Shown here: positions 1 through 64,000 of the stretch, in pieces | Layout of the letters: each line of letters opens with the position of its first letter | Position numbering within the stretch: the stretch's first letter is position 1 | DNA from: Gammaproteobacteria bacterium | GTDB lineage: Bacteria; Pseudomonadota; Gammaproteobacteria; CBDBNL01; JAAOII01 | Assembly (NCBI GenBank): GCA_965209035.1 | Contig: OZ242372.1 | Coordinates: forward strand, 2,016,001 to 2,080,000 | Direction of reading: 5' to 3' | Length of the DNA stretch: 64,000 nt | Notes under the pieces: model-generated | Told to the model about the DNA's origin: nothing | The model's database searches: none | The model's input: the letters and a program-made list of their open reading frames with translations, nothing else | Position numbers and translations under genes: made by a program

Positions 1-869
1 TCCAACGGATCCGAGTCGTCCCGCCATGCTTGTTGATGCCAAGTCAGGAGAAGCTGTGAGCCGGCCTCATAATAGTATTTGAACTCCGTATCTTCCCATT
101 CAAGGGCAAGGTTAAAGTTTTGCGAGTTAACCGCGGGTGTTGATTCAATTTTGGTGCCGTTGGAGAATTCTCCGTCCGAAAACCTCAGAGAGGCCGGAGC
201 ATAGCCATAGGACAAGGAAAGTTGATCATTAATATGATGTTTGAGTCGCAGCCAGAAGAAACGAAAGATTTCCCGGGTGCGAAAAATCCACCTCTCTTTA
301 TCGTAGTTGTATATCCTGGCATCTCTGTTCCATAAAATAAAATCCAAATCAAACTTCCCGGCTGCATCGATGTACGGAATTCTAAAGAAAGTCGCATAGG
401 TATTTAAGTTACTGTCTAGTCCGCGATTGTAGAGCACGCCGATTTCATTGCCAACGCCGCCGAGATTGGTTTCGTATAACAACAAGCCGATCTTGTTGTC
501 CGCCGCTTCTTCGCTTTGCACATAACTGGGAAGAATAAGAAATGTCCATTTTTCTTTGACTACAATTGTGATCTTTTGCTCGTCATAGCGTGTAACCAGC
601 AGATCTTCCAGAAAATCTGCCTTATGAAGCAAGCATTGGCGCAGTTGTCGGATGGCCTCGGCAGTGCGAAATGTCGGGTCGGGGTCCTTGTTTATTTCTT
701 TTTGATCCCGACTTGCTATGCACCCTGTGGCAAGTTTTTGCAGATAACGCTCCTTGGTTCTTTTGTTGCCGGTAATTTCTATTTCGGCTGCCTTCAAGGG
801 CAGTATCCATACAAGCAAGCAAATAGGCAGTGCAAAACATCGCAGGACCTTGCCAAACAAGCCGCACAT
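1..869 (-). CDS. POTRA-domain / Omp85 (BamA/TamA-like) outer-membrane protein, partial (3' end runs off the window)
   Basis: Not in the ORF track. Manual translation from ATG 869 is open to the window edge: signal-peptide-like MCGLFGKVLRCFALPICLLVWILPLKAA, POTRA-like IEITGNKRTKERYL and ITIVVKEKWTFLILP, then alternating beta-strand-like sequence. Confidence 0.6.
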   Translation of the reverse strand, partial: MCGLFGKVLRCFALPICLLVWILPLKAAEIEITGNKRTKERYLQKLATGCIASRDQKEINKDPDPTFRTAEAIRQLRQCLLHKADFLEDLLVTRYDEQKITIVVKEKWTFLILPSYVQSEEAADNKIGLLLYETNLGGVGNEIGVLYNRGLDSNLNTYATFFRIPYIDAAGKFDLDFILWNRDARIYNYDKERWIFRTREIFRFFWLRLKHHINDQLSLSYGYAPASLRFSDGEFSNGTKIESTPAVNSQNFNLALEWEDTEFKYYYEAGSQLLLTWHQQAWRDDSDPL

Positions 870-875
870 ATGGTG

Positions 876-2147
876 TTAGGAGAACGCCGGAAGTTGCTTC
901 TTGACTTGTTGTTTTGACAAGGTGGACGCGGCCGGAATACCGTTTTTTTGGTATACGGGATATCGTTCGCCCCAGATCAGAGGAGCATAGTAAGCATATG
1001 CCTCCGCGGTCATGTTATAGCCGTCCGCGGTCAGGTAGTTGTCCGGCAGTGTTTTCTTGTAATTCGCAATGCGATCAAGTGAAACATGCCCTGTTTCCCA
1101 ACGAAAGGGGGAGTCGCTCCGGCGTTCTATGGTTACCATCACTGATTTTTTTCCTTCCAAGGCAAGTTGGACGGCCCGAGTGCCTACCCGTTGAGCCATC
1201 TCATAATCGGTGTTGCTGACCAGATGGCCGGCGGCACGCTGCATGTAGCAGGGAATTGCCAGTTGATACTTGTATCCGAGAACGGTTTTAATATTTTGTG
1301 CCAAAACGATGCCGACTCCGCCGAGTTGTTGATGACCAAAATCATCCGAGACAGTCTGACTTGCGTGCAGATAATCTCCGTTTGGGTCTCGCAAACCTTC
1401 GGATGTGACGATGACGCAGTAACCGATTTTCTTGACCCAAGCATCCACTTTGTTTAGGAATTCCGACATTTGCAGCGGTCGTTCCGGCACCAGAGTGATG
1501 TGTGGCGGGTCTTCTGCCTGTTTTTTTATTAAGACACCGCTGCCTGCCAACCAGCCGCTGTCTCTGCCCATGGTTTCCATGATAAACACTTTGGTGGATG
1601 TTCCGCAAATGGAGACCACGTCGGCACTACTCTCACGCAGAGATACAGCCAGATACTTTGCCGCCGAGCCGAAGCCCGGCGATGTGTCCGTGTGGATCAG
1701 ATCGTTGTCGATGGTTTTTGGAATACCGATACAACAGACTTCCATTCCCCGTTGTTCGCAATAACGGGCAATTTTGTCGGAAGTGTCTTGGGAGTCGTTT
1801 CCCCCGTTGTAGAAGAAGTAGCCGATATTGTGCGCTTTAAATACTTCATACATACGACGATATTCTTTGTCGTTTTTGGCGGCGTCTTGTAACTTGTATC
1901 GGCAGGTGCCAAAAAACGCACCCGGGACATTTGCGACAGAACGCAGATCCTCTTCCGGTTCCGGAGTGACATCGTAGAGTGCTTCGTTTAAGACGCCGGT
2001 AATTCCGCCGGCAGCGGCATAAGTGTTTTTTATATGTTCGGGGTGTTTGCGCGCCTCACCCAACAGGGCGGCGGCGGTCACATTGATGACCGCGGTGGCG
2101 CCGCCGGATTGGGCGTACAAAATGTTTGCGGGAAGGGATTTTTTCAT
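876..2147 (-). CDS. pfp: 6-phosphofructokinase, probably PPi-dependent
   Basis: QSGG, GGNDS, PKTIDND and ETMGR motifs of the PfkA family. Asp in GGND suggests the PPi-type enzyme. Confidence 0.85.
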   Translation of the reverse strand: MKKSLPANILYAQSGGATAVINVTAAALLGEARKHPEHIKNTYAAAGGITGVLNEALYDVTPEPEEDLRSVANVPGAFFGTCRYKLQDAAKNDKEYRRMYEVFKAHNIGYFFYNGGNDSQDTSDKIARYCEQRGMEVCCIGIPKTIDNDLIHTDTSPGFGSAAKYLAVSLRESSADVVSICGTSTKVFIMETMGRDSGWLAGSGVLIKKQAEDPPHITLVPERPLQMSEFLNKVDAWVKKIGYCVIVTSEGLRDPNGDYLHASQTVSDDFGHQQLGGVGIVLAQNIKTVLGYKYQLAIPCYMQRAAGHLVSNTDYEMAQRVGTRAVQLALEGKKSVMVTIERRSDSPFRWETGHVSLDRIANYKKTLPDNYLTADGYNMTAEAYAYYAPLIWGERYPVYQKNGIPAASTLSKQQVKKQLPAFS

Positions 2148-2221
2148 AGTTTGATCACGGCTTTATCATTTCAGGTTTTCGCAGGTTTACGGTCTTGTTT
2201 TTGAACTTTTACGAATTTTTA

Positions 2222-3145
2222 TCAGAATGCCTCTCGCAGCCATCTGCATATGTGAAAGTTCAGAAGCGTTTCATTAAGAGTGTAAAAATGAAAATCACGC
2301 ACGCCTTCTTCCGTTAGTCGGGTGATCTGATGGCTGAGAATGTTCATTGCCAGAAGTTTGCGGTCCAATGTATCGTCCGTAATCTCTTCATACATTCTTA
2401 ACAGGAAATCCGGGATACTCACGCGACACTTTTGGGCGAACGTGCAAACTTTGGAAAAGTTAAGTATCGGTAAGATGCCGGGAATGACCGGCTTGGTGAT
2501 GCCGGCCGCGGTAACCTTGTCACGAAATCTTAGAAAGATTTCGGGGTCCAAAAAAAACTGGGTGATTGCCCGATGGGCGCCGGCATTTAGCTTTTCTTTG
2601 AGGTATTGGATATCTTGCCGGGATGATGATGCTTCCGGATGGGTTTCCGGATAGGCGGCCACACTGATATCAAAACCGTCGCTTTCCGCCAGCATTTCGA
2701 CCAGCGCGACAGCCTGCGTTAATCCGCCTTTCTTTGAAGGCTGATTTGAGGGCATGGCGGTCGATGCCTTGGGGGGGTCGCCGCGCAACGCAACCACTTG
2801 ACAGAGATGCTGTTTTTTGTAGTTTGTGATTTCCGCGCGCATCGCTGCGGGGGTTTTATTCAAACAGGTCATATGCGCCGCCGGCTTGCCGCCGAGTTCG
2901 CGCACCTTAATGCAGGTTTCTTCGGTAAGACGTGCGGTGTTTCCAAAAGCACCGCAGGTGACGCTGATGAAGGTAGGCTTGAGTTTGCAAAAAACCTCCA
3001 CGGCATGCCAATGCTGTTTTAGTTTCTGCGGATCATGGGGCGGGAAAATTTCCAAACTGTAATTGATGCCATTCCCGTGCCCATTCTCATTTCCATTTCC
3101 ATTTCCATTTCCATTTCGATGCCTATTTCTGTCGGGTTCAGACAT
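2222..3145 (-). CDS. metF: 5,10-methylenetetrahydrofolate reductase
   Basis: SLEIFPP, ALRGDPP, AAYPETHPE, AITQFF and HFYTLN motifs. Start taken at ATG 3145, which overlaps the metE end. Confidence 0.95.
   Translation of the reverse strand: MSEPDRNRHRNGNGNGNGNENGHGNGINYSLEIFPPHDPQKLKQHWHAVEVFCKLKPTFISVTCGAFGNTARLTEETCIKVRELGGKPAAHMTCLNKTPAAMRAEITNYKKQHLCQVVALRGDPPKASTAMPSNQPSKKGGLTQAVALVEMLAESDGFDISVAAYPETHPEASSSRQDIQYLKEKLNAGAHRAITQFFLDPEIFLRFRDKVTAAGITKPVIPGILPILNFSKVCTFAQKCRVSIPDFLLRMYEEITDDTLDRKLLAMNILSHQITRLTEEGVRDFHFYTLNETLLNFHICRWLREAF
3080..3118. repeat. CCATTT hexamer microsatellite encoding an (NG)n tract at the MetF N-terminus
   Basis: Sequence catttccatttccatttccatttccattt; protein RNGNGNGNGNENGHGNG. 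Confidence 0.8.
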
Positions 3146-5444
3146 GTTGTTTGCGCATTGTTTTTGCCGCCGCAACCATATTTTTCAACGCGGGTGTGCA
3201 TTCTTTCCAGTGGCGGGTTTTCAGACCGCAATCCGGATTAACCCACAGGCGTCGCGGGTCAATTCTTTTTGCCGCCAATCTTAGCAGTTCCTCCATAGAT
3301 GCTTCGTTCGGGATTAAAGGCGAATGGATGTCGTAAACACCGGGACCTATATCGTTGGGATACTTAAATGTATCAAACACATTTAAGAGTTCCATTTTGG
3401 AACGAGAGCATTCAATGGAAATCACATCCGCATCCAACTTGGCTATGGAATCAATGATGTCATTGAACTCGCTGTAACACATGTGGGAGTGAATTTGTGT
3501 TTCGTCTTTGGCAACCGAAGAGGCAAGACGGAACGAGGCAACCGCCCAGTCCAAATATTCCGGCCAGTCGCTTTTACGCAAAGGCAGTCCTTCGCGCAAT
3601 GCGGGCTCGTCTATTTGAATGATGCACAGACCATTTTTTTCCAGATCCGCAACCTCATCGCGTAATGCCAATCCCAGTTGGGATGCGGTCTGTTTTCTCG
3701 GGACATCGTCGCGCACAAAAGACCAGCACAGAATGGTGACAGGGCCTGTGAGCATTGCTTTCATCGGTCGGTCGGTCAGGCTTTGCGCATAAACCGACCA
3801 GTCCACGGTCATCTGTTTGGGGCGCGAGATATCGCCGTAAATGATCGGCGGCTTGACGCATCTTGAGCCGTAACTTTGCACCCAGCCATTGGCCGTGATT
3901 GCCGTGCCGTCCAACAACTCACCAAAATACTCAACCATGTCGTTGCGTTCCGGTTCGCCGTGGACCAAAACATCCAATTGCATTTCCAGTTGTTTGTCCA
4001 CAACACTTTTGATTTCGGCACGCATGGCTTCCCGATAATTTTCGCGGTCCAGCCGGCCGCGTTTAAATTCACCGCGGAGGCGGCGGATCTCCGCGGTTTG
4101 CGGGAAGGATCCGATGGTGGTGGTCGGAAAGTTGGGCAGATTGAGAACCTTGCGTTGCAGTTCGCTGCGTTCGGTAAATGCCGAATTCCTTTGCATCATC
4201 GCCGGGGTGATCCGTTGCATCCTCTCGGCAACATCCTGTTTGTGAATTCGGCCGGAACTCCGACGAGAGGCAATTGCCCGGTCCGCCGATTCGGTTGCCT
4301 TTTGGACATCCGGGTCTTTTGGGTCCGACATTCCTTTGCCAAGGCCCTTACCAAGGACAGACACTTCCTTGCATTTTTGAACGGCAAAAGCGAACCAATC
4401 GCAGATCTCCGGATCCGCAAAGGTGTTGCTTTCACTTTCCAGGTCCACCGGGCAGTGCATGAGTGAGCAGGAGGAGCCGACCCACAGGTTGTTGCGCTTG
4501 CCGGCATGCTCGCGGAGTTGGGTGAGCATATTACTTAAATTGGCACGCCAGATATTTCTGCCGTCTATTGCCCCGACCGATAACACCTGTTCGTCCGGCT
4601 GTGTGTCGGCGAGAAGTTTCCATTCTTCGCCGCAAATCGCATCCAGATGTATTCCGGCTACGGGAAGTTGTTTCAAAAGATCAAGGTTGTCGCGCAGTTC
4701 GCCGAAATATACGGTGAGTAGCAAGGACGGGGATTCGTTTGAATCCAACGTCGCGTATACTTGCCGAAATGCCTCCTTCCAATCGTTATTGAGATCTAAC
4801 GCCAGAATCGGCTCGTCTATTTGGACCCACTCAACTCCGAGTTGTTTAATTTTTGCGAGGAGTTCGCCGTAAAAAACCGTTAACTTGCTTAACAGAGTTA
4901 ACTTGTCAAACGCGTCGCCGTTTTGGTCGTTACATTTGGCAAGCCATAAGTAAGTCAGCGGGCCTGTCAGAACCGCCTTTACTTTGTGACCTTCTTTTCG
5001 GGCTTCCGATATTTCATTGAGCAGAGGAGCATAAGAAAGAGAGAACTCCTGGTCTTTGTTCAGTTCCGGCACTATGTAATGATAGTTGGTGTTAAACCAT
5101 TTGGTCATCTCGCAGGCGTGTGCGTCCTTGCCGCTTGGGGCACGGCCGCGTGCCATGCGAAACATCGTATCCAATCCCGGTGTCTCGTCGTTTGCAAATC
5201 TTGCCGGGATGACCCCCGCCATGAGCGAAAGATTAAGCATATGATCATACCAGGCGAAGTCGCCGACGGTCACATAATCCAGGCCTGACTTGGCTTGGAT
5301 ATTCCAATTGGTTTTACGAATTTCCGCTCCCTGTGTGTGCAGTTGATCCGCATTGATTTTACCGCTCCAATAGGCTTCCAAAGATTTTTTATATTCTCTG
5401 TTCGGGCCCAGACGCGGAAAACCGAGTATGTGTGTTTTAAGCAT
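3138..5444 (-). CDS. metE: Cobalamin-independent methionine synthase
   Basis: EMTKWFNTNYHY, PTTTIGSFPQT, HMCYSEF and WVNPDCGLKTR motifs; 768 aa. Confidence 0.98.
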   Translation of the reverse strand: MLKTHILGFPRLGPNREYKKSLEAYWSGKINADQLHTQGAEIRKTNWNIQAKSGLDYVTVGDFAWYDHMLNLSLMAGVIPARFANDETPGLDTMFRMARGRAPSGKDAHACEMTKWFNTNYHYIVPELNKDQEFSLSYAPLLNEISEARKEGHKVKAVLTGPLTYLWLAKCNDQNGDAFDKLTLLSKLTVFYGELLAKIKQLGVEWVQIDEPILALDLNNDWKEAFRQVYATLDSNESPSLLLTVYFGELRDNLDLLKQLPVAGIHLDAICGEEWKLLADTQPDEQVLSVGAIDGRNIWRANLSNMLTQLREHAGKRNNLWVGSSCSLMHCPVDLESESNTFADPEICDWFAFAVQKCKEVSVLGKGLGKGMSDPKDPDVQKATESADRAIASRRSSGRIHKQDVAERMQRITPAMMQRNSAFTERSELQRKVLNLPNFPTTTIGSFPQTAEIRRLRGEFKRGRLDRENYREAMRAEIKSVVDKQLEMQLDVLVHGEPERNDMVEYFGELLDGTAITANGWVQSYGSRCVKPPIIYGDISRPKQMTVDWSVYAQSLTDRPMKAMLTGPVTILCWSFVRDDVPRKQTASQLGLALRDEVADLEKNGLCIIQIDEPALREGLPLRKSDWPEYLDWAVASFRLASSVAKDETQIHSHMCYSEFNDIIDSIAKLDADVISIECSRSKMELLNVFDTFKYPNDIGPGVYDIHSPLIPNEASMEELLRLAAKRIDPRRLWVNPDCGLKTRHWKECTPALKNMVAAAKTMRKQHV

Positions 5445-5508
5445 TATTAGTAGTTTGTCTTTTTGTGTTTTTGATAATAATAAAACTGTAATGCGGCTTA
5501 TTTAAGCT

Positions 5509-6138
5509 TTAAGCCGCGCGTGCTCTTTTTTGCCGCAAATAACGAATCCCGCGATAAGTTTCCAAAAGAAGCAGCGGTGTGAAGTGCACCGCAGCGGGGC
5601 CTATGCCTTCGCCGTCTTTCAGTAATAACCAGTGCAAGGCGGTTGCGATTGCGGACACATACACCAGACGGTGCAGATTCTTCCAAGGGACACCGCCTAA
5701 CTTTCTGACAGCCCAATCGGCGCTGGTGACCGCCAGGGGAGTAAAAATGACAAAGGCGACCCAGCCGGCAATGATACGCGGTTGGCTGATTTCTTCGGCG
5801 ATGCCTGCAATTTGGTGTTCTAATATATAGGCGGTCACATGCGTGAGTGCCAGACAGAAGGCACCAACACCGAAATAACGCCGGTGCCGTGCCATCCATT
5901 GCACGATACGACTTTTGGGAAAAACGAGTCTCAGCGGCGATACCAGCATGGCGAGAATCATCAGACGAATGGCACTCTCGCCGCTTGTATGCATCAATTC
6001 TTTGAATTCTCGCGCCGAAAACGGGTAATTAAAAAGTTGCAGAACGGGAGACAAAGCCAGCAGGGCAATGAGAATCCATAAAAAATACTTGCCGGAGACA
6101 TATTTACCGAATACCGGGGGAAAAAAGTTGCTCATCAT
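5509..6138 (-). CDS. msrQ: Ferric-reductase-like heme membrane subunit (MsrQ/YedZ family)
   Basis: Multiple TM segments; RRYFGV, H...Y, PLAVTS and WKNLHRLVY motifs. Confidence 0.8.
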   Translation of the reverse strand: MMSNFFPPVFGKYVSGKYFLWILIALLALSPVLQLFNYPFSAREFKELMHTSGESAIRLMILAMLVSPLRLVFPKSRIVQWMARHRRYFGVGAFCLALTHVTAYILEHQIAGIAEEISQPRIIAGWVAFVIFTPLAVTSADWAVRKLGGVPWKNLHRLVYVSAIATALHWLLLKDGEGIGPAAVHFTPLLLLETYRGIRYLRQKRARAA

Positions 6139-6238
6139 TTTTTATTATTATAATCGGAAAGATTGAGTTTGCACTTGCTTAAACCCAAAATGCAGCCGTA
6201 AACAGAAACGACAGAGCCTTATAAGATAACACCAAAAG

Positions 6239-6326
6239 TGTATCATCCCACCCGGCCGGCACTTTTGGCATCATCCCGGCAAGGTTTTGAAATCGGAGTG
6301 TGGTGCATCCTCAGATCAAAGAGCCG
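6239..6326 (+). mobile_element. Left-end remnant (IRL plus adjacent sequence) of the local IS481-family element
   Basis: TGTATCATCCCACCC...ACTTTTG is an imperfect reverse complement of the right end seen at 37930 and 45655. The following sequence (aaggtt..tcctcagatcaa) matches 44360-44420. Confidence 0.7.
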
Positions 6327-6335
6327 CCGAAATAG

Positions 6336-7055
6336 GGTGTGAATTCAACCCTCCGGTGCAACACGGGTTACTAAATTATAATCCACTCCGGTCTCTGCTG
6401 AAAAGACCTCGGCGGGTGTTCTAAATCCGAGTCGCTTGCGCGGTCGTTGATTAAGTCGGTGAATGACCCAAGGCAGTTTCTGTCGGCTCTGTTCATTCAG
6501 TGGTGCCGCGCTCCCGGCTGTGATAGGGACGCGCGCAGTAAGTATTGCAGCCTAACTGCTCGGCGACTTGCCGATGCCCGCAGAACTCTTTCCCGTTGTC
6601 AAAGGTGAGGGTATGCGTCCGCGCGCGTAACGAGTAAAATAAATTCACGATCGCGGCACCGATGGTTTCCTTGGTGCGGTCTTTGAGATAGGCACTCAAA
6701 GTGATGCCGGTTTTGCGCTCAACCGGAGTGGGTAAGGAGCCGCTCCGGTTGCTACCATGCATGGTGTCCGCTTCCCGGTGCCCGGTGTTCTTTCGGCTTT
6801 CTACCTCGGCCGGTCTTTCCTCCAATGCCAACCCGCCCGTGGATCTGCCCGCGGCCGGCGTTGGTGCCACCCCGACAACGTTTCCGCTTACCTTGAGGAC
6901 GTAGGTGCCGATACCAGGCGCCGCCATGGCGTTTATCCGACCAGAGCCATTGATAAATGGTCTCAGCCGAGACACAATCGGTCCCTTGGCGCCGCAACGT
7001 TTGGCTGATCTGCTCCGGACGCCACTCCTGAGCGAGTCGCCGGGTGATCGACCGG
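6336..7055 (-). pseudogene. IS30-family transposase remnant, frameshifted and truncated
   Basis: Pieces in different frames: VSAETIYQW, RHLR..GK, VERKTG, LTFDNGKEF, ARPYHSRERGT. IS30-like terminus gttgcac..gttgaattcacacc near 6337. Confidence 0.85.
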
Positions 7056-7099
7056 AGCCCCTTTTTTTAGTTACTTGAATTTACAGTTAGAGTAAAGCA

Positions 7100-7410
7100 A
7101 TCCGGGCGGTAAACCCGCCGCCCCGACACTTCGGTGTCATCTAATCTAATAATCTAACAAATCTGCCTAACTAACTCATCCGCCCACCCGCCCGGTGCTT
7201 CGGCAACCGAACGATCGAACAAAGCACTGTTACAATCACCGACATCATCCGCCCGTCCATCTGCCCGTCCGGGCAAGATCACCGGTTTGTGCTGAATGCG
7301 TCGGACCCTAATTCGTGCGGGCAATATCAAACTGTCAAACTGTCCGGCATCCCCGCTATGCACTCCGGCAACTCCCACAGATCCCACAGATGCGCTTCGG
7401 GCAGCAACAC
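7100..7410 (+). other. Non-coding region with UUCG-capped hairpins and micro-duplications; possible structured RNA
   Basis: GACAC-TTCG-GTGTC (7125-7138), TGC-TTCG-GCA (7196-7205), a third CTTCGG at ~7395, and duplicated caaactgt and cccacaga. Confidence 0.25.
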
Positions 7411-7534
7411 GCAAAAACATAAGAGCCGAAAACCGAGTGGGATGGGATAATTGCCTGTGCAAAGAGATAAATTGTTATAAAATGACTTACTATGGACTAC
7501 CGGAAAAATGAAATAACAAACTTGTTGGGTTGGA

Positions 7535-8971
7535 ATGATGCATAGAAATAGGAACGGGAACGCAAAAACTCTTTACGATAAGTTGTGGGATATGCACTGT
7601 GTTACCAAGCGAGAAGACGGATATATCCTTCTGTATATCGATCGTCATTTCGTTCACGAAGTCACCTCGCCTCAGGCTTTTGAAGGACTGAAGTTGGCGG
7701 GTCGCCGACCCTGGCGTATCAATTCCATCTTGGCTACAGCCGACCATGCCGTACCGACAGACAAGCGAGAACTTGGTATGAAAGGAGTGACGGATGCAAC
7801 TTCCAAGATTCAAATAGAAACCCTGAATGACCACTGTGATTTTTACAAAATACGCAATCTGGGTCTTCTGTCGCCGGAGCAAGGAATCGTCCATACTATC
7901 GGACCGGAATTGGGGGCGACCTTGCCGGGAATGACGATTGTGTGCGGTGATTCACACACTTCCACACACGGCGCACTTGGCACTCTGGCGATGGGGATAG
8001 GCACTTCCGAAGTGGAACATGTGCTGGCAACTCAGTGTTTGGCAACGCGCAAGATGAAGAACATGCGTATTAGGATTGACGGGCAGTTACCCGCAGGCTC
8101 TTATGCAAAAGATGTGATTTTGGCAATTATCGGCAAGATCGGCACAGCGGGCGGAACCGGCTATGCGATTGAATATGCGGGCGATACGATCCGCCATTTG
8201 TCCGTGGAAAGTCGGATGACGATCTGCAACATGTCCATAGAAGCGGGAGCCAGAGTTGGGTTGGTTGCGGTGGACGACAAAACTCTGGATTATGTCCGGG
8301 GACGCAAGTACGCACCGGCAGGCGAAAACTGGCGCAAGGCGACGGACTTTTGGAACAGACTGCACAGCGACGAGAACGCGGTGTTTGACAGAGAGGAGGA
8401 GCTGCGTGCCGAAGAGATTAAGCCGCAGATTACCTGGGGGACCTCGCCGGAAATGGTTGTTTCCATAGAAGACAAGATTCCCGGCAAGGAAGAAACCGAA
8501 AGCGAGGATCAGGTCCGAGCATTGGAAAGGGCATTGGAATATATGAATCTAAAGCCGGGCACCAAGATGCAAGACATTAAACCGGACAAAATTTTCATCG
8601 GCTCTTGCACCAATTCTCGTATTGAGGATCTGCGTGTTGCCGCGCAGATCTTGAAAGGCAAAAAGGTTGCGGGCAGCATCAAACAGGCCCTGGTTGTCCC
8701 GAGTTCGGGTATGGTAAAAAAACAGGCGGAAGCGGAAGGGTTGGACAGAATATTTACCGAAGCCGGTATGGAATGGCGCAGCCCCGGTTGTTCAATGTGT
8801 TTGGGAATGAATCCGGATCAACTGGGCGGCGGCGAAAGATGCGCTTCCACTTCCAACCGAAACTTTGAAGGAAGGCAGGGAGCGGGCGGACGCACTCATC
8901 TTGTCAGTCCGGCCATGGCGGCACTTGCCGCTATTCGGGGACGCTTTGATGATATTCGGGAAGTCTTGTAA
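7535..8971 (+). CDS. leuC: 3-isopropylmalate dehydratase large subunit
   Basis: [41 protein letters not shown] and [12 protein letters not shown] motifs. Confidence 0.98.
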
Positions 8972-9004
8972 ACCGGAACGCTAGTTCTTTTTAAATTTTT
9001 TCCT

Positions 9005-10108
9005 GTGCTACTTAGCATCATTCTGCCAACCTATCGGGAGGCGGGAAATCTTTCGCCTATGTGTCGGCAGATCTCCGCTGAGATGCAAAAAGGCGGCTTG
9101 GGGTTAAAGGATTATGAGATTCTCGTAATGGACGATTGCTCCGACGATGGCTCGGCACAGGAATGCGATGAACTGCAAAAAGACGGGATCCCGCTTCGGT
9201 TCGTTGAACGCAAGCAGCAACAGCGCGGGCTTTCGCCTGCCGTGCTTGACGGACTAAAAATCTGCCGGGGTGAATACTGCTGTGTGATGGACGCGGATAT
9301 GTCGCATCCTGCGGATGCGATCTTGCCGATGCTGCAAAAAATGCGGGCCGGCGAAGCGGACTTTTGTCTTGGCTCGCGTTATACCAAAGGCGGTCGCATT
9401 GACGAAAACTGGACACGGCGGCGTCTTTTAATGTCCCGCTTTGCCACTTTTCTTTCACTGCCACTGATTAGGGTTGCTGATCCAATGAGCGGTTTCTTCA
9501 TACTGGCAAAGGCTTCCATGCCTTCCAATCACGAATTGTCGCCGCTCGGGTACAAAATTGCTTTGGAGTTGCTTGTCAAGGGGAACTATCGCAAGGTTTA
9601 CGAGCATCCGATTTACTTCCGTAATCGTCTCTATGGAGAAAGCAAGATGGGCGTGCGCGAACAGTTTTTATATTTACAGCATCTTCGCCGACTTTACAAA
9701 GCCAGGTATCCCGTTATGTCGGAATTTGTGCATTTTGGTTTGGTGGGTGGCAGTGGCTTTGTTGTGGATGTTGCCCTTTATTACATATTTCAGTTCTTTT
9801 TTAACATCAATCATATTGCCGCCCGCGCCCTTTCGTTTTGGGGGGCGTCCACTTGGAATTGGTACTGGAATCGCACGATCACATTTTCCGATTATTTCAA
9901 ATCCATGCCTTTGACACAATGGATCAGCTTTGTGGCAGTCAGTCTGTTCGGTTTTTTAATTAATTGGGGGTCCTATGTGCTGCTGACCGGTAATATTCAC
10001 TTTTTTGAGATCAACAAACTTGTGGCGTTAATGCTGGGTGTGATAGCCGGTCTCGGTTTTAACTTCATGTTTTCGCGCATTTTTATTTTTAGGCATTTGG
10101 AAGACTAA
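9005..10108 (+). CDS. Polyprenol-phosphate glycosyltransferase (GT2, Dpm1-like) fused to a C-terminal GtrA-like domain
   Basis: IILPTYRE, DDCSDDGS, VMDADMSHP, DPMSGFF and R.YGESK motifs. C-terminal 4-TM region FGLVGGSGFVVD...NF.FSR..IF. Confidence 0.85.
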   Translation: MLLSIILPTYREAGNLSPMCRQISAEMQKGGLGLKDYEILVMDDCSDDGSAQECDELQKDGIPLRFVERKQQQRGLSPAVLDGLKICRGEYCCVMDADMSHPADAILPMLQKMRAGEADFCLGSRYTKGGRIDENWTRRRLLMSRFATFLSLPLIRVADPMSGFFILAKASMPSNHELSPLGYKIALELLVKGNYRKVYEHPIYFRNRLYGESKMGVREQFLYLQHLRRLYKARYPVMSEFVHFGLVGGSGFVVDVALYYIFQFFFNINHIAARALSFWGASTWNWYWNRTITFSDYFKSMPLTQWISFVAVSLFGFLINWGSYVLLTGNIHFFEINKLVALMLGVIAGLGFNFMFSRIFIFRHLED

Positions 10109-10120
10109 GGCAACATTAAA

Positions 10121-12979
10121 ATGAAAACGACAACTAACGATCCTGTGCAACACCCAAAAGATTCAAAAGGACCCGAGGAGATGAACACAACACCTCCGGC
10201 GATGGATAAGAAGTTTAACGCCAGGGAAATAGAAAAGAAATGGTACTCCTTTTGGGAATCTTCCGGTTTTTTTCAGCCGACGGGAGAGGGCGAAGCCTAC
10301 TGCATTGCCATACCTCCGCCCAATGTCACCGGCACTTTGCATATGGGGCATGCTTTTCTTAATACGCTCATAGATACGCTCATCCGCTATCAGCGGATGC
10401 GGGGCAAGCGCGTGTTGTGGCAAATGGGGACGGATCATGCCGGCATAGCCACGCAGATGGTGGTGGAGCGGAAACTTGCCGCCCGCGGCAAAGAAAGACG
10501 GAAAATTGGAAGGGAAGCTTTCGTAAAAGCCGTATGGGATTGGAAAGCGGAGTCCGCGGGGATTATTTCGCATCAATTAAGGCGGTTGGGGGCTTCGGTG
10601 GATTGGGAGACAGAGCGGTTTACTATGGACGAAGGATTTTCGCGCGCGGTCACCGAGGCATTCGTTCGGTTGTCCGAGCGGGGATATGTTTATCGTGCCA
10701 AGCGTTTGGTTAATTGGGATCCGAAGTTACTTACGGCCGTGTCGGATCTGGAAGTGCAGGCCGCAGAGGAGGACGCTATTCTTTATTATGTCCGTTATCC
10801 CTTTGCCGGCGAAGGCGAAGAGGGAGGTATGGTGATTGCCACAACCCGACCGGAAACGATACTGGCGGACGGAGCAGTTGCGGTGCATCCGGACGACCCG
10901 AGGTTTAAAAAATATGTCGGTAAAAAAGTGCATGTCCCTATGACGGAGCGCGTGATTCCGGTGATTGCCGACGACTATGTTAAGTCCGAATTCGGTTCGG
11001 GGACGGTGAAGATAACGCCCGCCCATGATTTCAATGACTACGAAGTAGGGCAACGCCACGAGATGGAAGTGATCAATCTGTTTACTCCGCATGCCGTGAT
11101 GAATGAAAATGCGCCGCCCGCTTATCGCGGCATGGACCGAGAAACAGCACGTGTGGCTATTGTCCGGGATCTTGAGAAAGCAGACTTCCTTGTTAAGAAA
11201 GAAGATCACAAACACAGTCCGCCGCGCGGCGACAGAAGCGGTGTGATTTTGGAGCCTTATTTAACCGATCAGTGGTTTGTGCGTATGGATGAGTTTGCCA
11301 AAAAAGCAATGCAATCGGTGCGCGCCGGGCAAACATCTTTTGTCCCGAAACAATGGGAAAAGACCTATTTTAATTGGTTGACAAACATTCAAGACTGGTG
11401 TGTCAGTCGCCAACTCTGGTGGGGGCATCGCATTCCCGCCTGGTATGATGAAAAGGGCGGTGTTTATGTTGGCAGAACGGAAGTTGAGGTGCGCGAGAAA
11501 CACAACATCACATCGGGGATTTCTCTGCACAGAGACGAAGATGTGCTGGATACCTGGTTTTCGTCCGCACTCTGGACCTTTGCGACAATGGGCTGGCCGG
11601 ATGAGAGTGGGCGGCAAAAGGTATTCAACCCGACAAGCGTGCTGGTGACCGGGTTTGATATCATCTTCTTTTGGGTGGCGCGTATGATGATGATAACCCT
11701 TGCCCTAAAAGACGAAATTCCCTTTAAGGAGGTTTATATTCACGGTCTGGTGCGCGATGCCGAGGGGAAAAAGATGTCAAAATCCAAGGGTAATATTCTG
11801 GACCCGTTGGATGTGATAGACGGAATTACACTGACGGACTTGATTAAGAAGCGGACTTCCGATTTAATGCAGCCCCGCCTGGCAACTGCGATTGAAAAAA
11901 GCACGCGGCGCGACTTCCCGGATGGAATAGAAACACACGGAACGGATGCTTTACGCTTTACATTTTGCTCTTTGGCATCCAACGGCAGGGACCTGAACTT
12001 TGATGTTTCTCGCTGTATTGGCTATCGTAATTTTTGTAACAAACTTTGGAATGCGGCTCGTTATGTTTTGGCACAGTTTCGACCGGATACGGATTGGATG
12101 TCCGATGCGGACTATGCCAAACAAACGCTTCATTATGCGGATAAATGGATTACCACCGGCTGCGACAATGCGGTTCGGAAAGTTTTGCGCGGCCTTGAAA
12201 ACTACCGATTTGATCATGCGTCCGATGCCTTGTATCATTTTGTCTGGCACGAATATTGTGACTGGTATGTTGAATTGAGCAAGCCGCTGCTTGCTTCTCC
12301 GAGTGAAGCGGAACGCAAAATATTACTAAATACGATGCTGCGTGTTCTTGAAAAAACTCTTTGTCTGGCACATCCGTTCATTCCGTTTGTTACCGAAGAA
12401 ATTTGGCAGCATTTGCGGCCGCTGATGCGGTTGCCCGAAGAAAGTATTATGCGACGTCCCTATCCGCGGCCGCTTTCCGCTGAGGTTGCCGCGGAGCATA
12501 TGCGCACGGAATCTCTGATGGAATGGCTGCGTCTCCTCGTGACAGAAGGACGCTCGATGCGTGATCAGGCCGGACTATCTCCCAAAGTGTGTACCAAGTT
12601 TATCCTGATAACAAAAGACGAACGGGAGACGGCATGGCTGACGGAAAGCATGCCGCTGATACGTGGCCTGCTTAATTGCGAGGAGGTTACACTTGGTGCT
12701 GCCGGTGCTGCCGGAGTGGCCGGGCGTTCCCGCATTGTGGGGCAGGGGAGTCTTGTGCTTCCTTTTGCGAATCGCTCGGAGTGTGAGGCGGAGATCCGAA
12801 GGCTGAACACGGAGTTGGAACGCTTGGAAAAAATGCGGAATCTTCTGGATGCCAAGCTGAAAAACGACGACTTTCGGACCAAGGCACCGAAGGCGGTTGT
12901 GGAAGAGACCAAACGGCGGGCGGAATCCGCACAAGCGTCCTTGGACACAATTCGACAAAATATCCGGGAACTGGCATGA
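10121..12979 (+). CDS. valS: Valine--tRNA ligase
   Basis: PPPNVTGTLHMGHA, SRQLWWGHRIP, DTWFSS and KMSKS motifs. Confidence 0.98.
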   Translation: MKTTTNDPVQHPKDSKGPEEMNTTPPAMDKKFNAREIEKKWYSFWESSGFFQPTGEGEAYCIAIPPPNVTGTLHMGHAFLNTLIDTLIRYQRMRGKRVLWQMGTDHAGIATQMVVERKLAARGKERRKIGREAFVKAVWDWKAESAGIISHQLRRLGASVDWETERFTMDEGFSRAVTEAFVRLSERGYVYRAKRLVNWDPKLLTAVSDLEVQAAEEDAILYYVRYPFAGEGEEGGMVIATTRPETILADGAVAVHPDDPRFKKYVGKKVHVPMTERVIPVIADDYVKSEFGSGTVKITPAHDFNDYEVGQRHEMEVINLFTPHAVMNENAPPAYRGMDRETARVAIVRDLEKADFLVKKEDHKHSPPRGDRSGVILEPYLTDQWFVRMDEFAKKAMQSVRAGQTSFVPKQWEKTYFNWLTNIQDWCVSRQLWWGHRIPAWYDEKGGVYVGRTEVEVREKHNITSGISLHRDEDVLDTWFSSALWTFATMGWPDESGRQKVFNPTSVLVTGFDIIFFWVARMMMITLALKDEIPFKEVYIHGLVRDAEGKKMSKSKGNILDPLDVIDGITLTDLIKKRTSDLMQPRLATAIEKSTRRDFPDGIETHGTDALRFTFCSLASNGRDLNFDVSRCIGYRNFCNKLWNAARYVLAQFRPDTDWMSDADYAKQTLHYADKWITTGCDNAVRKVLRGLENYRFDHASDALYHFVWHEYCDWYVELSKPLLASPSEAERKILLNTMLRVLEKTLCLAHPFIPFVTEEIWQHLRPLMRLPEESIMRRPYPRPLSAEVAAEHMRTESLMEWLRLLVTEGRSMRDQAGLSPKVCTKFILITKDERETAWLTESMPLIRGLLNCEEVTLGAAGAAGVAGRSRIVGQGSLVLPFANRSECEAEIRRLNTELERLEKMRNLLDAKLKNDDFRTKAPKAVVEETKRRAESAQASLDTIRQNIRELA

Positions 12980-13068
12980 GTTGGGATGGACGCCGGACGG
13001 ACGCCCGGCGTCTTTTAAGTCACCGCAAAGAGCCTGCAAACACCAATGCAGGGGTTATAATAAAAAGG

Positions 13069-13872
13069 ATGTTAATCATTCTTTCGCCGGCCAAGAAGTT
13101 GAACTTTAACAGAGAAATTCCCGTCTCGGAACGCACTCTGCCGCAGTTTGCGGACAGGGCGCGCGAGCTGTTGGATGTCCTGCGTGATTATGATGCTGCC
13201 TCTTTATCGCGTCTGATGCAACTTAGCGAAAAGTTATCTGTGCTTAACACGAAACGCTACCACAATTTCACATTTCCGCTGACAGCGGAGAATTCACGAC
13301 CGGCCGTTTATTGTTTTGACGGAGATGTTTATCTGGGGTTGAATATAGATTCTTTGACTGTGCCGGAAGTTTTTGAGTTGCAAAAGAAGTTACGCATTAT
13401 TTCGGGTTTGTTCGGGTTACTCAGACCATTGGATCTGATACAGCCTTATCGTTTGGAAATGGGGACAAAACTCCCCACTTCGCGCGGCGATACTCTTTAT
13501 CAGTTCTGGGGCAATACATTGGCCGATAGTATTTACGCCGAACTCAGCGCGGATGTGCATGAAGACAGAGACAGATTCTTGGTTAATCTGGCATCCGACG
13601 AATACGCCACCGCGGTTCGCATCCCCGACTTGCGAAAGCGCGGGCTGCGTGTCATTCAGCCGATGTTCCGGGACTACAAAAACGGGACCTACAAAACAAT
13701 TTCTTTTTTTGCGAAGAAAGCCCGAGGGATGATGGTGCATTACCTCATTCGCAACAATATTACCAAAGAAGAGGACATTTTGGGATTTGATGTCGGCGGC
13801 TATGTTTATAGCCGGAAGCATTCCCAACCGGATTCCCCCGTTTTTCTGCGAAAACTGTCCGCTGCGGCATAG
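13069..13872 (+). CDS. yaaA: Peroxide stress protein YaaA (UPF0246)
   Basis: MLIILSPAK, PYRLEMG, NLASDEY and AKKARG motifs. Start moved to ATG 13069. Confidence 0.92.
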   Translation: MLIILSPAKKLNFNREIPVSERTLPQFADRARELLDVLRDYDAASLSRLMQLSEKLSVLNTKRYHNFTFPLTAENSRPAVYCFDGDVYLGLNIDSLTVPEVFELQKKLRIISGLFGLLRPLDLIQPYRLEMGTKLPTSRGDTLYQFWGNTLADSIYAELSADVHEDRDRFLVNLASDEYATAVRIPDLRKRGLRVIQPMFRDYKNGTYKTISFFAKKARGMMVHYLIRNNITKEEDILGFDVGGYVYSRKHSQPDSPVFLRKLSAAA

Positions 13873-13920
13873 GGCTATTTTTGCGATCTTCTTTACGCTT
13901 TCTTTGCATTAATCTTACCT

Positions 13921-14691
13921 TTGCGCGGATTACTATTTTTCTGCGGCTATATTGTCATTTTGCTGTGTTGGTCATTGGTCACAACTCTGACTTCTCCTTT
14001 TGTGCCATTAAAAAAACGCGGGATTCTCTGTCGGTACGCCTATCGGGCATTTGAAAGTTGGTTGAGGCTGGCGGTTGGAATTCGGGTCCTATATGATTAT
14101 GCGGAACCTATTCCCGAGAACGAAAACTATATCATCGTGGCAAATCATCAAACGGCCTGGGATGCTTTTGCGATGAACACTCTGTGTTTGCCGTCTGTTA
14201 CGGTTCTCAAATACGAGTTGATGCAAATTCCGTTGATCGGTTGGGGACTAAGGACAATTGATCCGATTGTTATCAGACGCAAAAACCTTGTCCAGTCCAT
14301 GCGACAAATTTATGAAAAAGGAAGTCAGAAGTTACGGGAAGGATTTCATCTTGTTATTTTCCCGCAAGGAACAAGAGTGTCGCCGCCGGCTGTCGGCGAG
14401 CTAAGTGCCGCGCCGGTGCGTTTGGCACTCTTGACAAACAAACCGTTATTGCCGGTTGTGCACAACAGCGGAGAATTGCTCTCGCCCGGGGGAGTATTTA
14501 AACGCGGCGGCGAATTGCGCATCCGCATCGGACCGCCGATCCGCCCGCAAGATTTTGGCGGTTCTGCCGGCAAACAGGCAATTCGGTTGAAACTGGCAAA
14601 GCAAATGAGCGAGATGCTGCGTCTGACGCACGATATGGAAACCGAGGAGATTAAAGTACCGAATTCCGCCAACAGAGAAGCGGTTAAATGA
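13921..14691 (+). CDS. plsC: 1-acyl-sn-glycerol-3-phosphate acyltransferase
   Basis: NHQTAWD (HX4D) and FPQGTR motifs. Confidence 0.85.
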   Translation: MRGLLFFCGYIVILLCWSLVTTLTSPFVPLKKRGILCRYAYRAFESWLRLAVGIRVLYDYAEPIPENENYIIVANHQTAWDAFAMNTLCLPSVTVLKYELMQIPLIGWGLRTIDPIVIRRKNLVQSMRQIYEKGSQKLREGFHLVIFPQGTRVSPPAVGELSAAPVRLALLTNKPLLPVVHNSGELLSPGGVFKRGGELRIRIGPPIRPQDFGGSAGKQAIRLKLAKQMSEMLRLTHDMETEEIKVPNSANREAVK

Positions 14692-15950
14692 GTTTTTGTC
14701 GTTTGGTGGGCTGTAACCATGTTACCGCGCCTTTGGCGGTGCGCGAGCATGTTGCTTTTGGCAAGGATGACCTGGGTTCCGGTCTGGATTCCCTTATGGG
14801 ACTTAAAGGAGTGAGCGAAGCCATCATTTTTTCTACTTGCAACAGAACCGAAGTTTACTATTGCGGCGGCATCGCCGAAGAGCGGGTGATCCAATGGCTA
14901 AGCGACTTCCACCATATAGATCCGGAGTGGTTAAAAGCCTGTCTTTACAGGTATGAAAACTCGGATACACTCAGGCATCTTGCTCGGGTGGCGAGCGGTC
15001 TTGATTCCATTGCTTTGGGTGAAACACAGGTTCTGGGACAACTTAAGGATGCCTACCAACTGGCAAAGATGCGCGGGGCTGTGTCGGATGAATTGGACAA
15101 GGTGATGCAGTTTATTTTTGGTTTGGCAAAAAAATTACGCAGATCTACCCGTATTGGCAAGGAACCGATCAGCATTGCTTCGGCGGCGGTGAACCTGGCA
15201 AACGAAGCTTTCGAAGACTTTCGCTATCGCATACCCCTTGTTGTGGGTGCCGGGCAAAATGCCCGCTTGATTACGGACTATCTGGTTAAGAGAGGTATTA
15301 AGCAAATGTATTTTGCCAATCGCACCTACCGCAAAGCCGAAGAATTGGCGGAAGCATCCGGTGTCAAGGCGAAAGTGGTTTCTTTGATGGATCTGGAAAA
15401 GGTGATTCCGGACGCGGATATGATCTTTACTTCTACGGCGAGTCCGACCATTCTGATAGGCAAAGGGATGATTGAGAAAGCCCTGAGGCTGCATGATCAT
15501 AAACGAATGTTCATCGCGGATATTTCCGTTCCGCGCGATCTGGAAAATTCCATAGCCGAGTTGTCGCGAGTGAACCTTTATACTCTGGATGATTTGCAAC
15601 GAATTCTTGCGGAGAATATGGGCAAGAGAAAAAAGGAAATGGTGCCGGCACAAAAGATGATTGACAAGGCGGTGGATGGCTATTTGGAAGAACACAGCCC
15701 GCACAAGGAAATTTTGGAATCTTATCGCCGAAGGGTGGATACTTGTAAGGAGGCGGAGTTGAAGCACGCTTTGAACGGAACACAGGATCCGGATGCCCGG
15801 CGTGCGATAACGCTGCTGGCCGACAGATTGGCTGCGAAACTTACGCACGAACCGACCAAGATGATTCGTTCCGCTCGCCGCAACAAAGACTATCGACAAT
15901 TACACTACTTGGCGAGCGGGTTACTCGGAAACGAGCCCTCCAAAAAATAG
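14688..15950 (+). CDS. hemA: Glutamyl-tRNA reductase
   Basis: STCNRTEVY, VASGLDS..LGETQVLGQ and D.SVPRD motifs; lies upstream of prfA. Confidence 0.96.
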   Translation: MSFCRLVGCNHVTAPLAVREHVAFGKDDLGSGLDSLMGLKGVSEAIIFSTCNRTEVYYCGGIAEERVIQWLSDFHHIDPEWLKACLYRYENSDTLRHLARVASGLDSIALGETQVLGQLKDAYQLAKMRGAVSDELDKVMQFIFGLAKKLRRSTRIGKEPISIASAAVNLANEAFEDFRYRIPLVVGAGQNARLITDYLVKRGIKQMYFANRTYRKAEELAEASGVKAKVVSLMDLEKVIPDADMIFTSTASPTILIGKGMIEKALRLHDHKRMFIADISVPRDLENSIAELSRVNLYTLDDLQRILAENMGKRKKEMVPAQKMIDKAVDGYLEEHSPHKEILESYRRRVDTCKEAELKHALNGTQDPDARRAITLLADRLAAKLTHEPTKMIRSARRNKDYRQLHYLASGLLGNEPSKK

Positions 15951-15963
15951 AGAGGACTACTAA

Positions 15964-17070
15964 ATGCATAAACGGCAGCGGGAAGTTTTGGAAAGCATGC
16001 GGCAGCGTGTTGAAACCTTGACGGAAGAGATGGCAAGCGACGAGGTGATTGGAGATCACACCAAAAGAATGAAACTTGCCAAAGAACTCAACAAACTGAA
16101 AGCACCGGTCCTTTTGTATGAGGAGTTTATCAAGTTTGAAGAAGAACAACGGCAAACTCACCTTGTCCGGCAGGATAAGAACGAGACCGAAGAGATGCGA
16201 GAATTGGCGACCGCCGAATATCAGCATCTTACGGCGGATTTGGCAAACAAGGAAGAGCAACTCATGCATCTCCTTCTCGGCAGAGAGAGCGGAGATGGCC
16301 GGGATGTTTATATTGAAGTGCGTGCCGGGGCGGGCGGGGCCGAAGCGGCAATTTTTGTCGGCGATCTAATCAGAATGTATAGCCGTTACGCGGAGCGGCA
16401 AGATTGGAAAATAGAAGCGGTTAATTTGAGTTTCAACGAGCAGGGGGGCTACCGAAATGCGATTCTTGCTTGCAAAGGTGATGATGTGTACGGTCGATTG
16501 AAGTTTGAGTCCGGCACCCATCGGGTGCAAAGAGTGCCGAAGACGGAAACTCAGGGGCGGCTGCATACTTCCACTTGCACTGTTGCGGTGATCCCGGAAG
16601 CAACGGCGGCAGACGAGATTGAGATTAACAAAGCGGATTTGCGTATAGATACTTACCGGGCGAGCGGTGCCGGCGGGCAGCATATCAATAAAACGGACTC
16701 GGCGGTGCGCATTACCCATATTCCGACCGGAGTGGTGGCGGAATGTCAGGAAGAGCGTTCGCAACACCGCAACAAGGAAAAAGCCATGCACCTTTTGGAA
16801 GCGCGGCTGTTATTAATGCATCAAGAACAGACCAGACGAGAGGAAGAGCAGCTGCGCCGAAGTTTGGTTGGCACTGCCGATCGGGCCGAAAAGATTAGAA
16901 CTTACAACTTTCCTCAAAATCGTGTTACGGACCATCGCATTGGGTTGACGCTTTATCGCCTTGCCGAGATGATGGAAGGGGATATGGCTTTTCTATTGGA
17001 ACCGCTCGGCAAGGAAGAGCGATTGCGGCTAAGCGACAAGGTACTTGTTGAACCAAATCCCGCGGAATGA
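15964..17070 (+). CDS. prfA: Peptide chain release factor 1
   Basis: GGQ motif, RF1-type PKT tripeptide, IRTYNFPQNRVTDHR. Confidence 0.97.
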   Translation: MHKRQREVLESMRQRVETLTEEMASDEVIGDHTKRMKLAKELNKLKAPVLLYEEFIKFEEEQRQTHLVRQDKNETEEMRELATAEYQHLTADLANKEEQLMHLLLGRESGDGRDVYIEVRAGAGGAEAAIFVGDLIRMYSRYAERQDWKIEAVNLSFNEQGGYRNAILACKGDDVYGRLKFESGTHRVQRVPKTETQGRLHTSTCTVAVIPEATAADEIEINKADLRIDTYRASGAGGQHINKTDSAVRITHIPTGVVAECQEERSQHRNKEKAMHLLEARLLLMHQEQTRREEEQLRRSLVGTADRAEKIRTYNFPQNRVTDHRIGLTLYRLAEMMEGDMAFLLEPLGKEERLRLSDKVLVEPNPAE

Positions 17071-17090
17071 AAGACAAGTACATTCATTCG
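17065..17090 (+). repeat. 26-bp direct repeat, copy 1 (prfA stop / dciA start overlap)
   Basis: GAATGAAAGACAAGTACATTCATTCG, identical to 18296-18321. Confidence 0.95.
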
Positions 17091-17189
17091 TAGTTCTATC
17101 GGGACAAAGAATTTAATGTTTTTATTTTGGCGATGGCATCAACTTCCCAATGCAAACCCGTTTGGGTCCTTACTGTAAAATAGGACATT

Positions 17190-17980
17190 ATGCTTGGATA
17201 TTCTTTTCGTGCTCTAAAAGAAGTATTTCGTCTAAAAATTAAAGGTGTTATTCAGATTGGTGCCCATACGGGTCAGGAGATCCTGGCATTAAATGGGGAG
17301 GGGGTTAAAAATTTGTTATTGATTGAGCCGTTGAAGAAACCATTCGCGAAGTTGAATGCTTATACGATTTTACATAAGAGAAAGTTTAATAGTTTGTTAT
17401 TGGAAAGAGAGCTTTGGGCAACAAAATGGGTAAGGTGATGATGCATGTGGCTGTAAATGAGGGCATGAGTTCTTCTATCTTAAAACCTCAAAAACACTTA
17501 GAAGTGTATCCGCACATTGAGTTTGATGAAAAAGAACAAGTGGAGATGACAACATTGGACAATTTGATGGCAAAGAAAGAATTGTCCGCCCTGCATTATA
17601 ATTTTTTGCTTATAGATGTCCGGGGTTATGAATTGGAGGTTTTGAAGGGTGGGAGAAAAACCCCGGATGGCGTAGATTATATCCTCTCGGAAATTAATGG
17701 CATAGAAATGTATAAGAGGTGTGCTCTTGTGGAAGAACTGGATGATTATTTGGACCAATTTGGTTTTTGCAGGGTGGTAACTGTCTGGCAAAACAAAAGA
17801 GACAAAACTTGGGGTGATGCTTTTTACATTAAGAAACCCACTTTGTTTCAGCAACATATATCCGCCAATATTTATTGGATGTTATTACACAGGTATCATC
17901 TGCCGATTAGAAAATTTCAGAAAAGTTGTGAGTCTTTTTACAAGAACACTATTCTCCGGCGAAATCACCGCCAAGGGTAG
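17190..17980 (+). pseudogene. FkbM-family methyltransferase, split by a frameshift near 17405
   Basis: ORF 17190-17438 has IQIGAHTGQE and LIEP. ORF 17414-17980 has SSSIL, TTLD, IDVRGYELEVLKG and WGDAFY. One extra base at ggaaagagagc would restore ..RALGNK. AT-rich. Confidence 0.8.
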
Positions 17981-18152
17981 GAAAGAAACTCCCATAATGG
18001 AAGAATTAAAACTTATACTTATATTATCAAGAAAGAAACGAGGTATTATTCTTATTGGTGATGTACGACTTTTGGGGAAAGATCAATGCCATCCGCCATT
18101 GGAATGTGATCAAATTTGTGTTATCTGCAAGAACAGCGAGTGTAGAAAATAA
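17945..18152 (+). pseudogene. C-terminal remnant of a second methyltransferase-like gene
   Basis: SGEITAKGRKETPIMEEL...IILIGDVRLLG resembles, from memory, the C-terminus of uncharacterised class I SAM-methyltransferase-like proteins. No N-terminus is present. Confidence 0.4.
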
Positions 18153-18219
18153 ACACGATATCTTAAGAATTATCTTGAATGATTAAGCGGATGCTCTTTG
18201 GAAAACTCAAAGAGGCAAT

Positions 18220-18300
18220 CGGTCCCAGTGTGTGGCATGTCAGTAAAACGGATTCTGCGGTGTGCGTTATCCATATTCCGACCGGAGTGGTGGTCGAATG
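18220..18300 (+). pseudogene. Degenerate duplicate of a prfA internal segment
   Basis: gcatgtcagtaaaacggattctgcggtgtgcgttatccatattccgaccggagtggtggtcgaatg aligns without gaps to prfA 16680-16745. Confidence 0.9.
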
Positions 18301-18321
18301 AAAGACAAGTACATTCATTCG
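18296..18321 (+). repeat. 26-bp direct repeat, copy 2
   Basis: Identical to 17065-17090. Confidence 0.95.
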
Positions 18322-18747
18322 GTTGGAAGTATTTTGCCGCGCTTGCGTGTGCCGGCTGCAAAAACTTCACCAAAAGAAGCGAGAGAACTGTCGGATAAAG
18401 AATGGAAGAGTTCTCGTAGCAGACTAAACGCCAAAACCGGCGGCAGGTCCCGTGCCGGTCGGCCCCGTACCGGTCGAGATGAGCAAAGCGATCAATTCAT
18501 TTCTCTTTTTGAAAACATTCGTCGGCTACAAAAATTGCAAGATGCTATGGCGGCTGTTTTGAGGGCGGAGCTGCGCGACGACTGTCAACTTGCAAAATAC
18601 GAAAACGGGGAAATGGTAGTTTTTTGTGCGAATGCCAATGTGGCATCGTACTTGCGTTATCACGGACAAGAGTATATTGGCGAACTCAGAAGGCTGCCGG
18701 AGTTTTATTCTCTGCAATCTTTGCGGGTCCGGTTGCAAGTCAAGTGA
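18298..18747 (+). CDS. dciA: DciA (DUF721) family helicase-loader-like protein
   Basis: C-terminal L...CQLA.YENG.MVV...NA..AS.LRY....I..L...PEF..L..LRVR pattern. Start moved to ATG 18298. Confidence 0.7.
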   Translation: MKDKYIHSVGSILPRLRVPAAKTSPKEARELSDKEWKSSRSRLNAKTGGRSRAGRPRTGRDEQSDQFISLFENIRRLQKLQDAMAAVLRAELRDDCQLAKYENGEMVVFCANANVASYLRYHGQEYIGELRRLPEFYSLQSLRVRLQVK

Positions 18748-18767
18748 GAAGTGGTAAACTTGTTAAG

Positions 18768-19691
18768 ATGTCATTTGGTGCAATAGATTATATTTGCGAC
18801 AGGTTCCGGCCGTCGCCATCCCCGATTTTGGTAATGTCCATTTTGGTCCGGGATGAAGCGGACATCATTGCGGATAATATCTTGTTTCACAGCAAGCAAG
18901 GTGTGGATGCGTTTGTTGTGGGAGACAATGCTTCTACGGACGGAACGCGCGAAAAGGTTGAAAAACTTGCAAAGGAACTGCCCGTTCATATTGTGGATTT
19001 CCCCGAGGGTCAGTACCGACAAACAACTTGGCGGACTCATATGGCGCGAATTGCTTATCGGAAGTTTAAAGCGACTCGGGTCATTAGTAATGATGCGGAT
19101 GAATTTTGGTATACCGAATCCGGGAATCTTAAACAAGAACTACCGCGTAGCAAGGCAATTATGCGCGTAGAACGATTCAATATGTTGTTCCTAAAAAAAA
19201 AAGATTATTATCAAAGTCCCTGGCGCGTCATCTCCCCCGTTCACTACAGAAGCAAATATCAAAAAAAGAATATTCGGATGTCAATTTCTTTGGCGAAACT
19301 GGCGCCGAAGGTTATTGTTGATCCGCGCGGTCTGTTGTTTGTGCGAGGCGGTAATCATCGGGCATTTCATTTGTTTTATTGGGGTATTCCGTCAACCTCA
19401 CAGGATATTTTGATTTACCACTTTCCTATGCGCGGTTATCGGGAGTTTTTACGCAGCGTCCGACACAGAGCCGAAGTGATGCAAAATGATCCCTCCACAC
19501 ACATTGGCCCGCACGATCTGCGTTGGATTAACCGTCTAAAAGAGGGCAAGCTTGCACAAGAATACGAAGATCTTATCTTTAGCCCGGATGAAATGAATAT
19601 CTTACAAAAACTTGGTTTTGTTGTTAAGGACTTTCGATTAATAGAGCGATTCAAACAACTGGGATTAATCAAGGAATTGGCAAATCAATGA
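18768..19691 (+). CDS. Glycosyltransferase family 2 (Glyco_tranf_2_4-like)
   Basis: VRDEADII..NI.FH, DNASTDGT, DADEFW, PKV, GNH and HFP.R motifs. Confidence 0.85.
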   Translation: MSFGAIDYICDRFRPSPSPILVMSILVRDEADIIADNILFHSKQGVDAFVVGDNASTDGTREKVEKLAKELPVHIVDFPEGQYRQTTWRTHMARIAYRKFKATRVISNDADEFWYTESGNLKQELPRSKAIMRVERFNMLFLKKKDYYQSPWRVISPVHYRSKYQKKNIRMSISLAKLAPKVIVDPRGLLFVRGGNHRAFHLFYWGIPSTSQDILIYHFPMRGYREFLRSVRHRAEVMQNDPSTHIGPHDLRWINRLKEGKLAQEYEDLIFSPDEMNILQKLGFVVKDFRLIERFKQLGLIKELANQ

Positions 19692-19835
19692 TGCCGTTGG
19701 CAATACTTTCAATGCACCTGCCGGAAAAGGTTGGAATTTGATATGCTTCGTTTAAAACCGGAAGAAATTGGAGTGCCGTCGACCGAGATCGATATTGGTC
19801 CCGGGATGTGTATTAGTGTATACGGAAATTGAAGG

Positions 19836-21146
19836 ATGCCGGGAGGAATACGATTACGCTATATGGCTCGAATATTTTTTAAGTCTTGCGATGAGAAGCA
19901 ACCGTCGGATCTGTTGATGATTCTGTTCGGCTATCAGTATCGTAAACATTTTCATTATTACATTCAACTTAAAAAAAATTTAAGTTCCAATGTGAAACTT
20001 GCAAACTTAAAATTTACTTCAAGAAGCAATTTATCCTTGTTGCTATTCAAACTGTTATGGAGTGATTGTGATTGGAGTTATTGTTATTCCGATCAGTTTC
20101 GTTTGCTAATCATGAGAGAACTTAAAACAAGGGAAAATAAGATTGCGCGTAAGTATTCGTTTGTATATCGCAAGTTGTTTCTTTTTTTTAAATACGCACA
20201 TGCGATGATACTTTGGAAGTGCTATTACACATACTTAAAAAATCATCCGAGCTTTTTAATCGGCGTATGGAGCGGTGCCAAGTTTCGTTCACAATTGCTG
20301 GCTTTTGCGGCGACATCTCTTAACCGGAAAAGGGTTTACTTTGAGAATGGGTTATTGCCGGATACCATGACGATGGATGATCTGGGTGTTAATAATAATA
20401 ACAGCCTGCCGCGGACAGCAGACTTTTATTTGAATTATTGGTCGGCAGCAAAAAAAAATAGGATGACAACAAAACCGCTCAATCGTCTTACTCCACTAAA
20501 GAATACTCCCGCCGCGTCTGTGATTAGTCCCGCTTCTTTGCCGGAGCATTACATTTTTGTTCCGTTTCAAATTGATACGGATGCTCAAATCATAAACCAT
20601 TCCGATTGGATATCCCGTATGCGCGATTTGTTTTTCCTCTTATCGGATATCCGTCCCTTGTTAATCGATGAGAGGCTATGTTTTGTCATTAAAGAACATC
20701 CGCTCAGTAAAGAAAACTACACGAAACTACACAAAACTGCTGCTGCGGATCGCCATTTCAGTTACCCGATATTTGCAAGCGGCTATTCTGTTCAAACATT
20801 AATTGAGCATGCCCGCGGAGTATTGACCATTAATTCTACCGTAGGTATGGAGGCCTTACTCTTGCGCCAAAAAGTCATTACGCTTGGGAATGCCTGCTAC
20901 AACATACCGGGGCTGGTGCGACATGCGGACGACAGAGATTCCTTAATACGGCACATCAATACTTTGGATGCATGGGAACCGAATGCGGACTTGCGAAAGG
21001 CATTCCTGTCTTATGTTTATCATTATTATTGTATCCCGAGAACAAGAGATAATCCGACCGGGGAACATTGGGTGGCAATTAACGAAAGATTAAAGAAGAT
21101 GCTTGCTTCTCAACCTTGGTTACCGGGGATACAAATAGGACAATAA
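19836..21146 (+). CDS. Capsular polysaccharide biosynthesis protein, KpsS/LipB-like
   Basis: FENGLLP, D..GVN..NSLPR, FVPFQ..D.Q, KEHP and TINSTVGMEALL motifs. Confidence 0.85.
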   Translation: MPGGIRLRYMARIFFKSCDEKQPSDLLMILFGYQYRKHFHYYIQLKKNLSSNVKLANLKFTSRSNLSLLLFKLLWSDCDWSYCYSDQFRLLIMRELKTRENKIARKYSFVYRKLFLFFKYAHAMILWKCYYTYLKNHPSFLIGVWSGAKFRSQLLAFAATSLNRKRVYFENGLLPDTMTMDDLGVNNNNSLPRTADFYLNYWSAAKKNRMTTKPLNRLTPLKNTPAASVISPASLPEHYIFVPFQIDTDAQIINHSDWISRMRDLFFLLSDIRPLLIDERLCFVIKEHPLSKENYTKLHKTAAADRHFSYPIFASGYSVQTLIEHARGVLTINSTVGMEALLLRQKVITLGNACYNIPGLVRHADDRDSLIRHINTLDAWEPNADLRKAFLSYVYHYYCIPRTRDNPTGEHWVAINERLKKMLASQPWLPGIQIGQ

Positions 21147-21162
21147 AAGACGGGTTGTTTTT

Positions 21163-21660
21163 ATGAGTGGCAAGATCAAACTTTTTCTTACGGACATGGA
21201 CGGCGTCATGACAGACGGCTTGATTTACTATGGCACGGACGGCAACTTTTCCAAAGGGTTTCATGTACACGACGGCGTCGGTATGTTGCAGTTGAATACT
21301 TTGGGTATTAAGACCGGGATTATTACCTCCGAATCTTCTCCGATCGTGGCGGCCCGAGCCAAGCGTTTGAAGGTGGACTTTTTGCGTATGGGAGAAGAGA
21401 AGGGCTACAAGTTACCGGCCGCCAAAGAGATTTGCCGTCAAATAGACATCGGCTTGGAAGAAGTCGCCTATATTGGAGACGATGTTAACTGTTCGGATCT
21501 GTTGGAAGAAGTGGGCTATCCCGCTTGTCCGCCCAATTCGCACTATTCGGTCAAAGCAATCACCGGAATTTATCAAACACAAAAGCCGGGCGGATCAGGC
21601 GCCCTGCGCGAGTGGATTGATTATTTGTTGAAGCAGAATCTTTTTCAAGGAAGTTCGTAG
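21163..21660 (+). CDS. kdsC: KDO-8-phosphate phosphatase-like HAD hydrolase
   Basis: DMDGVMTDG, F.VHDG.G, YIGDDVN and GG.GALRE motifs. Confidence 0.8.
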   Translation: MSGKIKLFLTDMDGVMTDGLIYYGTDGNFSKGFHVHDGVGMLQLNTLGIKTGIITSESSPIVAARAKRLKVDFLRMGEEKGYKLPAAKEICRQIDIGLEEVAYIGDDVNCSDLLEEVGYPACPPNSHYSVKAITGIYQTQKPGGSGALREWIDYLLKQNLFQGSS

Positions 21661-21744
21661 CACTTGTGAAGCCAAATCAATTGAAGGTGTTTGCGTCCGT
21701 CCGGAAATTCTACGATAAAACAGAAAAACCGATTAAGTAAAGAA

Positions 21745-22752
21745 ATGACAAAAATTGCGGTTACGGGTGCAGCCGGTTTCATAGGATTTCATCTTTGCCG
21801 GTCGTTGCTTTCTCAGGGGCATAGTGTCTGTGGCTTTGATCGACTCAATCCTTATTACGACCCGGCTCTGAAACTGGCAAGATTGGACATACTGCGGCAA
21901 CACAGCAACTTTTCGTTTTGTAAGACGGATTTTACGGAGATGACAAAAACTCGGGAGGCCATATCCGCCAGCCAAGCGGAGGTGGTTTATCATCTTGCCG
22001 CCCAGGCCGGTGTCCGTTATTCCTTGTTGGAACCTCAGAGTTATGTGAACAACAATCTGGCGGTGTTTCTGCACATCCTCGAAGCCTGCCGTCATTGCTC
22101 CGTTAAGCACCTGCTCTATGCCTCTTCAAGCTCGGTTTACGGGCTGAATCACTCGGTTCCTTTTAGAGAAACCGACTTGACCGACAGCCCGGCTTCCTTA
22201 TATGCCGCTACGAAAAAGTCCAACGAATTGATGGCACACGCCTATGCGCATCTGTACGGGTTGCCTGTAACAGGATTGCGTTTTTTTACCGTATATGGCC
22301 CTTGGGGCAGGCCGGATATGGCATACTACAAGTTTGCAAAGTTTCTACAGGCCGGAGAGCCGCTGCCGCTGTTCAACCAAGGAAAAATGGAACGTGATTT
22401 TACTTATGTGGACGATGTGGTGACAGCCATGACGGCACTAATGGACAAGACATCGCCGGAACAGCCCCCCGCCCGTGTTTTTAACTTGGGTAGCGGCAAC
22501 CCGATGTCTCTGCGGGTGTTTGTTGAAACACTTGCCGAATGCATGAATTGCCCGATTGTGGAAAATCCATTACCAATGCAGCCGGGAGATGTGCGCCGCA
22601 CCTATGCGGATACGACCGCCCTGCGGTCTGTGATAGATTGGCAACCGCGTGTTTCTTTGCAAGAGGGGCTCAAAAAGTTTGTTGCATGGTTTTTAAAAGA
22701 AGGAAAAAAGTATCACCTGGAAACGGATAAGAAAACCCCAAACACGGATTAA
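21745..22752 (+). CDS. NAD-dependent epimerase, UDP-glucuronate 4-epimerase-like
   Basis: TGAAGFIG, HLAAQAGVRYS, YAATKK and RFFTVYGPWGRPDMA motifs. Confidence 0.92.
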   Translation: MTKIAVTGAAGFIGFHLCRSLLSQGHSVCGFDRLNPYYDPALKLARLDILRQHSNFSFCKTDFTEMTKTREAISASQAEVVYHLAAQAGVRYSLLEPQSYVNNNLAVFLHILEACRHCSVKHLLYASSSSVYGLNHSVPFRETDLTDSPASLYAATKKSNELMAHAYAHLYGLPVTGLRFFTVYGPWGRPDMAYYKFAKFLQAGEPLPLFNQGKMERDFTYVDDVVTAMTALMDKTSPEQPPARVFNLGSGNPMSLRVFVETLAECMNCPIVENPLPMQPGDVRRTYADTTALRSVIDWQPRVSLQEGLKKFVAWFLKEGKKYHLETDKKTPNTD

Positions 22753-22765
22753 AATATAAAAGAAA

Positions 22766-23812
22766 ATGAAATACAGACATCTTGGAAAAACGGATATTCG
22801 GGTTAGTGAAATCTGTCTCGGCACCATGACATGGGGCGAGCAGAATAGCGAAACCGATGCCTGCGAGCAATTGGATTACGCATTGGAGCGGGGCGTTAAT
22901 TTTATAGACACGGCGGAAATCTATTCTGTGCCAACCCGAAAGGCAACATACGGCAAGACGGAAACCTATATCGGTAACTGGCTGAGTCGTCGCCAAAAAC
23001 GCGATGATTTGATTTTGGCAACCAAGGTGGCGGGACGCAGCCCCATTAATTATGCGCGCGCAAAATCCGCCACCACTTGTTTGTCTCGCGAACAGATTAT
23101 GACCGCTTGTGAGGGGAGTTTGAAACGCTTGCAAACTGATTATATCGATCTGTATCAGTTACATTGGCCGGAACGCAGCAGCAATTTTTTTGGCAAACTC
23201 AACTACGAACACAAAGAAGAGACGGGCTTGGTCCCTATGGAAGAGACATTGGAGGCACTGGATCGACTGGTTAAGAGCGGAAAAGTGAGGCATGTCGGTA
23301 TCTCAAACGAAACGCCCTGGGGGGCAATGCGGTTTCTGCAGATGGCGGAAGCGAATAATTGGCCGCGTATGGTTAGCATCCAGAATCCTTACAGTCTCCT
23401 TAATCGGGTATATGAGGTGGGACTTGCCGAGGTATCTGTGCGCGAATCTTGCGGGTTGCTTGCTTATTCGCCACTTGCGTTCGGGGTCTTATCCGGGAAA
23501 TACTTAAACGGCGAATCTCCGCCCGGTGCCCGTTTGACATTATGGGGCGACCAGTTTCCGCGCTATCAAACCGCCCCGGCAAAAGAAGCCACCCGGGAAT
23601 ATGTTGACTTGGCAAGACGGTATGAAACAGATGCGGCGCAAATGGCACTTGCCTATCTTCTCACCAAGCCGTTTGTTACTTCCGTTATCATAGGCGCCAC
23701 TTCCATGCAACAACTAAAAAGCAATATCGCCGCGTCGGATTTAAGTTTGAATGACAGTATCCGGGCGGGTATAGAAGATATTTCTGTCCGATATTCTAAC
23801 CCCAGTCCCTGA
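22766..23812 (+). CDS. tas: NADP(H)-dependent aldo-keto reductase, Tas family
   Basis: LGTMTWGEQN, DTAE.Y, LYQLHWP, SNETPWG and SIQNPY motifs. Confidence 0.9.
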   Translation: MKYRHLGKTDIRVSEICLGTMTWGEQNSETDACEQLDYALERGVNFIDTAEIYSVPTRKATYGKTETYIGNWLSRRQKRDDLILATKVAGRSPINYARAKSATTCLSREQIMTACEGSLKRLQTDYIDLYQLHWPERSSNFFGKLNYEHKEETGLVPMEETLEALDRLVKSGKVRHVGISNETPWGAMRFLQMAEANNWPRMVSIQNPYSLLNRVYEVGLAEVSVRESCGLLAYSPLAFGVLSGKYLNGESPPGARLTLWGDQFPRYQTAPAKEATREYVDLARRYETDAAQMALAYLLTKPFVTSVIIGATSMQQLKSNIAASDLSLNDSIRAGIEDISVRYSNPSP

Positions 23813-23853
23813 GGCACCGTCTGTCTCTTTTTCCATACATACCCCATACATAG

Positions 23854-24513
23854 ATGCGGGATAAAAGCATTCCGTTGGATCAAACTCTGACAGATTATCT
23901 GTGTCGTGTCGGCGGGATAGATACTGCCGAATTGACAAAATTGCGCGCCGCGGCCGCCGAACATCCGAGCGGTGAAATGCAGACTACCGCACAACAGGGG
24001 CAGTTGCTTTACTTCTTGATGAAATTGATCAACGCAAAGAAGGTTTTGGAGTTGGGAGTTTTTCTTGGTTACGGCACTCTGTCGATCGCACTGGCATTGC
24101 CCAAAGACGGCAAGGTGATGGCCTGTGATAACGACGAAAATGCCCATGCCAATGCGTATCCTTACTGGCAGCGTGCCGGGGTTGCGGAAAAGATAGACTT
24201 TCGTCCTGTGTCGGCATCCGGTCTTCTCAGACACCTGGCGGACGCGGGTGTCCGCGATCTGGATGCCGTTTTCATAGATGCCGACAAGGGGGGATATGCC
24301 AATTATTACGAGATGTCTTTGCCGTTGCTGCGTCCGGGCGGCCTGCTGATTTTGGATAACATGCTCTGGCGCGGTCTGGTTGCCGAGCCGTCGCCAACCG
24401 AAGAACCCCAGCGAAGTTTGGATGCCTTGAATCGCCATATCCATCGGGATGCCAGAGTGGATATGTGTTTGTTACCCTTGGCGGATGGTATGATGCTCGT
24501 TCGGAAAAAATAG
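23854..24513 (+). CDS. Class I SAM-dependent O-methyltransferase (caffeoyl-CoA OMT family)
   Basis: LELGVFLGY, FIDADK and DNMLW.G motifs. Confidence 0.9.
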   Translation: MRDKSIPLDQTLTDYLCRVGGIDTAELTKLRAAAAEHPSGEMQTTAQQGQLLYFLMKLINAKKVLELGVFLGYGTLSIALALPKDGKVMACDNDENAHANAYPYWQRAGVAEKIDFRPVSASGLLRHLADAGVRDLDAVFIDADKGGYANYYEMSLPLLRPGGLLILDNMLWRGLVAEPSPTEEPQRSLDALNRHIHRDARVDMCLLPLADGMMLVRKK

Positions 24514-24519
24514 ATTAAA

Positions 24520-25719
24520 TTGCCCGCTGACATAAACACCTTTTTTCTTCCAAACTACGGGGATCGCTCTGTCTCCTTTGTTAGCGGCAGCGGCTGCTAT
24601 CTGACAGACGAAGCCGGCAAAGAATATTTGGATTTTAGCGGCGGTATTGCGGTCAATCATCTGGGACACTGTCATCCCGCTCTTGTTGAGGCATTGCGTC
24701 TGCAAGCTGGCCGTCTGTGGCATGTCAGTAATTGGTGGCTCAACGAACCGGTTTGCCGACTGGCGCAGGCTCTAACCGAAAAAACATTTGCCGCAGGCGT
24801 ATTTCTTTGCAATTCCGGACTGGAAGCCAACGAGGCCGCTTTGAAGTTGGCACGCAAGTACGGAAAAGAAGCGGGCGGTGCGGGCAAACATAAAATTGTG
24901 TGTTTTGAAGGGGGGTTTCACGGCCGTTCTTTGTTCACCGCGGCTGTCAGTTCCAAGCCGTCGCACAGAGAACCGTTTGCGCCGCTGCCTGCTGGAATTG
25001 TCCGTTGCCCCTACAACGATATTGCATCCTTGCGCGCGGCCATGAATGAGGAAATCTGTGCCGTGATTTTGGAGCCGGTGCAAGGCGAACGAGGGGTGTA
25101 TCCTGCGGATGTTCCGTTTATGCGTGCGGTGAGGGAACTCTGCACGCAACATCATTCCTTGTTGATCTTAGATGAGGTGCAGTCCGGCATGGGCAGGACC
25201 GGCGAACTATTCGCTTATATGCATTACGGCATAACACCGGATTTAATGACTTGCGCCAAGGCACTTGGCGGCGGCTTTCCCATAGGGGCACTTCTGGTCG
25301 GCGACAAGTATACGGATGTTCTCTCCGCGGGCAGTCACGGCAGCACCTTTGGCGGTAATCCTCTTGCGGCTGCCGTGGCTTACGAGGCTCTGCGTCTGAC
25401 GGACAATCCTTCCTTAATGAAAGACATTAAGGAAAAAAGTATTTTTTTGAAAAAAACCTTGTCGGACATTAACCAAAAAGGCGATGTATTTGACGATGTT
25501 CGCGCAGCCGGGCTTTTATTGGGTGCTTCCTTAAAGAAAGCCTATCCCGGCAAACTCGTGATGGAAAAATGCCGAGAGGCGGGGCTGCTGGTGCTGTTGG
25601 CGGGAGACGGTGATGTATTGCGGCTGGCACCGCCTTTGCTAATCGGCTCCGCGGATCTTCAAAAGGGTGCCGATATTTTGAAGTCCGTTTTTGCCTCCTC
25701 GGCAAGAGCGGCAAAATAA
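24520..25719 (+). CDS. argD: Acetylornithine/succinylornithine aminotransferase
   Basis: NSGLEANEAALKLAR, FHGR, DEVQSGMGRTG, AKALGGG and HGSTFGGNP motifs. Confidence 0.9.
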   Translation: MPADINTFFLPNYGDRSVSFVSGSGCYLTDEAGKEYLDFSGGIAVNHLGHCHPALVEALRLQAGRLWHVSNWWLNEPVCRLAQALTEKTFAAGVFLCNSGLEANEAALKLARKYGKEAGGAGKHKIVCFEGGFHGRSLFTAAVSSKPSHREPFAPLPAGIVRCPYNDIASLRAAMNEEICAVILEPVQGERGVYPADVPFMRAVRELCTQHHSLLILDEVQSGMGRTGELFAYMHYGITPDLMTCAKALGGGFPIGALLVGDKYTDVLSAGSHGSTFGGNPLAAAVAYEALRLTDNPSLMKDIKEKSIFLKKTLSDINQKGDVFDDVRAAGLLLGASLKKAYPGKLVMEKCREAGLLVLLAGDGDVLRLAPPLLIGSADLQKGADILKSVFASSARAAK

Positions 25720-25814
25720 TAAGAGGCGGCCCAAAGCAACCCGAGGCAGCTTCAAGCAACCCGGGGCAACCGCAAGACGCAGCATAAAAACAGAAAACAT
25801 CACAGAAAATATAG

Positions 25815-26489
25815 ATGAGTTACTTGCTATTGGGGGCGATATTGCTTCTTTCTCTTGCCCCTCAATTTTGGGCAAAACGGATGATGAAAAAACATTCGGA
25901 GAATCTGTCGGACATCCCCGGCACAGGCGGACAATTAGTGCGTCACCTCAAAAAAAAGTTTCGTCTTAAGGAAGTCGGGTTGGAAGAAACAACCCAGGGC
26001 GATCACTTTAATCCGCAGACCAACACCATTTATCTCACCAAACAAAATATGGAAGGCAGGTCCTTAACCGCCGTGGCGGTTGCAACGCATGAGTTTAGCC
26101 ATGCCTTGCAGCATGCGGAAGGTTCCGCTCTGTTGCAACTAAGGACAACTATGGCAAATTTTATTATTTTTTTGTATAAATGTTTTGATGTTCTTCTCTT
26201 GTTGGGTCTTGCCTTTGCTTTTTTTAATCCGTTGGTGACAAGAATTATTTTTTTACTTTGGTTTCTCAGTCGTCTGCTTGGTATAGCCGTTCACCTGGTA
26301 ACCTTGCCTGTTGAGTTGGATGCCAGTTTTCGCAAGGCACTTCCGATTCTTAAAGAATACCTTGCCGCCGACAAGCTGAGCATCGTCCGAAGCATTCTAA
26401 CCGCTTGTGCCTACACCTATCTTGCCGCATCAGTTGCCGCCTTTTGGGCGATCATTTATATTCTGGGCCGACGACGCTTCTTGCCGTAA
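25815..26489 (+). CDS. Neutral zinc metallopeptidase, membrane-bound (YugP-like)
   Basis: DHFNP, VATHEFSHALQH (HExxH), TLPVELDAS and TYLAA motifs. Confidence 0.9.
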   Translation: MSYLLLGAILLLSLAPQFWAKRMMKKHSENLSDIPGTGGQLVRHLKKKFRLKEVGLEETTQGDHFNPQTNTIYLTKQNMEGRSLTAVAVATHEFSHALQHAEGSALLQLRTTMANFIIFLYKCFDVLLLLGLAFAFFNPLVTRIIFLLWFLSRLLGIAVHLVTLPVELDASFRKALPILKEYLAADKLSIVRSILTACAYTYLAASVAAFWAIIYILGRRRFLP

Positions 26490-26493
26490 TTCG

Positions 26494-27324
26494 GTGAGCC
26501 GCCGATTATCATCCGGATCCGGGTTTTCGGGATTCAAGAGTTGGAAGATCATTTCTCTTGTTCTTTTCGGAACTCTGTTGCTGGGCAGCCGAGCTGCCCA
26601 GACCAAAGAGGTCATGACAGACTATTTGGAGTCCACAAATTATCTGGATTACGAGCATCCGCTAGTCCAAAAAACACTTGCTGCGGTGATTAAAGAAGCC
26701 GAGACGCCGGAAGAAAAGATCGAGAGTATTTTTTATTTTGTGCGTGATGACATTGCGTTTGGCTGGACTCCGCGTATCTACGAGATGAAGGCATCCGATG
26801 TCTTGACCGCGGGTGTGGGCTTTGCCAATACCAAAGGAACCCTTTTTGTCGCCTTACTGCGTGCGGCCGGCATTCCGGCCCGGCAGCGTTTTTATCGCAT
26901 TCGCGATCATGTCATCAGAGGGTTCATCTCTCGCCCCAATCATCAGTTGGATTATTCCTATACCGAGGTGTTTCTCAACGACAAGTGGATCAAGACAGAT
27001 GCTTACACCGTGGATATGCCGTTATACCTGCGCTCAATTCAAAAGCTTAAAGACAAGAAAAAAGACTACGGCTACGGTGTGTTGCTTGACGGTTCCGTGA
27101 CATGGGACCCGCACGAGCACCGCTTTATTCAGTTTTACGGTCACCAAAGTCGGTTGGTTTTGGAGCATCACGGAGTATTCAAAGATGTAGAAGACTTTTA
27201 TGCCAAGTTACACGGTAATGACAGAATTCCCAAGTACGCGCCCAAAGTCATTATCCGCCAGTACATTGCTCGGGTGCAAAACAGGGTGCGCCGAGTGCGG
27301 CAAGATAACCCACAGGTGAGGTAG
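26494..27324 (+). CDS. Transglutaminase-like domain protein with a probable signal peptide; catalytic residues substituted
   Basis: YL.ST.YLDY.HP, IFYFVRDDI, ASDVL..G.G, LFVALLRAAGIPAR and EV.L..KW...D motifs. GTG start at 26494 chosen. Confidence 0.8.
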   Translation: MSRRLSSGSGFSGFKSWKIISLVLFGTLLLGSRAAQTKEVMTDYLESTNYLDYEHPLVQKTLAAVIKEAETPEEKIESIFYFVRDDIAFGWTPRIYEMKASDVLTAGVGFANTKGTLFVALLRAAGIPARQRFYRIRDHVIRGFISRPNHQLDYSYTEVFLNDKWIKTDAYTVDMPLYLRSIQKLKDKKKDYGYGVLLDGSVTWDPHEHRFIQFYGHQSRLVLEHHGVFKDVEDFYAKLHGNDRIPKYAPKVIIRQYIARVQNRVRRVRQDNPQVR

Positions 27325-27374
27325 CCTGTCGGGATATTTCTTCTTAAATTCGCACCTCATTAAAGGGTTCTTTT

Positions 27375-28025
27375 CTATCCGCCGAGAACATAAATACCAA
27401 GTGAAGCTAGGCCGCCGATTGTCGACACCAGGATGGTACTGATAATTATGGTCATCAGATTTGTCAATAATCGGTTTGTTGCTTGAGTAGATTTCATAAA
27501 TGTATTCATCTGCTCGCGCAAGGCTCCGATAGATGTGTCAATATGCGTGTACAGAGCGTCAAACTTATTGTTGAGAATAGCGATATCCTTTTTAATCGTA
27601 GTGACATCCTCTTTGAGTACACTGACATCGCTTTTGAGTGTGGTGACATCCTCTTTGAGCACACTGACATCGCTTTTGAGTATGGCGACATCCTTTTTGA
27701 GCACACTGACATCGCTTTTGAGTGTGGCGACATCCTCTTTGAGCACACTGACATCGCTTTTGAGTGTGGTGACATCCTCTTTGAGCATACTGACATCTTT
27801 CTTAAGAATGGTAACATCTTTCTTAAGAATGGTAACATCGTTCTTAAGAATAGTTGTATCATTTATTTGAGCATCGACAGATTGCTTCAAAGACTGATAA
27901 TACCTATGATCTTTTGCCGTTTTGGCGGCAACACGCCGGGCATGTTCATCGGCTATGCCTGCATTTCGCAAGGATTCATACATATCTTTGTGCATCGTGC
28001 TACTTAACATGTTTGTGTTTTTCAT
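27375..28025 (-). CDS. Membrane-anchored coiled-coil repeat protein (DUF1640/CCDC90-like architecture)
   Basis: Head YESLRNAGIADEHAR, 13 heptads LKxDVxx, C-terminal TM helix. Confidence 0.75.
   Translation of the reverse strand: MKNTNMLSSTMHKDMYESLRNAGIADEHARRVAAKTAKDHRYYQSLKQSVDAQINDTTILKNDVTILKKDVTILKKDVSMLKEDVTTLKSDVSVLKEDVATLKSDVSVLKKDVAILKSDVSVLKEDVTTLKSDVSVLKEDVTTIKKDIAILNNKFDALYTHIDTSIGALREQMNTFMKSTQATNRLLTNLMTIIISTILVSTIGGLASLGIYVLGG
27576..27848 (-). repeat. 13 x 21-bp coding tandem repeat with 42-bp higher-order period
   Basis: Units such as ctcaaaagcgatgtcagtgtg alternating with ctcaaagaggatgtcaccaca. Confidence 0.95.
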
Positions 28026-28202
28026 AAGTTTATCCGCTTAATTTACTATTGCAAAACAACATCAATATGAATTATTATAACCCGAGTCCGGAAACTTTTT
28101 GTTTTGATACTTTGAAAAAAGAAGCATCTCAATAAAAAACCGGGTAAGTAAGATGTGAAACAACATGCCCATTTTTTTGCCTTTCCTATAATATCTTTTA
28201 TT

Positions 28203-28294
28203 GGAGAGGTGGCTGAGCGGTTGAAAGCGGCTTCCTGCTAAGAAGTTATAGGGTCATTAAAGCTCTATCGAGGGTTCGAATCCCTCCCTCTCCG
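28203..28294 (+). tRNA. tRNA-Ser(GCT), CCA not encoded
   Basis: GGAGAGG/CCTCTCC acceptor stem, anticodon loop CT-GCT-AA, long variable arm, GGTTCGAATCC. Confidence 0.95.
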
Positions 28295-28341
28295 TTGTGT
28301 TATTAATATGACGATGAAGCAAAAGCGATATATGTTCTGCG

Positions 28342-28418
28342 GCGCCCGTAGCTCAGTTGGATAGAGTGCTTGGCTACGAACCAAGAGGTCGGGAGTTCGA
28401 ATCTCTCCGGGCGCGCCA
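28342..28418 (+). tRNA. tRNA-Arg(ACG)
   Basis: GCGCCCG/CGGGCGC acceptor stem, CT-ACG-AA loop, GTTCGAATC, terminal CCA. Confidence 0.97.
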
Positions 28419-28623
28419 TTTGAGGCGACAGACATTAGACATTGGCGGAATAAACCGGATAACAGATGTCACTTTTTGTTCTCAGGTTAAGAATCAAATC
28501 TTCCACTCGGAATTTCGATTTTGTGAATACGCATGCTTTGTAAGTTAATAATCGGCAAAAACCCGGATAAAAACACGAATACAAACACACCAAAAACAGA
28601 TGTACCGAAAATAAAAAAACAGC

Positions 28624-29808
28624 GTGAGACAAGATCATAAAAAACAAACCGCCCGGACGAATCGCCTTCTCCTCTTTTTGGAATACGAGAATGCCGTCTC
28701 TTCTCCGCCTGCCGAATTCAAGGCTTTGACGGCAACATTAGGTTACAAAAATATTCCTTCCGTCAGTTTCCGTGTCAGACAACCGCATGCGGGATACTTT
28801 CTCGGCGAAGGGCAGCTGCGACAATTGAAAACTTTTGTTACCGAGCATCGAATTAAGCAAGTGATTGTCAATATGGACTTAAGCGGCGGAAATCATCGGA
28901 ACCTAACAAATGAATTGAATGTCGAACTGCTGGATCGCACGGGTGTCATCTTGAAAATATTTTCACAACATGCGCGTTCCTATCAAAGCAAGTTACAGGT
29001 GGAACTGGCACAATTACACTATCAAAGCACGCATCTCGTGCGCGGCTGGACGCACTTGGAACGCCAACGGGGGGCAATCGGGCAAAGAGGGGGTCCCGGC
29101 GAGAAACAATTGGAAACGGACCGCAGACTGTTGCGCCGGCGAATAGGCACACTGAACACCAAACTGAAAAAAATCCGCAAGCAACGCCAACTGGGACAAA
29201 GAACGCGTAAAAAAAGCACGCGCCCGCTGATGGCACTGGTGGGTTATACCAATGCCGGTAAGAGCAGTTTGTTTAACCAAATGACCCGGGCGGATGCGGT
29301 TGCTTCGCCAAAATTGTTTGCAACATTGGATCCGCTCATTCGCAAGATGCGCGCCGATATGGGTAACTTTTTGGTGACAGACACTGTGGGTTTTATAGAC
29401 AACCTTTCGCCGATGTTGCTTGAATCATTTGCGGCAACTCTTGAAGAAATTGCTCATGCGGATGTTATTTTACATGTGGCGGACGTCACAGACCCGGACA
29501 TCCGAGAAAAAGAAAAGACAGTTACCGAGATGTTGCATTATCTGAACGCGGATTCTATCCCCTGTCTCAAGGTGTATAACAAAATAGACGCTTCGACAGA
29601 GCCTACGGATACCCGGGTGCTTTACGATTTTTATGGGACGCCCGTTAGTGCGCGTATTTCGGCTTCCACGGGAACGGGAGTGAGGACCCTTGCCACTCTG
29701 GCACAGGATCTCCTAATACAACACGACACACACCAAGAGACAATTTTGCAAAATGCACGAAAAAATCATCCGAGAGAGGGCGTTTCTTTGCGCGAAGAAT
29801 GGTTATAA
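28624..29808 (+). CDS. hflX: GTPase HflX
   Basis: RGGPGEKQLETDRR, GYTNAGKSS, LFATLDP, DTVGF and NKID motifs. Confidence 0.95.
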   Translation: MRQDHKKQTARTNRLLLFLEYENAVSSPPAEFKALTATLGYKNIPSVSFRVRQPHAGYFLGEGQLRQLKTFVTEHRIKQVIVNMDLSGGNHRNLTNELNVELLDRTGVILKIFSQHARSYQSKLQVELAQLHYQSTHLVRGWTHLERQRGAIGQRGGPGEKQLETDRRLLRRRIGTLNTKLKKIRKQRQLGQRTRKKSTRPLMALVGYTNAGKSSLFNQMTRADAVASPKLFATLDPLIRKMRADMGNFLVTDTVGFIDNLSPMLLESFAATLEEIAHADVILHVADVTDPDIREKEKTVTEMLHYLNADSIPCLKVYNKIDASTEPTDTRVLYDFYGTPVSARISASTGTGVRTLATLAQDLLIQHDTHQETILQNARKNHPREGVSLREEWL

Positions 29809-29970
29809 TAAAACAAGTATGTTTTCTGCGAGAGGTCCTGTGTGTGTCGGAATTAAGATGAATGATGAATCGATTCTTTAAAAAATCTGTAAAGATTCTT
29901 TCCTTCCTTCATTTATTCCCTCGAAAAATCTTTTTTTAAGAATTTGTTGCCTTAAAATAACTATCAAAAT

Positions 29971-31260
29971 ATGACATTAATCCAAATGAACGAGCAGGAT
30001 CCCTGGAGCAACCCGAGATCACGCAAAGGTGCTTCAAAGTCTAACGATGAGGCGAAGCGCAAGGAGCAAGACAAAGAGAATCTCCCGGATTGGGCGCGTC
30101 CTTCCGATAAGAAACCGAGCGGGGGCTCCCGTCCTTCCCCTCCCAAAGGCTTAATAGAAGAACTTTTTAATTTATTCAAAAAGCAAATAGGCGATGATAC
30201 CGGCGGTAATAGTAATGGTAATGGTAATAAAGGCGGCAAGCAAAAAGGTTTTGGTTTCCGCAGTATTATCACGGGGGTCGGACTTGCCATAGCATTGATC
30301 TGGGGAGGTATGGGTTTTTATGCGGTGGACGAGCAAGAGCGAGGCGTTGTTTTGCGATTCGGCAAGTATGTTACTACATTGGGCCCCGGTCTGAGATGGC
30401 AACCCTACTTGATTGACAAGGTGATTGTCATTAATGTGACCCGAGTTCGCAGTTTCACGGCGCGCGGGATCATGCTCACCAAGAACGAAAATATCGTAGA
30501 CCTGACCGTAGAAGTGCAGTACGATATTGAGGATGCGCGCAGCTTTGCCTTGAGGGTGCGGGATCCGGAAATGAGCATTCGCCAAGGAACCGACAGTGCC
30601 ATGCGGCATGTGGTGGGTGGCACCAATTTGGATCAAGTCATTACGGAAGGGCGGGCAAAGGTGGCCGCCGATGTGCGAGAGCGTGTTCAGAATTATATCA
30701 GCGATTACGGCACAGGCATACATGTGGTCGGTGTGAATATTCAAAAAGCGGATCCGCCGCAAGAAGTCAAGCCGGCATTTGAAGACGCCATTAGTGCGCG
30801 CGAAGACGAAATTCGGTTTCGTAATCAAGCCGAAGCCTATGCCAAAGCAATTATCCCGCGTGCCAGAGGCGAAGCCCAGCGTGTTTTGGAAGACGGACGG
30901 GCATACAAGGAGCGGACGATTGCCCGTGCTCAGGGGGATGCCCAAAGATTTAACTTGGTATATCAGGCCTACGCCAAAGGTCCCGCTATCATGCGTCGCC
31001 GCCTGTATCTGGAAGCCATGGAAGAAATTCTTGCCAATACCGATAAAATATTAATTGATGTTAGCGGGAGTAATAATTTACTGTATTTGCCTTTGGATAA
31101 GTTCTTGCAAAGACCGAGCGCGACGGAGGGTTCTGCCGGTCGGGGTAATGACAATTCTCTTCCTCAAACCGGCAGTTTGAGCGAAAGCCAGTTATCTCGT
31201 GTCGTGGAGAGTGTTCTTAAACAAATAGACAGCGGGCGTATTCAACGCAACGGACGATGA
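29971..31260 (+). CDS. hflK: FtsH protease modulator HflK
   Basis: N-terminal DPW/PP region, one TM helix, SPFH domain, RLYLEAME. Confidence 0.95.
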   Translation: MTLIQMNEQDPWSNPRSRKGASKSNDEAKRKEQDKENLPDWARPSDKKPSGGSRPSPPKGLIEELFNLFKKQIGDDTGGNSNGNGNKGGKQKGFGFRSIITGVGLAIALIWGGMGFYAVDEQERGVVLRFGKYVTTLGPGLRWQPYLIDKVIVINVTRVRSFTARGIMLTKNENIVDLTVEVQYDIEDARSFALRVRDPEMSIRQGTDSAMRHVVGGTNLDQVITEGRAKVAADVRERVQNYISDYGTGIHVVGVNIQKADPPQEVKPAFEDAISAREDEIRFRNQAEAYAKAIIPRARGEAQRVLEDGRAYKERTIARAQGDAQRFNLVYQAYAKGPAIMRRRLYLEAMEEILANTDKILIDVSGSNNLLYLPLDKFLQRPSATEGSAGRGNDNSLPQTGSLSESQLSRVVESVLKQIDSGRIQRNGR

Positions 31261-32138
31261 AGAAGTTAACCGGGTTGCCTTTTTTAGTTTTTGGCATGAT
31301 TGTGTTTTACCTGGCTTCCCAGAGCATTTATGTTGTGGACGAGCGGCAAAAGGCGGTGCTGCTGCGATTTGGCGAACTGATTAAAGCCGATACACAGCCG
31401 GGCATTCACTTTAAACTTCCTATCGTATTTACCATTAAGCGGTTTGATTCTCGGGTGCAGACTCTGGATAGCCCCGAATCGGAATATCTCACCTCGGAGA
31501 AAAAGCAACTCTTGGTAGATTCTTATGCGAAGTGGAAGATTGACGATGTCGCAAAATTTTATCGTGCCACCAATGGCGACGAATTAAAAGTCCGCAGACT
31601 GTTGTTCGCCCGTGTGGACAACGGTCTCCGCAATGAGTTTGGCAACCGCACTGTCAACGAAGTGGTGTCCGGCCAACGTGATCAACTGATGACAAGAATT
31701 AGTTCCAGGCTGGATGGTATTGCCCGAGAAGAACTTGGCATAGAAATTGTGGATATTCGGGTGATGAAAATTAACCTGCCCGATAATGTCAGCAATAGTG
31801 TTTACGCACGCATGACAACCGAACGCGAACGAATCGCGCAAGAATTGCGGTCGCGCGGTCGCGAGGTTGCCGAAGGAATGCGGGCCGAGGCCGACAAAGA
31901 GCGTGTCATCATATTGGCAAATGCTTACCGGGAATCCGAAACCCTGCGCGGTGAGGGCGACAATCAGGCGGCGGATATTTACGCCGGTGCTATTTCCAAG
32001 TCCCCCAATTTTTATGATTTTTATCGTTCTTTGTTTGCCTATCGCGAAGTTTTTGGCAGAACATCCAACAATTTTCTTATTTTAGAACCCGATAGTGAGT
32101 TTCTAAACTATTTTAAATCCATAGACCGTCCCAACTAA
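31257..32138 (+). CDS. hflC: FtsH protease modulator HflC
   Basis: SPFH domain; LTSEKK.LLVD, RM..ER and FYRSL.AY motifs. Confidence 0.95.
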   Translation: MKKLTGLPFLVFGMIVFYLASQSIYVVDERQKAVLLRFGELIKADTQPGIHFKLPIVFTIKRFDSRVQTLDSPESEYLTSEKKQLLVDSYAKWKIDDVAKFYRATNGDELKVRRLLFARVDNGLRNEFGNRTVNEVVSGQRDQLMTRISSRLDGIAREELGIEIVDIRVMKINLPDNVSNSVYARMTTERERIAQELRSRGREVAEGMRAEADKERVIILANAYRESETLRGEGDNQAADIYAGAISKSPNFYDFYRSLFAYREVFGRTSNNFLILEPDSEFLNYFKSIDRPN

Positions 32139-32188
32139 AAAGACACAACTAAAAGCTAAAAGAGACAGCGAAGACAGGTAAAACAGGT

Positions 32189-32548
32189 ATGAAAAAGATT
32201 TCCGACTTGGAATTCAAGGAAGTCGGTAAAAAGGATAAGATCTTAGCGGGGAAACAACTGGAATCTTTTGTTCAACAAATGGAGCATTGGGAGGTAACAG
32301 GTCTTGGCGGCAGTGAATCTCTTTATAAGATGTATCGGGTAAATAACTTTGTCAGTGCCCAGAAATTGGCACAGATGTTCGGCGATCTTGCGGAGAAGTA
32401 TAACCATCATCCGATCATCAGTTATACTTGGGGGAAGTTGGAAGTTTACTGGTATACGCATTCTCTCAAGGGAATCCATCAAAATGATATTTTTATGGCA
32501 CAAAAAACCGAAGACATTGCCTGTTCTTCCAAGTTACTCAAAGATTAA
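32189..32548 (+). CDS. phhB: Pterin-4-alpha-carbinolamine dehydratase
   Basis: AE..NHHP and YTHS..G.H.ND..MA motifs. Confidence 0.9.
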   Translation: MKKISDLEFKEVGKKDKILAGKQLESFVQQMEHWEVTGLGGSESLYKMYRVNNFVSAQKLAQMFGDLAEKYNHHPIISYTWGKLEVYWYTHSLKGIHQNDIFMAQKTEDIACSSKLLKD

Positions 32549-32551
32549 CCC

Positions 32552-32848
32552 GTGCCGATTTACGAATACGAATGCCGGCACTGTGGCAATCATTTGGATC
32601 AACTGCAAAAGATCAATGATGCGCCGCTTACACAGTGTCCGTCTTGTCATAAGGAGGGTTTGCGCCGCCTGATGTCTCGCACCTCTTTTCAACTTAAAGG
32701 AAGTGGCTGGTATGTAACCGACTTTAAGGACAAGCCGAACGAACCGAAGCCGGCACAATCGGCGGAACAGAAGACCGCCCTCAAGGATCCCAAGGATCTC
32801 AAGAAGGCGGAAGGAAAAAAAGCATCCTCGGCTCCCCCCGCCGAGTAA
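32552..32848 (+). CDS. FmdB-family zinc-ribbon protein
   Basis: MPIYEYEC..C, CP.C and FQLKGSGWYVTD motifs. Confidence 0.92.
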   Translation: MPIYEYECRHCGNHLDQLQKINDAPLTQCPSCHKEGLRRLMSRTSFQLKGSGWYVTDFKDKPNEPKPAQSAEQKTALKDPKDLKKAEGKKASSAPPAE

Positions 32849-32872
32849 CGAGCCGAGTAACAAAAGGAGAGA

Positions 32873-34681
32873 ATGAGTCTTCTGCGCAATTGTTTGTGCG
32901 GTAAAGTCACCGCGGGCCATCTCACCAAGAAGATCAAACTTTGCGGATGGGTGCATGCCAGACGGGATCACGGCGGCATCATTTTTATTGATCTGCGCGA
33001 TCATAGCGGGTTGGTGCAACTGGTATTTGACCCGCAAAATAACTCCTTGTTTTCTTTTGCGGAAACTCTCAGAGACGAGTTTGTGATCTCTGCGGAGGGA
33101 ATTGTCAGAGAGCGTCCCGAAGGAACCGTCAATTCCCGCATTGCCACAGGTACTCTTGAAGTGCTGTGTGAAAGCGGGGAGTTGCTAAACCGGGCGAGCA
33201 TCCTGCCGTTTACCCCCGAAGAACATGCGCGCGCCAACGAGGACACACGCCTGCAGTATCGCGCCTTGGATTTGCGGTCCCAACAGATGCAAGATAACCT
33301 GCGATTCCGGGCATCTGTTACCTCGTCTGTGCGGCGGTTTTTGGAACAGAGAGATTTTTTGGAGTTGGAGACTCCTATCCTGACACGCTCCACGCCGGAG
33401 GGTGCCCGAGATTATTTGGTCCCGAGTCGGGTACGACACGGCAGTTTTTTTGCCCTGCCGCAGTCGCCGCAACTGTTTAAGCAAATTCTTATGATCGGCG
33501 GTATGGACAAGTATTACCAACTTGCCCGTTGTTTTCGCGACGAGGATCCGCGTTCGGATCGTCAAGCCGAGTTTACACAAATAGACTTGGAAATGGCCTA
33601 TGTGACAGAAGAGGATGTGATGCGGCTTGCCGAAGAGATGGTGCGTCATTTGTTTAAGGAACTATTGCAGACGGAATTGCCCGAGTTTCCTCGTCTGACT
33701 TACGCAGAAGCGGTTGCTCTTTACGGCACCGACCGACCGGACCTGCGTATTCCGCTTCGGTTCACAGACATTGACAAGGAATGTGTGGCGACGGAGTTTC
33801 GTGTGTTTCAAGATGCGGCCAAGGATTCCGATGCCCGGGTTGCGATGTTATCCGTCCCGAACGGAGCGCAATTCAGTCGCAAGGATCTGGATGATCTGAC
33901 AGAGTATGTCGGCAAGCGAGGCGCGAAAGGCCTGGCGTATATTCGTGTTACAGATCCCGCAGCCGGGCGCGAAGGACTTCAATCTCCTATCATTAAGTTT
34001 TTTTCCGATGAGTTTCTCGCCAAGATATTACAGTTGGCGAATGCCGAAGCCGGGCATATCCTTTTCTTTTCGGCCGACAAAAAGAAAGTTGTCAATGAAT
34101 CCTTTGGCGTCTTGCGGACGCATATTGGCAAAAAAATTAATCTGTTATCCAAAGAATGGAAGCCCTTATGGGTCACGGATTTTCCTATGTTCGAGTTGGA
34201 TGCGGACGGACAGCCGCAGCCCCTGCATCATCCGTTTACCGCATTGCATGATTATGATGTTTTTAAAGAACCGCAAACAGACCCGGATGCGCGCGCCGAA
34301 CTGCTTCGAAGTCTAAAATCCCGTGCCTACGATATGGTTATTAACGGTGTTGAGGTCGGCGGCGGCTCGGTTCGCATTCATAAGAGCGAACATCAGACAA
34401 AGATTTTTGAACTGATGGGGCTTTCCAAAGAGGACGCAACACAGCGGTTTGGTTTTTTTCTCAAGGCGTTGGAGTTGGGTGCGCCGCCGCATGCCGGCAT
34501 GGCATTCGGACTGGATAGACTGGTGATGTTACTCAAAAACCTGTCAAACATTCGCGATGTGATTTGTTTCCCTAAAACACAATCCGCTTATTGCCCCATG
34601 ACCGAAGCACCCGCCGAAGTGGAAGCGAAGCAACTGCGGGAACTGGGTATTCAACTGCGCCGGGATCCGCCGGTCAAATAA
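32873..34681 (+). CDS. aspS: Aspartate--tRNA ligase
   Basis: RRDHGG, TPEGARDYLVPSR, LPQSPQLFKQ, HHPFT and GAPPHAG motifs. Confidence 0.98.
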   Translation: MSLLRNCLCGKVTAGHLTKKIKLCGWVHARRDHGGIIFIDLRDHSGLVQLVFDPQNNSLFSFAETLRDEFVISAEGIVRERPEGTVNSRIATGTLEVLCESGELLNRASILPFTPEEHARANEDTRLQYRALDLRSQQMQDNLRFRASVTSSVRRFLEQRDFLELETPILTRSTPEGARDYLVPSRVRHGSFFALPQSPQLFKQILMIGGMDKYYQLARCFRDEDPRSDRQAEFTQIDLEMAYVTEEDVMRLAEEMVRHLFKELLQTELPEFPRLTYAEAVALYGTDRPDLRIPLRFTDIDKECVATEFRVFQDAAKDSDARVAMLSVPNGAQFSRKDLDDLTEYVGKRGAKGLAYIRVTDPAAGREGLQSPIIKFFSDEFLAKILQLANAEAGHILFFSADKKKVVNESFGVLRTHIGKKINLLSKEWKPLWVTDFPMFELDADGQPQPLHHPFTALHDYDVFKEPQTDPDARAELLRSLKSRAYDMVINGVEVGGGSVRIHKSEHQTKIFELMGLSKEDATQRFGFFLKALELGAPPHAGMAFGLDRLVMLLKNLSNIRDVICFPKTQSAYCPMTEAPAEVEAKQLRELGIQLRRDPPVK

Positions 34682-34688
34682 TCCGGTT

Positions 34689-35429
34689 ATGGCGGGACAC
34701 AGTAAATGGGCGAATGTCAAGCATCGCAAGGCAAGACAGGATGCCAAGCGCGGTAAGTTTTTTACCAAAGCATTGCGCGAGATTACCGTGGCGGTCAAAC
34801 AAGGCGGCGCTGGCGAGGATAACCCCCGTCTTCGCCAAGCCAAAGAAAAAGCGCTGACACTCAATGTGCCCGGCAAAACAATTGAAAGAGCGATTGCAAG
34901 AGCACTGGGGGGCGAAGGGGGCGAGAATTACAGCGAAGTAGTTTACGAAGGATATGGCCCCGGCGGCGTAGCCATTTACATAGAAACTCTCACGGATAAC
35001 AAAAATCGCACAGTGGCAGAAATCCGACATATTTTGGGCAGGTTTGGCGGTAACCTTGGTCGGGAAGGGTGTGTCGCACACCTTTTTAAGCGCGAAGGAC
35101 TCATAGAGTTAGCCGGGGTTGCGGACGAAGGCCAACTTCTTGAGGATGCGACCAATGCCGGGGCGGAAGATATGCAATCCGGCGAAAACGGCATTTTTTA
35201 CCTGCAAACCGCCGCCGATAATCTGGTGGCCGTCAAAGAAGCACTGAGAGACAAGAAGTATGAGATTTCTTATGCGGATATCACCATGTCACCGTTGGAT
35301 GTTTGCCTGCTCTCGACTGACAAGCACGAAAAGTTGCAAAGTCTCTTGGAATATCTGGAAGACCTGGACGATGTCCGTTCTGTTTACAGTAATGCTCAAG
35401 AAGCCGCCGTATCTGATTCTGGGGCTTGA
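34689..35429 (+). CDS. yebC: YebC/PmpR family protein
   Basis: MAGHSKW, YEGYGPGG and TDNKNRT motifs. Confidence 0.97.
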   Translation: MAGHSKWANVKHRKARQDAKRGKFFTKALREITVAVKQGGAGEDNPRLRQAKEKALTLNVPGKTIERAIARALGGEGGENYSEVVYEGYGPGGVAIYIETLTDNKNRTVAEIRHILGRFGGNLGREGCVAHLFKREGLIELAGVADEGQLLEDATNAGAEDMQSGENGIFYLQTAADNLVAVKEALRDKKYEISYADITMSPLDVCLLSTDKHEKLQSLLEYLEDLDDVRSVYSNAQEAAVSDSGA

Positions 35430-35928
35430 TCCCGGTCTGGAAAATACCGGTTTTGGCTTACTTTGTATCAAAGATAAACATCCCCGGTATGAAGCCAGCG
35501 GGACGATTAGTTGCAAAAGAACACATTCTATGTCGCGACGGCTTGCGGAGTATTGGCAGGCCCTGGGCGAGTTACTGGAAAAGTATCAGCCGGATTGCTG
35601 TGCCATAGAAGATGTTTTCGTCGGTCCCAATCCGAAATCGGCATTAAGGTTGGGTATGGCACGGGGAGTCCTCTTGGCGGGTCTGGGGGCCCGGGAGATG
35701 GCGGTGTTCACTTATTCGCCCAAAAAAGTTAAGCAAAACATTGCCGGCAACGGCAACGCCACCAAACAGGTTTTGGCAACCATGACTTATCGTCATCTGG
35801 GAATTAACGGAAATCTGAGCCATCATGCAACCGATGCCCTGGCAATTGCGTTGTGTCATTTTTATGAGGATCAATTTACCGCAAAAGTGAAATCTTCCGC
35901 ATCTTTCGGGGTCGGAAGACATTTATGA
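35392..35928 (+). CDS. ruvC: Holliday junction resolvase RuvC
   Basis: ILGLDPG, AIEDVF, ARG, G.A.K and DALAIALCH motifs. Start at ATG 35392. Confidence 0.95.
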   Translation: MLKKPPYLILGLDPGLENTGFGLLCIKDKHPRYEASGTISCKRTHSMSRRLAEYWQALGELLEKYQPDCCAIEDVFVGPNPKSALRLGMARGVLLAGLGAREMAVFTYSPKKVKQNIAGNGNATKQVLATMTYRHLGINGNLSHHATDALAIALCHFYEDQFTAKVKSSASFGVGRHL

Positions 35929-35960
35929 TTGATCATATCGTTTGGTAAAACAGTAAGGGG
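35925..35960 (+). pseudogene. Possible 5' stub of ruvA
   Basis: ATGA overlap with the ruvC stop gives MIDHIV, then a one-base shift to GKTV. This resembles the RuvA MI..L.G start at the position where ruvA usually lies. Confidence 0.35.
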
Positions 35961-35980
35961 ACTTATTTAATCCGCATGTT

Positions 35981-37165
35981 ATGAAAAACAAGCAAGCGAA
36001 TTCTCGCTTTAAGATCCGTTATTGCTGTTTTCCGAGTAATAGAAAGAAAGAGTTGTTACTATCGGACAAAGTTAATACCGGCATAACACAATATATGCCG
36101 AAATATCCTGTGACTCGTGTGATGCAGCTAATGGCTGCCAGTCCCTACGAGTTTATTTATGATGAACGGCAACCGGATGTTATTTTTCTGCCCCATTATA
36201 CTTATTCTAAAAATGTCCTTAAATCCCGCCGATTGTGGGGAAGATATCCGGTACTCATAGGGTTTCTTGGAGAAAATGCCAAGTTTGATTTGCGTTATAT
36301 GGATCGATTATTTTCAGGTTATGCTTCTGCAGATCCCAAAAGAGTTACAGTAAGTGAGATGCTATTGCTGTTGAATCTGCGCCCTCGATTTCCCGACACA
36401 AACTATTCAAAACATGTGCTTGCGTTGAAAGCAAACGCACTTAATAACATTACCCGATATTCTGCCGCTCCCAAGAGCAGATTCTGTAACTTTTTTTATT
36501 CCAACGATTCCTCTCCTGAAACAATTATCAGACGACTATTTTGTAAAAGTCTGATGAGATACAAGCATATAGATTGTGCCGGTCGTTCGTTGAATAATAT
36601 CCCCGCATCCGCGCGCGAACAAGTAGTTTCTCGATATAAGACGAACTGGAGAAAAGGCAAGTGGAAGCACATCAAAGACTATAAGTTTACCATTGCCTTT
36701 GAGAATCAAGCATCCGCCGGCTATGTTACGGAAAAGATACTTGATCCTTTGCTTTGTGGCAGTATTCCAATTTACTGGGGAGCACCCGATATTGCGGATT
36801 ACTATAACCCGGATGCTTTCATCAATTGTCATGATTACAATACTTTTGATGAAGTAATAGAAAGAGTGATAGAAGTAGATAACAATCCAATTCTGTATCA
36901 AAAATATCGCAATGCCCCGCCGATGTTACCGGGCAGTCATTATGATGATATGTCGAATAAGGTGCGGATGGCTTGGGAAGATATTGTGTCGGAGATTTTG
37001 TCCCGGCGCGATGACAAGCAAACAGTAATCGGTAAACAAGTTTTTTCTATCGCGATATTTTGGCAAGAGTTGATGCAAAAAAATGTGGAAAATTTTTCGC
37101 AAAATTTGTCGTTTACCAAAAAATTGACCAAAAGTTATCTCTCTAACTTGAGGAGACATTTATGA
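35981..37165 (+). CDS. Glycosyltransferase family 10 (alpha-1,3/4-fucosyltransferase)
   Basis: K..FCNF.YSN, YKFTIAFEN....GYVTEKI and IPIYWG motifs; AT-rich. Confidence 0.92.
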   Translation: MKNKQANSRFKIRYCCFPSNRKKELLLSDKVNTGITQYMPKYPVTRVMQLMAASPYEFIYDERQPDVIFLPHYTYSKNVLKSRRLWGRYPVLIGFLGENAKFDLRYMDRLFSGYASADPKRVTVSEMLLLLNLRPRFPDTNYSKHVLALKANALNNITRYSAAPKSRFCNFFYSNDSSPETIIRRLFCKSLMRYKHIDCAGRSLNNIPASAREQVVSRYKTNWRKGKWKHIKDYKFTIAFENQASAGYVTEKILDPLLCGSIPIYWGAPDIADYYNPDAFINCHDYNTFDEVIERVIEVDNNPILYQKYRNAPPMLPGSHYDDMSNKVRMAWEDIVSEILSRRDDKQTVIGKQVFSIAIFWQELMQKNVENFSQNLSFTKKLTKSYLSNLRRHL

Positions 37166-37168
37166 TTG

Positions 37169-37177
37169 TGCTATAAT
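37169..37177 (+). promoter_or_regulatory. Extended -10 promoter element (TGnTATAAT) of doxX copy 1
   Basis: TGCTATAAT; the same context (ttta.gattgtgctataat) is conserved upstream of copy 2. Confidence 0.6.
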
Positions 37178-37242
37178 CTAAAAGTAAGCGTTATTATTAA
37201 TTCTTACTTTTTATCTTATTAAATTAAATTAAATATCAAAAA

Positions 37243-37626
37243 ATGAATAACTTAATTTTACTTTTTGCGCGTTTTCTTTTGGCGCATATGTTTCTACTCA
37301 GCGGTATCCAAAAAATTGGGGGCTATGCCGGCACTGCCGGTTATATGGTCAGCCAAGGAGTTCCGGCCTTTTTGCTGACTCCGGTAATTGTTTTGGAAGT
37401 GATCGGTGCTCTTTGTATCATTGCGGGTTTTGGGACTCGCATTGCCACTTATGCATTGGCAGCTTTCTGCATTGTTGCGGCTATAATTTTTCACGGCGAT
37501 TTTTCCGTTCAAGGGCAGACCGTGCAATTCATGAAAAACTTTACGATCGCCGGTGGCTTGTTAGTCCTGGGTGTATTTGGTCCCGGCAATTGGAAAGTTG
37601 GCGGAAAATTTTCGTGGAAACGATAA
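37243..37626 (+). CDS. DoxX family membrane protein, copy 1
   Basis: R.LLA..F..SG..K, G..TR..A and FMKN..IAGGLL....GPG motifs. Confidence 0.9.
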   Translation: MNNLILLFARFLLAHMFLLSGIQKIGGYAGTAGYMVSQGVPAFLLTPVIVLEVIGALCIIAGFGTRIATYALAAFCIVAAIIFHGDFSVQGQTVQFMKNFTIAGGLLVLGVFGPGNWKVGGKFSWKR

Positions 37627-37842
37627 ATTGATTCGGTATTTTTACGAAGATTATAAACAGTTGCCGTAAATCATTCACTGATTACAAACCGGATTCCTGT
37701 GACATAAAAGGGTTCTCATTGTTCCCAATCGGTATTCTGGTTGGGCATGATATGATACGCGGGATTCTTTTAGCCGCTCCGGAGTCCGGTGACTCGGTAT
37801 TTTCAGTGAACCCTCTGAAAATATTAATGATAAGATTGCGTG

Positions 37843-38025
37843 AAAACATCCTCATCATGCTCTCAAACAACTCTCACCGATTCGGTTCTTGCAAAAACAA
37901 CAAAAGTCCGGAAATGGGTGGGATCATACAATAATCTCGAACGTCCTCATTATGCTCTCAAACAACTCTCACCGATTCGGTTCTTGCAAAAACAACAAAA
38001 GCCCGGAAATGGGTGGGATCATACA
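37843..38025 (+). mobile_element. Two stacked IS481 right-end remnants
   Basis: tgctctcaaacaactctcaccgattcggttcttgcaaaaacaacaaaag.ccggaaatgggtgggatcataca occurs twice (ending 37930 and 38025) and matches 45560-45655. Confidence 0.9.
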
Positions 38026-38049
38026 CAAATAAATTGGAATTTACGATTG

Positions 38050-38058
38050 TGCTATAAT
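38050..38058 (+). promoter_or_regulatory. Extended -10 promoter element of doxX copy 2
   Basis: TGCTATAAT, paralogous to 37169-37177. Confidence 0.6.
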
Positions 38059-38122
38059 ACGCAAGTAGAATTCATTTTTATTGATTCTGATTTATTAAAT
38101 TAAGATATTTACCAAAAGACAA

Positions 38123-38512
38123 ATGAACAATTTTATCTTATTTCTGGCGCGCCTTCTTTTGGCGCACATTTTTTTACTCGGTGGCATCCAAAAAGTGGGT
38201 GGCTATGCCGGCACAGCCGCTTATATGGTGAGCAAGGGAGTTCCGGCATTTTTGCTGATTCCGGTCATTGCTCTGGAAATCATCGGTGCCCTTTGCATTA
38301 TTACGGGTTTTGGCACACGGATTGCTTCTTATTTATTGGCAATTTTTTGCGTTTTGGCTGCTATCCTATTTCACAGTGATTTTTCGGTTCAGTTAGAAAC
38401 AGTGCTATTCATGAAAAACCTCACTATTGCCGGCGGCTTACTGGTTCTCGGTGTATTTGGTCCGGGCGGTTGGCGACCGGGTGCCCGCCCGTCCAAAAAA
38501 CTTTTTTCGTAA
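38123..38512 (+). CDS. DoxX family membrane protein, copy 2
   Basis: Colinear, closely similar paralog of 37243-37626. Confidence 0.9.
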   Translation: MNNFILFLARLLLAHIFLLGGIQKVGGYAGTAAYMVSKGVPAFLLIPVIALEIIGALCIITGFGTRIASYLLAIFCVLAAILFHSDFSVQLETVLFMKNLTIAGGLLVLGVFGPGGWRPGARPSKKLFS

Positions 38513-38515
38513 ATG

Positions 38516-38589
38516 CGGGGTATAGCGCAGCTTGGTAGCGCGCCTGCTTCGGGAGCAGGAGGTCGTGAGTTCAAATCTCGCTACCCCGA
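38516..38589 (+). tRNA. tRNA-Pro(CGG), CCA not encoded
   Basis: CGGGGTA/TACCCCG acceptor stem, CCTGC-TTCGGGA-GCAGG anticodon arm, GTTCAAATC. Confidence 0.95.
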
Positions 38590-38631
38590 GATATTTTCTT
38601 GTTCGCAATCGGTATTTCCCGAAATCGGTTG

Positions 38632-38934
38632 ATGGAGGAAGCATTGCATATTGCCTTGGTGGGTATGGGATATGTATTCTTTTTCCTCGCCTTATTGATA
38701 TTAATCTTATCCGCAACATCTTATGTCTTAAGGCGTTTTTTTGTTGCCGATGCGTCTTTGGTTGTTCCAAAATACGGGAAGATCGATGCCGAGGCTGCAA
38801 CCCAACTCGTTAAGGGGGGCATTAACAGGGAGAATGACAAAACGGATACTTTGCCGATCTCGGATACTACCCGGTTGAGCGTAGCGGTGGCCGCTCTGGA
38901 ACATCATATCAAGACTCAAGGTCCGGCTCAATAA
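38632..38934 (+). CDS. oadG: Na+-transporting oxaloacetate decarboxylase gamma subunit
   Basis: GMG.VF.FL.LLI TM segment, C-terminal AVAALEHH, position before oadA. Confidence 0.85.
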   Translation: MEEALHIALVGMGYVFFFLALLILILSATSYVLRRFFVADASLVVPKYGKIDAEAATQLVKGGINRENDKTDTLPISDTTRLSVAVAALEHHIKTQGPAQ

Positions 38935-39043
38935 AACCATAAAGAAAAAAATGCTTCTCCGGTTTGCATTTGTTAGAATGAATGGTTCTCATACTCCGGA
39001 ATTTCAAATTGCCCAATTAATATATTATTAAAACATCCAAAAG

Positions 39044-41026
39044 ATGAATAAAGAAATCCAACCGACTACCGCAGCAACGCCAAAGGCGGCAGTTCAACCT
39101 GTGCCGCGCGGCCGCAAAATTACTTTGACCGAACTGGTATTACGAGATGGCCATCAATCCCTCCTCGCCACTCGTATGCGTTTGGATGATATGTTGCCCA
39201 TAGCGGAGCAAATGGATAAAGTAGGCTACTGGTCTGTTGAGTCCTGGGGGGGAGCCACTTTTGATTCTTGCATTCGTTTTCTGGGAGAAGATCCTTGGCT
39301 GCGTATCCGCGAACTCAGTCGTGCCATGCCCAATACTCCTCAGCAAATGCTACTCAGAGGTCAGAATATCTTGGGTTATCGTCATTATGCCGATGATGTG
39401 GTGCATCGGTTTGTTGAACTGGCGCATAAAAGCGGTGTCAAGGTATTTCGAATTTTTGATGCTCTAAACGACATACGCAATCTGCGAACCGCCATTCGTG
39501 CGGTGATTGATTGCGGCGGTCATGCCCAAGGCACGCTTTCTTACACGGTCAGCCCGGTCCATACCCCGGACGGCTGGACGGATTTGGCAAAACGCTTGGA
39601 GGATGCGGGCGTGCATTCACTTGCCATTAAGGATATGTCCGGTCTTCTCACACCCTATGCGGCTTACAGACTGGTCAAGAAGATCAAAGACAAGACAAAC
39701 TTGCGTGTGCATATTCACTGTCATGCTACGACGGGCATGTCAACCGCTACCGCCTTGAAGTCAATTGAAGCCGGCGCCGATACCATAGACACTTCCATTT
39801 CTTCCATGAGCATGACTTACGGGCATTCCGCCACCGAATCTCTGGTCAATATTCTCAATGATTCTTCCTATGATACCGGATTGGATATGGAACTTCTCCA
39901 AAAGATTGCCGACCATTTCCGTTCGGTGCGTCCCAAGTATGCCAAGTTTGAAGGTTCTCTTAAGGGGATAGATGCGCGTATTCTTAAAGCACAGGTGCCG
40001 GGCGGTATGCTCAGTAATCTTGAAAATCAACTCAGAGAACAAAATGCTGAGGATAAAATGGACGAACTCTTGGAAGAGATTCCCGAGGTGCGCAAGGACC
40101 TGGGTTATATTCCGTTGGTTACCCCCACCTCGCAGATTGTCGGCACACAGTCCGTCTTAAATGTTCTCGGCGGCGAACGATATAAAAATATTTCCAAAGA
40201 GACCCTGGCTCTGGTGAAGGGCGAATACGGCAAAACACCAAGCCGTATTAATAGCGAACTATGGAAAAAAGTTTGGAAAGGCGAAGCCCCGAAAGATCGT
40301 GCCAAGTATGATCCGAGTGCCAGACCGCCCGAGTTATCGGAAATTACGAAGCAGTTAAGAAAAGAGGCGGAAGAAAATAAGTTCTCTTTGTCGGCGGATG
40401 AAAACGAAGATATTCTTACCTATGCGCTTTTTCCGCAAGTCGGGCTACGATTTTTTATGAATCGAGATAACCCGGCCGCCTTTGAGCCAAAACCCGGCGC
40501 CGAAACCCAAACCCAAATAAAAGAAGAAGCCCAACAGCCCTCCTCGGATGCGCCGGACACCAAGCAAGAGACATCCAAACCCGCGAAACCTTCGTTAAAA
40601 GATAAAAAGACGGATGCCGACAGGCAAGACACAGGCACCTACAGCGTCACAGTGGATGGCAAAGAATTTCTGGTGCGGGTGCGGCCGTCCGACACAACTC
40701 CCGCCGAATCTTCCGTGTCCGAGCCGTCCCCCCTCCCCGCGGATTCGCAAACGAAAACTGATGCGGCAAAAAACGAAACGGCAAAGGCAAATGACGCGGG
40801 CACAACCGACTCCATTAAACTGCAGACCGCGCCGCTTGCCGGAAACATCTTTCGTATTCTTGTAGTGCCGGATGAGACTGTCACAGAAGGACAGCCGTTG
40901 TTTGTTTTGGAGGCGATGAAAATGGAAACGGAGGTTTGTGCGATTTTGGGCGGACGGGTGAAAGAGATTTATGTTCGCCAGGGCGACAAGGTCTCGGTTG
41001 GTGACAAGTTATTGAGTTTGGTATAA
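39044..41026 (+). CDS. oadA: Oxaloacetate decarboxylase alpha subunit
   Basis: RDGHQSLLATR, GGATFD, QVPGGM, PLVTPTSQIVG and biotin site EAMKM. Confidence 0.96.
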   Translation: MNKEIQPTTAATPKAAVQPVPRGRKITLTELVLRDGHQSLLATRMRLDDMLPIAEQMDKVGYWSVESWGGATFDSCIRFLGEDPWLRIRELSRAMPNTPQQMLLRGQNILGYRHYADDVVHRFVELAHKSGVKVFRIFDALNDIRNLRTAIRAVIDCGGHAQGTLSYTVSPVHTPDGWTDLAKRLEDAGVHSLAIKDMSGLLTPYAAYRLVKKIKDKTNLRVHIHCHATTGMSTATALKSIEAGADTIDTSISSMSMTYGHSATESLVNILNDSSYDTGLDMELLQKIADHFRSVRPKYAKFEGSLKGIDARILKAQVPGGMLSNLENQLREQNAEDKMDELLEEIPEVRKDLGYIPLVTPTSQIVGTQSVLNVLGGERYKNISKETLALVKGEYGKTPSRINSELWKKVWKGEAPKDRAKYDPSARPPELSEITKQLRKEAEENKFSLSADENEDILTYALFPQVGLRFFMNRDNPAAFEPKPGAETQTQIKEEAQQPSSDAPDTKQETSKPAKPSLKDKKTDADRQDTGTYSVTVDGKEFLVRVRPSDTTPAESSVSEPSPLPADSQTKTDAAKNETAKANDAGTTDSIKLQTAPLAGNIFRILVVPDETVTEGQPLFVLEAMKMETEVCAILGGRVKEIYVRQGDKVSVGDKLLSLV

Positions 41027-41038
41027 CCGCGAAATCGG

Positions 41039-42178
41039 TTGCCTCCGATGAGTGATCTTTATACTCTTTGGCTCGGAACAGGCTTGGTTGGCATGCATTG
41101 GAAACAGGCAGTCATGCTGGTCGTTTGCCTTGTTCTACTTTACATGGCAATCAAAAAGAAGTTTGAGCCTCTCTTGCTCTTGCCGATTGGCTTTGGCGGA
41201 CTTCTCGCCAATGCGCCTTTGGCGGGTCTTACCGAAGCAAACGGCATTCTCACAGTTCTATATGACTTCGGCATAGGTACAAGTTTATTTCCTCTGTTGA
41301 TCTTTATGGGAGTGGGGGCCCTGACCGACTTTTCTCCTATGCTTGCCAACCCGAGAACTCTGATGCTGGGGGCGGCCGCCCAGTTTGGTATTTTTTCGAC
41401 TTTGATAGGGGCCGTGGCACTAAGTGACCTGGGATTTTTTGATTTCACGCTCAGAGAGGCGGCCGCCATTGGCATTATCGGCGGAGCGGACGGACCGACG
41501 GCCATTTACCTTTCCAACAAACTTGCGCCCGAATTGCTGGGTGCTATTGCGGTAGCCGCTTACTCGTATATGGCATTGGTGCCAATCATTCAGCCGCCGA
41601 TCATGAAACTCCTCACCACAAAGAAAGAGCGTTTGATCGTGATGAAGCAACTGCGGCATGTTTCCAAGACCGAGCGCATTGTTTTCCCGCTTGTCCTCTG
41701 TATTCTGGTGATGTTGTTTTTACCCGCGGCCACTCCTCTGCTCGGCATGTTCTGCTTGGGGAACTTAATTCGCGAGAGCGGGGTAGTGGATCGTTTGAAT
41801 GATACGCTTCAAAATTCTCTGATCAACTCGGTTACTATTTTTCTGGGTCTCTCGGTCGGCTCAAAGCTCAAGGCCGCGGAGTTTCTGGACAGCAAAACAA
41901 TTGCCATTCTTTTGTTGGGCATGGCCGCTTTTGCTCTCGGCACAGCCGCCGGGGTCCTCATGGGGAAACTTCTCAACAAGATAAGCAAGATTCCTATCAA
42001 TCCCTTGATCGGGGCAGCCGGTGTCTCCGCGGTGCCGATGGCGGCCCGTGTCGCCAATAAGGTCGGGCATGCCGAGAATCCGCACAACTTTCTTTTGATG
42101 CACGCGATGGGACCGAATGTCGCCGGTGTCATAGGCTCGGCCATAGCAGCCGGGGTCATCATCCAGTTTTTGGGGTGA
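41039..42178 (+). CDS. oadB: Oxaloacetate decarboxylase beta subunit
   Basis: [22 protein letters not shown] and [13 protein letters not shown] motifs. Confidence 0.97.
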
Positions 42179-44199
42179 GTTCCCTGCAAAGAACGCCCGG
42201 TATAAAAAAACTCCCGCCGCACCTGGCGGAAAAGATCGCCGCCGGCGAGGTGATTGAACGACCGGCATCGGTCATCAAAGAATTAACGGAAAACAGTTTG
42301 GATGCCGGTGCCACGGAAGTCAGCATCAGTGTTACCCAAGGCGGTCTGGACTTGATAGAAGTATCGGATAACGGCGCGGGAATTTTACCGGAAGAATTGC
42401 ATTTGGCGGTTGAAAATCATGCTACCGCAAAAATTGACAGCGAAGCGGACCTGGAAAATATCGGCAGTTACGGTTTTCGCGGCGAAGCCCTGGCAAGTAT
42501 TGGGGCGGTTTCCGAGTTAACTTTAATTTCATGCCCGCACCTGGGCGAAGCACACAGTATTTGCGTGCGCGACGGAGTGGCACAGCCGATGACCCCGGCG
42601 GCCCTGCCCGAAGGGACTATGGTGCGGGTGCGGGGACTGTTTTCCCGGATGCCTGCCCGTCGCAAGTTCATGCGAACCTTTGTCACCGAATATGGCTACA
42701 TTGAGCGAATGTTTGTCAAGTTGGCACTGACATCGCCGCGGGTTGCCTTTACACTCAAGCGAGATGACAAAATCATTTACAAGCTGCCCGCCTGTTCAAA
42801 GGACTCTGTCCGCGAACTCGGCACATCCGGTCGTTTGGCGGAACTTCTCGGCAAGGATTTTGTTGCCAATAGCCTCGGCATCTTCTCATCGGCAACGGAC
42901 AGTTACAACTTGGAAGGCTATGTGATGAAGCCCGCCCACTGCAAGGAGAAGGCAAAACATCGACTACTCTTTGTCAATGGCAGATCGGTGCAGGATCGGG
43001 TGATGATGCACGCCATTCGGCACGGCTATCGGGAGATGCTACACGGCGGCAGGCAGCCCGAGTATGTTCTTTTTCTGCAAGTTCCTCCCGCCGAATTGGA
43101 TGTCAATGTGCATCCCGCCAAGACAGAGGTGCGATTTGCACATAGTCACCGGGTGCACAATACTGTCAGTTCCGCCGTTCGCCGGGTCTTGCGTCGCCCC
43201 GCCACCGAATGGGCGAACAATGCTGCGGATATGGGAGGTGCCGCCGTAGCTGCTCGGTTCAAGAGAGCCAATGAGAGTAGAACCGGTGAGAGTGGCGCAC
43301 CCGGGAACTCCTATGCCGGGCATCCCAACTCTGCCCATGCCGAGCGTTGGCAAAGTAAATTCCTCCCGGGTGTGCGGCATACCGGAACCGGCAAGCCGGC
43401 AACAAAAGCCGACAGTTTTGCCGATTTTTTTGATATAGCCGAACATCATACCAAACAAGAGACTAATAATAACGCCGAAGATGTTCCCGAACAAACTGCT
43501 GAGGATAGTATCCAAGAACTGCCACCACACGACACTCACGATACTGCCCCGAGTTTTCAACTGTCCTCTTTTTCTCTCGGGCAAGCGGTTGCTCAGATGC
43601 ACGGTGTCTATATTTTGGCAATCAACAAAACGGGTCTGGTCGTTTTGGATGTGCATGCCGCCCACGAACGCATCGTGTTTGAAGAACTCAAGCATCAATA
43701 TTTCAAAAGCAAGCCCGAACTGCAACAACTTCTTTTTCCGGTGCATGTGGAATTGTCGCCTGCGGATACCCTGTTTGTGGAAGAAAACCTAACCAATTTT
43801 AACAATTGGGGCTTTGAGTTGCGTCTGTTGGGTCCCAAAGAAGTTGCCGTTCATACGCTTCCCGCCTTGTTAAGAACCGACGGAATGAATGACCTAATTC
43901 AAGAATTATGCGGCGTCTTGCGTGAAATTGGGACGGGCGAAACGGACGAAAGCGGCGAAGGAATCAAACTTGCATCTTGGCAAGAACCGCACATCGAAAG
44001 CGAAAGCGAAAAGGTTCTCGCCACCATAGCATGTTACGGTTCGGTGCGTGCCAACCAAAAACTCACTATGGACGAGATGAACGAACTCCTTAGAAAACTG
44101 GAAAAAACAGCCGGCGGTCATTCTTGTAATCACGGCAGACCGACGCATGTGCTGCTGAGCATGGAAGAGTTGGATAAGATGCTACTGCGCGGCAGATGA
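42175..44199 (+). CDS. mutL: DNA mismatch repair endonuclease MutL
   Basis: [37 protein letters not shown] and CNHGRPT motifs. Confidence 0.97.
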
Positions 44200-44238
44200 T
44201 GATTGCGAGCGAGAATGTCTGCTTCTGTGAGTGAGACA

Positions 44239-44355
44239 GCCAAACTCGTTGACTAACTTCTTTGGTATCATCGCGAACATCCTCGGCATGCCTACAAATA
44301 ACTCTCGTCAATTCAATTCTTGCAAAAACAACAAAAGTCCGGGAATGGGCGGGAT
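44239..44355 (+). mobile_element. Degenerate IS481 right-end remnant fused to the left part of the full element
   Basis: Aligns to 45533-45648 (gccaaactc...ttggtat...gcaaaaacaacaaaagtcc.g.aatggg.ggga); the terminal cataca is missing. Confidence 0.85.
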
Positions 44356-44490
44356 TTGCATAGTCTCATAAAGGTTCTGGACTCTGAGTTTGGTATTGTG
44401 CGTCCTCAGATCAAGCAGCCGGAGGTTCTGTCGGACGGGTCGAAAATAGATCCGGCAACGGGTCTTCGGTATGTGGAGCTAGATGAATGA
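44356..44490 (+). CDS. Conserved short reading frame in the IS left end (LHSLIKVLDSEFGIVRPQIKQPEVLSDGSKIDPATGLRYVELDE)
   Basis: Gap-free homologs at 51229-51375 and 52362-52508 show several synonymous changes and a TGA/TAA stop swap. Confidence 0.5.
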   Translation: MHSLIKVLDSEFGIVRPQIKQPEVLSDGSKIDPATGLRYVELDE

Positions 44491-45655
44491 AACGGGCAAG
44501 AAGGACGGATAGCTGTTTTGCTCTCACCGCCGCAGACAGCGGAGGCTTGTTGTTGATAAAACTGTCTAGGTGTATCCGCTGGCGAGACGGTACGGTTTGT
44601 GAGGGCAGCCGGACTGCACATTGGAAATGAGAGGAACACGTTTACGCTACATTGGTTATCGCGTGCGCGGTTTCAATAAAATGGTGGTTTTAGCAAACAA
44701 ATATTCAAACATGTCTAAAACCACCAAAATCAAACTGGACACCTTAGCGTTCGCGCGCAAACATGGTGTCGCGGCGGCGCTGGATCATGCCGGGATCAGT
44801 CGTGCTACATTCTACGAGTGGCAGCGGCGTTTCCGTGAAGGCGGGGTCGATGAACTGGCGAACAACTATGGGTATCAGCCCAAGCGGTCCAACACCTGGC
44901 CACCGGCACTGATTGACAAGATCCGGTCTTGGCGACAAGAGCGACCGAATATCGGTCCCAATAAACTGGTCTGCTTGTTACCCGAATGGTGCCAGCAGCA
45001 GGGGCTGCCGGCACCCAGCCGGTCAACCATTGCCCGCATCATCGCTGATGCACCGGGTAAGATGCGGCACCAGTCATCGCTGACCGAGCAGAAGAACCCG
45101 CGGCAAGGTGCTCCTCGCGAGCGCAAGGACATCTGCTTTGTTGCGGGCCGGAGAGGTGAATGTGTTGCCTTTGATACGCTCGTCCGCATCGTCGATGGCC
45201 GGCGCTTTTATTGGCATGTCGGCATTGATCTATTTTCCCGCATCGCGCTAGTCCATGTCGATACCTCGGCTGCTTCGGCCAGTTCCGCCCGGCTCTTTAC
45301 CGCCATGCAAAACATACTCGGCACTCGGATCGAAAAAGTCCTCACCGATAATGGCAGTGAGTTCGCCAAAGACTTTCACCGGATCGTGACCGCAAACGGC
45401 AGCACCCACTGGTATACTTATCCAAGGAAACCGCAAATGAATGCACACTGCGAACGGTTTAATCGCACTCTCTGGGAAGAGTTCGGTTGTCATATGCGGC
45501 ATCTCTTGGTTAAGGATATGCCGGCATTCAACGCCAAACTCATCGAGTGGTTGGCTTGGTATAATCTTGAACGTCCCCATTATGCTCTCAAACAACTCTC
45601 GCCGATCCAATTTTTGCAAAAACAACAAAAGTCCAGAAATGGGTGGGACCATACA
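44356..45655 (+). mobile_element. IS481-family insertion sequence; IRR ends ...GACCATACA at 45655, IRL tip lost
   Basis: Transposase ORF; the right end is defined by five partial copies in the window; the left part matches the remnant at 6239. TGT...ACA termini. Confidence 0.85.
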
Positions 45656-45697
45656 GGATTATACAGGTTTGTCTGTAAAGCCCGTAAAATAGATTAA
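44621..45697 (+). CDS. IS481-family transposase (HTH + rve integrase core)
   Basis: GISRATFYEW HTH; DDE core FDT, LTDNGSEF, PQMNAHCERFNRT, WYNLERPH. The stop codon lies outside the element. Confidence 0.92.
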   Translation: MEMRGTRLRYIGYRVRGFNKMVVLANKYSNMSKTTKIKLDTLAFARKHGVAAALDHAGISRATFYEWQRRFREGGVDELANNYGYQPKRSNTWPPALIDKIRSWRQERPNIGPNKLVCLLPEWCQQQGLPAPSRSTIARIIADAPGKMRHQSSLTEQKNPRQGAPRERKDICFVAGRRGECVAFDTLVRIVDGRRFYWHVGIDLFSRIALVHVDTSAASASSARLFTAMQNILGTRIEKVLTDNGSEFAKDFHRIVTANGSTHWYTYPRKPQMNAHCERFNRTLWEEFGCHMRHLLVKDMPAFNAKLIEWLAWYNLERPHYALKQLSPIQFLQKQQKSRNGWDHTGLYRFVCKARKID

Positions 45698-46015
45698 AAC
45701 GATTACGCAGACAACCGAGCGGGGTTGGGCAATCAATCCTAAATTAAGTGTTATACTTATAAAAATGAAAGCCCTTATTCCCCGTTCGGTTGTCTTTTTT
45801 TGTGATGTCGCACCCGGGTTACCCGGAACAAACAAAAAGCATAATCCACAACCCACAACACGGCTTTATTTGGCCCGCCCGTAAAGCCCGTAAAATAGAT
45901 TAATGTGATTATGCAGATAACCGGACGGGGTTGGGTAAATAGCCTCCAAAAAATATATTTGCCCTCTTTGCCCCGTTCGGTTGTCTTTTTTTGTGATGCC
46001 GAACACCCGGAACAC
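45675..46015 (+). repeat. Two direct repeats (period 206 bp), each a 16-bp hairpin stem with a variable loop and a T7 tract
   Basis: Both start GTAAAGCCCGTAAAATAGATTAA (45675, 45881). Stems are 45709-45724/45780-45795 and 45915-45930/45971-45986. Confidence 0.85.
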
Positions 46016-46061
46016 AAAGAGATGCGGCTCCCCGGCTCCAAGAATTAAAAATTAAAAATAT

Positions 46062-46838
46062 TCAAAAATGACTGTGCGTATGTCGATGCTTGTAAATAGC
46101 AAAGTGTCTGCCGACCTTGTCGCCAAAGAGGTTTTTGTAGGCGTCGTTATTGTTGATTTCTTGCGGGGTGCCGCTGCAGCAAAGATGTTGATTCAGACAC
46201 AGCACTCTGTCGGTGGATGCCATGACCAGATGCAGATCATGAGATACCAAAATGAGGGCACAGCGATGCTCTTTGGTATAGTTGCGGAGCAGTTCGTAAA
46301 AATGAATGCGGGCATTAATGTCCAGGCTGCGATCCGGTTCATCCAAAATCAAGAGTTTCGGGCTGTTGAGCAGGGCTCTTGCCAGCAAAACCAGTTGTGT
46401 TTGCCCGCCGGAAAGATCCTGTAGGGAAGTTTTTAACAGAGAGTCCAAGTTCAGTTGTTCGGCTACCCGGGAAAAGACAGAGGCGTTGTAATAGGGGCTC
46501 ATGTGTAAAAAATTTTTAACGCGCATCGGGAGGAGATTATTAAATGATACCGATTGCGGAATATAGCCGAGACGGAGTCCTTTGGGTTTGATGACCCGGC
46601 CGCTTGTCGGTGTGATGAGACCTACCAGGACCCGGATGAGTGTGGTTTTGCCGCCGCCGTTCGGTCCGATGATGCTGAGTATTTCGGTTTCGCCTGTTTC
46701 AAAGGAAATGTCGTCCAGGATCATTTTGTCTTTGTCAAAAAAAGAGAGCCGGTGGCAACCAAAAAATGTGGCAGAGTCGCCGCCTGTTGCCTTAATATTT
46801 TTCGCGCCGCGATTTTTTACGCCGTTATTTTTTGCCAT
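46062..46838 (-). CDS. znuC: Zinc ABC transporter ATP-binding protein
   Basis: GPNGGGKTT, LSGGQ, LDEP, SHDLHLVMA, CLN.H.CCSGTP and a His-rich tail. Confidence 0.92.
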   Translation of the reverse strand: MAKNNGVKNRGAKNIKATGGDSATFFGCHRLSFFDKDKMILDDISFETGETEILSIIGPNGGGKTTLIRVLVGLITPTSGRVIKPKGLRLGYIPQSVSFNNLLPMRVKNFLHMSPYYNASVFSRVAEQLNLDSLLKTSLQDLSGGQTQLVLLARALLNSPKLLILDEPDRSLDINARIHFYELLRNYTKEHRCALILVSHDLHLVMASTDRVLCLNQHLCCSGTPQEINNNDAYKNLFGDKVGRHFAIYKHRHTHSHF

Positions 46839-46920
46839 AAGGTATCATATCACACACACAGATGATAGGGCAGCGCGTATGAAGAATAGGCGGCATATTC
46901 AATAACGCTTAAAGAAACCC

Positions 46921-49900
46921 GTGAACTCCTTTAATAACTCCTTTATCCATCTGCGCGTGCATAGCACCTATTCCATTCGGGACGGTCTGGCAAGACCGGA
47001 AGAATTAACGGAGTCGGCAAAGAATTTGGGTTATGAGGGCATCGCCTTGACAGATCGCGCCAACCTGTTCGGGGCTGTCAAGTTTTGTAACAGTGCCAGG
47101 GCAAAGGCGATGAAGCCGGTTTTGGGGATGACCTTGCAAATCAGTGATGCGAACTTATCGGAGCAAATGAGTGCCGTCTATGAGATTGTCGTCCTGGCAA
47201 AAAATAAGAAGGGCTATGCAAATCTGATGCAACTTTCCACCTATGCGCAGACAAAAAGTGCGGATGCCGGCAGAAGGGGTACAGTCCCCTATGCCTTTTT
47301 TAGCGAGCATTGCCAAGACCTGATCGTTCTCGGTGGCTGGCTGGGCGGCGATGTGGGGCTTGCGGTTGCGGCCGGCGACCATACCGCTGCCAAAGAACGC
47401 CTGCGGAACTGGCAGAATTTGTGCGGCGATAACTACTATATGGAGCTGCAACGCTTGGGCGAAGAGCATACGGCGGAACTTGCCGATATGCTGAAGTTGG
47501 CGAAGGAGTGTTCTTGTCCGCCTGTCGCAACCAACGATGTGATGTTCTTAAGGCCGGAAGATGACGAAACCCATCGGCTGCGCATTCATATTAATCTTTC
47601 CGAGCCGGTTGATCGGGAGAATACTTCCAACCCTTATAACAGAAACCAGTATCTGCGCAGCCGCGCGGAAATGGAGCAGCTGTTTGCCGAGGTTCCGGCG
47701 GCATTGGAAAATGCGGGGCACATTTTTTGCAAATGTTCTTTTATCTTAAAAAAGAAAGACAATATTCCCCGCTATTCCGATAAGGGTTCGGCCGATCGAG
47801 ACCTTGCCGAACTGGCAAACACAGGTATGGAAAAATACCTGGGCAATGATTGGAAAGATGTGCGGGGCGGGATCTATGGGCAACGATTGCAATCGGAACT
47901 TGAGATTATCGCAAAGATGCGTTACAGCGATTACTTTCTCATTGTCAGTGATTTTGTGCGTTGGGCAAAAGGGCGGGATATTCCGGTGGGTCCCGGACGC
48001 GGCTCGGGTGCCGGCTCTTTGGTTGCCTATGCAACAGAGATTACGGGTTTGGATCCTCTGCAATACGATCTCTTGTTTGAAAGATTTCTGAACGAAGGGC
48101 GCGGTTCTATGCCCGACTTTGACATAGATGTTTGTATGGAAAGACGCGAAGAGGTGATTGCCTACATTCGTCAAAGATACGGCGATACTTCCGTGGCGCA
48201 GATTATTTCCTTCGGGACTCTGGGTGCCAGGGCGGCCATACGGGATCTGGTGCGGATCCTTAAGAAGCCCTATGGACTGGGAGACAAAATCGTGGATATG
48301 ATTGTCGGCGGGCCGCATATCAAGTTGGCGGAGGTTCGCAAGGATGCGCGTCTTTCCAATTACCTTGCGGCGGATGCGGAAGCGGATCTGGTGTATCAAA
48401 ATGCAATGTCTTTGGAAGGGCAGGTGCGCCATACGGGTTTGCACGCGGCCGGTGTGGTGATTACGACCGGCCCCGTGGCGGATTCTTGTCCTCTTTATTG
48501 CGACGAGGACGGCAAACTACTGACGCAGTTTGACAAGGATGATCTGGAAAGCATCGGCTTGGTGAAGTTTGATGTTTTGGGGCTGCGCACTCTGACTTTA
48601 ATTGATCACACCATTAAAGCAATTGCCGCCGATGGCAAAAATGAACGGCCTGTCCTGCGTTCCGATAAGACGGATGACCCCAAGGTTTTTGCGATGATCT
48701 GTCGCGGCGCGACGCGCGGTGTTTTTCAGTTGGAATCTTCCGGTATGCGTAATCTGGCGGAGCGTATGCGACCGAGTTTGTTTGAAGACATTGTCTCGTT
48801 GATCGCTTTGTTTCGTCCGGGCCCGATGGACTTGATAGACGAGTTCATTGAAAACAAGGCAAAAACGGAAAAAGGGGAGGAGGTTGCTTATTTATCAGAT
48901 TCTGTGAAAGATGTCCTGAAAGACACATACGGAATTACCTTGTATCAGGAGCAGGTGATGCAGATTGCCCAAATAGTGGCGGGCTTTAGTTTGACCGAGG
49001 CGGATGTGCTGCGATATGTGATGAGTAAGAAGGTGAAAGAGATCATGCCCAAACTGAAAGAAAGGTTCATTAAGGGGGCACTAAAAAATAATTACAAGGC
49101 GAAGGAAACGGAAGAAATTTTTTGGAAGATAGATAAGTTTTCCGGTTACGGATTCAATCGCTCGCATGCGGTTGGTTACGGCGTGCTTGCCTATTGGACG
49201 GCATATCTGAAATGCCATTATCCGGCTCAATTTATGGCAGCCGCTCTTTCTTTGGAGGAGAATGATCTGCGCCGAACCTCCGTTTATGTGGATGAGGTCA
49301 GGCGTCTTAAATTAGAGATCGTCCCGCCGGATATTAACCTTTGTAGTGCGCACTTTATTGCCAAGGAGGGCAAGATTTTTTACGGTCTGTCTTCTATTAA
49401 GGGGTTGGGGCGATACCATGCCCTGGAAATTGTGAAGGAACGCGCAAATGGCCCCTATAAGGATTTGTTTGATCTGAGTAGTCGGGTGTCGCAGATTTCC
49501 GGGGCGACAATTAACAAAAGAGTATTGGAAAACTTGATCCGAGTGGGGGCATTCAATCGTTTGGATGCCAATCAAGAAAGATTGATGCGACAACTAAGCA
49601 GGGCAATTCAACTGGGCAAAAAGCAAAAAGAAGAAGCCGAGAAGGGGCTGACGGATATGTTTGCCGAAACTCTGGATGCGAAGTCTTTGGAAAACACGGA
49701 GGAACAAGCATGTCGCGCTTGGAGTGAAAAGCGTGCCATGCGGGAAGAACAAAAAGCCTTGGGGTTTGATTTGCGCTATGATCCGTTTAAGGTGTATGCG
49801 GCCGAATTGAGACGCTATGTTAAGCAAGAGATACGCAAACTAACGCTCAACGAACGGGTTACAATATGCGGCCTGATTTATCACCGAAGATATATTATGA

Positions 49901-50364
49901 AAAACGAAAGACCGATGATACAGATTTCTTTGCGGGATAACAGCGGGGAAATCTCGATCATGCTGATGTCAAACATTTATGCCAAGATCGATGATCGGGT
50001 TCTCAAAGAAGGCAATTTGATTGCTCTAAAAGGAAAACTGTCCGGCTTTCGTAATTCGGAGAGAACCGGGTTTGATGTGGAGACTGTGTTCAGTCTGGCG
50101 GATTTACGGACGACAAATTGCGATTGCATTCTCTTACACACGGAGGCACAATATGCAAATAGTTCTTCGGTTAAGAAGTTACAGAACTTGGCAACCAAGC
50201 ACGCCGGCAATACAGGGTTGCCGTTGTTTTTACAAATTCGGGACGGTGAAAAAGACTATCGCCTTCGCCTGTTCAAACAATATCATGTGCATCCGGAGGA
50301 ATCCTTTTTTACCGAGTTGGAAGCGGAGTTCCCGTTTTTTGATTATGAGTTCCCGCTCAAGTAG
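46921..50364 (+). CDS. dnaE: DNA polymerase III alpha subunit
   Basis: HLRVHS.YS, GPGRGSGAGSLVAY, PDFDID, HAAGVV and YGFNRSHA motifs. Confidence 0.98.
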   Translation: MNSFNNSFIHLRVHSTYSIRDGLARPEELTESAKNLGYEGIALTDRANLFGAVKFCNSARAKAMKPVLGMTLQISDANLSEQMSAVYEIVVLAKNKKGYANLMQLSTYAQTKSADAGRRGTVPYAFFSEHCQDLIVLGGWLGGDVGLAVAAGDHTAAKERLRNWQNLCGDNYYMELQRLGEEHTAELADMLKLAKECSCPPVATNDVMFLRPEDDETHRLRIHINLSEPVDRENTSNPYNRNQYLRSRAEMEQLFAEVPAALENAGHIFCKCSFILKKKDNIPRYSDKGSADRDLAELANTGMEKYLGNDWKDVRGGIYGQRLQSELEIIAKMRYSDYFLIVSDFVRWAKGRDIPVGPGRGSGAGSLVAYATEITGLDPLQYDLLFERFLNEGRGSMPDFDIDVCMERREEVIAYIRQRYGDTSVAQIISFGTLGARAAIRDLVRILKKPYGLGDKIVDMIVGGPHIKLAEVRKDARLSNYLAADAEADLVYQNAMSLEGQVRHTGLHAAGVVITTGPVADSCPLYCDEDGKLLTQFDKDDLESIGLVKFDVLGLRTLTLIDHTIKAIAADGKNERPVLRSDKTDDPKVFAMICRGATRGVFQLESSGMRNLAERMRPSLFEDIVSLIALFRPGPMDLIDEFIENKAKTEKGEEVAYLSDSVKDVLKDTYGITLYQEQVMQIAQIVAGFSLTEADVLRYVMSKKVKEIMPKLKERFIKGALKNNYKAKETEEIFWKIDKFSGYGFNRSHAVGYGVLAYWTAYLKCHYPAQFMAAALSLEENDLRRTSVYVDEVRRLKLEIVPPDINLCSAHFIAKEGKIFYGLSSIKGLGRYHALEIVKERANGPYKDLFDLSSRVSQISGATINKRVLENLIRVGAFNRLDANQERLMRQLSRAIQLGKKQKEEAEKGLTDMFAETLDAKSLENTEEQACRAWSEKRAMREEQKALGFDLRYDPFKVYAAELRRYVKQEIRKLTLNERVTICGLIYHRRYIMKNERPMIQISLRDNSGEISIMLMSNIYAKIDDRVLKEGNLIALKGKLSGFRNSERTGFDVETVFSLADLRTTNCDCILLHTEAQYANSSSVKKLQNLATKHAGNTGLPLFLQIRDGEKDYRLRLFKQYHVHPEESFFTELEAEFPFFDYEFPLK

Positions 50365-50378
50365 TGCAGCGGGAGGTT

Positions 50379-51236
50379 TTACTCCTTGGCGGGTTTATTT
50401 TTGGCCGGGTTGTATTTGTCTATTTCCTTAATAACCCAATTGTTTTCTTTAAAAAATTTGTTGCGGACATACAGGCGCGCCAGAAAACGCAGATTGGTTA
50501 AGGAACCGATTTCTTCTATCATTGACGCAAGATCTTCTTTCTCGGAGATGTTTGCTTCCACAAAAGAAAAAATTTCTTCTTGAATCTTGTAAAGATCCCC
50601 CGTATGCTTTTTGGATAGGTTGAGCGCATGCAATTGCTGACTCCATTCTTCCCAACGGCCGTCAACATATTTTTTAATGCCACTTTCCTCCAATGTTTCC
50701 CGACCAAGAGCTGTCATATCGAGAGGAGAATGCTCCGCGGCAATTAGTACTTGCATGGCAACACCTTTCTTATTCAAAAGCATCAACTTCAAAGTTTTGA
50801 CAACAACATCCAATTCAGTTCTGACTCCCGCAATATCCCCTTTTAGTTCAGTTCTGACTCCCGCAATACCCCCTTTTAGTTCAGTTCTGACTCCCGTAAT
50901 CTCCTCTTTTACTTCTTCTATATTAACTTCTATTTTTTGATTTGTTTTTGCCACAGCCAGGTATAACGAAGCTATGGCATATTCGCAGACCAGGCCAAGG
51001 ATCATCACAAAGAAGCCGAGCAGAAAAAGAATAAACCAACTGCCCTCCGGTATCAACTTGTATGCAAGGGCGGCATCGTAAAGGGTAAGAGTAGAAAATG
51101 CCGTAAATACTAGCAACCCAATTGCACATAGGATGTATGTCCAAACGCTAACCTTTACTTCCGGCAGACGTCCGGTATTGTATTTCCCCGCCGATTTTTC
51201 TGCGACTGTGTTACAGTCCATATCCTCCTTATTCAT
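50379..51236 (-). CDS. 2-TM coiled-coil protein, tandem copy C (2 hendecad repeats)
   Basis: Two hydrophobic helices, RTELKG(G/D)IAGV x2, C-terminal HSPLDMTALG domain; near-identical to copies A and B. Confidence 0.85.
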   Translation of the reverse strand: MNKEDMDCNTVAEKSAGKYNTGRLPEVKVSVWTYILCAIGLLVFTAFSTLTLYDAALAYKLIPEGSWFILFLLGFFVMILGLVCEYAIASLYLAVAKTNQKIEVNIEEVKEEITGVRTELKGGIAGVRTELKGDIAGVRTELDVVVKTLKLMLLNKKGVAMQVLIAAEHSPLDMTALGRETLEESGIKKYVDGRWEEWSQQLHALNLSKKHTGDLYKIQEEIFSFVEANISEKEDLASMIEEIGSLTNLRFLARLYVRNKFFKENNWVIKEIDKYNPAKNKPAKE

Positions 51237-51424
51237 CTATCTTCACATACCTTAAGCCGCTTGTCGGATCTCTTTTTACCCCGTCCGGCCGGACCTCCGG
51301 CCCTTTGATCTGAGGGCGCACCATCCCAAACTCAGAGTCCGGCACCTTGCTGAGGTTATGCCCCTTATAGATACAAGAGTTTTTAAAATATAAAAACTGC
51401 TTTCTAAAGTCAAGATGGGCTGCT
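51237..51424 (-). repeat. 188-bp spacer containing an IS481 left-end-derived segment
   Basis: Appears identical to 52370-52557; 51229-51360 is homologous to 44359-44490. Confidence 0.9.
51385..51413 (-). promoter_or_regulatory. Putative sigma70 promoter TTGACT-N17-TATTTT
   Basis: Near-consensus -35 and -10 with 17-bp spacing upstream of copy C; repeated at 52518-52546. Confidence 0.5.
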
Positions 51425-52369
51425 TCACTCCTTGGCGGGTTTATTTTTGGCCGGGTTGTATTTGTCTATTTCCTTAATAACCCAATTGTTTTCTTTAAAA
51501 AATTTGTTGCGGGCATACAGGCGCGCCAGAAAGCGCAGATTGGTTAAGGAACCGATTTCTTCTATCATTGACGCAAGATCTTCTTGCTCGGAGATGTTTG
51601 CTTCCACAAAAGAAAAAATTTCTTCTTGAATCTTATAAAGATCCCCCGTATGCTTTTTGGATAGGTTGAGCGCATGCAATTTCTTATTCCATTCTTCCCA
51701 ACGGCCGTCAACATATTTTTTAATGCCACTTTCCTCCAATGTTTCCCGACCAAGAGCTGTCATATCGAGAGGAGAATGCTCCGCGGCAATTAGTACTTGC
51801 ATGGCAACACCTTTCTTATTCAAAAGCATCAACTTCAAAGTTTTGACAACAACATCCAATTCAGTTCTGACTCCCGTAATCTCCTCTCTGACTCCCGCAA
51901 TATCCCCTTTTAATTCAGTTCTGACTCCCGCAATATCCCCTTTTAGCCCAGTTCTGACTCCTGCAATATCCCCTTTTAGTTCAGTTCTGACTCCTGCAAT
52001 ATCCCCTTTTAGTTCAGTTCTGACTCCCGTAATCTCCTCTTTTACTTCCTCTATATTAACTTCTATTTTTTGATTTGTTTTTGCCACAGCCAGGTATAAC
52101 GAAGCTATGGCATATTCGCAGACCAGGCCAAGGATCATCACAAAGAAGCCGAGCAGAAAAAGAATAAACCAACTGCCCTCCGGTATCAACTTGTATGCGA
52201 GGGCGGCGTCGTAAAGGGTAAGAGTAGAAAATGCCGTAAATACAAGCAGCCCAATTGCACATAGGATGTATGTCCAAACACTAACCTTTACTTCCGGCAG
52301 ACGTCCGGTATTGTATTTCCCCGCCGATTTTTCTGCGACTGTGTTACAGTCCATATCCTCCTTATTCAT
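51425..52369 (-). CDS. 2-TM coiled-coil protein, tandem copy B (4 hendecad repeats + REEITGV)
   Basis: 314 aa = copy C + 22 + 7 residues. Confidence 0.85.
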   Translation of the reverse strand: MNKEDMDCNTVAEKSAGKYNTGRLPEVKVSVWTYILCAIGLLVFTAFSTLTLYDAALAYKLIPEGSWFILFLLGFFVMILGLVCEYAIASLYLAVAKTNQKIEVNIEEVKEEITGVRTELKGDIAGVRTELKGDIAGVRTGLKGDIAGVRTELKGDIAGVREEITGVRTELDVVVKTLKLMLLNKKGVAMQVLIAAEHSPLDMTALGRETLEESGIKKYVDGRWEEWNKKLHALNLSKKHTGDLYKIQEEIFSFVEANISEQEDLASMIEEIGSLTNLRFLARLYARNKFFKENNWVIKEIDKYNPAKNKPAKE

Positions 52370-52557
52370 CTATCTTCACATACCTTAAGCCGCTTGTCGG
52401 ATCTCTTTTTACCCCGTCCGGCCGGACCTCCGGCCCTTTGATCTGAGGGCGCACCATCCCAAACTCAGAGTCCGGCACCTTGCTGAGGTTATGCCCCTTA
52501 TAGATACAAGAGTTTTTAAAATATAAAAACTGCTTTCTAAAGTCAAGATGGGCTGCT
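52370..52557 (-). repeat. 188-bp spacer, second copy
   Basis: Same sequence as 51237-51424, offset 1133 bp. Confidence 0.9.
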
Positions 52558-53496
52558 TCACTCCTTGGCGGGTTTATTTTTGGCCGGGTTGTATTTGTCT
52601 ATTTCCTTAATAACCCAATTGTTTTCTTTAAAAAATTTGTTGCGGGCATACAGGCGCGCCAGAAAACGCAGATTGGTTAAGGAACCGATTTCTTCTATCA
52701 TTGACGCAAGATCTTCTTTCTCGGAGATGTTTGCTTCCACAAAAGAAAAAATTTCTTCTTGAATCTTGTAAAGATCCCCCGTATGCTTTTTGGATAGGTT
52801 GAGCGCATGCAATTTCTTATTCCATTCTTCCCAACGGCCGTCAACATATTTTTTAATGCCACTTTCCTCCAATGTTTCCCGACCAAGAGCTGTCATATCG
52901 AGAGGAGAATGCTCCGCGGCAATTAGTACTTGCATGGCAGCACCTTTCTTATTCAAAAGCATCAACTTCAAAGTTTTGACAACAACATCCAATTCAGTTC
53001 TGACTCCCGTAATCTCCTCTCTGACTCCCGCAATATCCCCTTTTAGTTCAGTTCTGACTCCCGCAATATCCCCTTTTAATTCAGTTCTGACTCCCGCAAT
53101 ATCCCCTTTTAGTTCAGTTCTGACTCCCGTAATCTCCTCTTTTACTTCCTCTATATTAACTTCTATTTTTTGATTTGTTTTTGCCACAGCCAGGTATAAC
53201 GAAGCTATGGCATATTCGCAGACCAGGCCAAGGATCATCACAAAGAAGCCGAGCAGAAAAAGAATAAACCAACTGCCTTCCGGTATCAACTTGTATGCAA
53301 GGGCGGCATCGTAAAGGGTAAGAGTAGAAAATGCCGTAAATACAAGCAGCCCAATTGCACATAGGATGTATGTCCAAACGCTAACCTTTACTTCCGGCAG
53401 ACGTCCGGTATTGTATTTCCCCGCCGATTTTTCTGCGACTGTGTTACAGTCCATATCCTCCTTTGTCATTTTTCTAAATTTCATAAAATAACTCAT
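52558..53496 (-). CDS. 2-TM coiled-coil protein, tandem copy A (3 hendecad repeats + REEITGV, distinct N-terminus)
   Basis: 312 aa; starts MSYFMKFRKMTKEDMD instead of MNKEDMD. Confidence 0.85.
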   Translation of the reverse strand: MSYFMKFRKMTKEDMDCNTVAEKSAGKYNTGRLPEVKVSVWTYILCAIGLLVFTAFSTLTLYDAALAYKLIPEGSWFILFLLGFFVMILGLVCEYAIASLYLAVAKTNQKIEVNIEEVKEEITGVRTELKGDIAGVRTELKGDIAGVRTELKGDIAGVREEITGVRTELDVVVKTLKLMLLNKKGAAMQVLIAAEHSPLDMTALGRETLEESGIKKYVDGRWEEWNKKLHALNLSKKHTGDLYKIQEEIFSFVEANISEKEDLASMIEEIGSLTNLRFLARLYARNKFFKENNWVIKEIDKYNPAKNKPAKE

Positions 53497-53605
53497 AGCC
53501 TGTAAGAATTATAACATCTCTTGCCGTATTTTTTATGCAATTGCCATATTTTTATGTGCCAATACAAAAAGTGATACCGGGGAAGTAGTAACCACAAAGA
53601 AAATT

Positions 53606-55984
53606 CTAAAAAACGCTTCCCAGAGTGAACTGGAAGTCGTCCGTTATGTCGCCTTCCTTGGGATTGATGGGGCGGGCAAAGACAAAAGTCAAAGGCACGA
53701 ATTGAATTTGCCAGCGCAAAGAAAAACCATAAGATTGCCGCAGTTGGTTGTAGGCAATCGGAATTTCACAATGAGGCACCTCGTAAATACAGCGGGTGTT
53801 GAATACATTGCCGGCATCCCAAAATAAACTGGTGCGCAATCCTGTGGCGTCGCTGGTCAGTCGCGGGATCGGGAAGATCAATTCCATATTCACAATGGTT
53901 CTGAGATTACCGCCCTGGCTTCTAAGTGAGGGGGATCCGCCCGAAAGCGTCGCTCTGGGACCGAGTGAGTTGACGCCATAGCCGCGCACAGTGCCGATGC
54001 CACCGGCATAATAGTGTTCGTAAAAGGGAATCGCTTCCCGTGTATTTAGATTATCCAGGTAGGAAACTCGGGTTCCCAAAAAGAAGATTAATTCTTTGAT
54101 TTCCCGGTGCAGTCTCAAAAAAGTTTGTTGCCGCATGCTTGCCTGATAGTATGGCGAGCGCTCGCGCTCTTTTTCTTGTTCGGTGGGTACTTTGAGATTT
54201 AAACGCAAGGAGACACTGTTACCGGATGTCGGCTTAAACCCGCTGTCCAGATTGTTGTAAGAATATCCGGTTGAAATGCCAACATCATTGTATCTTGTGC
54301 CATAGGTATCCGTATAGTTGACCACTTCTTGGGACGGACCGCTGCCCAACCCGACATTAATAGCATCAAAATCAAAGCCATAACTCACCCGCTCATATTC
54401 GGATACGGGGTATCCGAAGTCAACACCTAGGGCGGAGCTTTGAATTCCATAACTGCCAAGACTTGCTTGGTTAAAGTCCAGGTTGCGCAATCTGAGAAAA
54501 TAAGAGGCACTAACGCCGTTAGGGGTGACGAACGGCTGTGTGTAAGAAACGGAGAAAAGTTGACGGACATTACTGTAACTTATCGAAGTGGTCAGGCTGT
54601 TGCCGCTGCCAAATAGGTTGCGATCCGAAAAATCCAAAGTCAGTGAAACCCCGGTGAGGTCGTTATATACCAGGCCGCCGGAAATGCTGCCGGAAGGGGC
54701 TTCGGTCACCGTGAAGATTAAATCCACCCGGTCGGATCTTCCCGGCACGGCACGGGTCGTCACTTCGGCATTCTGTAAGTAGGGCAGTCTTCTCAATCGG
54801 GACAAAGACAAGGAAATTAACTCCGAAGAATAGTGGGCACCCTCCAACTGCGGCAAGACGCGACGCAAACGGGTATGCTTGCTCTTCTTGTTGCCGACAA
54901 AGCGAATATGACGGACATAGGTTTTTTCACCCGGGCGCACATACAGGGTGATGTTGATTTTACCGTTAACTTCGTCAAATTGGTAGGACGGGTTGACTCG
55001 GGCAAGTCCGTAGCCTTCGTTGCCAAGGGTGCGAGTTATGGCGCGGGTGCTCTCCGTAATCTTGCGCTGGCTAAAAATTTCGTCCGTCCGAAAGGCCAGT
55101 TGGGAGACTAATTGTTCTTCCGGTAGGATCAGATTACCGGCAATACGAACATTGCCGATTTTGTATCTTTTTCCTTCCATGATATAAATGCCAATATTAA
55201 TGAATTTTTTATTGTTGTCAATACTGACCACTGTATCTTCTATGCGGACCCGCGCGAATCCGGCATCCAGATAGTGGTTGCGCATGGTCTCCAGATCTGC
55301 CAGCAGGGACTGACGCGAATACTGGGTTTTTCGCGAATTTCCGTTCCAGTTTGTTCGTTGTTTGAGCAAGAGAAGATCAAGCAGTTGTCGTTCCCGAAAA
55401 AATTGATTGCCGAGGATGTTAATTTGAGATATTTGTGTCGGCTTGCCCTCGTCAATGTTGATTAAAATTTCAATTCGGTTACCGTCCAATTCGCTGACTT
55501 CGCTTTCAATGCTTGCTCCGTATCTGCCTTGTTCGGCGTAAAGTGCCTTGAGTTCTTGTAGGATGAGTTCAAAGCGTCCGTAGGGAAAAATGCGTCCCAC
55601 CTCTACGCCATTTTGTTTCATTGCGTCTTCCAAGTTTTCCGTTTTTATGAGTTTGTTCCCTTTAATCTCAAGAGCGGATACGGCGGGATGCTCTTCCACC
55701 CGAATGATCAGCGTGTTGTTGCTGCGCAGTATTTTGACATCCTGAAAATAGCCGGTCGCATAGATGTTTTTAATCGCATCTGCGACGGACTGTGCGCCGG
55801 CCAGCCGACCGCTGCGCAAGTCGGTGACACTCAGCACTCGGGCCAGGGTGACTCTTTGCAGTCCTTCTACCTTGAGTTCGGCGGGGACAAACAGTTCTTC
55901 GGCATGCGCCAAAAATGAAAAAGATCCGCAGAGAATGAAGGGAACAAAAAGGCGAACAATAAATATCTGACGGATGTGTCTCAT
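53606..55984 (-). CDS. bamA: Outer membrane protein assembly factor BamA
   Basis: EGLQRV, POTRA repeats, YAGG..TVRGY..NSLGP, C-terminal FQFTLGSVF; downstream of rseP. Confidence 0.95.
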   Translation of the reverse strand: MRHIRQIFIVRLFVPFILCGSFSFLAHAEELFVPAELKVEGLQRVTLARVLSVTDLRSGRLAGAQSVADAIKNIYATGYFQDVKILRSNNTLIIRVEEHPAVSALEIKGNKLIKTENLEDAMKQNGVEVGRIFPYGRFELILQELKALYAEQGRYGASIESEVSELDGNRIEILINIDEGKPTQISQINILGNQFFRERQLLDLLLLKQRTNWNGNSRKTQYSRQSLLADLETMRNHYLDAGFARVRIEDTVVSIDNNKKFINIGIYIMEGKRYKIGNVRIAGNLILPEEQLVSQLAFRTDEIFSQRKITESTRAITRTLGNEGYGLARVNPSYQFDEVNGKINITLYVRPGEKTYVRHIRFVGNKKSKHTRLRRVLPQLEGAHYSSELISLSLSRLRRLPYLQNAEVTTRAVPGRSDRVDLIFTVTEAPSGSISGGLVYNDLTGVSLTLDFSDRNLFGSGNSLTTSISYSNVRQLFSVSYTQPFVTPNGVSASYFLRLRNLDFNQASLGSYGIQSSALGVDFGYPVSEYERVSYGFDFDAINVGLGSGPSQEVVNYTDTYGTRYNDVGISTGYSYNNLDSGFKPTSGNSVSLRLNLKVPTEQEKERERSPYYQASMRQQTFLRLHREIKELIFFLGTRVSYLDNLNTREAIPFYEHYYAGGIGTVRGYGVNSLGPRATLSGGSPSLRSQGGNLRTIVNMELIFPIPRLTSDATGLRTSLFWDAGNVFNTRCIYEVPHCEIPIAYNQLRQSYGFSLRWQIQFVPLTFVFARPINPKEGDITDDFQFTLGSVF

Positions 55985-57371
55985 AGAAATCGGGTGATAT
56001 CATTGAAAGTCACCAATATGAACAGGGAAATAAAAAATGCCAAACCGATGCGAAAATAATAGGATTGAAATTTCTTTGAAAGAGCTTTGCCGCGCACCAA
56101 TTCAATAACACAAAGAACCAGTTGGCCGCCGTCCAGCATGGGCAGGGGCAAAAGATTAAAGATGAACAGACTGAGGCTGATAAAGCCAAGGATAGACAAA
56201 AAGTTAATCAGTCCCGCGGCCGCCGAGTCGCTGGTGTACTTGACGATGCTGACCGGGCCGGAAAGACTTTTTACACTTAAGGAACCGATGAGAAGTTCGT
56301 AAAAACTGCGCCAGATTAACCGGACCATTTGCCCGGTTTGTACGGATGCCTTTTGCAGTGCCGGGATCAAACCCGCACGACTGACCACGAAATAAGATTC
56401 CAGTTGTGCCGCACTTGGCGGGGTAACGCGCAGACCGACAAAACCGCCCGGCATGCCGTTTTCATTTTCCGCTGTTGTCGGCGTGATGTGAATTGTAATT
56501 TGTTTTCCGCCCCGTTCAATGCTTAGCGAGGTTTCCAATTCGGCCCGTGTTTTGATATATTCGCTGAATTGCCCCCAGGAATTGATGTCGCGCCCGCCGG
56601 CCGCAATAATTTTGTCTCCGGCGAGGATGCCGGCCCGTTCGGCCGGGGTGTCGGGAAGAACCTCCCGGATATGTGCTTCTAATTGCGGTCGCTTCCCCCG
56701 CATGCCGAAGACAGTTTCCGGATCCGAGTTTTCCATGTCCGCCAAACGAACAGTATCCAGTTGCAATAAGACCGTGTTTTCGCGCCCGTGTTCTCTCAAA
56801 ACCCGAAGAGGCACATCCGTGCTTCCGATATCGGCCATTAGATGTGTGATCACTTCTTGCCAGGTTTCCGTTTTTGGCGCCGGACATGCGTGACCCGATC
56901 GTTCGCTTGCAGACTGCCGCCGGCTGCCGGCGTGTTCGGATAGACTTCGCCGATGACCGGCTTGAGCCCCGGCAGTCCGATCATTAAAATGAGAGCATAG
57001 ATCAAATAAGCCAACAGGGCGTTTGTTAGGGGACCGGCTATTAAGATAGCCATGCGAATTAATGGCGAAGATTCCTCGTATAGTCGTCCTTTTTTATTTT
57101 GGGTGGGCGTTGTTGTTACCGCTCCCATTTTCTCTTCTGTTTCTCCTTCCGTTGCAGATGTTTCAAACTGGACATAGCCGCCCAACAAGAGTGCACTGAA
57201 AACAAATTCTGTTTCGCTTTTTGCCTTAAAACGCAATAGCGTCGGTCCGAAACCCAAACTAAAACGCTTGACGCGTATCTTAAACAAAACGGCGGTCAGG
57301 TAGTGACCGAGTTCGTGCATCACAATCAGAAAACTCAAACCGAGAAGGGCAAACAACAGATTGATTAGCAT
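55981..57371 (-). pseudogene. rseP: RIP metalloprotease RseP, split by a frameshift near 56873 (real or sequencing error)
   Basis: HELGH and AGP..N lie in ORF 56850-57371; the PDZ region and NLLPLPMLDGG lie in ORF 55981-56853. One extra A in an A5 run gives ..QKTETWQEVI. Confidence 0.85.
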
Positions 57372-58555
57372 TTTTTCAAGAACTCCTCGGCGTAACTTTT
57401 ACTTTGTCGGGTTAATGCCAGAATCTCGTCGGCGCAATTCGGCAGAGTGTGACCGACAAATCGGTCCATCACTTTTTCTATGATTCCGGCCATGCGATCA
57501 AAAGAAATTCTTTTGGCAAGAAAAGCGGAAACGGCCGCTTCGTTGGCGGCATTCATCGCGGCCGGCTGGGCGCCTCTTTCCCGGGCGGCACGGCGGGCAA
57601 GTTCCAAAGCGGGAAACTCGTTTGCCGCAACCTCGCGAAAAGTTAACTCGGTTAAACGCAGCGGCTTGGAATTTTCGTATTCCAAATAATGCGGATAAGA
57701 AAGTGCCTGGTGAATCACCGGCTTCATATCCGGCGGACTGAGCTGAGCGATGGCGGATCCATCCGCGAACTCTGTCAGGCAATGTACGATGCTTTGCGGG
57801 TGAATGATGACCCGAATATCCTCTTGCGGCAAACAAAATAAAATACTTGCCTCGATCACCTCCAGTCCTTTGTTCATCATGCTTGCCGAATCCACGGATA
57901 TTTTGGCACCCATATTCCATATCGGATGAGCGAGAGCTTGTTCGGGGGTCACTTTTTTTAATTCTTCGGTACTATAGTTCAAAAAGGGGCCGCCGGATGC
58001 GGTTAAGGTGATGTTCCTCAGCCCAAACTCGTTCCTTGGATCTTCGCCAATGTTATAGGAGGGGGGTAAACAACGCAAAACGGCATTATGTTCGCTATCC
58101 AAAGGGATGATCTGCGTATTCTGTTTGCGTGCGATTTTCATCAGAAGATCCCCCGCACTGACCAGTGATTCTTTGTTTGCCAGTAACAGACGCTTGCCGG
58201 ATTGCAGTGCCGGGAAACAGGCTCGCAGTCCCTCGCCGCCGCTCAGGGCATTGATGACCCAGTCGGTGTTCTCGTCTTCGGCAAGTGTTTCAAGCCCGGC
58301 AGGGCCGCAAAAAATTTGAGGGGTGTGCTCACCGCCGAGAAGTTGTTTTAGTTCATTCACTGCGGCGGGGCTGCCGACCGAAACTTTTTGCGGCTGCCAG
58401 AAGGCACACTGGGCCGCCAGTTTTTTCATCTGTGAACCGGCCGCCAGCGAGGACACCCGAAATTTGTTTTGGTGTGCTTTTTGTTCTCTTAATACTTGCA
58501 AGGTATTTTCGCCCACCGAACCGGTGGACCCGAGAATCGCCAAAGAAATGCTCAT
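57365..58555 (-). CDS. dxr: 1-deoxy-D-xylulose-5-phosphate reductoisomerase
   Basis: LGSTGSVG, LANKESLV, DSEH, TASGGPF and MG.KISVDSA.MMNKGLE motifs. Confidence 0.97.
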   Translation of the reverse strand: MSISLAILGSTGSVGENTLQVLREQKAHQNKFRVSSLAAGSQMKKLAAQCAFWQPQKVSVGSPAAVNELKQLLGGEHTPQIFCGPAGLETLAEDENTDWVINALSGGEGLRACFPALQSGKRLLLANKESLVSAGDLLMKIARKQNTQIIPLDSEHNAVLRCLPPSYNIGEDPRNEFGLRNITLTASGGPFLNYSTEELKKVTPEQALAHPIWNMGAKISVDSASMMNKGLEVIEASILFCLPQEDIRVIIHPQSIVHCLTEFADGSAIAQLSPPDMKPVIHQALSYPHYLEYENSKPLRLTELTFREVAANEFPALELARRAARERGAQPAAMNAANEAAVSAFLAKRISFDRMAGIIEKVMDRFVGHTLPNCADEILALTRQSKSYAEEFLKKC

Positions 58556-59397
58556 TGAACGAAAATAAAAAAGGTATAGAATAGAGGAATACCAAACAAC
58601 ATATTATCCATTCTGTCAAACATACCTCCGTGCCCCGGCAACAGATTGCCGCTGTCCTTGACACCGCTCGCTCGTTTTAGCACGCTTTGATAGAGATCGC
58701 CAAATTGTGTTACAAGGGCTATGGGGCAGATCGCCAATATAAACTCTGTTCCCCTGCTTTGGGGCGGCAAGGAATGCGGAGCCAAGACAAGAAACAGCGC
58801 ATAGACGATGTAGCAAAATGCAACACCGCCGAGCAGGCCGGCAACGGTTTTGTTTGGACTAACTTGGGGACACAAGAGTTTTCCGCCAAATGCTTTTCCG
58901 CAAACATACCCGCCGACATCAATCGAACATAACATTAAAAAAAGGAGCAGGGCTAAGTTGGCGGACAGAGATTGAATAAATAGCGCACTGATGTAAAAGA
59001 ACAAAGGTAAGACAAAGAAAATACCCGCGGAGATGAGACGCGACGGAGCATTGGCATTAACAGAGACAGAATCTGTCTTTTGCATTTCGTAGCGCAGAAC
59101 TTCCAAAATGGGTAAAAAAAGACAACCCAATATAAGAGATGCCCAAACAACGGGGTAATCGGCAACGATGTTCGCAGGCAGCCAAAATAGTCCGAATAAC
59201 AAAACAAGAATTAGAAAAACCGGAGTGAGTTCCCCGCCGGGAAACCGGATTCTTAACAGAGATTGCCATTCCAAAGCCACCAAAACCAGAACAAAGATCA
59301 AGAAAAAAGAAAGAAGGAGACCTTTGCCGTATAGGATGATTAGAGAGACCGGGAGCAGTAAGGCAATACCGGTCAAAAGACGCAGGAACAGTTTCAT
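58552..59397 (-). CDS. cdsA: Phosphatidate cytidylyltransferase
   Basis: SPNKT..G and GDL..S.LKR..GVKDSG.LLPGHGG..DR.D motifs. Start moved to ATG 59397. Confidence 0.93.
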   Translation of the reverse strand: MKLFLRLLTGIALLLPVSLIILYGKGLLLSFFLIFVLVLVALEWQSLLRIRFPGGELTPVFLILVLLFGLFWLPANIVADYPVVWASLILGCLFLPILEVLRYEMQKTDSVSVNANAPSRLISAGIFFVLPLFFYISALFIQSLSANLALLLFLMLCSIDVGGYVCGKAFGGKLLCPQVSPNKTVAGLLGGVAFCYIVYALFLVLAPHSLPPQSRGTEFILAICPIALVTQFGDLYQSVLKRASGVKDSGNLLPGHGGMFDRMDNMLFGIPLFYTFFIFVQ

Positions 59398-59425
59398 TGG
59401 AACAGTTTTGTTGCTTTTCTTATTC

Positions 59426-60145
59426 TTAATGCTTTGAAACACCAAATCTTCGATCTCGGCGAGCAAAAGAGCGAAGGGCATAACGAAAGTGTCGGACATT
59501 AAAATCAGGCCAAAGTTTTTCGGAAAAAAAGAATTCCGTATAAGCCATCTGCCATAAAAAGAAGTTACTAATGCGTTTTTCATCTCCCGTGCGAATACAA
59601 AGATCTATGGCGGGTTGTTCCGCAAGGCACAGATGTGCCGCCATTTCTTTTTCGGAAACCTGTTGCGGCAAGAGTTTTCCGTTTTGAACTTCAAGGGCAA
59701 TTTTTTTACAGGCGCGCACGATGTCCCAGCGACCGCCGTAATTCAAGGCAATATTTAAAGTCAAAGTTTGATTATTGCCGGTCAGTCGCTCGGCGTCTTC
59801 GATCTTGTTGATCAGACTTTTTGGAAATCCGGAGCGGTTGCCAATAAATAGCAGACGGACGGATTGTTTGTGCAAAGCGGAAGTTTCTTTGTCAAGAACC
59901 TCTTCAAACAGAGAGAGAAGTTGTCTGATTTCCCGGGACGGTCTGCTCCAGTTTTCGCTGCTCAGGGCAAACAGAGACAAGGACTTTGTTCCCTGACGAC
60001 AGGACTCCTTGACGACGTTGTGAATGGTTTTTATACCGGCCCTATGACCGTAAATGGGGGTTTTTGATTGTTGTTTCGCCCATCTTCTGTTGCCATCCAT
60101 GATAATGGCAATGTGCTTGGGTTTGCTTGTGACAAAGGATGCCAT
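59426..60145 (-). CDS. uppS: Undecaprenyl diphosphate synthase
   Basis: HIAIIMDGNRRWA, SSENW.RP, NYGGR and R.SNF.LWQ motifs. Confidence 0.97.
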   Translation of the reverse strand: MASFVTSKPKHIAIIMDGNRRWAKQQSKTPIYGHRAGIKTIHNVVKESCRQGTKSLSLFALSSENWSRPSREIRQLLSLFEEVLDKETSALHKQSVRLLFIGNRSGFPKSLINKIEDAERLTGNNQTLTLNIALNYGGRWDIVRACKKIALEVQNGKLLPQQVSEKEMAAHLCLAEQPAIDLCIRTGDEKRISNFFLWQMAYTEFFFSEKLWPDFNVRHFRYALRSFARRDRRFGVSKH

Positions 60146-60236
60146 TGGAAGCCTAAACTAAGAAAAAGACAGGGAAGGGTAATGTGTTCCGGGTTGACGA
60201 GCAAACATCTCATCGCATCGGTTCGACGGAAGGCGA

Positions 60237-60800
60237 TTAGAAAGAAGCGAGGTCTTCTTCTTTTTGATGCAGCAAGTGATCCGCCCGCTTAATGTATTCT
60301 TCGGTGATCTTGTCCGCTTCATTGCCCATACGTTTCTCATCGTCTTGGCTGGGCTCCAGTTTTTTGATTTTATGCAGCGTATCGCGTCGGACATTACGAA
60401 TGGCAATACGGGCCTGTTCGGCTTCGTTGCGTGCCTGTTTTTGGTAATCTTTGCGTGTTTCTTCCGTCAGCGGAGGAAGAGCGATTAACACCTCGCCTTT
60501 GTCATTGACATTTGGATTTAACCCCAAGGAAGATGCCAACAGGGCTTTTTGCACGGTCTCGGTTTGATTCTTATCCCACGGCGAGATACTCAAAGTGCGG
60601 GCGTCCAAAATTCGGATACTTGCCATTTGATTCAAGGGAGTTGGGTTGCCGTGATAATCGGCTTTGATATCTTCCACCAACGAACTGTGGGCTCTGCCGG
60701 TGCGCAACTTGTTAAAATGTTGATTAAGGACAAGAATGGCGTTATCCATACGCTTCTTCATGTCCGTTTCCAATTGTTTGTCCATAATTTCTTTTGTCAA
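60237..60800 (-). CDS. frr: Ribosome recycling factor
   Basis: LRTGRA, LGLNP, PPLTEE.R and RNVRRD motifs. Confidence 0.97.
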   Translation of the reverse strand: MTKEIMDKQLETDMKKRMDNAILVLNQHFNKLRTGRAHSSLVEDIKADYHGNPTPLNQMASIRILDARTLSISPWDKNQTETVQKALLASSLGLNPNVNDKGEVLIALPPLTEETRKDYQKQARNEAEQARIAIRNVRRDTLHKIKKLEPSQDDEKRMGNEADKITEEYIKRADHLLHQKEEDLASF

Positions 60801-60827
60801 AAATATTTAATCTAAAGTTTGAATTTT

Positions 60828-61535
60828 TTAATCTCGAATAAGTGTTCCCAAACTTTCACTGCGAACAACTTCTTTGAGCGCGCCTTCTTTCATGATACTG
60901 AAAACACGAATCGGCAGGGTATTGTCACGGGCAAGAGCAACTGCGGTAATGTCCATCACTTCCAGTTCCCGGCTAAGCACTTCCGCATAGGCAAGGAGCT
61001 CGTATTTTTTGGCATCGGCATTCTTTTGCGGATCGCGGTTGTAGATGCCGTCCACCTTGGTCCCTTTTAGTAGAATATCCGCTTCTATTTCTATGGCACG
61101 CAAGCAGGCGGCGGTATCCGTTGTGAAGAAAGGATTGCCTGTACCACCGCAATATATGACAACCTCACCGTCTCGCAGATACCGAATGGTGTTAAGCGGG
61201 TTGTGTCTTTCCAGAATGCCTGTGACCGATATGGCGGATACCAGACGACAGCGCACAGATTTCTTTTGCAAGGCATCCCGCAAAGCAATGCCATTGATAA
61301 TGGTTGCCAACATTCCCATCTGGTCGCCCGCCATTTTATTTACCCCGTGTTCTTGCAGTTGCCTTCCCCGAACCAGATTACCGCCGCCGACCACTATGCC
61401 GATTTCTATTTTTTCTTCGGCCAGTTCGGCCAGTTGTTGCGCGATGCTTTCCATCTGCTGTGATTGAAAACCCAGTTTACCGGTTCCCGCAAGAAATTCA
61501 CCGCTAATCTTTAGAAGAATTCTCTTGTAAAGCAC
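60828..61535 (-). CDS. pyrH: UMP kinase
   Basis: YKRILLK.SGE, GGGN..RG, GNPFFTTD and KGTKVDG motifs. GTG start at 61535, just after the tsf stop. Confidence 0.96.
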   Translation of the reverse strand: MLYKRILLKISGEFLAGTGKLGFQSQQMESIAQQLAELAEEKIEIGIVVGGGNLVRGRQLQEHGVNKMAGDQMGMLATIINGIALRDALQKKSVRCRLVSAISVTGILERHNPLNTIRYLRDGEVVIYCGGTGNPFFTTDTAACLRAIEIEADILLKGTKVDGIYNRDPQKNADAKKYELLAYAEVLSRELEVMDITAVALARDNTLPIRVFSIMKEGALKEVVRSESLGTLIRD

Positions 61536-61536
61536 T

Positions 61537-63429
61537 CTAAAAACCGACTCGGATTTCGTTTTGTCCAATCTCACAACGGACAAAGGCGACCTTTTGGACA
61601 CCGGCATTTTTGAGAAGATCACCAATCTTTTGTTTCGGGTCCTTGATGGATGCCTGCTCGCTCAGAGACAATTCCTTGGCATACTTTTTTAATCTTCCTT
61701 CAATCATTTTGCTTTTAATTTCGGGCGACTTGTCTTCATCCTCTGTTTGCTTTATGTAGATTTCTTTTTCTTTGTTCAGGATTTCCGGGGAAACATCTTC
61801 CGGTCGCACAGCCTGCGGACTCATGGCGGCAACCTGCATTGCCAGATCGTAACACAATTGCAAATCGGGTTTATCCAATGCAACAATTGCTGCGATACGA
61901 CGATTTGTATGCAGATAGGATGCCACACAGCCGCCTTTTTCCGCACTCAGCCGAATAAAAGGCGCCAAAACAATGTTTTCTCCCATTTTTTGCCGCGTAT
62001 CGGCAAATAACTTTTCCGTTTCGTTGTCCTTTTCAAACAGCTCGTCCGGTTCGGAAGATTGCTGTTGGTGTGATTTGACTGCCAATGTTTCCGCAAGGCT
62101 GATCATATCCGCATTTCTGGCAACAAAGTCTGTTTCGCAGTTAATTCGGGCAATGGTCGCCGTGTTCGCTTCCGCTTCCGTATGCACAGCCAAGAGTCCC
62201 TGTAAAGCGTCCCTGTCCGCTTTCTTTAGTGCCTTAACCTTACCGGTAATACGTAACTGCTCTATTGCCTTTTCCGAATCCCCGCCGGTTTCAATCAGTG
62301 CTTTTTTACAGTCAAGAATACCCGCTCCCGTTATTTCGCGCAGTTTTTTAATGGTCGCCGCGCTGATGTCGCCCGAAGGAAGCGTCTGAATCGGCGGAAG
62401 CGGCTTTTTATCGGCTATATGATTGCCGTCTTGTGTTACGGCCTCCCGGTGTTCCTTATTGGAAGGCGATGCGGTGTCATTTGGGGTCGCAGATGCGGTG
62501 TTATCCCTGTTAGTTTGCGTCTCGGCTTCTGCCGTTTCCGTCCTTTGCTCCTTGGCGGGTCCTGTTCTTCTTTTAATAAGGGTGGTGTTAATATGTTTTT
62601 CGGGTTCCGGCTGCGGCGCATTGTCCGAGTCGTCTGCTTCTTCATTCGTTTCTTCGAACTGCCGGCCGATTCGCCGGCCCGAATGCTCTTGCTCGGATGA
62701 CTTTTGCCAATCCGGTTTCGTTTGCCCCGGGCCTATGCCTTCCTCTTCCGCCACCTTAGTTCCTTGCTTAAAAGAGTCCGTAATAGCGGTCAAGTATAGT
62801 TCAATCGCTTTCACCGAATCATCGTTACCGGGAATGGCATAATCGGCTTGGGAAGGATCACTGTTCGTGTCCACCACCGCAATCACAGGTATGCCGAGTT
62901 TAATGGCCTCGGCGGCGGCAATATGTTCATGCTTAATGTCAATGATGAACAGGGCATCCGGTAATCCGCCCATATCGCGAATACCGCCGATATTGCGTTC
63001 CAGTTTTAACATTTCCCGCCGACTCATCATTGCTTCTTTTTTGGTGAATTGATCCAAAGAGCCGTCCGTGCTTTTCTTTTCCAAGTCCTTCAACTTTTCT
63101 ATGGACGCGCTCACAGTTTTGTAGTTTGTTAGCATCCCGCCCATCCAGCGATGATTGACATAACATTGTCCGATAGATTGGGCATGCCGGCGAATGAGTT
63201 CGCGAGCGGTTTTCTTTGTCCCGACAAACAAAATTTTATTTTTTCTGCGGGCAATGTCATACACTGTTTCACTTGCCTGTCTGAGCCGAACAAGTGTCTT
63301 ACTTAGATCAATGACATGAATGTTGTTATAGGTGCCATAGATATATTTCCGCATTTTGGGATTCCAGTACCGAGCCCGATGCCCGAAATGTGCTCCCACT
63401 TTTAGCAGTTCGTTGATTGTAACTTCCAT
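61537..63429 (-). CDS. rpsB-tsf: Fused 30S ribosomal protein S2 - linker - elongation factor Ts
   Basis: aa 1-~223 are S2 (GAHFGH, WNPKM, RWMGGMLTN, DTNSDP, PGNDD). aa ~354-630 are EF-Ts (ISAATIKKLREITGAGILDCKKAL, NCETDFVARN, MQVAAM.P, EGRLKK). No stop between them. Confidence 0.93.
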   Translation of the reverse strand: MEVTINELLKVGAHFGHRARYWNPKMRKYIYGTYNNIHVIDLSKTLVRLRQASETVYDIARRKNKILFVGTKKTARELIRRHAQSIGQCYVNHRWMGGMLTNYKTVSASIEKLKDLEKKSTDGSLDQFTKKEAMMSRREMLKLERNIGGIRDMGGLPDALFIIDIKHEHIAAAEAIKLGIPVIAVVDTNSDPSQADYAIPGNDDSVKAIELYLTAITDSFKQGTKVAEEEGIGPGQTKPDWQKSSEQEHSGRRIGRQFEETNEEADDSDNAPQPEPEKHINTTLIKRRTGPAKEQRTETAEAETQTNRDNTASATPNDTASPSNKEHREAVTQDGNHIADKKPLPPIQTLPSGDISAATIKKLREITGAGILDCKKALIETGGDSEKAIEQLRITGKVKALKKADRDALQGLLAVHTEAEANTATIARINCETDFVARNADMISLAETLAVKSHQQQSSEPDELFEKDNETEKLFADTRQKMGENIVLAPFIRLSAEKGGCVASYLHTNRRIAAIVALDKPDLQLCYDLAMQVAAMSPQAVRPEDVSPEILNKEKEIYIKQTEDEDKSPEIKSKMIEGRLKKYAKELSLSEQASIKDPKQKIGDLLKNAGVQKVAFVRCEIGQNEIRVGF

Positions 63430-63764
63430 AATTTTCTTATTTCAAGGGTTGTAACAAATTCTCTTTTCTACAAACCGACGCTATGCGCACCCTGATCTGT
63501 AATGTAAAAAAAGAATGATAATATAATTAATTTTCCTGTAAATTATAACACACGGCGTTTGTAAAGAACAACTTGTGAGGCAAAAATTCTTATTACGCGG
63601 ACGGAAAAAGAATTCGTTTTGGAGAAAGGTTGCCCGGATAATAAACCGATGTCCGTCGATGTCCGTATTCTTTGGAATTTTGTGGGTTGCGACGACTTCT
63701 GCGGGATGATTCAATACGGACAAAACTTGTCTTTTTTAATCTAAAAAATTCTATCGGCGACCCG

Positions 63765-64000
63765 GTTCTTGCAAAAATACCAAAAGTCCGAAAATAGGTG
63801 GGATTATACACGCTCATCCGCATCATCGGTGGCCGCCGCATTCCATCGGGTCGTGACAGCAAACGGCAGCACCCACTGGCATACCCATACTATTTTATTT
63901 TTGGGGAAACCACAAATGAATGCACACTGTGAACGATTCAATCGCACTCCTTAAAAATATCTCGGGGGAAGAGTTCGGTTGTCATATGCGACATCTCCTA
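63765..64000 (+). mobile_element. IS481 right-end remnant followed by degenerate internal transposase fragments
   Basis: gttcttgcaaaaa..aaaagtccg..ggtgggattataca ends at 63810; then ccgcatc.tcg.tggcc, gcaaacggcagcacccactgg, caaatgaatgcacactg and ggaagagttcggttgtcatatgcg match 45184-45505. Confidence 0.9.

What the first reader, a model, noticed from the sequence alone, without database searches (positions are those of the whole stretch)
61537..63429. Ribosomal protein S2 and EF-Ts encoded as one polypeptide
Seen: a single 630-aa ORF holds a complete S2, a ~130-aa acidic/polar linker (about 62760-62371) and a complete EF-Ts. The linker has no in-frame Met, and I see no ATG or SD-like sequence just before the EF-Ts domain, so tsf seems to have no start of its own. 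Established: rpsB and tsf are normally adjacent but separate genes, and EF-Ts is made in excess of S2. A chloroplast precedent exists, where EF-Ts is made as a polyprotein with the S1-domain protein PSRP-7. Inference: either the EF-Tu nucleotide-exchange factor is tethered 1:1 to the 30S subunit for local EF-Tu recharging, or this is a polyprotein cleaved in the linker. The linker reads like a disordered protein tail rather than decayed intergenic DNA.
Basis: partly seen in the sequence, partly recalled or inferred. Interest (0 to 1): 0.88.

Follow-up and report, generated by a model that had tools for sequence, protein, structure and literature searches.

The report
Ribosomal protein S2 fused to EF-Ts
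In this small uncultured gammaproteobacterium and its whole family, the only gene for ribosomal protein S2 and the only gene for the EF-Tu recharging factor EF-Ts are one continuous gene, so each small ribosomal subunit probably carries its own tethered exchange factor.

Summary
ORF 61537-63429 (-) encodes 630 aa: a full S2, a ~123-aa linker predicted to be disordered, and EF-Ts. It is not an assembly slip. Contigs from three runs of one sample reproduce the linker without indels. All 5 genomes of the family (3 genera) hold their single S2 and single EF-Ts match in one open frame. Nineteen further protein clusters at 43-87% identity have the same build. Linkers differ in length and sequence but stay in frame, with omega about 0.3 in one pair. 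Outside the family the fusion is rare: 0 of 15 relatives' loci, 1 of 80 and 0 of 80 scanned loci. It recurs in other lineages, needing at least 5-6 changes on a tree. This genome has no ATG, GTG or TTG in frame near the EF-Ts domain, but the missing SD is uninformative here. One 93-96% identical contig has the two genes split. Tethering or cleavage cannot be decided here; I favour a tether. No paper on it turned up in five searches, but an automatically named catalogue cluster holds this architecture.

The parts
61537..63429 (-). Whole fused rpsB-tsf ORF, 630 codons plus stop (stop at 61537-61539)
   Evidence: Contigs of runs X1-X3 reproduce it with no indel.
62740..63429 (-). S2 (uS2) domain, residues 1-230
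   Evidence: Pfam PF00318 at 8-223, E 1e-88. Solved S2 chains align to 2-225. The AlphaFold2 model is folded here.
62371..62739 (-). Linker, residues 231-353: predicted disordered, T/E/P/A/Q-rich, no Met, net charge -6
   Evidence: It stays in frame in 5 of 5 family genomes. Omega is 0.30 between L003 and L004.
62566..62595 (-). Short conserved motif in the linker (residues 279-288, with invariant L284), specific to this clade
   Evidence: L284 is invariant in 20 of 20 sequences. The pattern occurs in 14 of 20 clade linkers, 0 of 26 other fused linkers and 0 of 41 tails of split S2. The pattern was derived from these same sequences.
62752..62754 (-). GTG (V226), the only in-frame canonical start codon between the S2 core and EF-Ts. 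It lies inside the last S2 helix.
62416..62418 (-). ATA (I338). The two closest relatives have Met at this position, and the split relative's EF-Ts gene call starts there.
61540..62370 (-). EF-Ts, residues 354-630: N-terminal EF-Tu-binding domain plus core. The C-terminal module of proteobacterial EF-Ts is missing.
   Evidence: Pfam PF00889 at 424-623. 1efu_B residues 2-263 of 282 align. T433, D434 and F435 are invariant. The tail is absent.

Best explanation
This is a genuine in-frame fusion of the neighbouring genes rpsB and tsf, maintained by selection. Most likely the stop codon of rpsB and the start of tsf were lost in an ancestor of this gammaproteobacterial family. S2 may already have had a long disordered C-terminal tail by then.

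In this genome EF-Ts can only be made as the C-terminal part of the S2 polypeptide. I think it most likely stays uncleaved. The S2 part then assembles into the 30S subunit as usual, since its C-terminus is exposed to solvent. The ~123-residue flexible linker leaves a working EF-Ts domain dangling from each small subunit. From there EF-Ts exchanges GDP for GTP on EF-Tu leaving that ribosome or its neighbours. Its amount is fixed at one per 30S and falls under whatever controls S2 synthesis.

Shown: the fusion, its conservation, the sole copies, the predicted disorder of the linker, and intact EF-Tu-binding motifs. Inferred: no cleavage, ribosome incorporation, activity in the tethered state, and any benefit. 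The fusion may be nearly neutral.
For: The ORF and both domains are present.

Each of the 5 family genomes has one EF_TS match and one Ribosomal_S2 match, in one open frame of 591-635 aa.

Nineteen further fused clusters at 43-87% identity have linkers of 52-130 aa that align poorly but stay in frame.

Between L003 and L004 there is a single indel of 39 nt, a multiple of 3. Omega is 0.01 for S2, 0.30 for the linker and 0.13 for EF-Ts.

The run contigs show no indel.

The EF-Ts motifs are invariant in 20 of 20 sequences.

There is no canonical in-frame start near EF-Ts and no conserved Met in the alignment.

No promoter-like or terminator-like site lies on the coding strand inside the linker.

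The linker is predicted disordered and the model shows no docking of it.

Long S2 tails are common where the genes are split: 40 aa or more in 30 of 86 loci and 80 aa or more in 13 of 86.

E. coli tolerates a chromosomal S2-mCherry fusion at the C-terminus, and that protein is found in assembled subunits (passages of PMC4081057).

The Arabidopsis plastid EF-Ts stays fused to its S1-domain partner (passages of PMC8343077).

The same architecture arose several times: a tree of 34 fused and 86 split rows needs 6 changes, 5 of them forced by starred branches.
Against: There is no protein-level evidence of any kind. No RNA run was listed.

A contig from a 93-96% identical relative encodes S2 (300 aa) and EF-Ts (288 aa) separately. 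If that is real, a free EF-Ts made from an internal Met works in this genus and the fusion is dispensable. The 87% relative P0002 is fused but also has that Met.

Gene starts in this genome mostly lack SD motifs, so an internal start cannot be excluded by motif. ATA, ATT and ATC codons lie 0-16 codons around the EF-Ts N-terminus.

A clade-specific conserved linker motif could be a cleavage site.

Chlamydomonas PETs is cleaved.

The counts within the family come from kin and are not independent.
Confidence: 0.55

Rival explanations
1. It is a polyprotein. The fused precursor is translated as one chain and then cut in the linker, giving ordinary ribosome-bound S2 (with a tail) and free EF-Ts, as happens with Chlamydomonas plastid PETs.
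For: Passages of PMC8343077 say PETs is processed into PSRP-7 and EF-Ts. The linker is long and predicted disordered, so it is accessible to proteases. A short clade-specific conserved motif sits in the linker, with L284 invariant in 20 of 20 sequences. It could be a recognition site.
Against: No dedicated protease or known site was identified. The motif sits at a fixed 17-20 residues after the S2 domain in 12 of the 14 sequences that carry it. That spacing fits a contact with S2 or the ribosome surface better than a cut site. A cut there would also leave EF-Ts with a 50-110 aa disordered N-terminal extension. The other fused lineages lack the motif (0 of 26). The Arabidopsis homologue of PETs is not processed. 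Long disordered S2 tails are encoded in many split-gene bacteria.
Confidence: 0.2
2. An internal translation start supplies free EF-Ts. Ribosomes would also, or mainly, initiate inside the linker, at a near-cognate codon in this genome and at ATG in close relatives. The long ORF would then be a by-product of a lost stop codon.
For: The two closest relatives have Met where this genome has ATA (I338). In the split relative the EF-Ts gene call starts exactly there. SD motifs are rare at gene starts in this window (7 of 48), so the lack of an SD says nothing. The linker mRNA is A-rich.
Against: This genome has no ATG, GTG or TTG in frame within 141 codons upstream of the EF-Ts anchor motif, except GTG at V226 inside the S2 fold. 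No Met or start column is conserved among the 20 fused sequences. The linker stays in frame through indels and has omega of about 0.3, which a mere spacer would not show. From recall, near-cognate starts are very weak for such an abundant protein.
Confidence: 0.15
3. It is an artefact or a recent pseudogene-like accident: an assembly or sequencing error, or a very recent mutation, removed the stop between two normal genes in this one assembly.
For: The genome is a metagenome-type assembly in 2 contigs. The runs that reproduce the sequence are from one sample and may be the source of the assembly. Some fused database entries from other lineages do look like frame errors: P0027, P0037 and P0040.
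Against: The fusion is present in 5 of 5 family genomes from 3 genera at 44-48% identity, and in 19 further clusters. No indel appears in contigs of three runs at depths of 11-38. The start Met of EF-Ts is replaced and the linker is under purifying selection.
Confidence: 0.02

Closest known systems
Ordinary bacterial rpsB-tsf operon (two adjacent genes; S2-mediated autogenous control is described for E. coli, which I saw only as a reference title in PMC4081057)
   Same: The gene order is the same, followed by pyrH and frr. Both domains are the usual ones. The split relatives in the same class have the same neighbours and often long S2 tails.
   Different: There is no stop codon, no spacer and no start for tsf: the product is one 630-aa polypeptide. 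The EF-Ts part lacks the C-terminal module that all the split Gammaproteobacteria examined carry, apart from one row cut at a contig end. No Rfam leader was found.
Plastid PETs / EMB2726 (a polyprotein of the S1-domain ribosomal protein PSRP-7 and EF-Ts)
   Same: EF-Ts is encoded as the C-terminal part of a small-subunit ribosomal protein. It is the organelle's only EF-Ts. The Arabidopsis protein stays uncleaved (passages of PMC8343077). From recall, S1 docks on S2, so both fusions would put EF-Ts at the same face of the small subunit.
   Different: Here the partner is S2, not an S1-domain protein, and Pfam finds no S1 domain in this ORF. There is one EF-Ts domain, not two. The organism is a free bacterial lineage, not a plastid. 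The genome keeps a normal six-domain S1 elsewhere. The origin is independent.
Engineered C-terminal S2 fusions: E. coli S2-mCherry, and the S2-S1 chimera in PDB 4toi
   Same: A folded ~27 kDa domain on the C-terminus of S2 is compatible with assembly into 30S and with growth (passages of PMC4081057). A chain named S2 plus S1 is listed as 4toi_A.
   Different: Those are man-made reporters with short linkers. This is a natural fusion to an essential translation factor through a ~123-aa linker.
Automatically catalogued S2 + EF-Ts proteins in other bacteria (an ESM Atlas cluster named 'Elongation factor TS/Ribosomal protein S2 domain-containing protein', 263 members)
   Same: The two-domain architecture is the same, with K/E/A/S-rich linkers of 39-197 aa. 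Seventeen of the 150 best 50%-identity representatives carry both full domains.
   Different: They belong to different lineages. On the tree they sit beside Bacteroidota, Planctomycetota and alphaproteobacterial rows, or in unsampled groups. They lack this clade's linker motif. Some single entries may be frame errors. None is described in the papers I could search.

Membership tests
Ribosomal protein uS2 (Pfam PF00318) | Full-length match to the S2 domain above the curated cut-off | tested here: met
   Residues 8-223 match profile positions 1-216 of 216, at 296.6 bits against a cut-off of 26.1. Solved S2 chains align over residues 2-225.
Ribosomal protein uS2 (Pfam PF00318) | It is the genome's working copy, with no second rpsB | tested here: met
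   There is one Ribosomal_S2 match in G000 and one in each of G001-G004, always in the fused frame. The genome is 92.7% complete, so a missed copy is unlikely but not excluded.
Elongation factor Ts (Pfam PF00889) | Full-length match to the EF_TS core above the curated cut-off | tested here: met
   Residues 424-623 match profile positions 1-204 of 204, at 177.4 bits against a cut-off of 27.
Elongation factor Ts (Pfam PF00889) | N-terminal EF-Tu-binding domain present | tested here: met
   E. coli EF-Ts aligns from its residue 2 to residue 354 here. L363, R364, G368, G370, I371, C374 and K375 are invariant in 20 of 20 sequences. Helices are modelled at 357-395. The Pfam EF-Ts_N match is weak, at 17.8 bits against a cut-off of 33.2.
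Elongation factor Ts (Pfam PF00889) | The conserved T-D-F motif of the core, which I recall as the residues that open EF-Tu's nucleotide pocket | tested here: met
   T433, D434 and F435 are invariant in 20 of 20 fused sequences. The role of the motif is recalled, not tested.
Elongation factor Ts, proteobacterial type | C-terminal module after the core (E. coli residues ~264-282) | tested here: not met
   The 1efu_B alignment stops at residue 263 of 282, and only 6 residues follow here. A tail of 15 aa or more occurs in 0 of 8 rows of this clade against 70 of 86 split rows. All Pseudomonadota rows among the split ones have it, except one cut at a contig end.
Elongation factor Ts | Guanine-nucleotide exchange on EF-Tu | not testable with these tools
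   This needs biochemistry.
PETs-type ribosomal protein/EF-Ts polyprotein | N-terminal partner built of S1 domains (PSRP-7) | tested here: not met
   Pfam finds S2 and no S1 domain in the ORF. The S1 protein is encoded elsewhere.
PETs-type ribosomal protein/EF-Ts polyprotein | Post-translational processing into two proteins | not testable with these tools
   Only protein-level data can tell. Within PETs itself the outcome differs between Chlamydomonas and Arabidopsis.
Ordinary split rpsB-tsf operon | A stop codon after rpsB and a separate start codon for tsf | tested here: not met
   There is no stop in 630 codons. There is no in-frame ATG, GTG or TTG near the EF-Ts N-terminus.

The most novel reading that the evidence does not exclude
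In this family EF-Ts has in effect become a domain of a ribosomal protein. Every 30S subunit would carry its own EF-Tu exchange factor on a flexible leash next to the S1/S2 face. EF-Tu would then be recharged at the ribosome that has just used it. The loss of the C-terminal EF-Tu-contacting module may be tolerated because tethering raises the local concentration. Similar fusions in at least five other bacterial lineages, and with an S1-domain protein in plastids, would make this a convergent solution rather than an accident.
Probability: 0.45. Interest if true: 0.75.

Novelty: new variant of a known kind. Interest (0 to 1): 0.6.

Why it matters
rpsB and tsf are both essential genes, and this family has them only as one gene. 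If the protein stays whole, the family is a natural test of two questions. Can nucleotide exchange on EF-Tu work from a ribosome-bound factor at strict 1:1 stoichiometry? Can a ~30 kDa passenger on S2 coexist with S1 binding, mRNA handling and ribosome packing? That bears on the open debate about whether EF-Ts acts only in solution or also at the ribosome. It also gives a ready-made construct for tethering experiments. For annotation, such ORFs should not be 'corrected' into two genes, and marker-gene pipelines that expect separate S2 and EF-Ts proteins will mis-score these genomes. If the protein is cleaved, it would be a rare bacterial cytosolic polyprotein.

Tried and rejected
Assembly error is rejected on the evidence.

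Chance open frame is rejected. The other frames of the linker carry stops in 23 of 25 cases.

Recoding or an alternative genetic code is not needed, because the frame is open under table 11.

A promoter or terminator inside the linker: none was found on the coding strand. The scan covers only simple consensus patterns.

A known RNA element or leader: Rfam gave 0 matches at E up to 1 in 61000-64000.

A second free tsf or rpsB: not found in G000-G004.

The linker motif as a general feature of S2 tails is rejected: 0 of 41 split tails and 0 of 26 other fused linkers carry it.

A general link between fusion and loss of the EF-Ts C-terminal module is rejected. Split Bacteroidota, Planctomycetota, Verrucomicrobiota and Melainabacteria rows lack the module too, and 4 of 34 fused rows have it.

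RNA evidence: no RNA holder was listed.

X4, a different sample kept as raw reads, gave 22 reads at 90-99% identity on the two domains and none on 62288-62657. That tells nothing about its linker.

Its 0 of 80 serves only as a control. L176 shares the contig length 11,647 with the split relative but is unrelated, with a best segment of 55% identity.

Organism name: only 'MAG: Gammaproteobacteria bacterium' was obtained, for the relative L022.

Five paper searches found no description of a natural S2-EF-Ts fusion. The library lacks most subscription journals. Supplements were neither asked for nor seen.

Not used: complex prediction, because EF-Ts with EF-Tu is a textbook pair and a pass would not change my odds; fold search; and RNA model building.
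Full report
OBSERVATION

It runs 61537..63429 on the minus strand, starts with ATG and has 630 codons without a stop. Pfam places Ribosomal_S2 at residues 8-223 (E 1e-88) and EF_TS at 424-623 (E 3.5e-52). Against solved structures, S2 chains align to residues 2-225. E. coli EF-Ts (1efu_B) residues 2-263 of 282 align to residues 354-624. EF-Ts homology therefore begins at what is normally residue 2, but the initiator Met is gone.

Between the two domains lie residues 231-353 (62371-62739). This stretch is rich in T/E/P/A/Q, has net charge -6 and has no Met. An AlphaFold2 model built on 20 fused homologues folds both domains and gives pLDDT below 50 for 236-352. Downstream come pyrH and frr, the usual neighbours.

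IS IT REAL?

Three public runs of one sample hold the stretch; this sample may be the source of the assembly. A 10.3-kb contig in X1 covers all of 61400-63600, and 700-nt contigs in X2 and X3 cover 62101-62800. All show no differing letter and no indel, at depths of 29.5, 38 and 11.5.

Comparative evidence is stronger. The genome is 2.24 Mb in 2 contigs and 92.7% complete. It has one EF_TS match and one Ribosomal_S2 match. Among 41 genomes searched (own plus 40 relatives), 40 had a match. I translated 20 loci stop to stop. All 5 genomes of the window's family, from 3 genera, hold S2 and EF-Ts in a single open frame of 634, 635, 615, 628 and 591 aa. The 15 loci from other families are split. 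For the remaining 20 genomes, one search lists two separate matches, which I did not check by script.

Family-profile searches confirm one S2 match and one EF-Ts match per family genome, in the same frame. The only genome of the sister family in the same order, G005, has rpsB and tsf about 300 kb apart. The large protein collection gives 19 further clusters (P0002-P0020) with both Pfam domains, at 43-87% identity and 95-100% coverage. As controls, 1 of 80 rpsB-tsf loci from a scan of genome contigs is fused. That one is L022, a MAG labelled only Gammaproteobacteria bacterium, and it is the family member G001. In a metagenome scan 0 of 80 loci are fused.

SELECTION ON THE LINKER

In the alignment of 20 fused proteins the two domains are well conserved, including T433, D434, F435 and the N-terminal EF-Ts motif. 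The linker varies from 52 to 130 aa and hardly aligns.

At the DNA level, L003 and L004 (same genus) differ by one indel of 39 nt. Identity is 695/720 in S2, 304/341 in the linker and 713/736 in EF-Ts. Nei-Gojobori omega is 0.01, 0.30 and 0.13 respectively. The linker value rests on only about 12.5 synonymous and 17.5 non-synonymous differences. In the five genomes the linker frame has no stop, while 23 of the 25 alternative frames do. The linker is thus a fast-evolving stretch that is translated and constrained, not a decayed spacer.

One short motif is conserved in it, at residues 279-288 here, with L284 invariant in 20 of 20 sequences. A pattern derived from it occurs in 14 of 20 clade linkers. 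In 12 of those 14 it lies 17-20 residues after the S2 domain. It occurs in 0 of 26 linkers of other fused lineages and in 0 of 41 tails of split S2. The model does not fold or dock it. Its role is unknown. The fixed spacing from S2 suggests a contact near S2 on the ribosome rather than a cut site, but that is inference.

DOES EF-Ts HAVE ITS OWN START?

In this genome the only in-frame ATG, GTG or TTG between the S2 core and the EF-Ts anchor is GTG at V226, inside the last S2 helix. Near the EF-Ts N-terminus there are only ATA (I338), ATT (I347) and ATC (I355). No Met column is conserved among the 20 sequences. In 4 of the 5 genomes the conserved Val seven codons before the anchor is GTG; here that position is ATT. 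No promoter-like or terminator-like site lies on the coding strand within the linker, and Rfam finds nothing.

SD-like 4-mers precede only 7 of 48 long ORFs in the window, against a 9-11% background, and the S2 start lacks one too. That count uses a crude first-start rule.

EVIDENCE AGAINST AN OBLIGATORY FUSION

A search with the EF-Ts part alone found P0122. It is 288 aa, 96% identical, and begins at a Met that corresponds to I338 here. A search with S2 plus linker found P0241. It is 300 aa and 93% identical, and it ends inside the linker. For both, the longest contig is listed as 11,647 nt, so they are presumably neighbours on one contig.

P0241's last five residues before its stop differ from what this genome and P0002 have at that place. 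They are what a one-base shift of the codons seen there would encode. That is my reading of the genetic code, not checked on DNA, because the contig could not be fetched. So one close relative appears to carry a one-base indel that splits the gene. It may be a real mutation or a homopolymer error. P0002 (87% identical) is fused yet also has Met at that position. This keeps an internal-start model alive for the genus, though not easily for this genome, where the codon is ATA.

WIDER DISTRIBUTION

A search of 1.84 billion 50%-identity representatives gave 27,780 hits at E up to 0.001. Among the best 150, 17 carry both full domains by my phmmer check. Pfam finds both domains in 23 of the 26 sequences I assembled. 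Their linkers are 39-197 aa and rich in K/E/A/S.

I built a FastTree tree of concatenated S2 and EF-Ts domains from 34 fused and 86 split rows. Rows left out were:
- P0027 and P0040, whose linkers look like out-of-frame reads;
- 12 of the 20 own-clade proteins, to thin the clade;
- fused candidates with partial domains, such as P0021, P0030, P0036, P0037 and P0449;
- split loci without both full domains.

The tree needs 6 changes of state, 5 of them forced by starred branches. Fused rows sit next to Bacteroidota, Planctomycetota and alphaproteobacterial rows. Two fused groups have no sampled split kin. The own clade branches at the base of the Gammaproteobacteria rows with 100* support.

Several cautions apply. 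FastTree joins long branches readily. The split rows are mostly Gammaproteobacteria. Single fused entries may be frame errors. Two other lineages, however, are backed by several clusters from several sources: P0033-35, and P0023/26/29/31/P0351. The ESM Atlas holds a cluster of 263 members automatically named for both domains. The architecture is therefore catalogued. Five full-text searches found no paper that describes it.

HOW IT PROBABLY AROSE AND WORKS

Long S2 C-terminal tails are common in split-gene bacteria. The median is 22 aa, with 40 aa or more in 30 of 86 loci, 80 aa or more in 13 of 86, and a maximum of 252. The simplest origin is loss of the rpsB stop and the tsf start behind an already long tail.

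Passages of PMC4081057 describe the S2 C-terminus as surface-exposed. They also report that a chromosomal S2-mCherry fusion in E. coli is found in assembled subunits and is properly feedback-regulated. Passages of PMC8343077 state that plastid PETs (S1-domain PSRP-7 plus EF-Ts) is processed in Chlamydomonas, while the Arabidopsis homologue stays whole. The genome keeps a normal six-domain S1.

I therefore favour this model, with confidence about 0.55. The 630-aa protein assembles into 30S through its S2 part. EF-Ts works from a ~123-residue flexible leash, at one copy per subunit. From recalled polymer scaling, not computed here, such a leash spans on the order of 80 Å on average and several hundred Å when stretched. 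That is enough to reach around a subunit.

The rivals are cleavage (0.2), an internal start (0.15) and artefact (0.02). Whether the tether gives any benefit, or is merely tolerated in small genomes, is open.

The clade's EF-Ts has lost the C-terminal module present in all split Pseudomonadota rows except one cut at a contig end: 0 of 8 own-clade rows against 70 of 86 split rows overall. This loss is specific to the lineage and not a general companion of fusion, since split rows of four other phyla also lack the module and 4 of 34 fused rows have it.

VERDICT

This is a real, conserved and recurrent but rare fusion of two essential translation genes. It is a new variant of a known kind: ribosomal-protein/EF-Ts fusions were known from plastids, and this architecture appears only in automatic catalogues. 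Interest is 0.6. The decisive data are at the protein level.

Noticed in passing
window 60828-61625 (-) and 60237-60800 (-): pyrH (UMP kinase) and frr follow the fused gene. The longest pyrH ORF, with a TTG start, overlaps the end of the fused ORF by 89 nt. The true start is probably further downstream.
   Followed up: no
whole window: Shine-Dalgarno-like 4-mers precede only 7 of 48 ORFs of 200 aa or more, against a background of 9-11%, using a crude first-start rule. The S2 start has an A-rich leader without an SD. The organism may rely little on SD pairing.
   Followed up: partly
G005:C1:1766685-1767467 and G005:C1:2064672-2065259: In the only genome of the sister family in the same order, rpsB and tsf are about 300 kb apart instead of adjacent. 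S2 there has a ~90-aa A/E/P-rich tail.
   Followed up: partly
protein P0415 (527 aa, from the representatives search): A full S2 domain (9-220) is followed by a full DarT ssDNA ADP-ribosyltransferase domain (310-519, E 7e-31) in one predicted protein. This is either an odd fusion or a gene-call or assembly artefact.
   Followed up: partly
L087 (MAG Pseudomonadales bacterium, JAJEGU010000076.1): This split-gene S2 has a 252-aa C-terminal tail, the longest among the 86 split loci. Thirteen of the 86 have tails of 80 aa or more.
   Followed up: no
window 61540-61566 (C-terminus of the ORF); alignment A1: All 20 fused proteins of the clade end 0-8 residues after the EF-Ts core. They lack the C-terminal module that split Gammaproteobacteria carry.
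   Followed up: yes
protein P0242 (359 aa): This S2-only protein from a 1.4-kb contig seems to contain the N-terminal part of S2 twice in tandem. It is probably a chimeric assembly.
   Followed up: no
L005 / P0020 linker (G001): The linker of the G001 protein holds several near-identical K/Q/A-rich repeats of about 20 residues. The linker has therefore expanded by tandem duplication in that genus.
   Followed up: no
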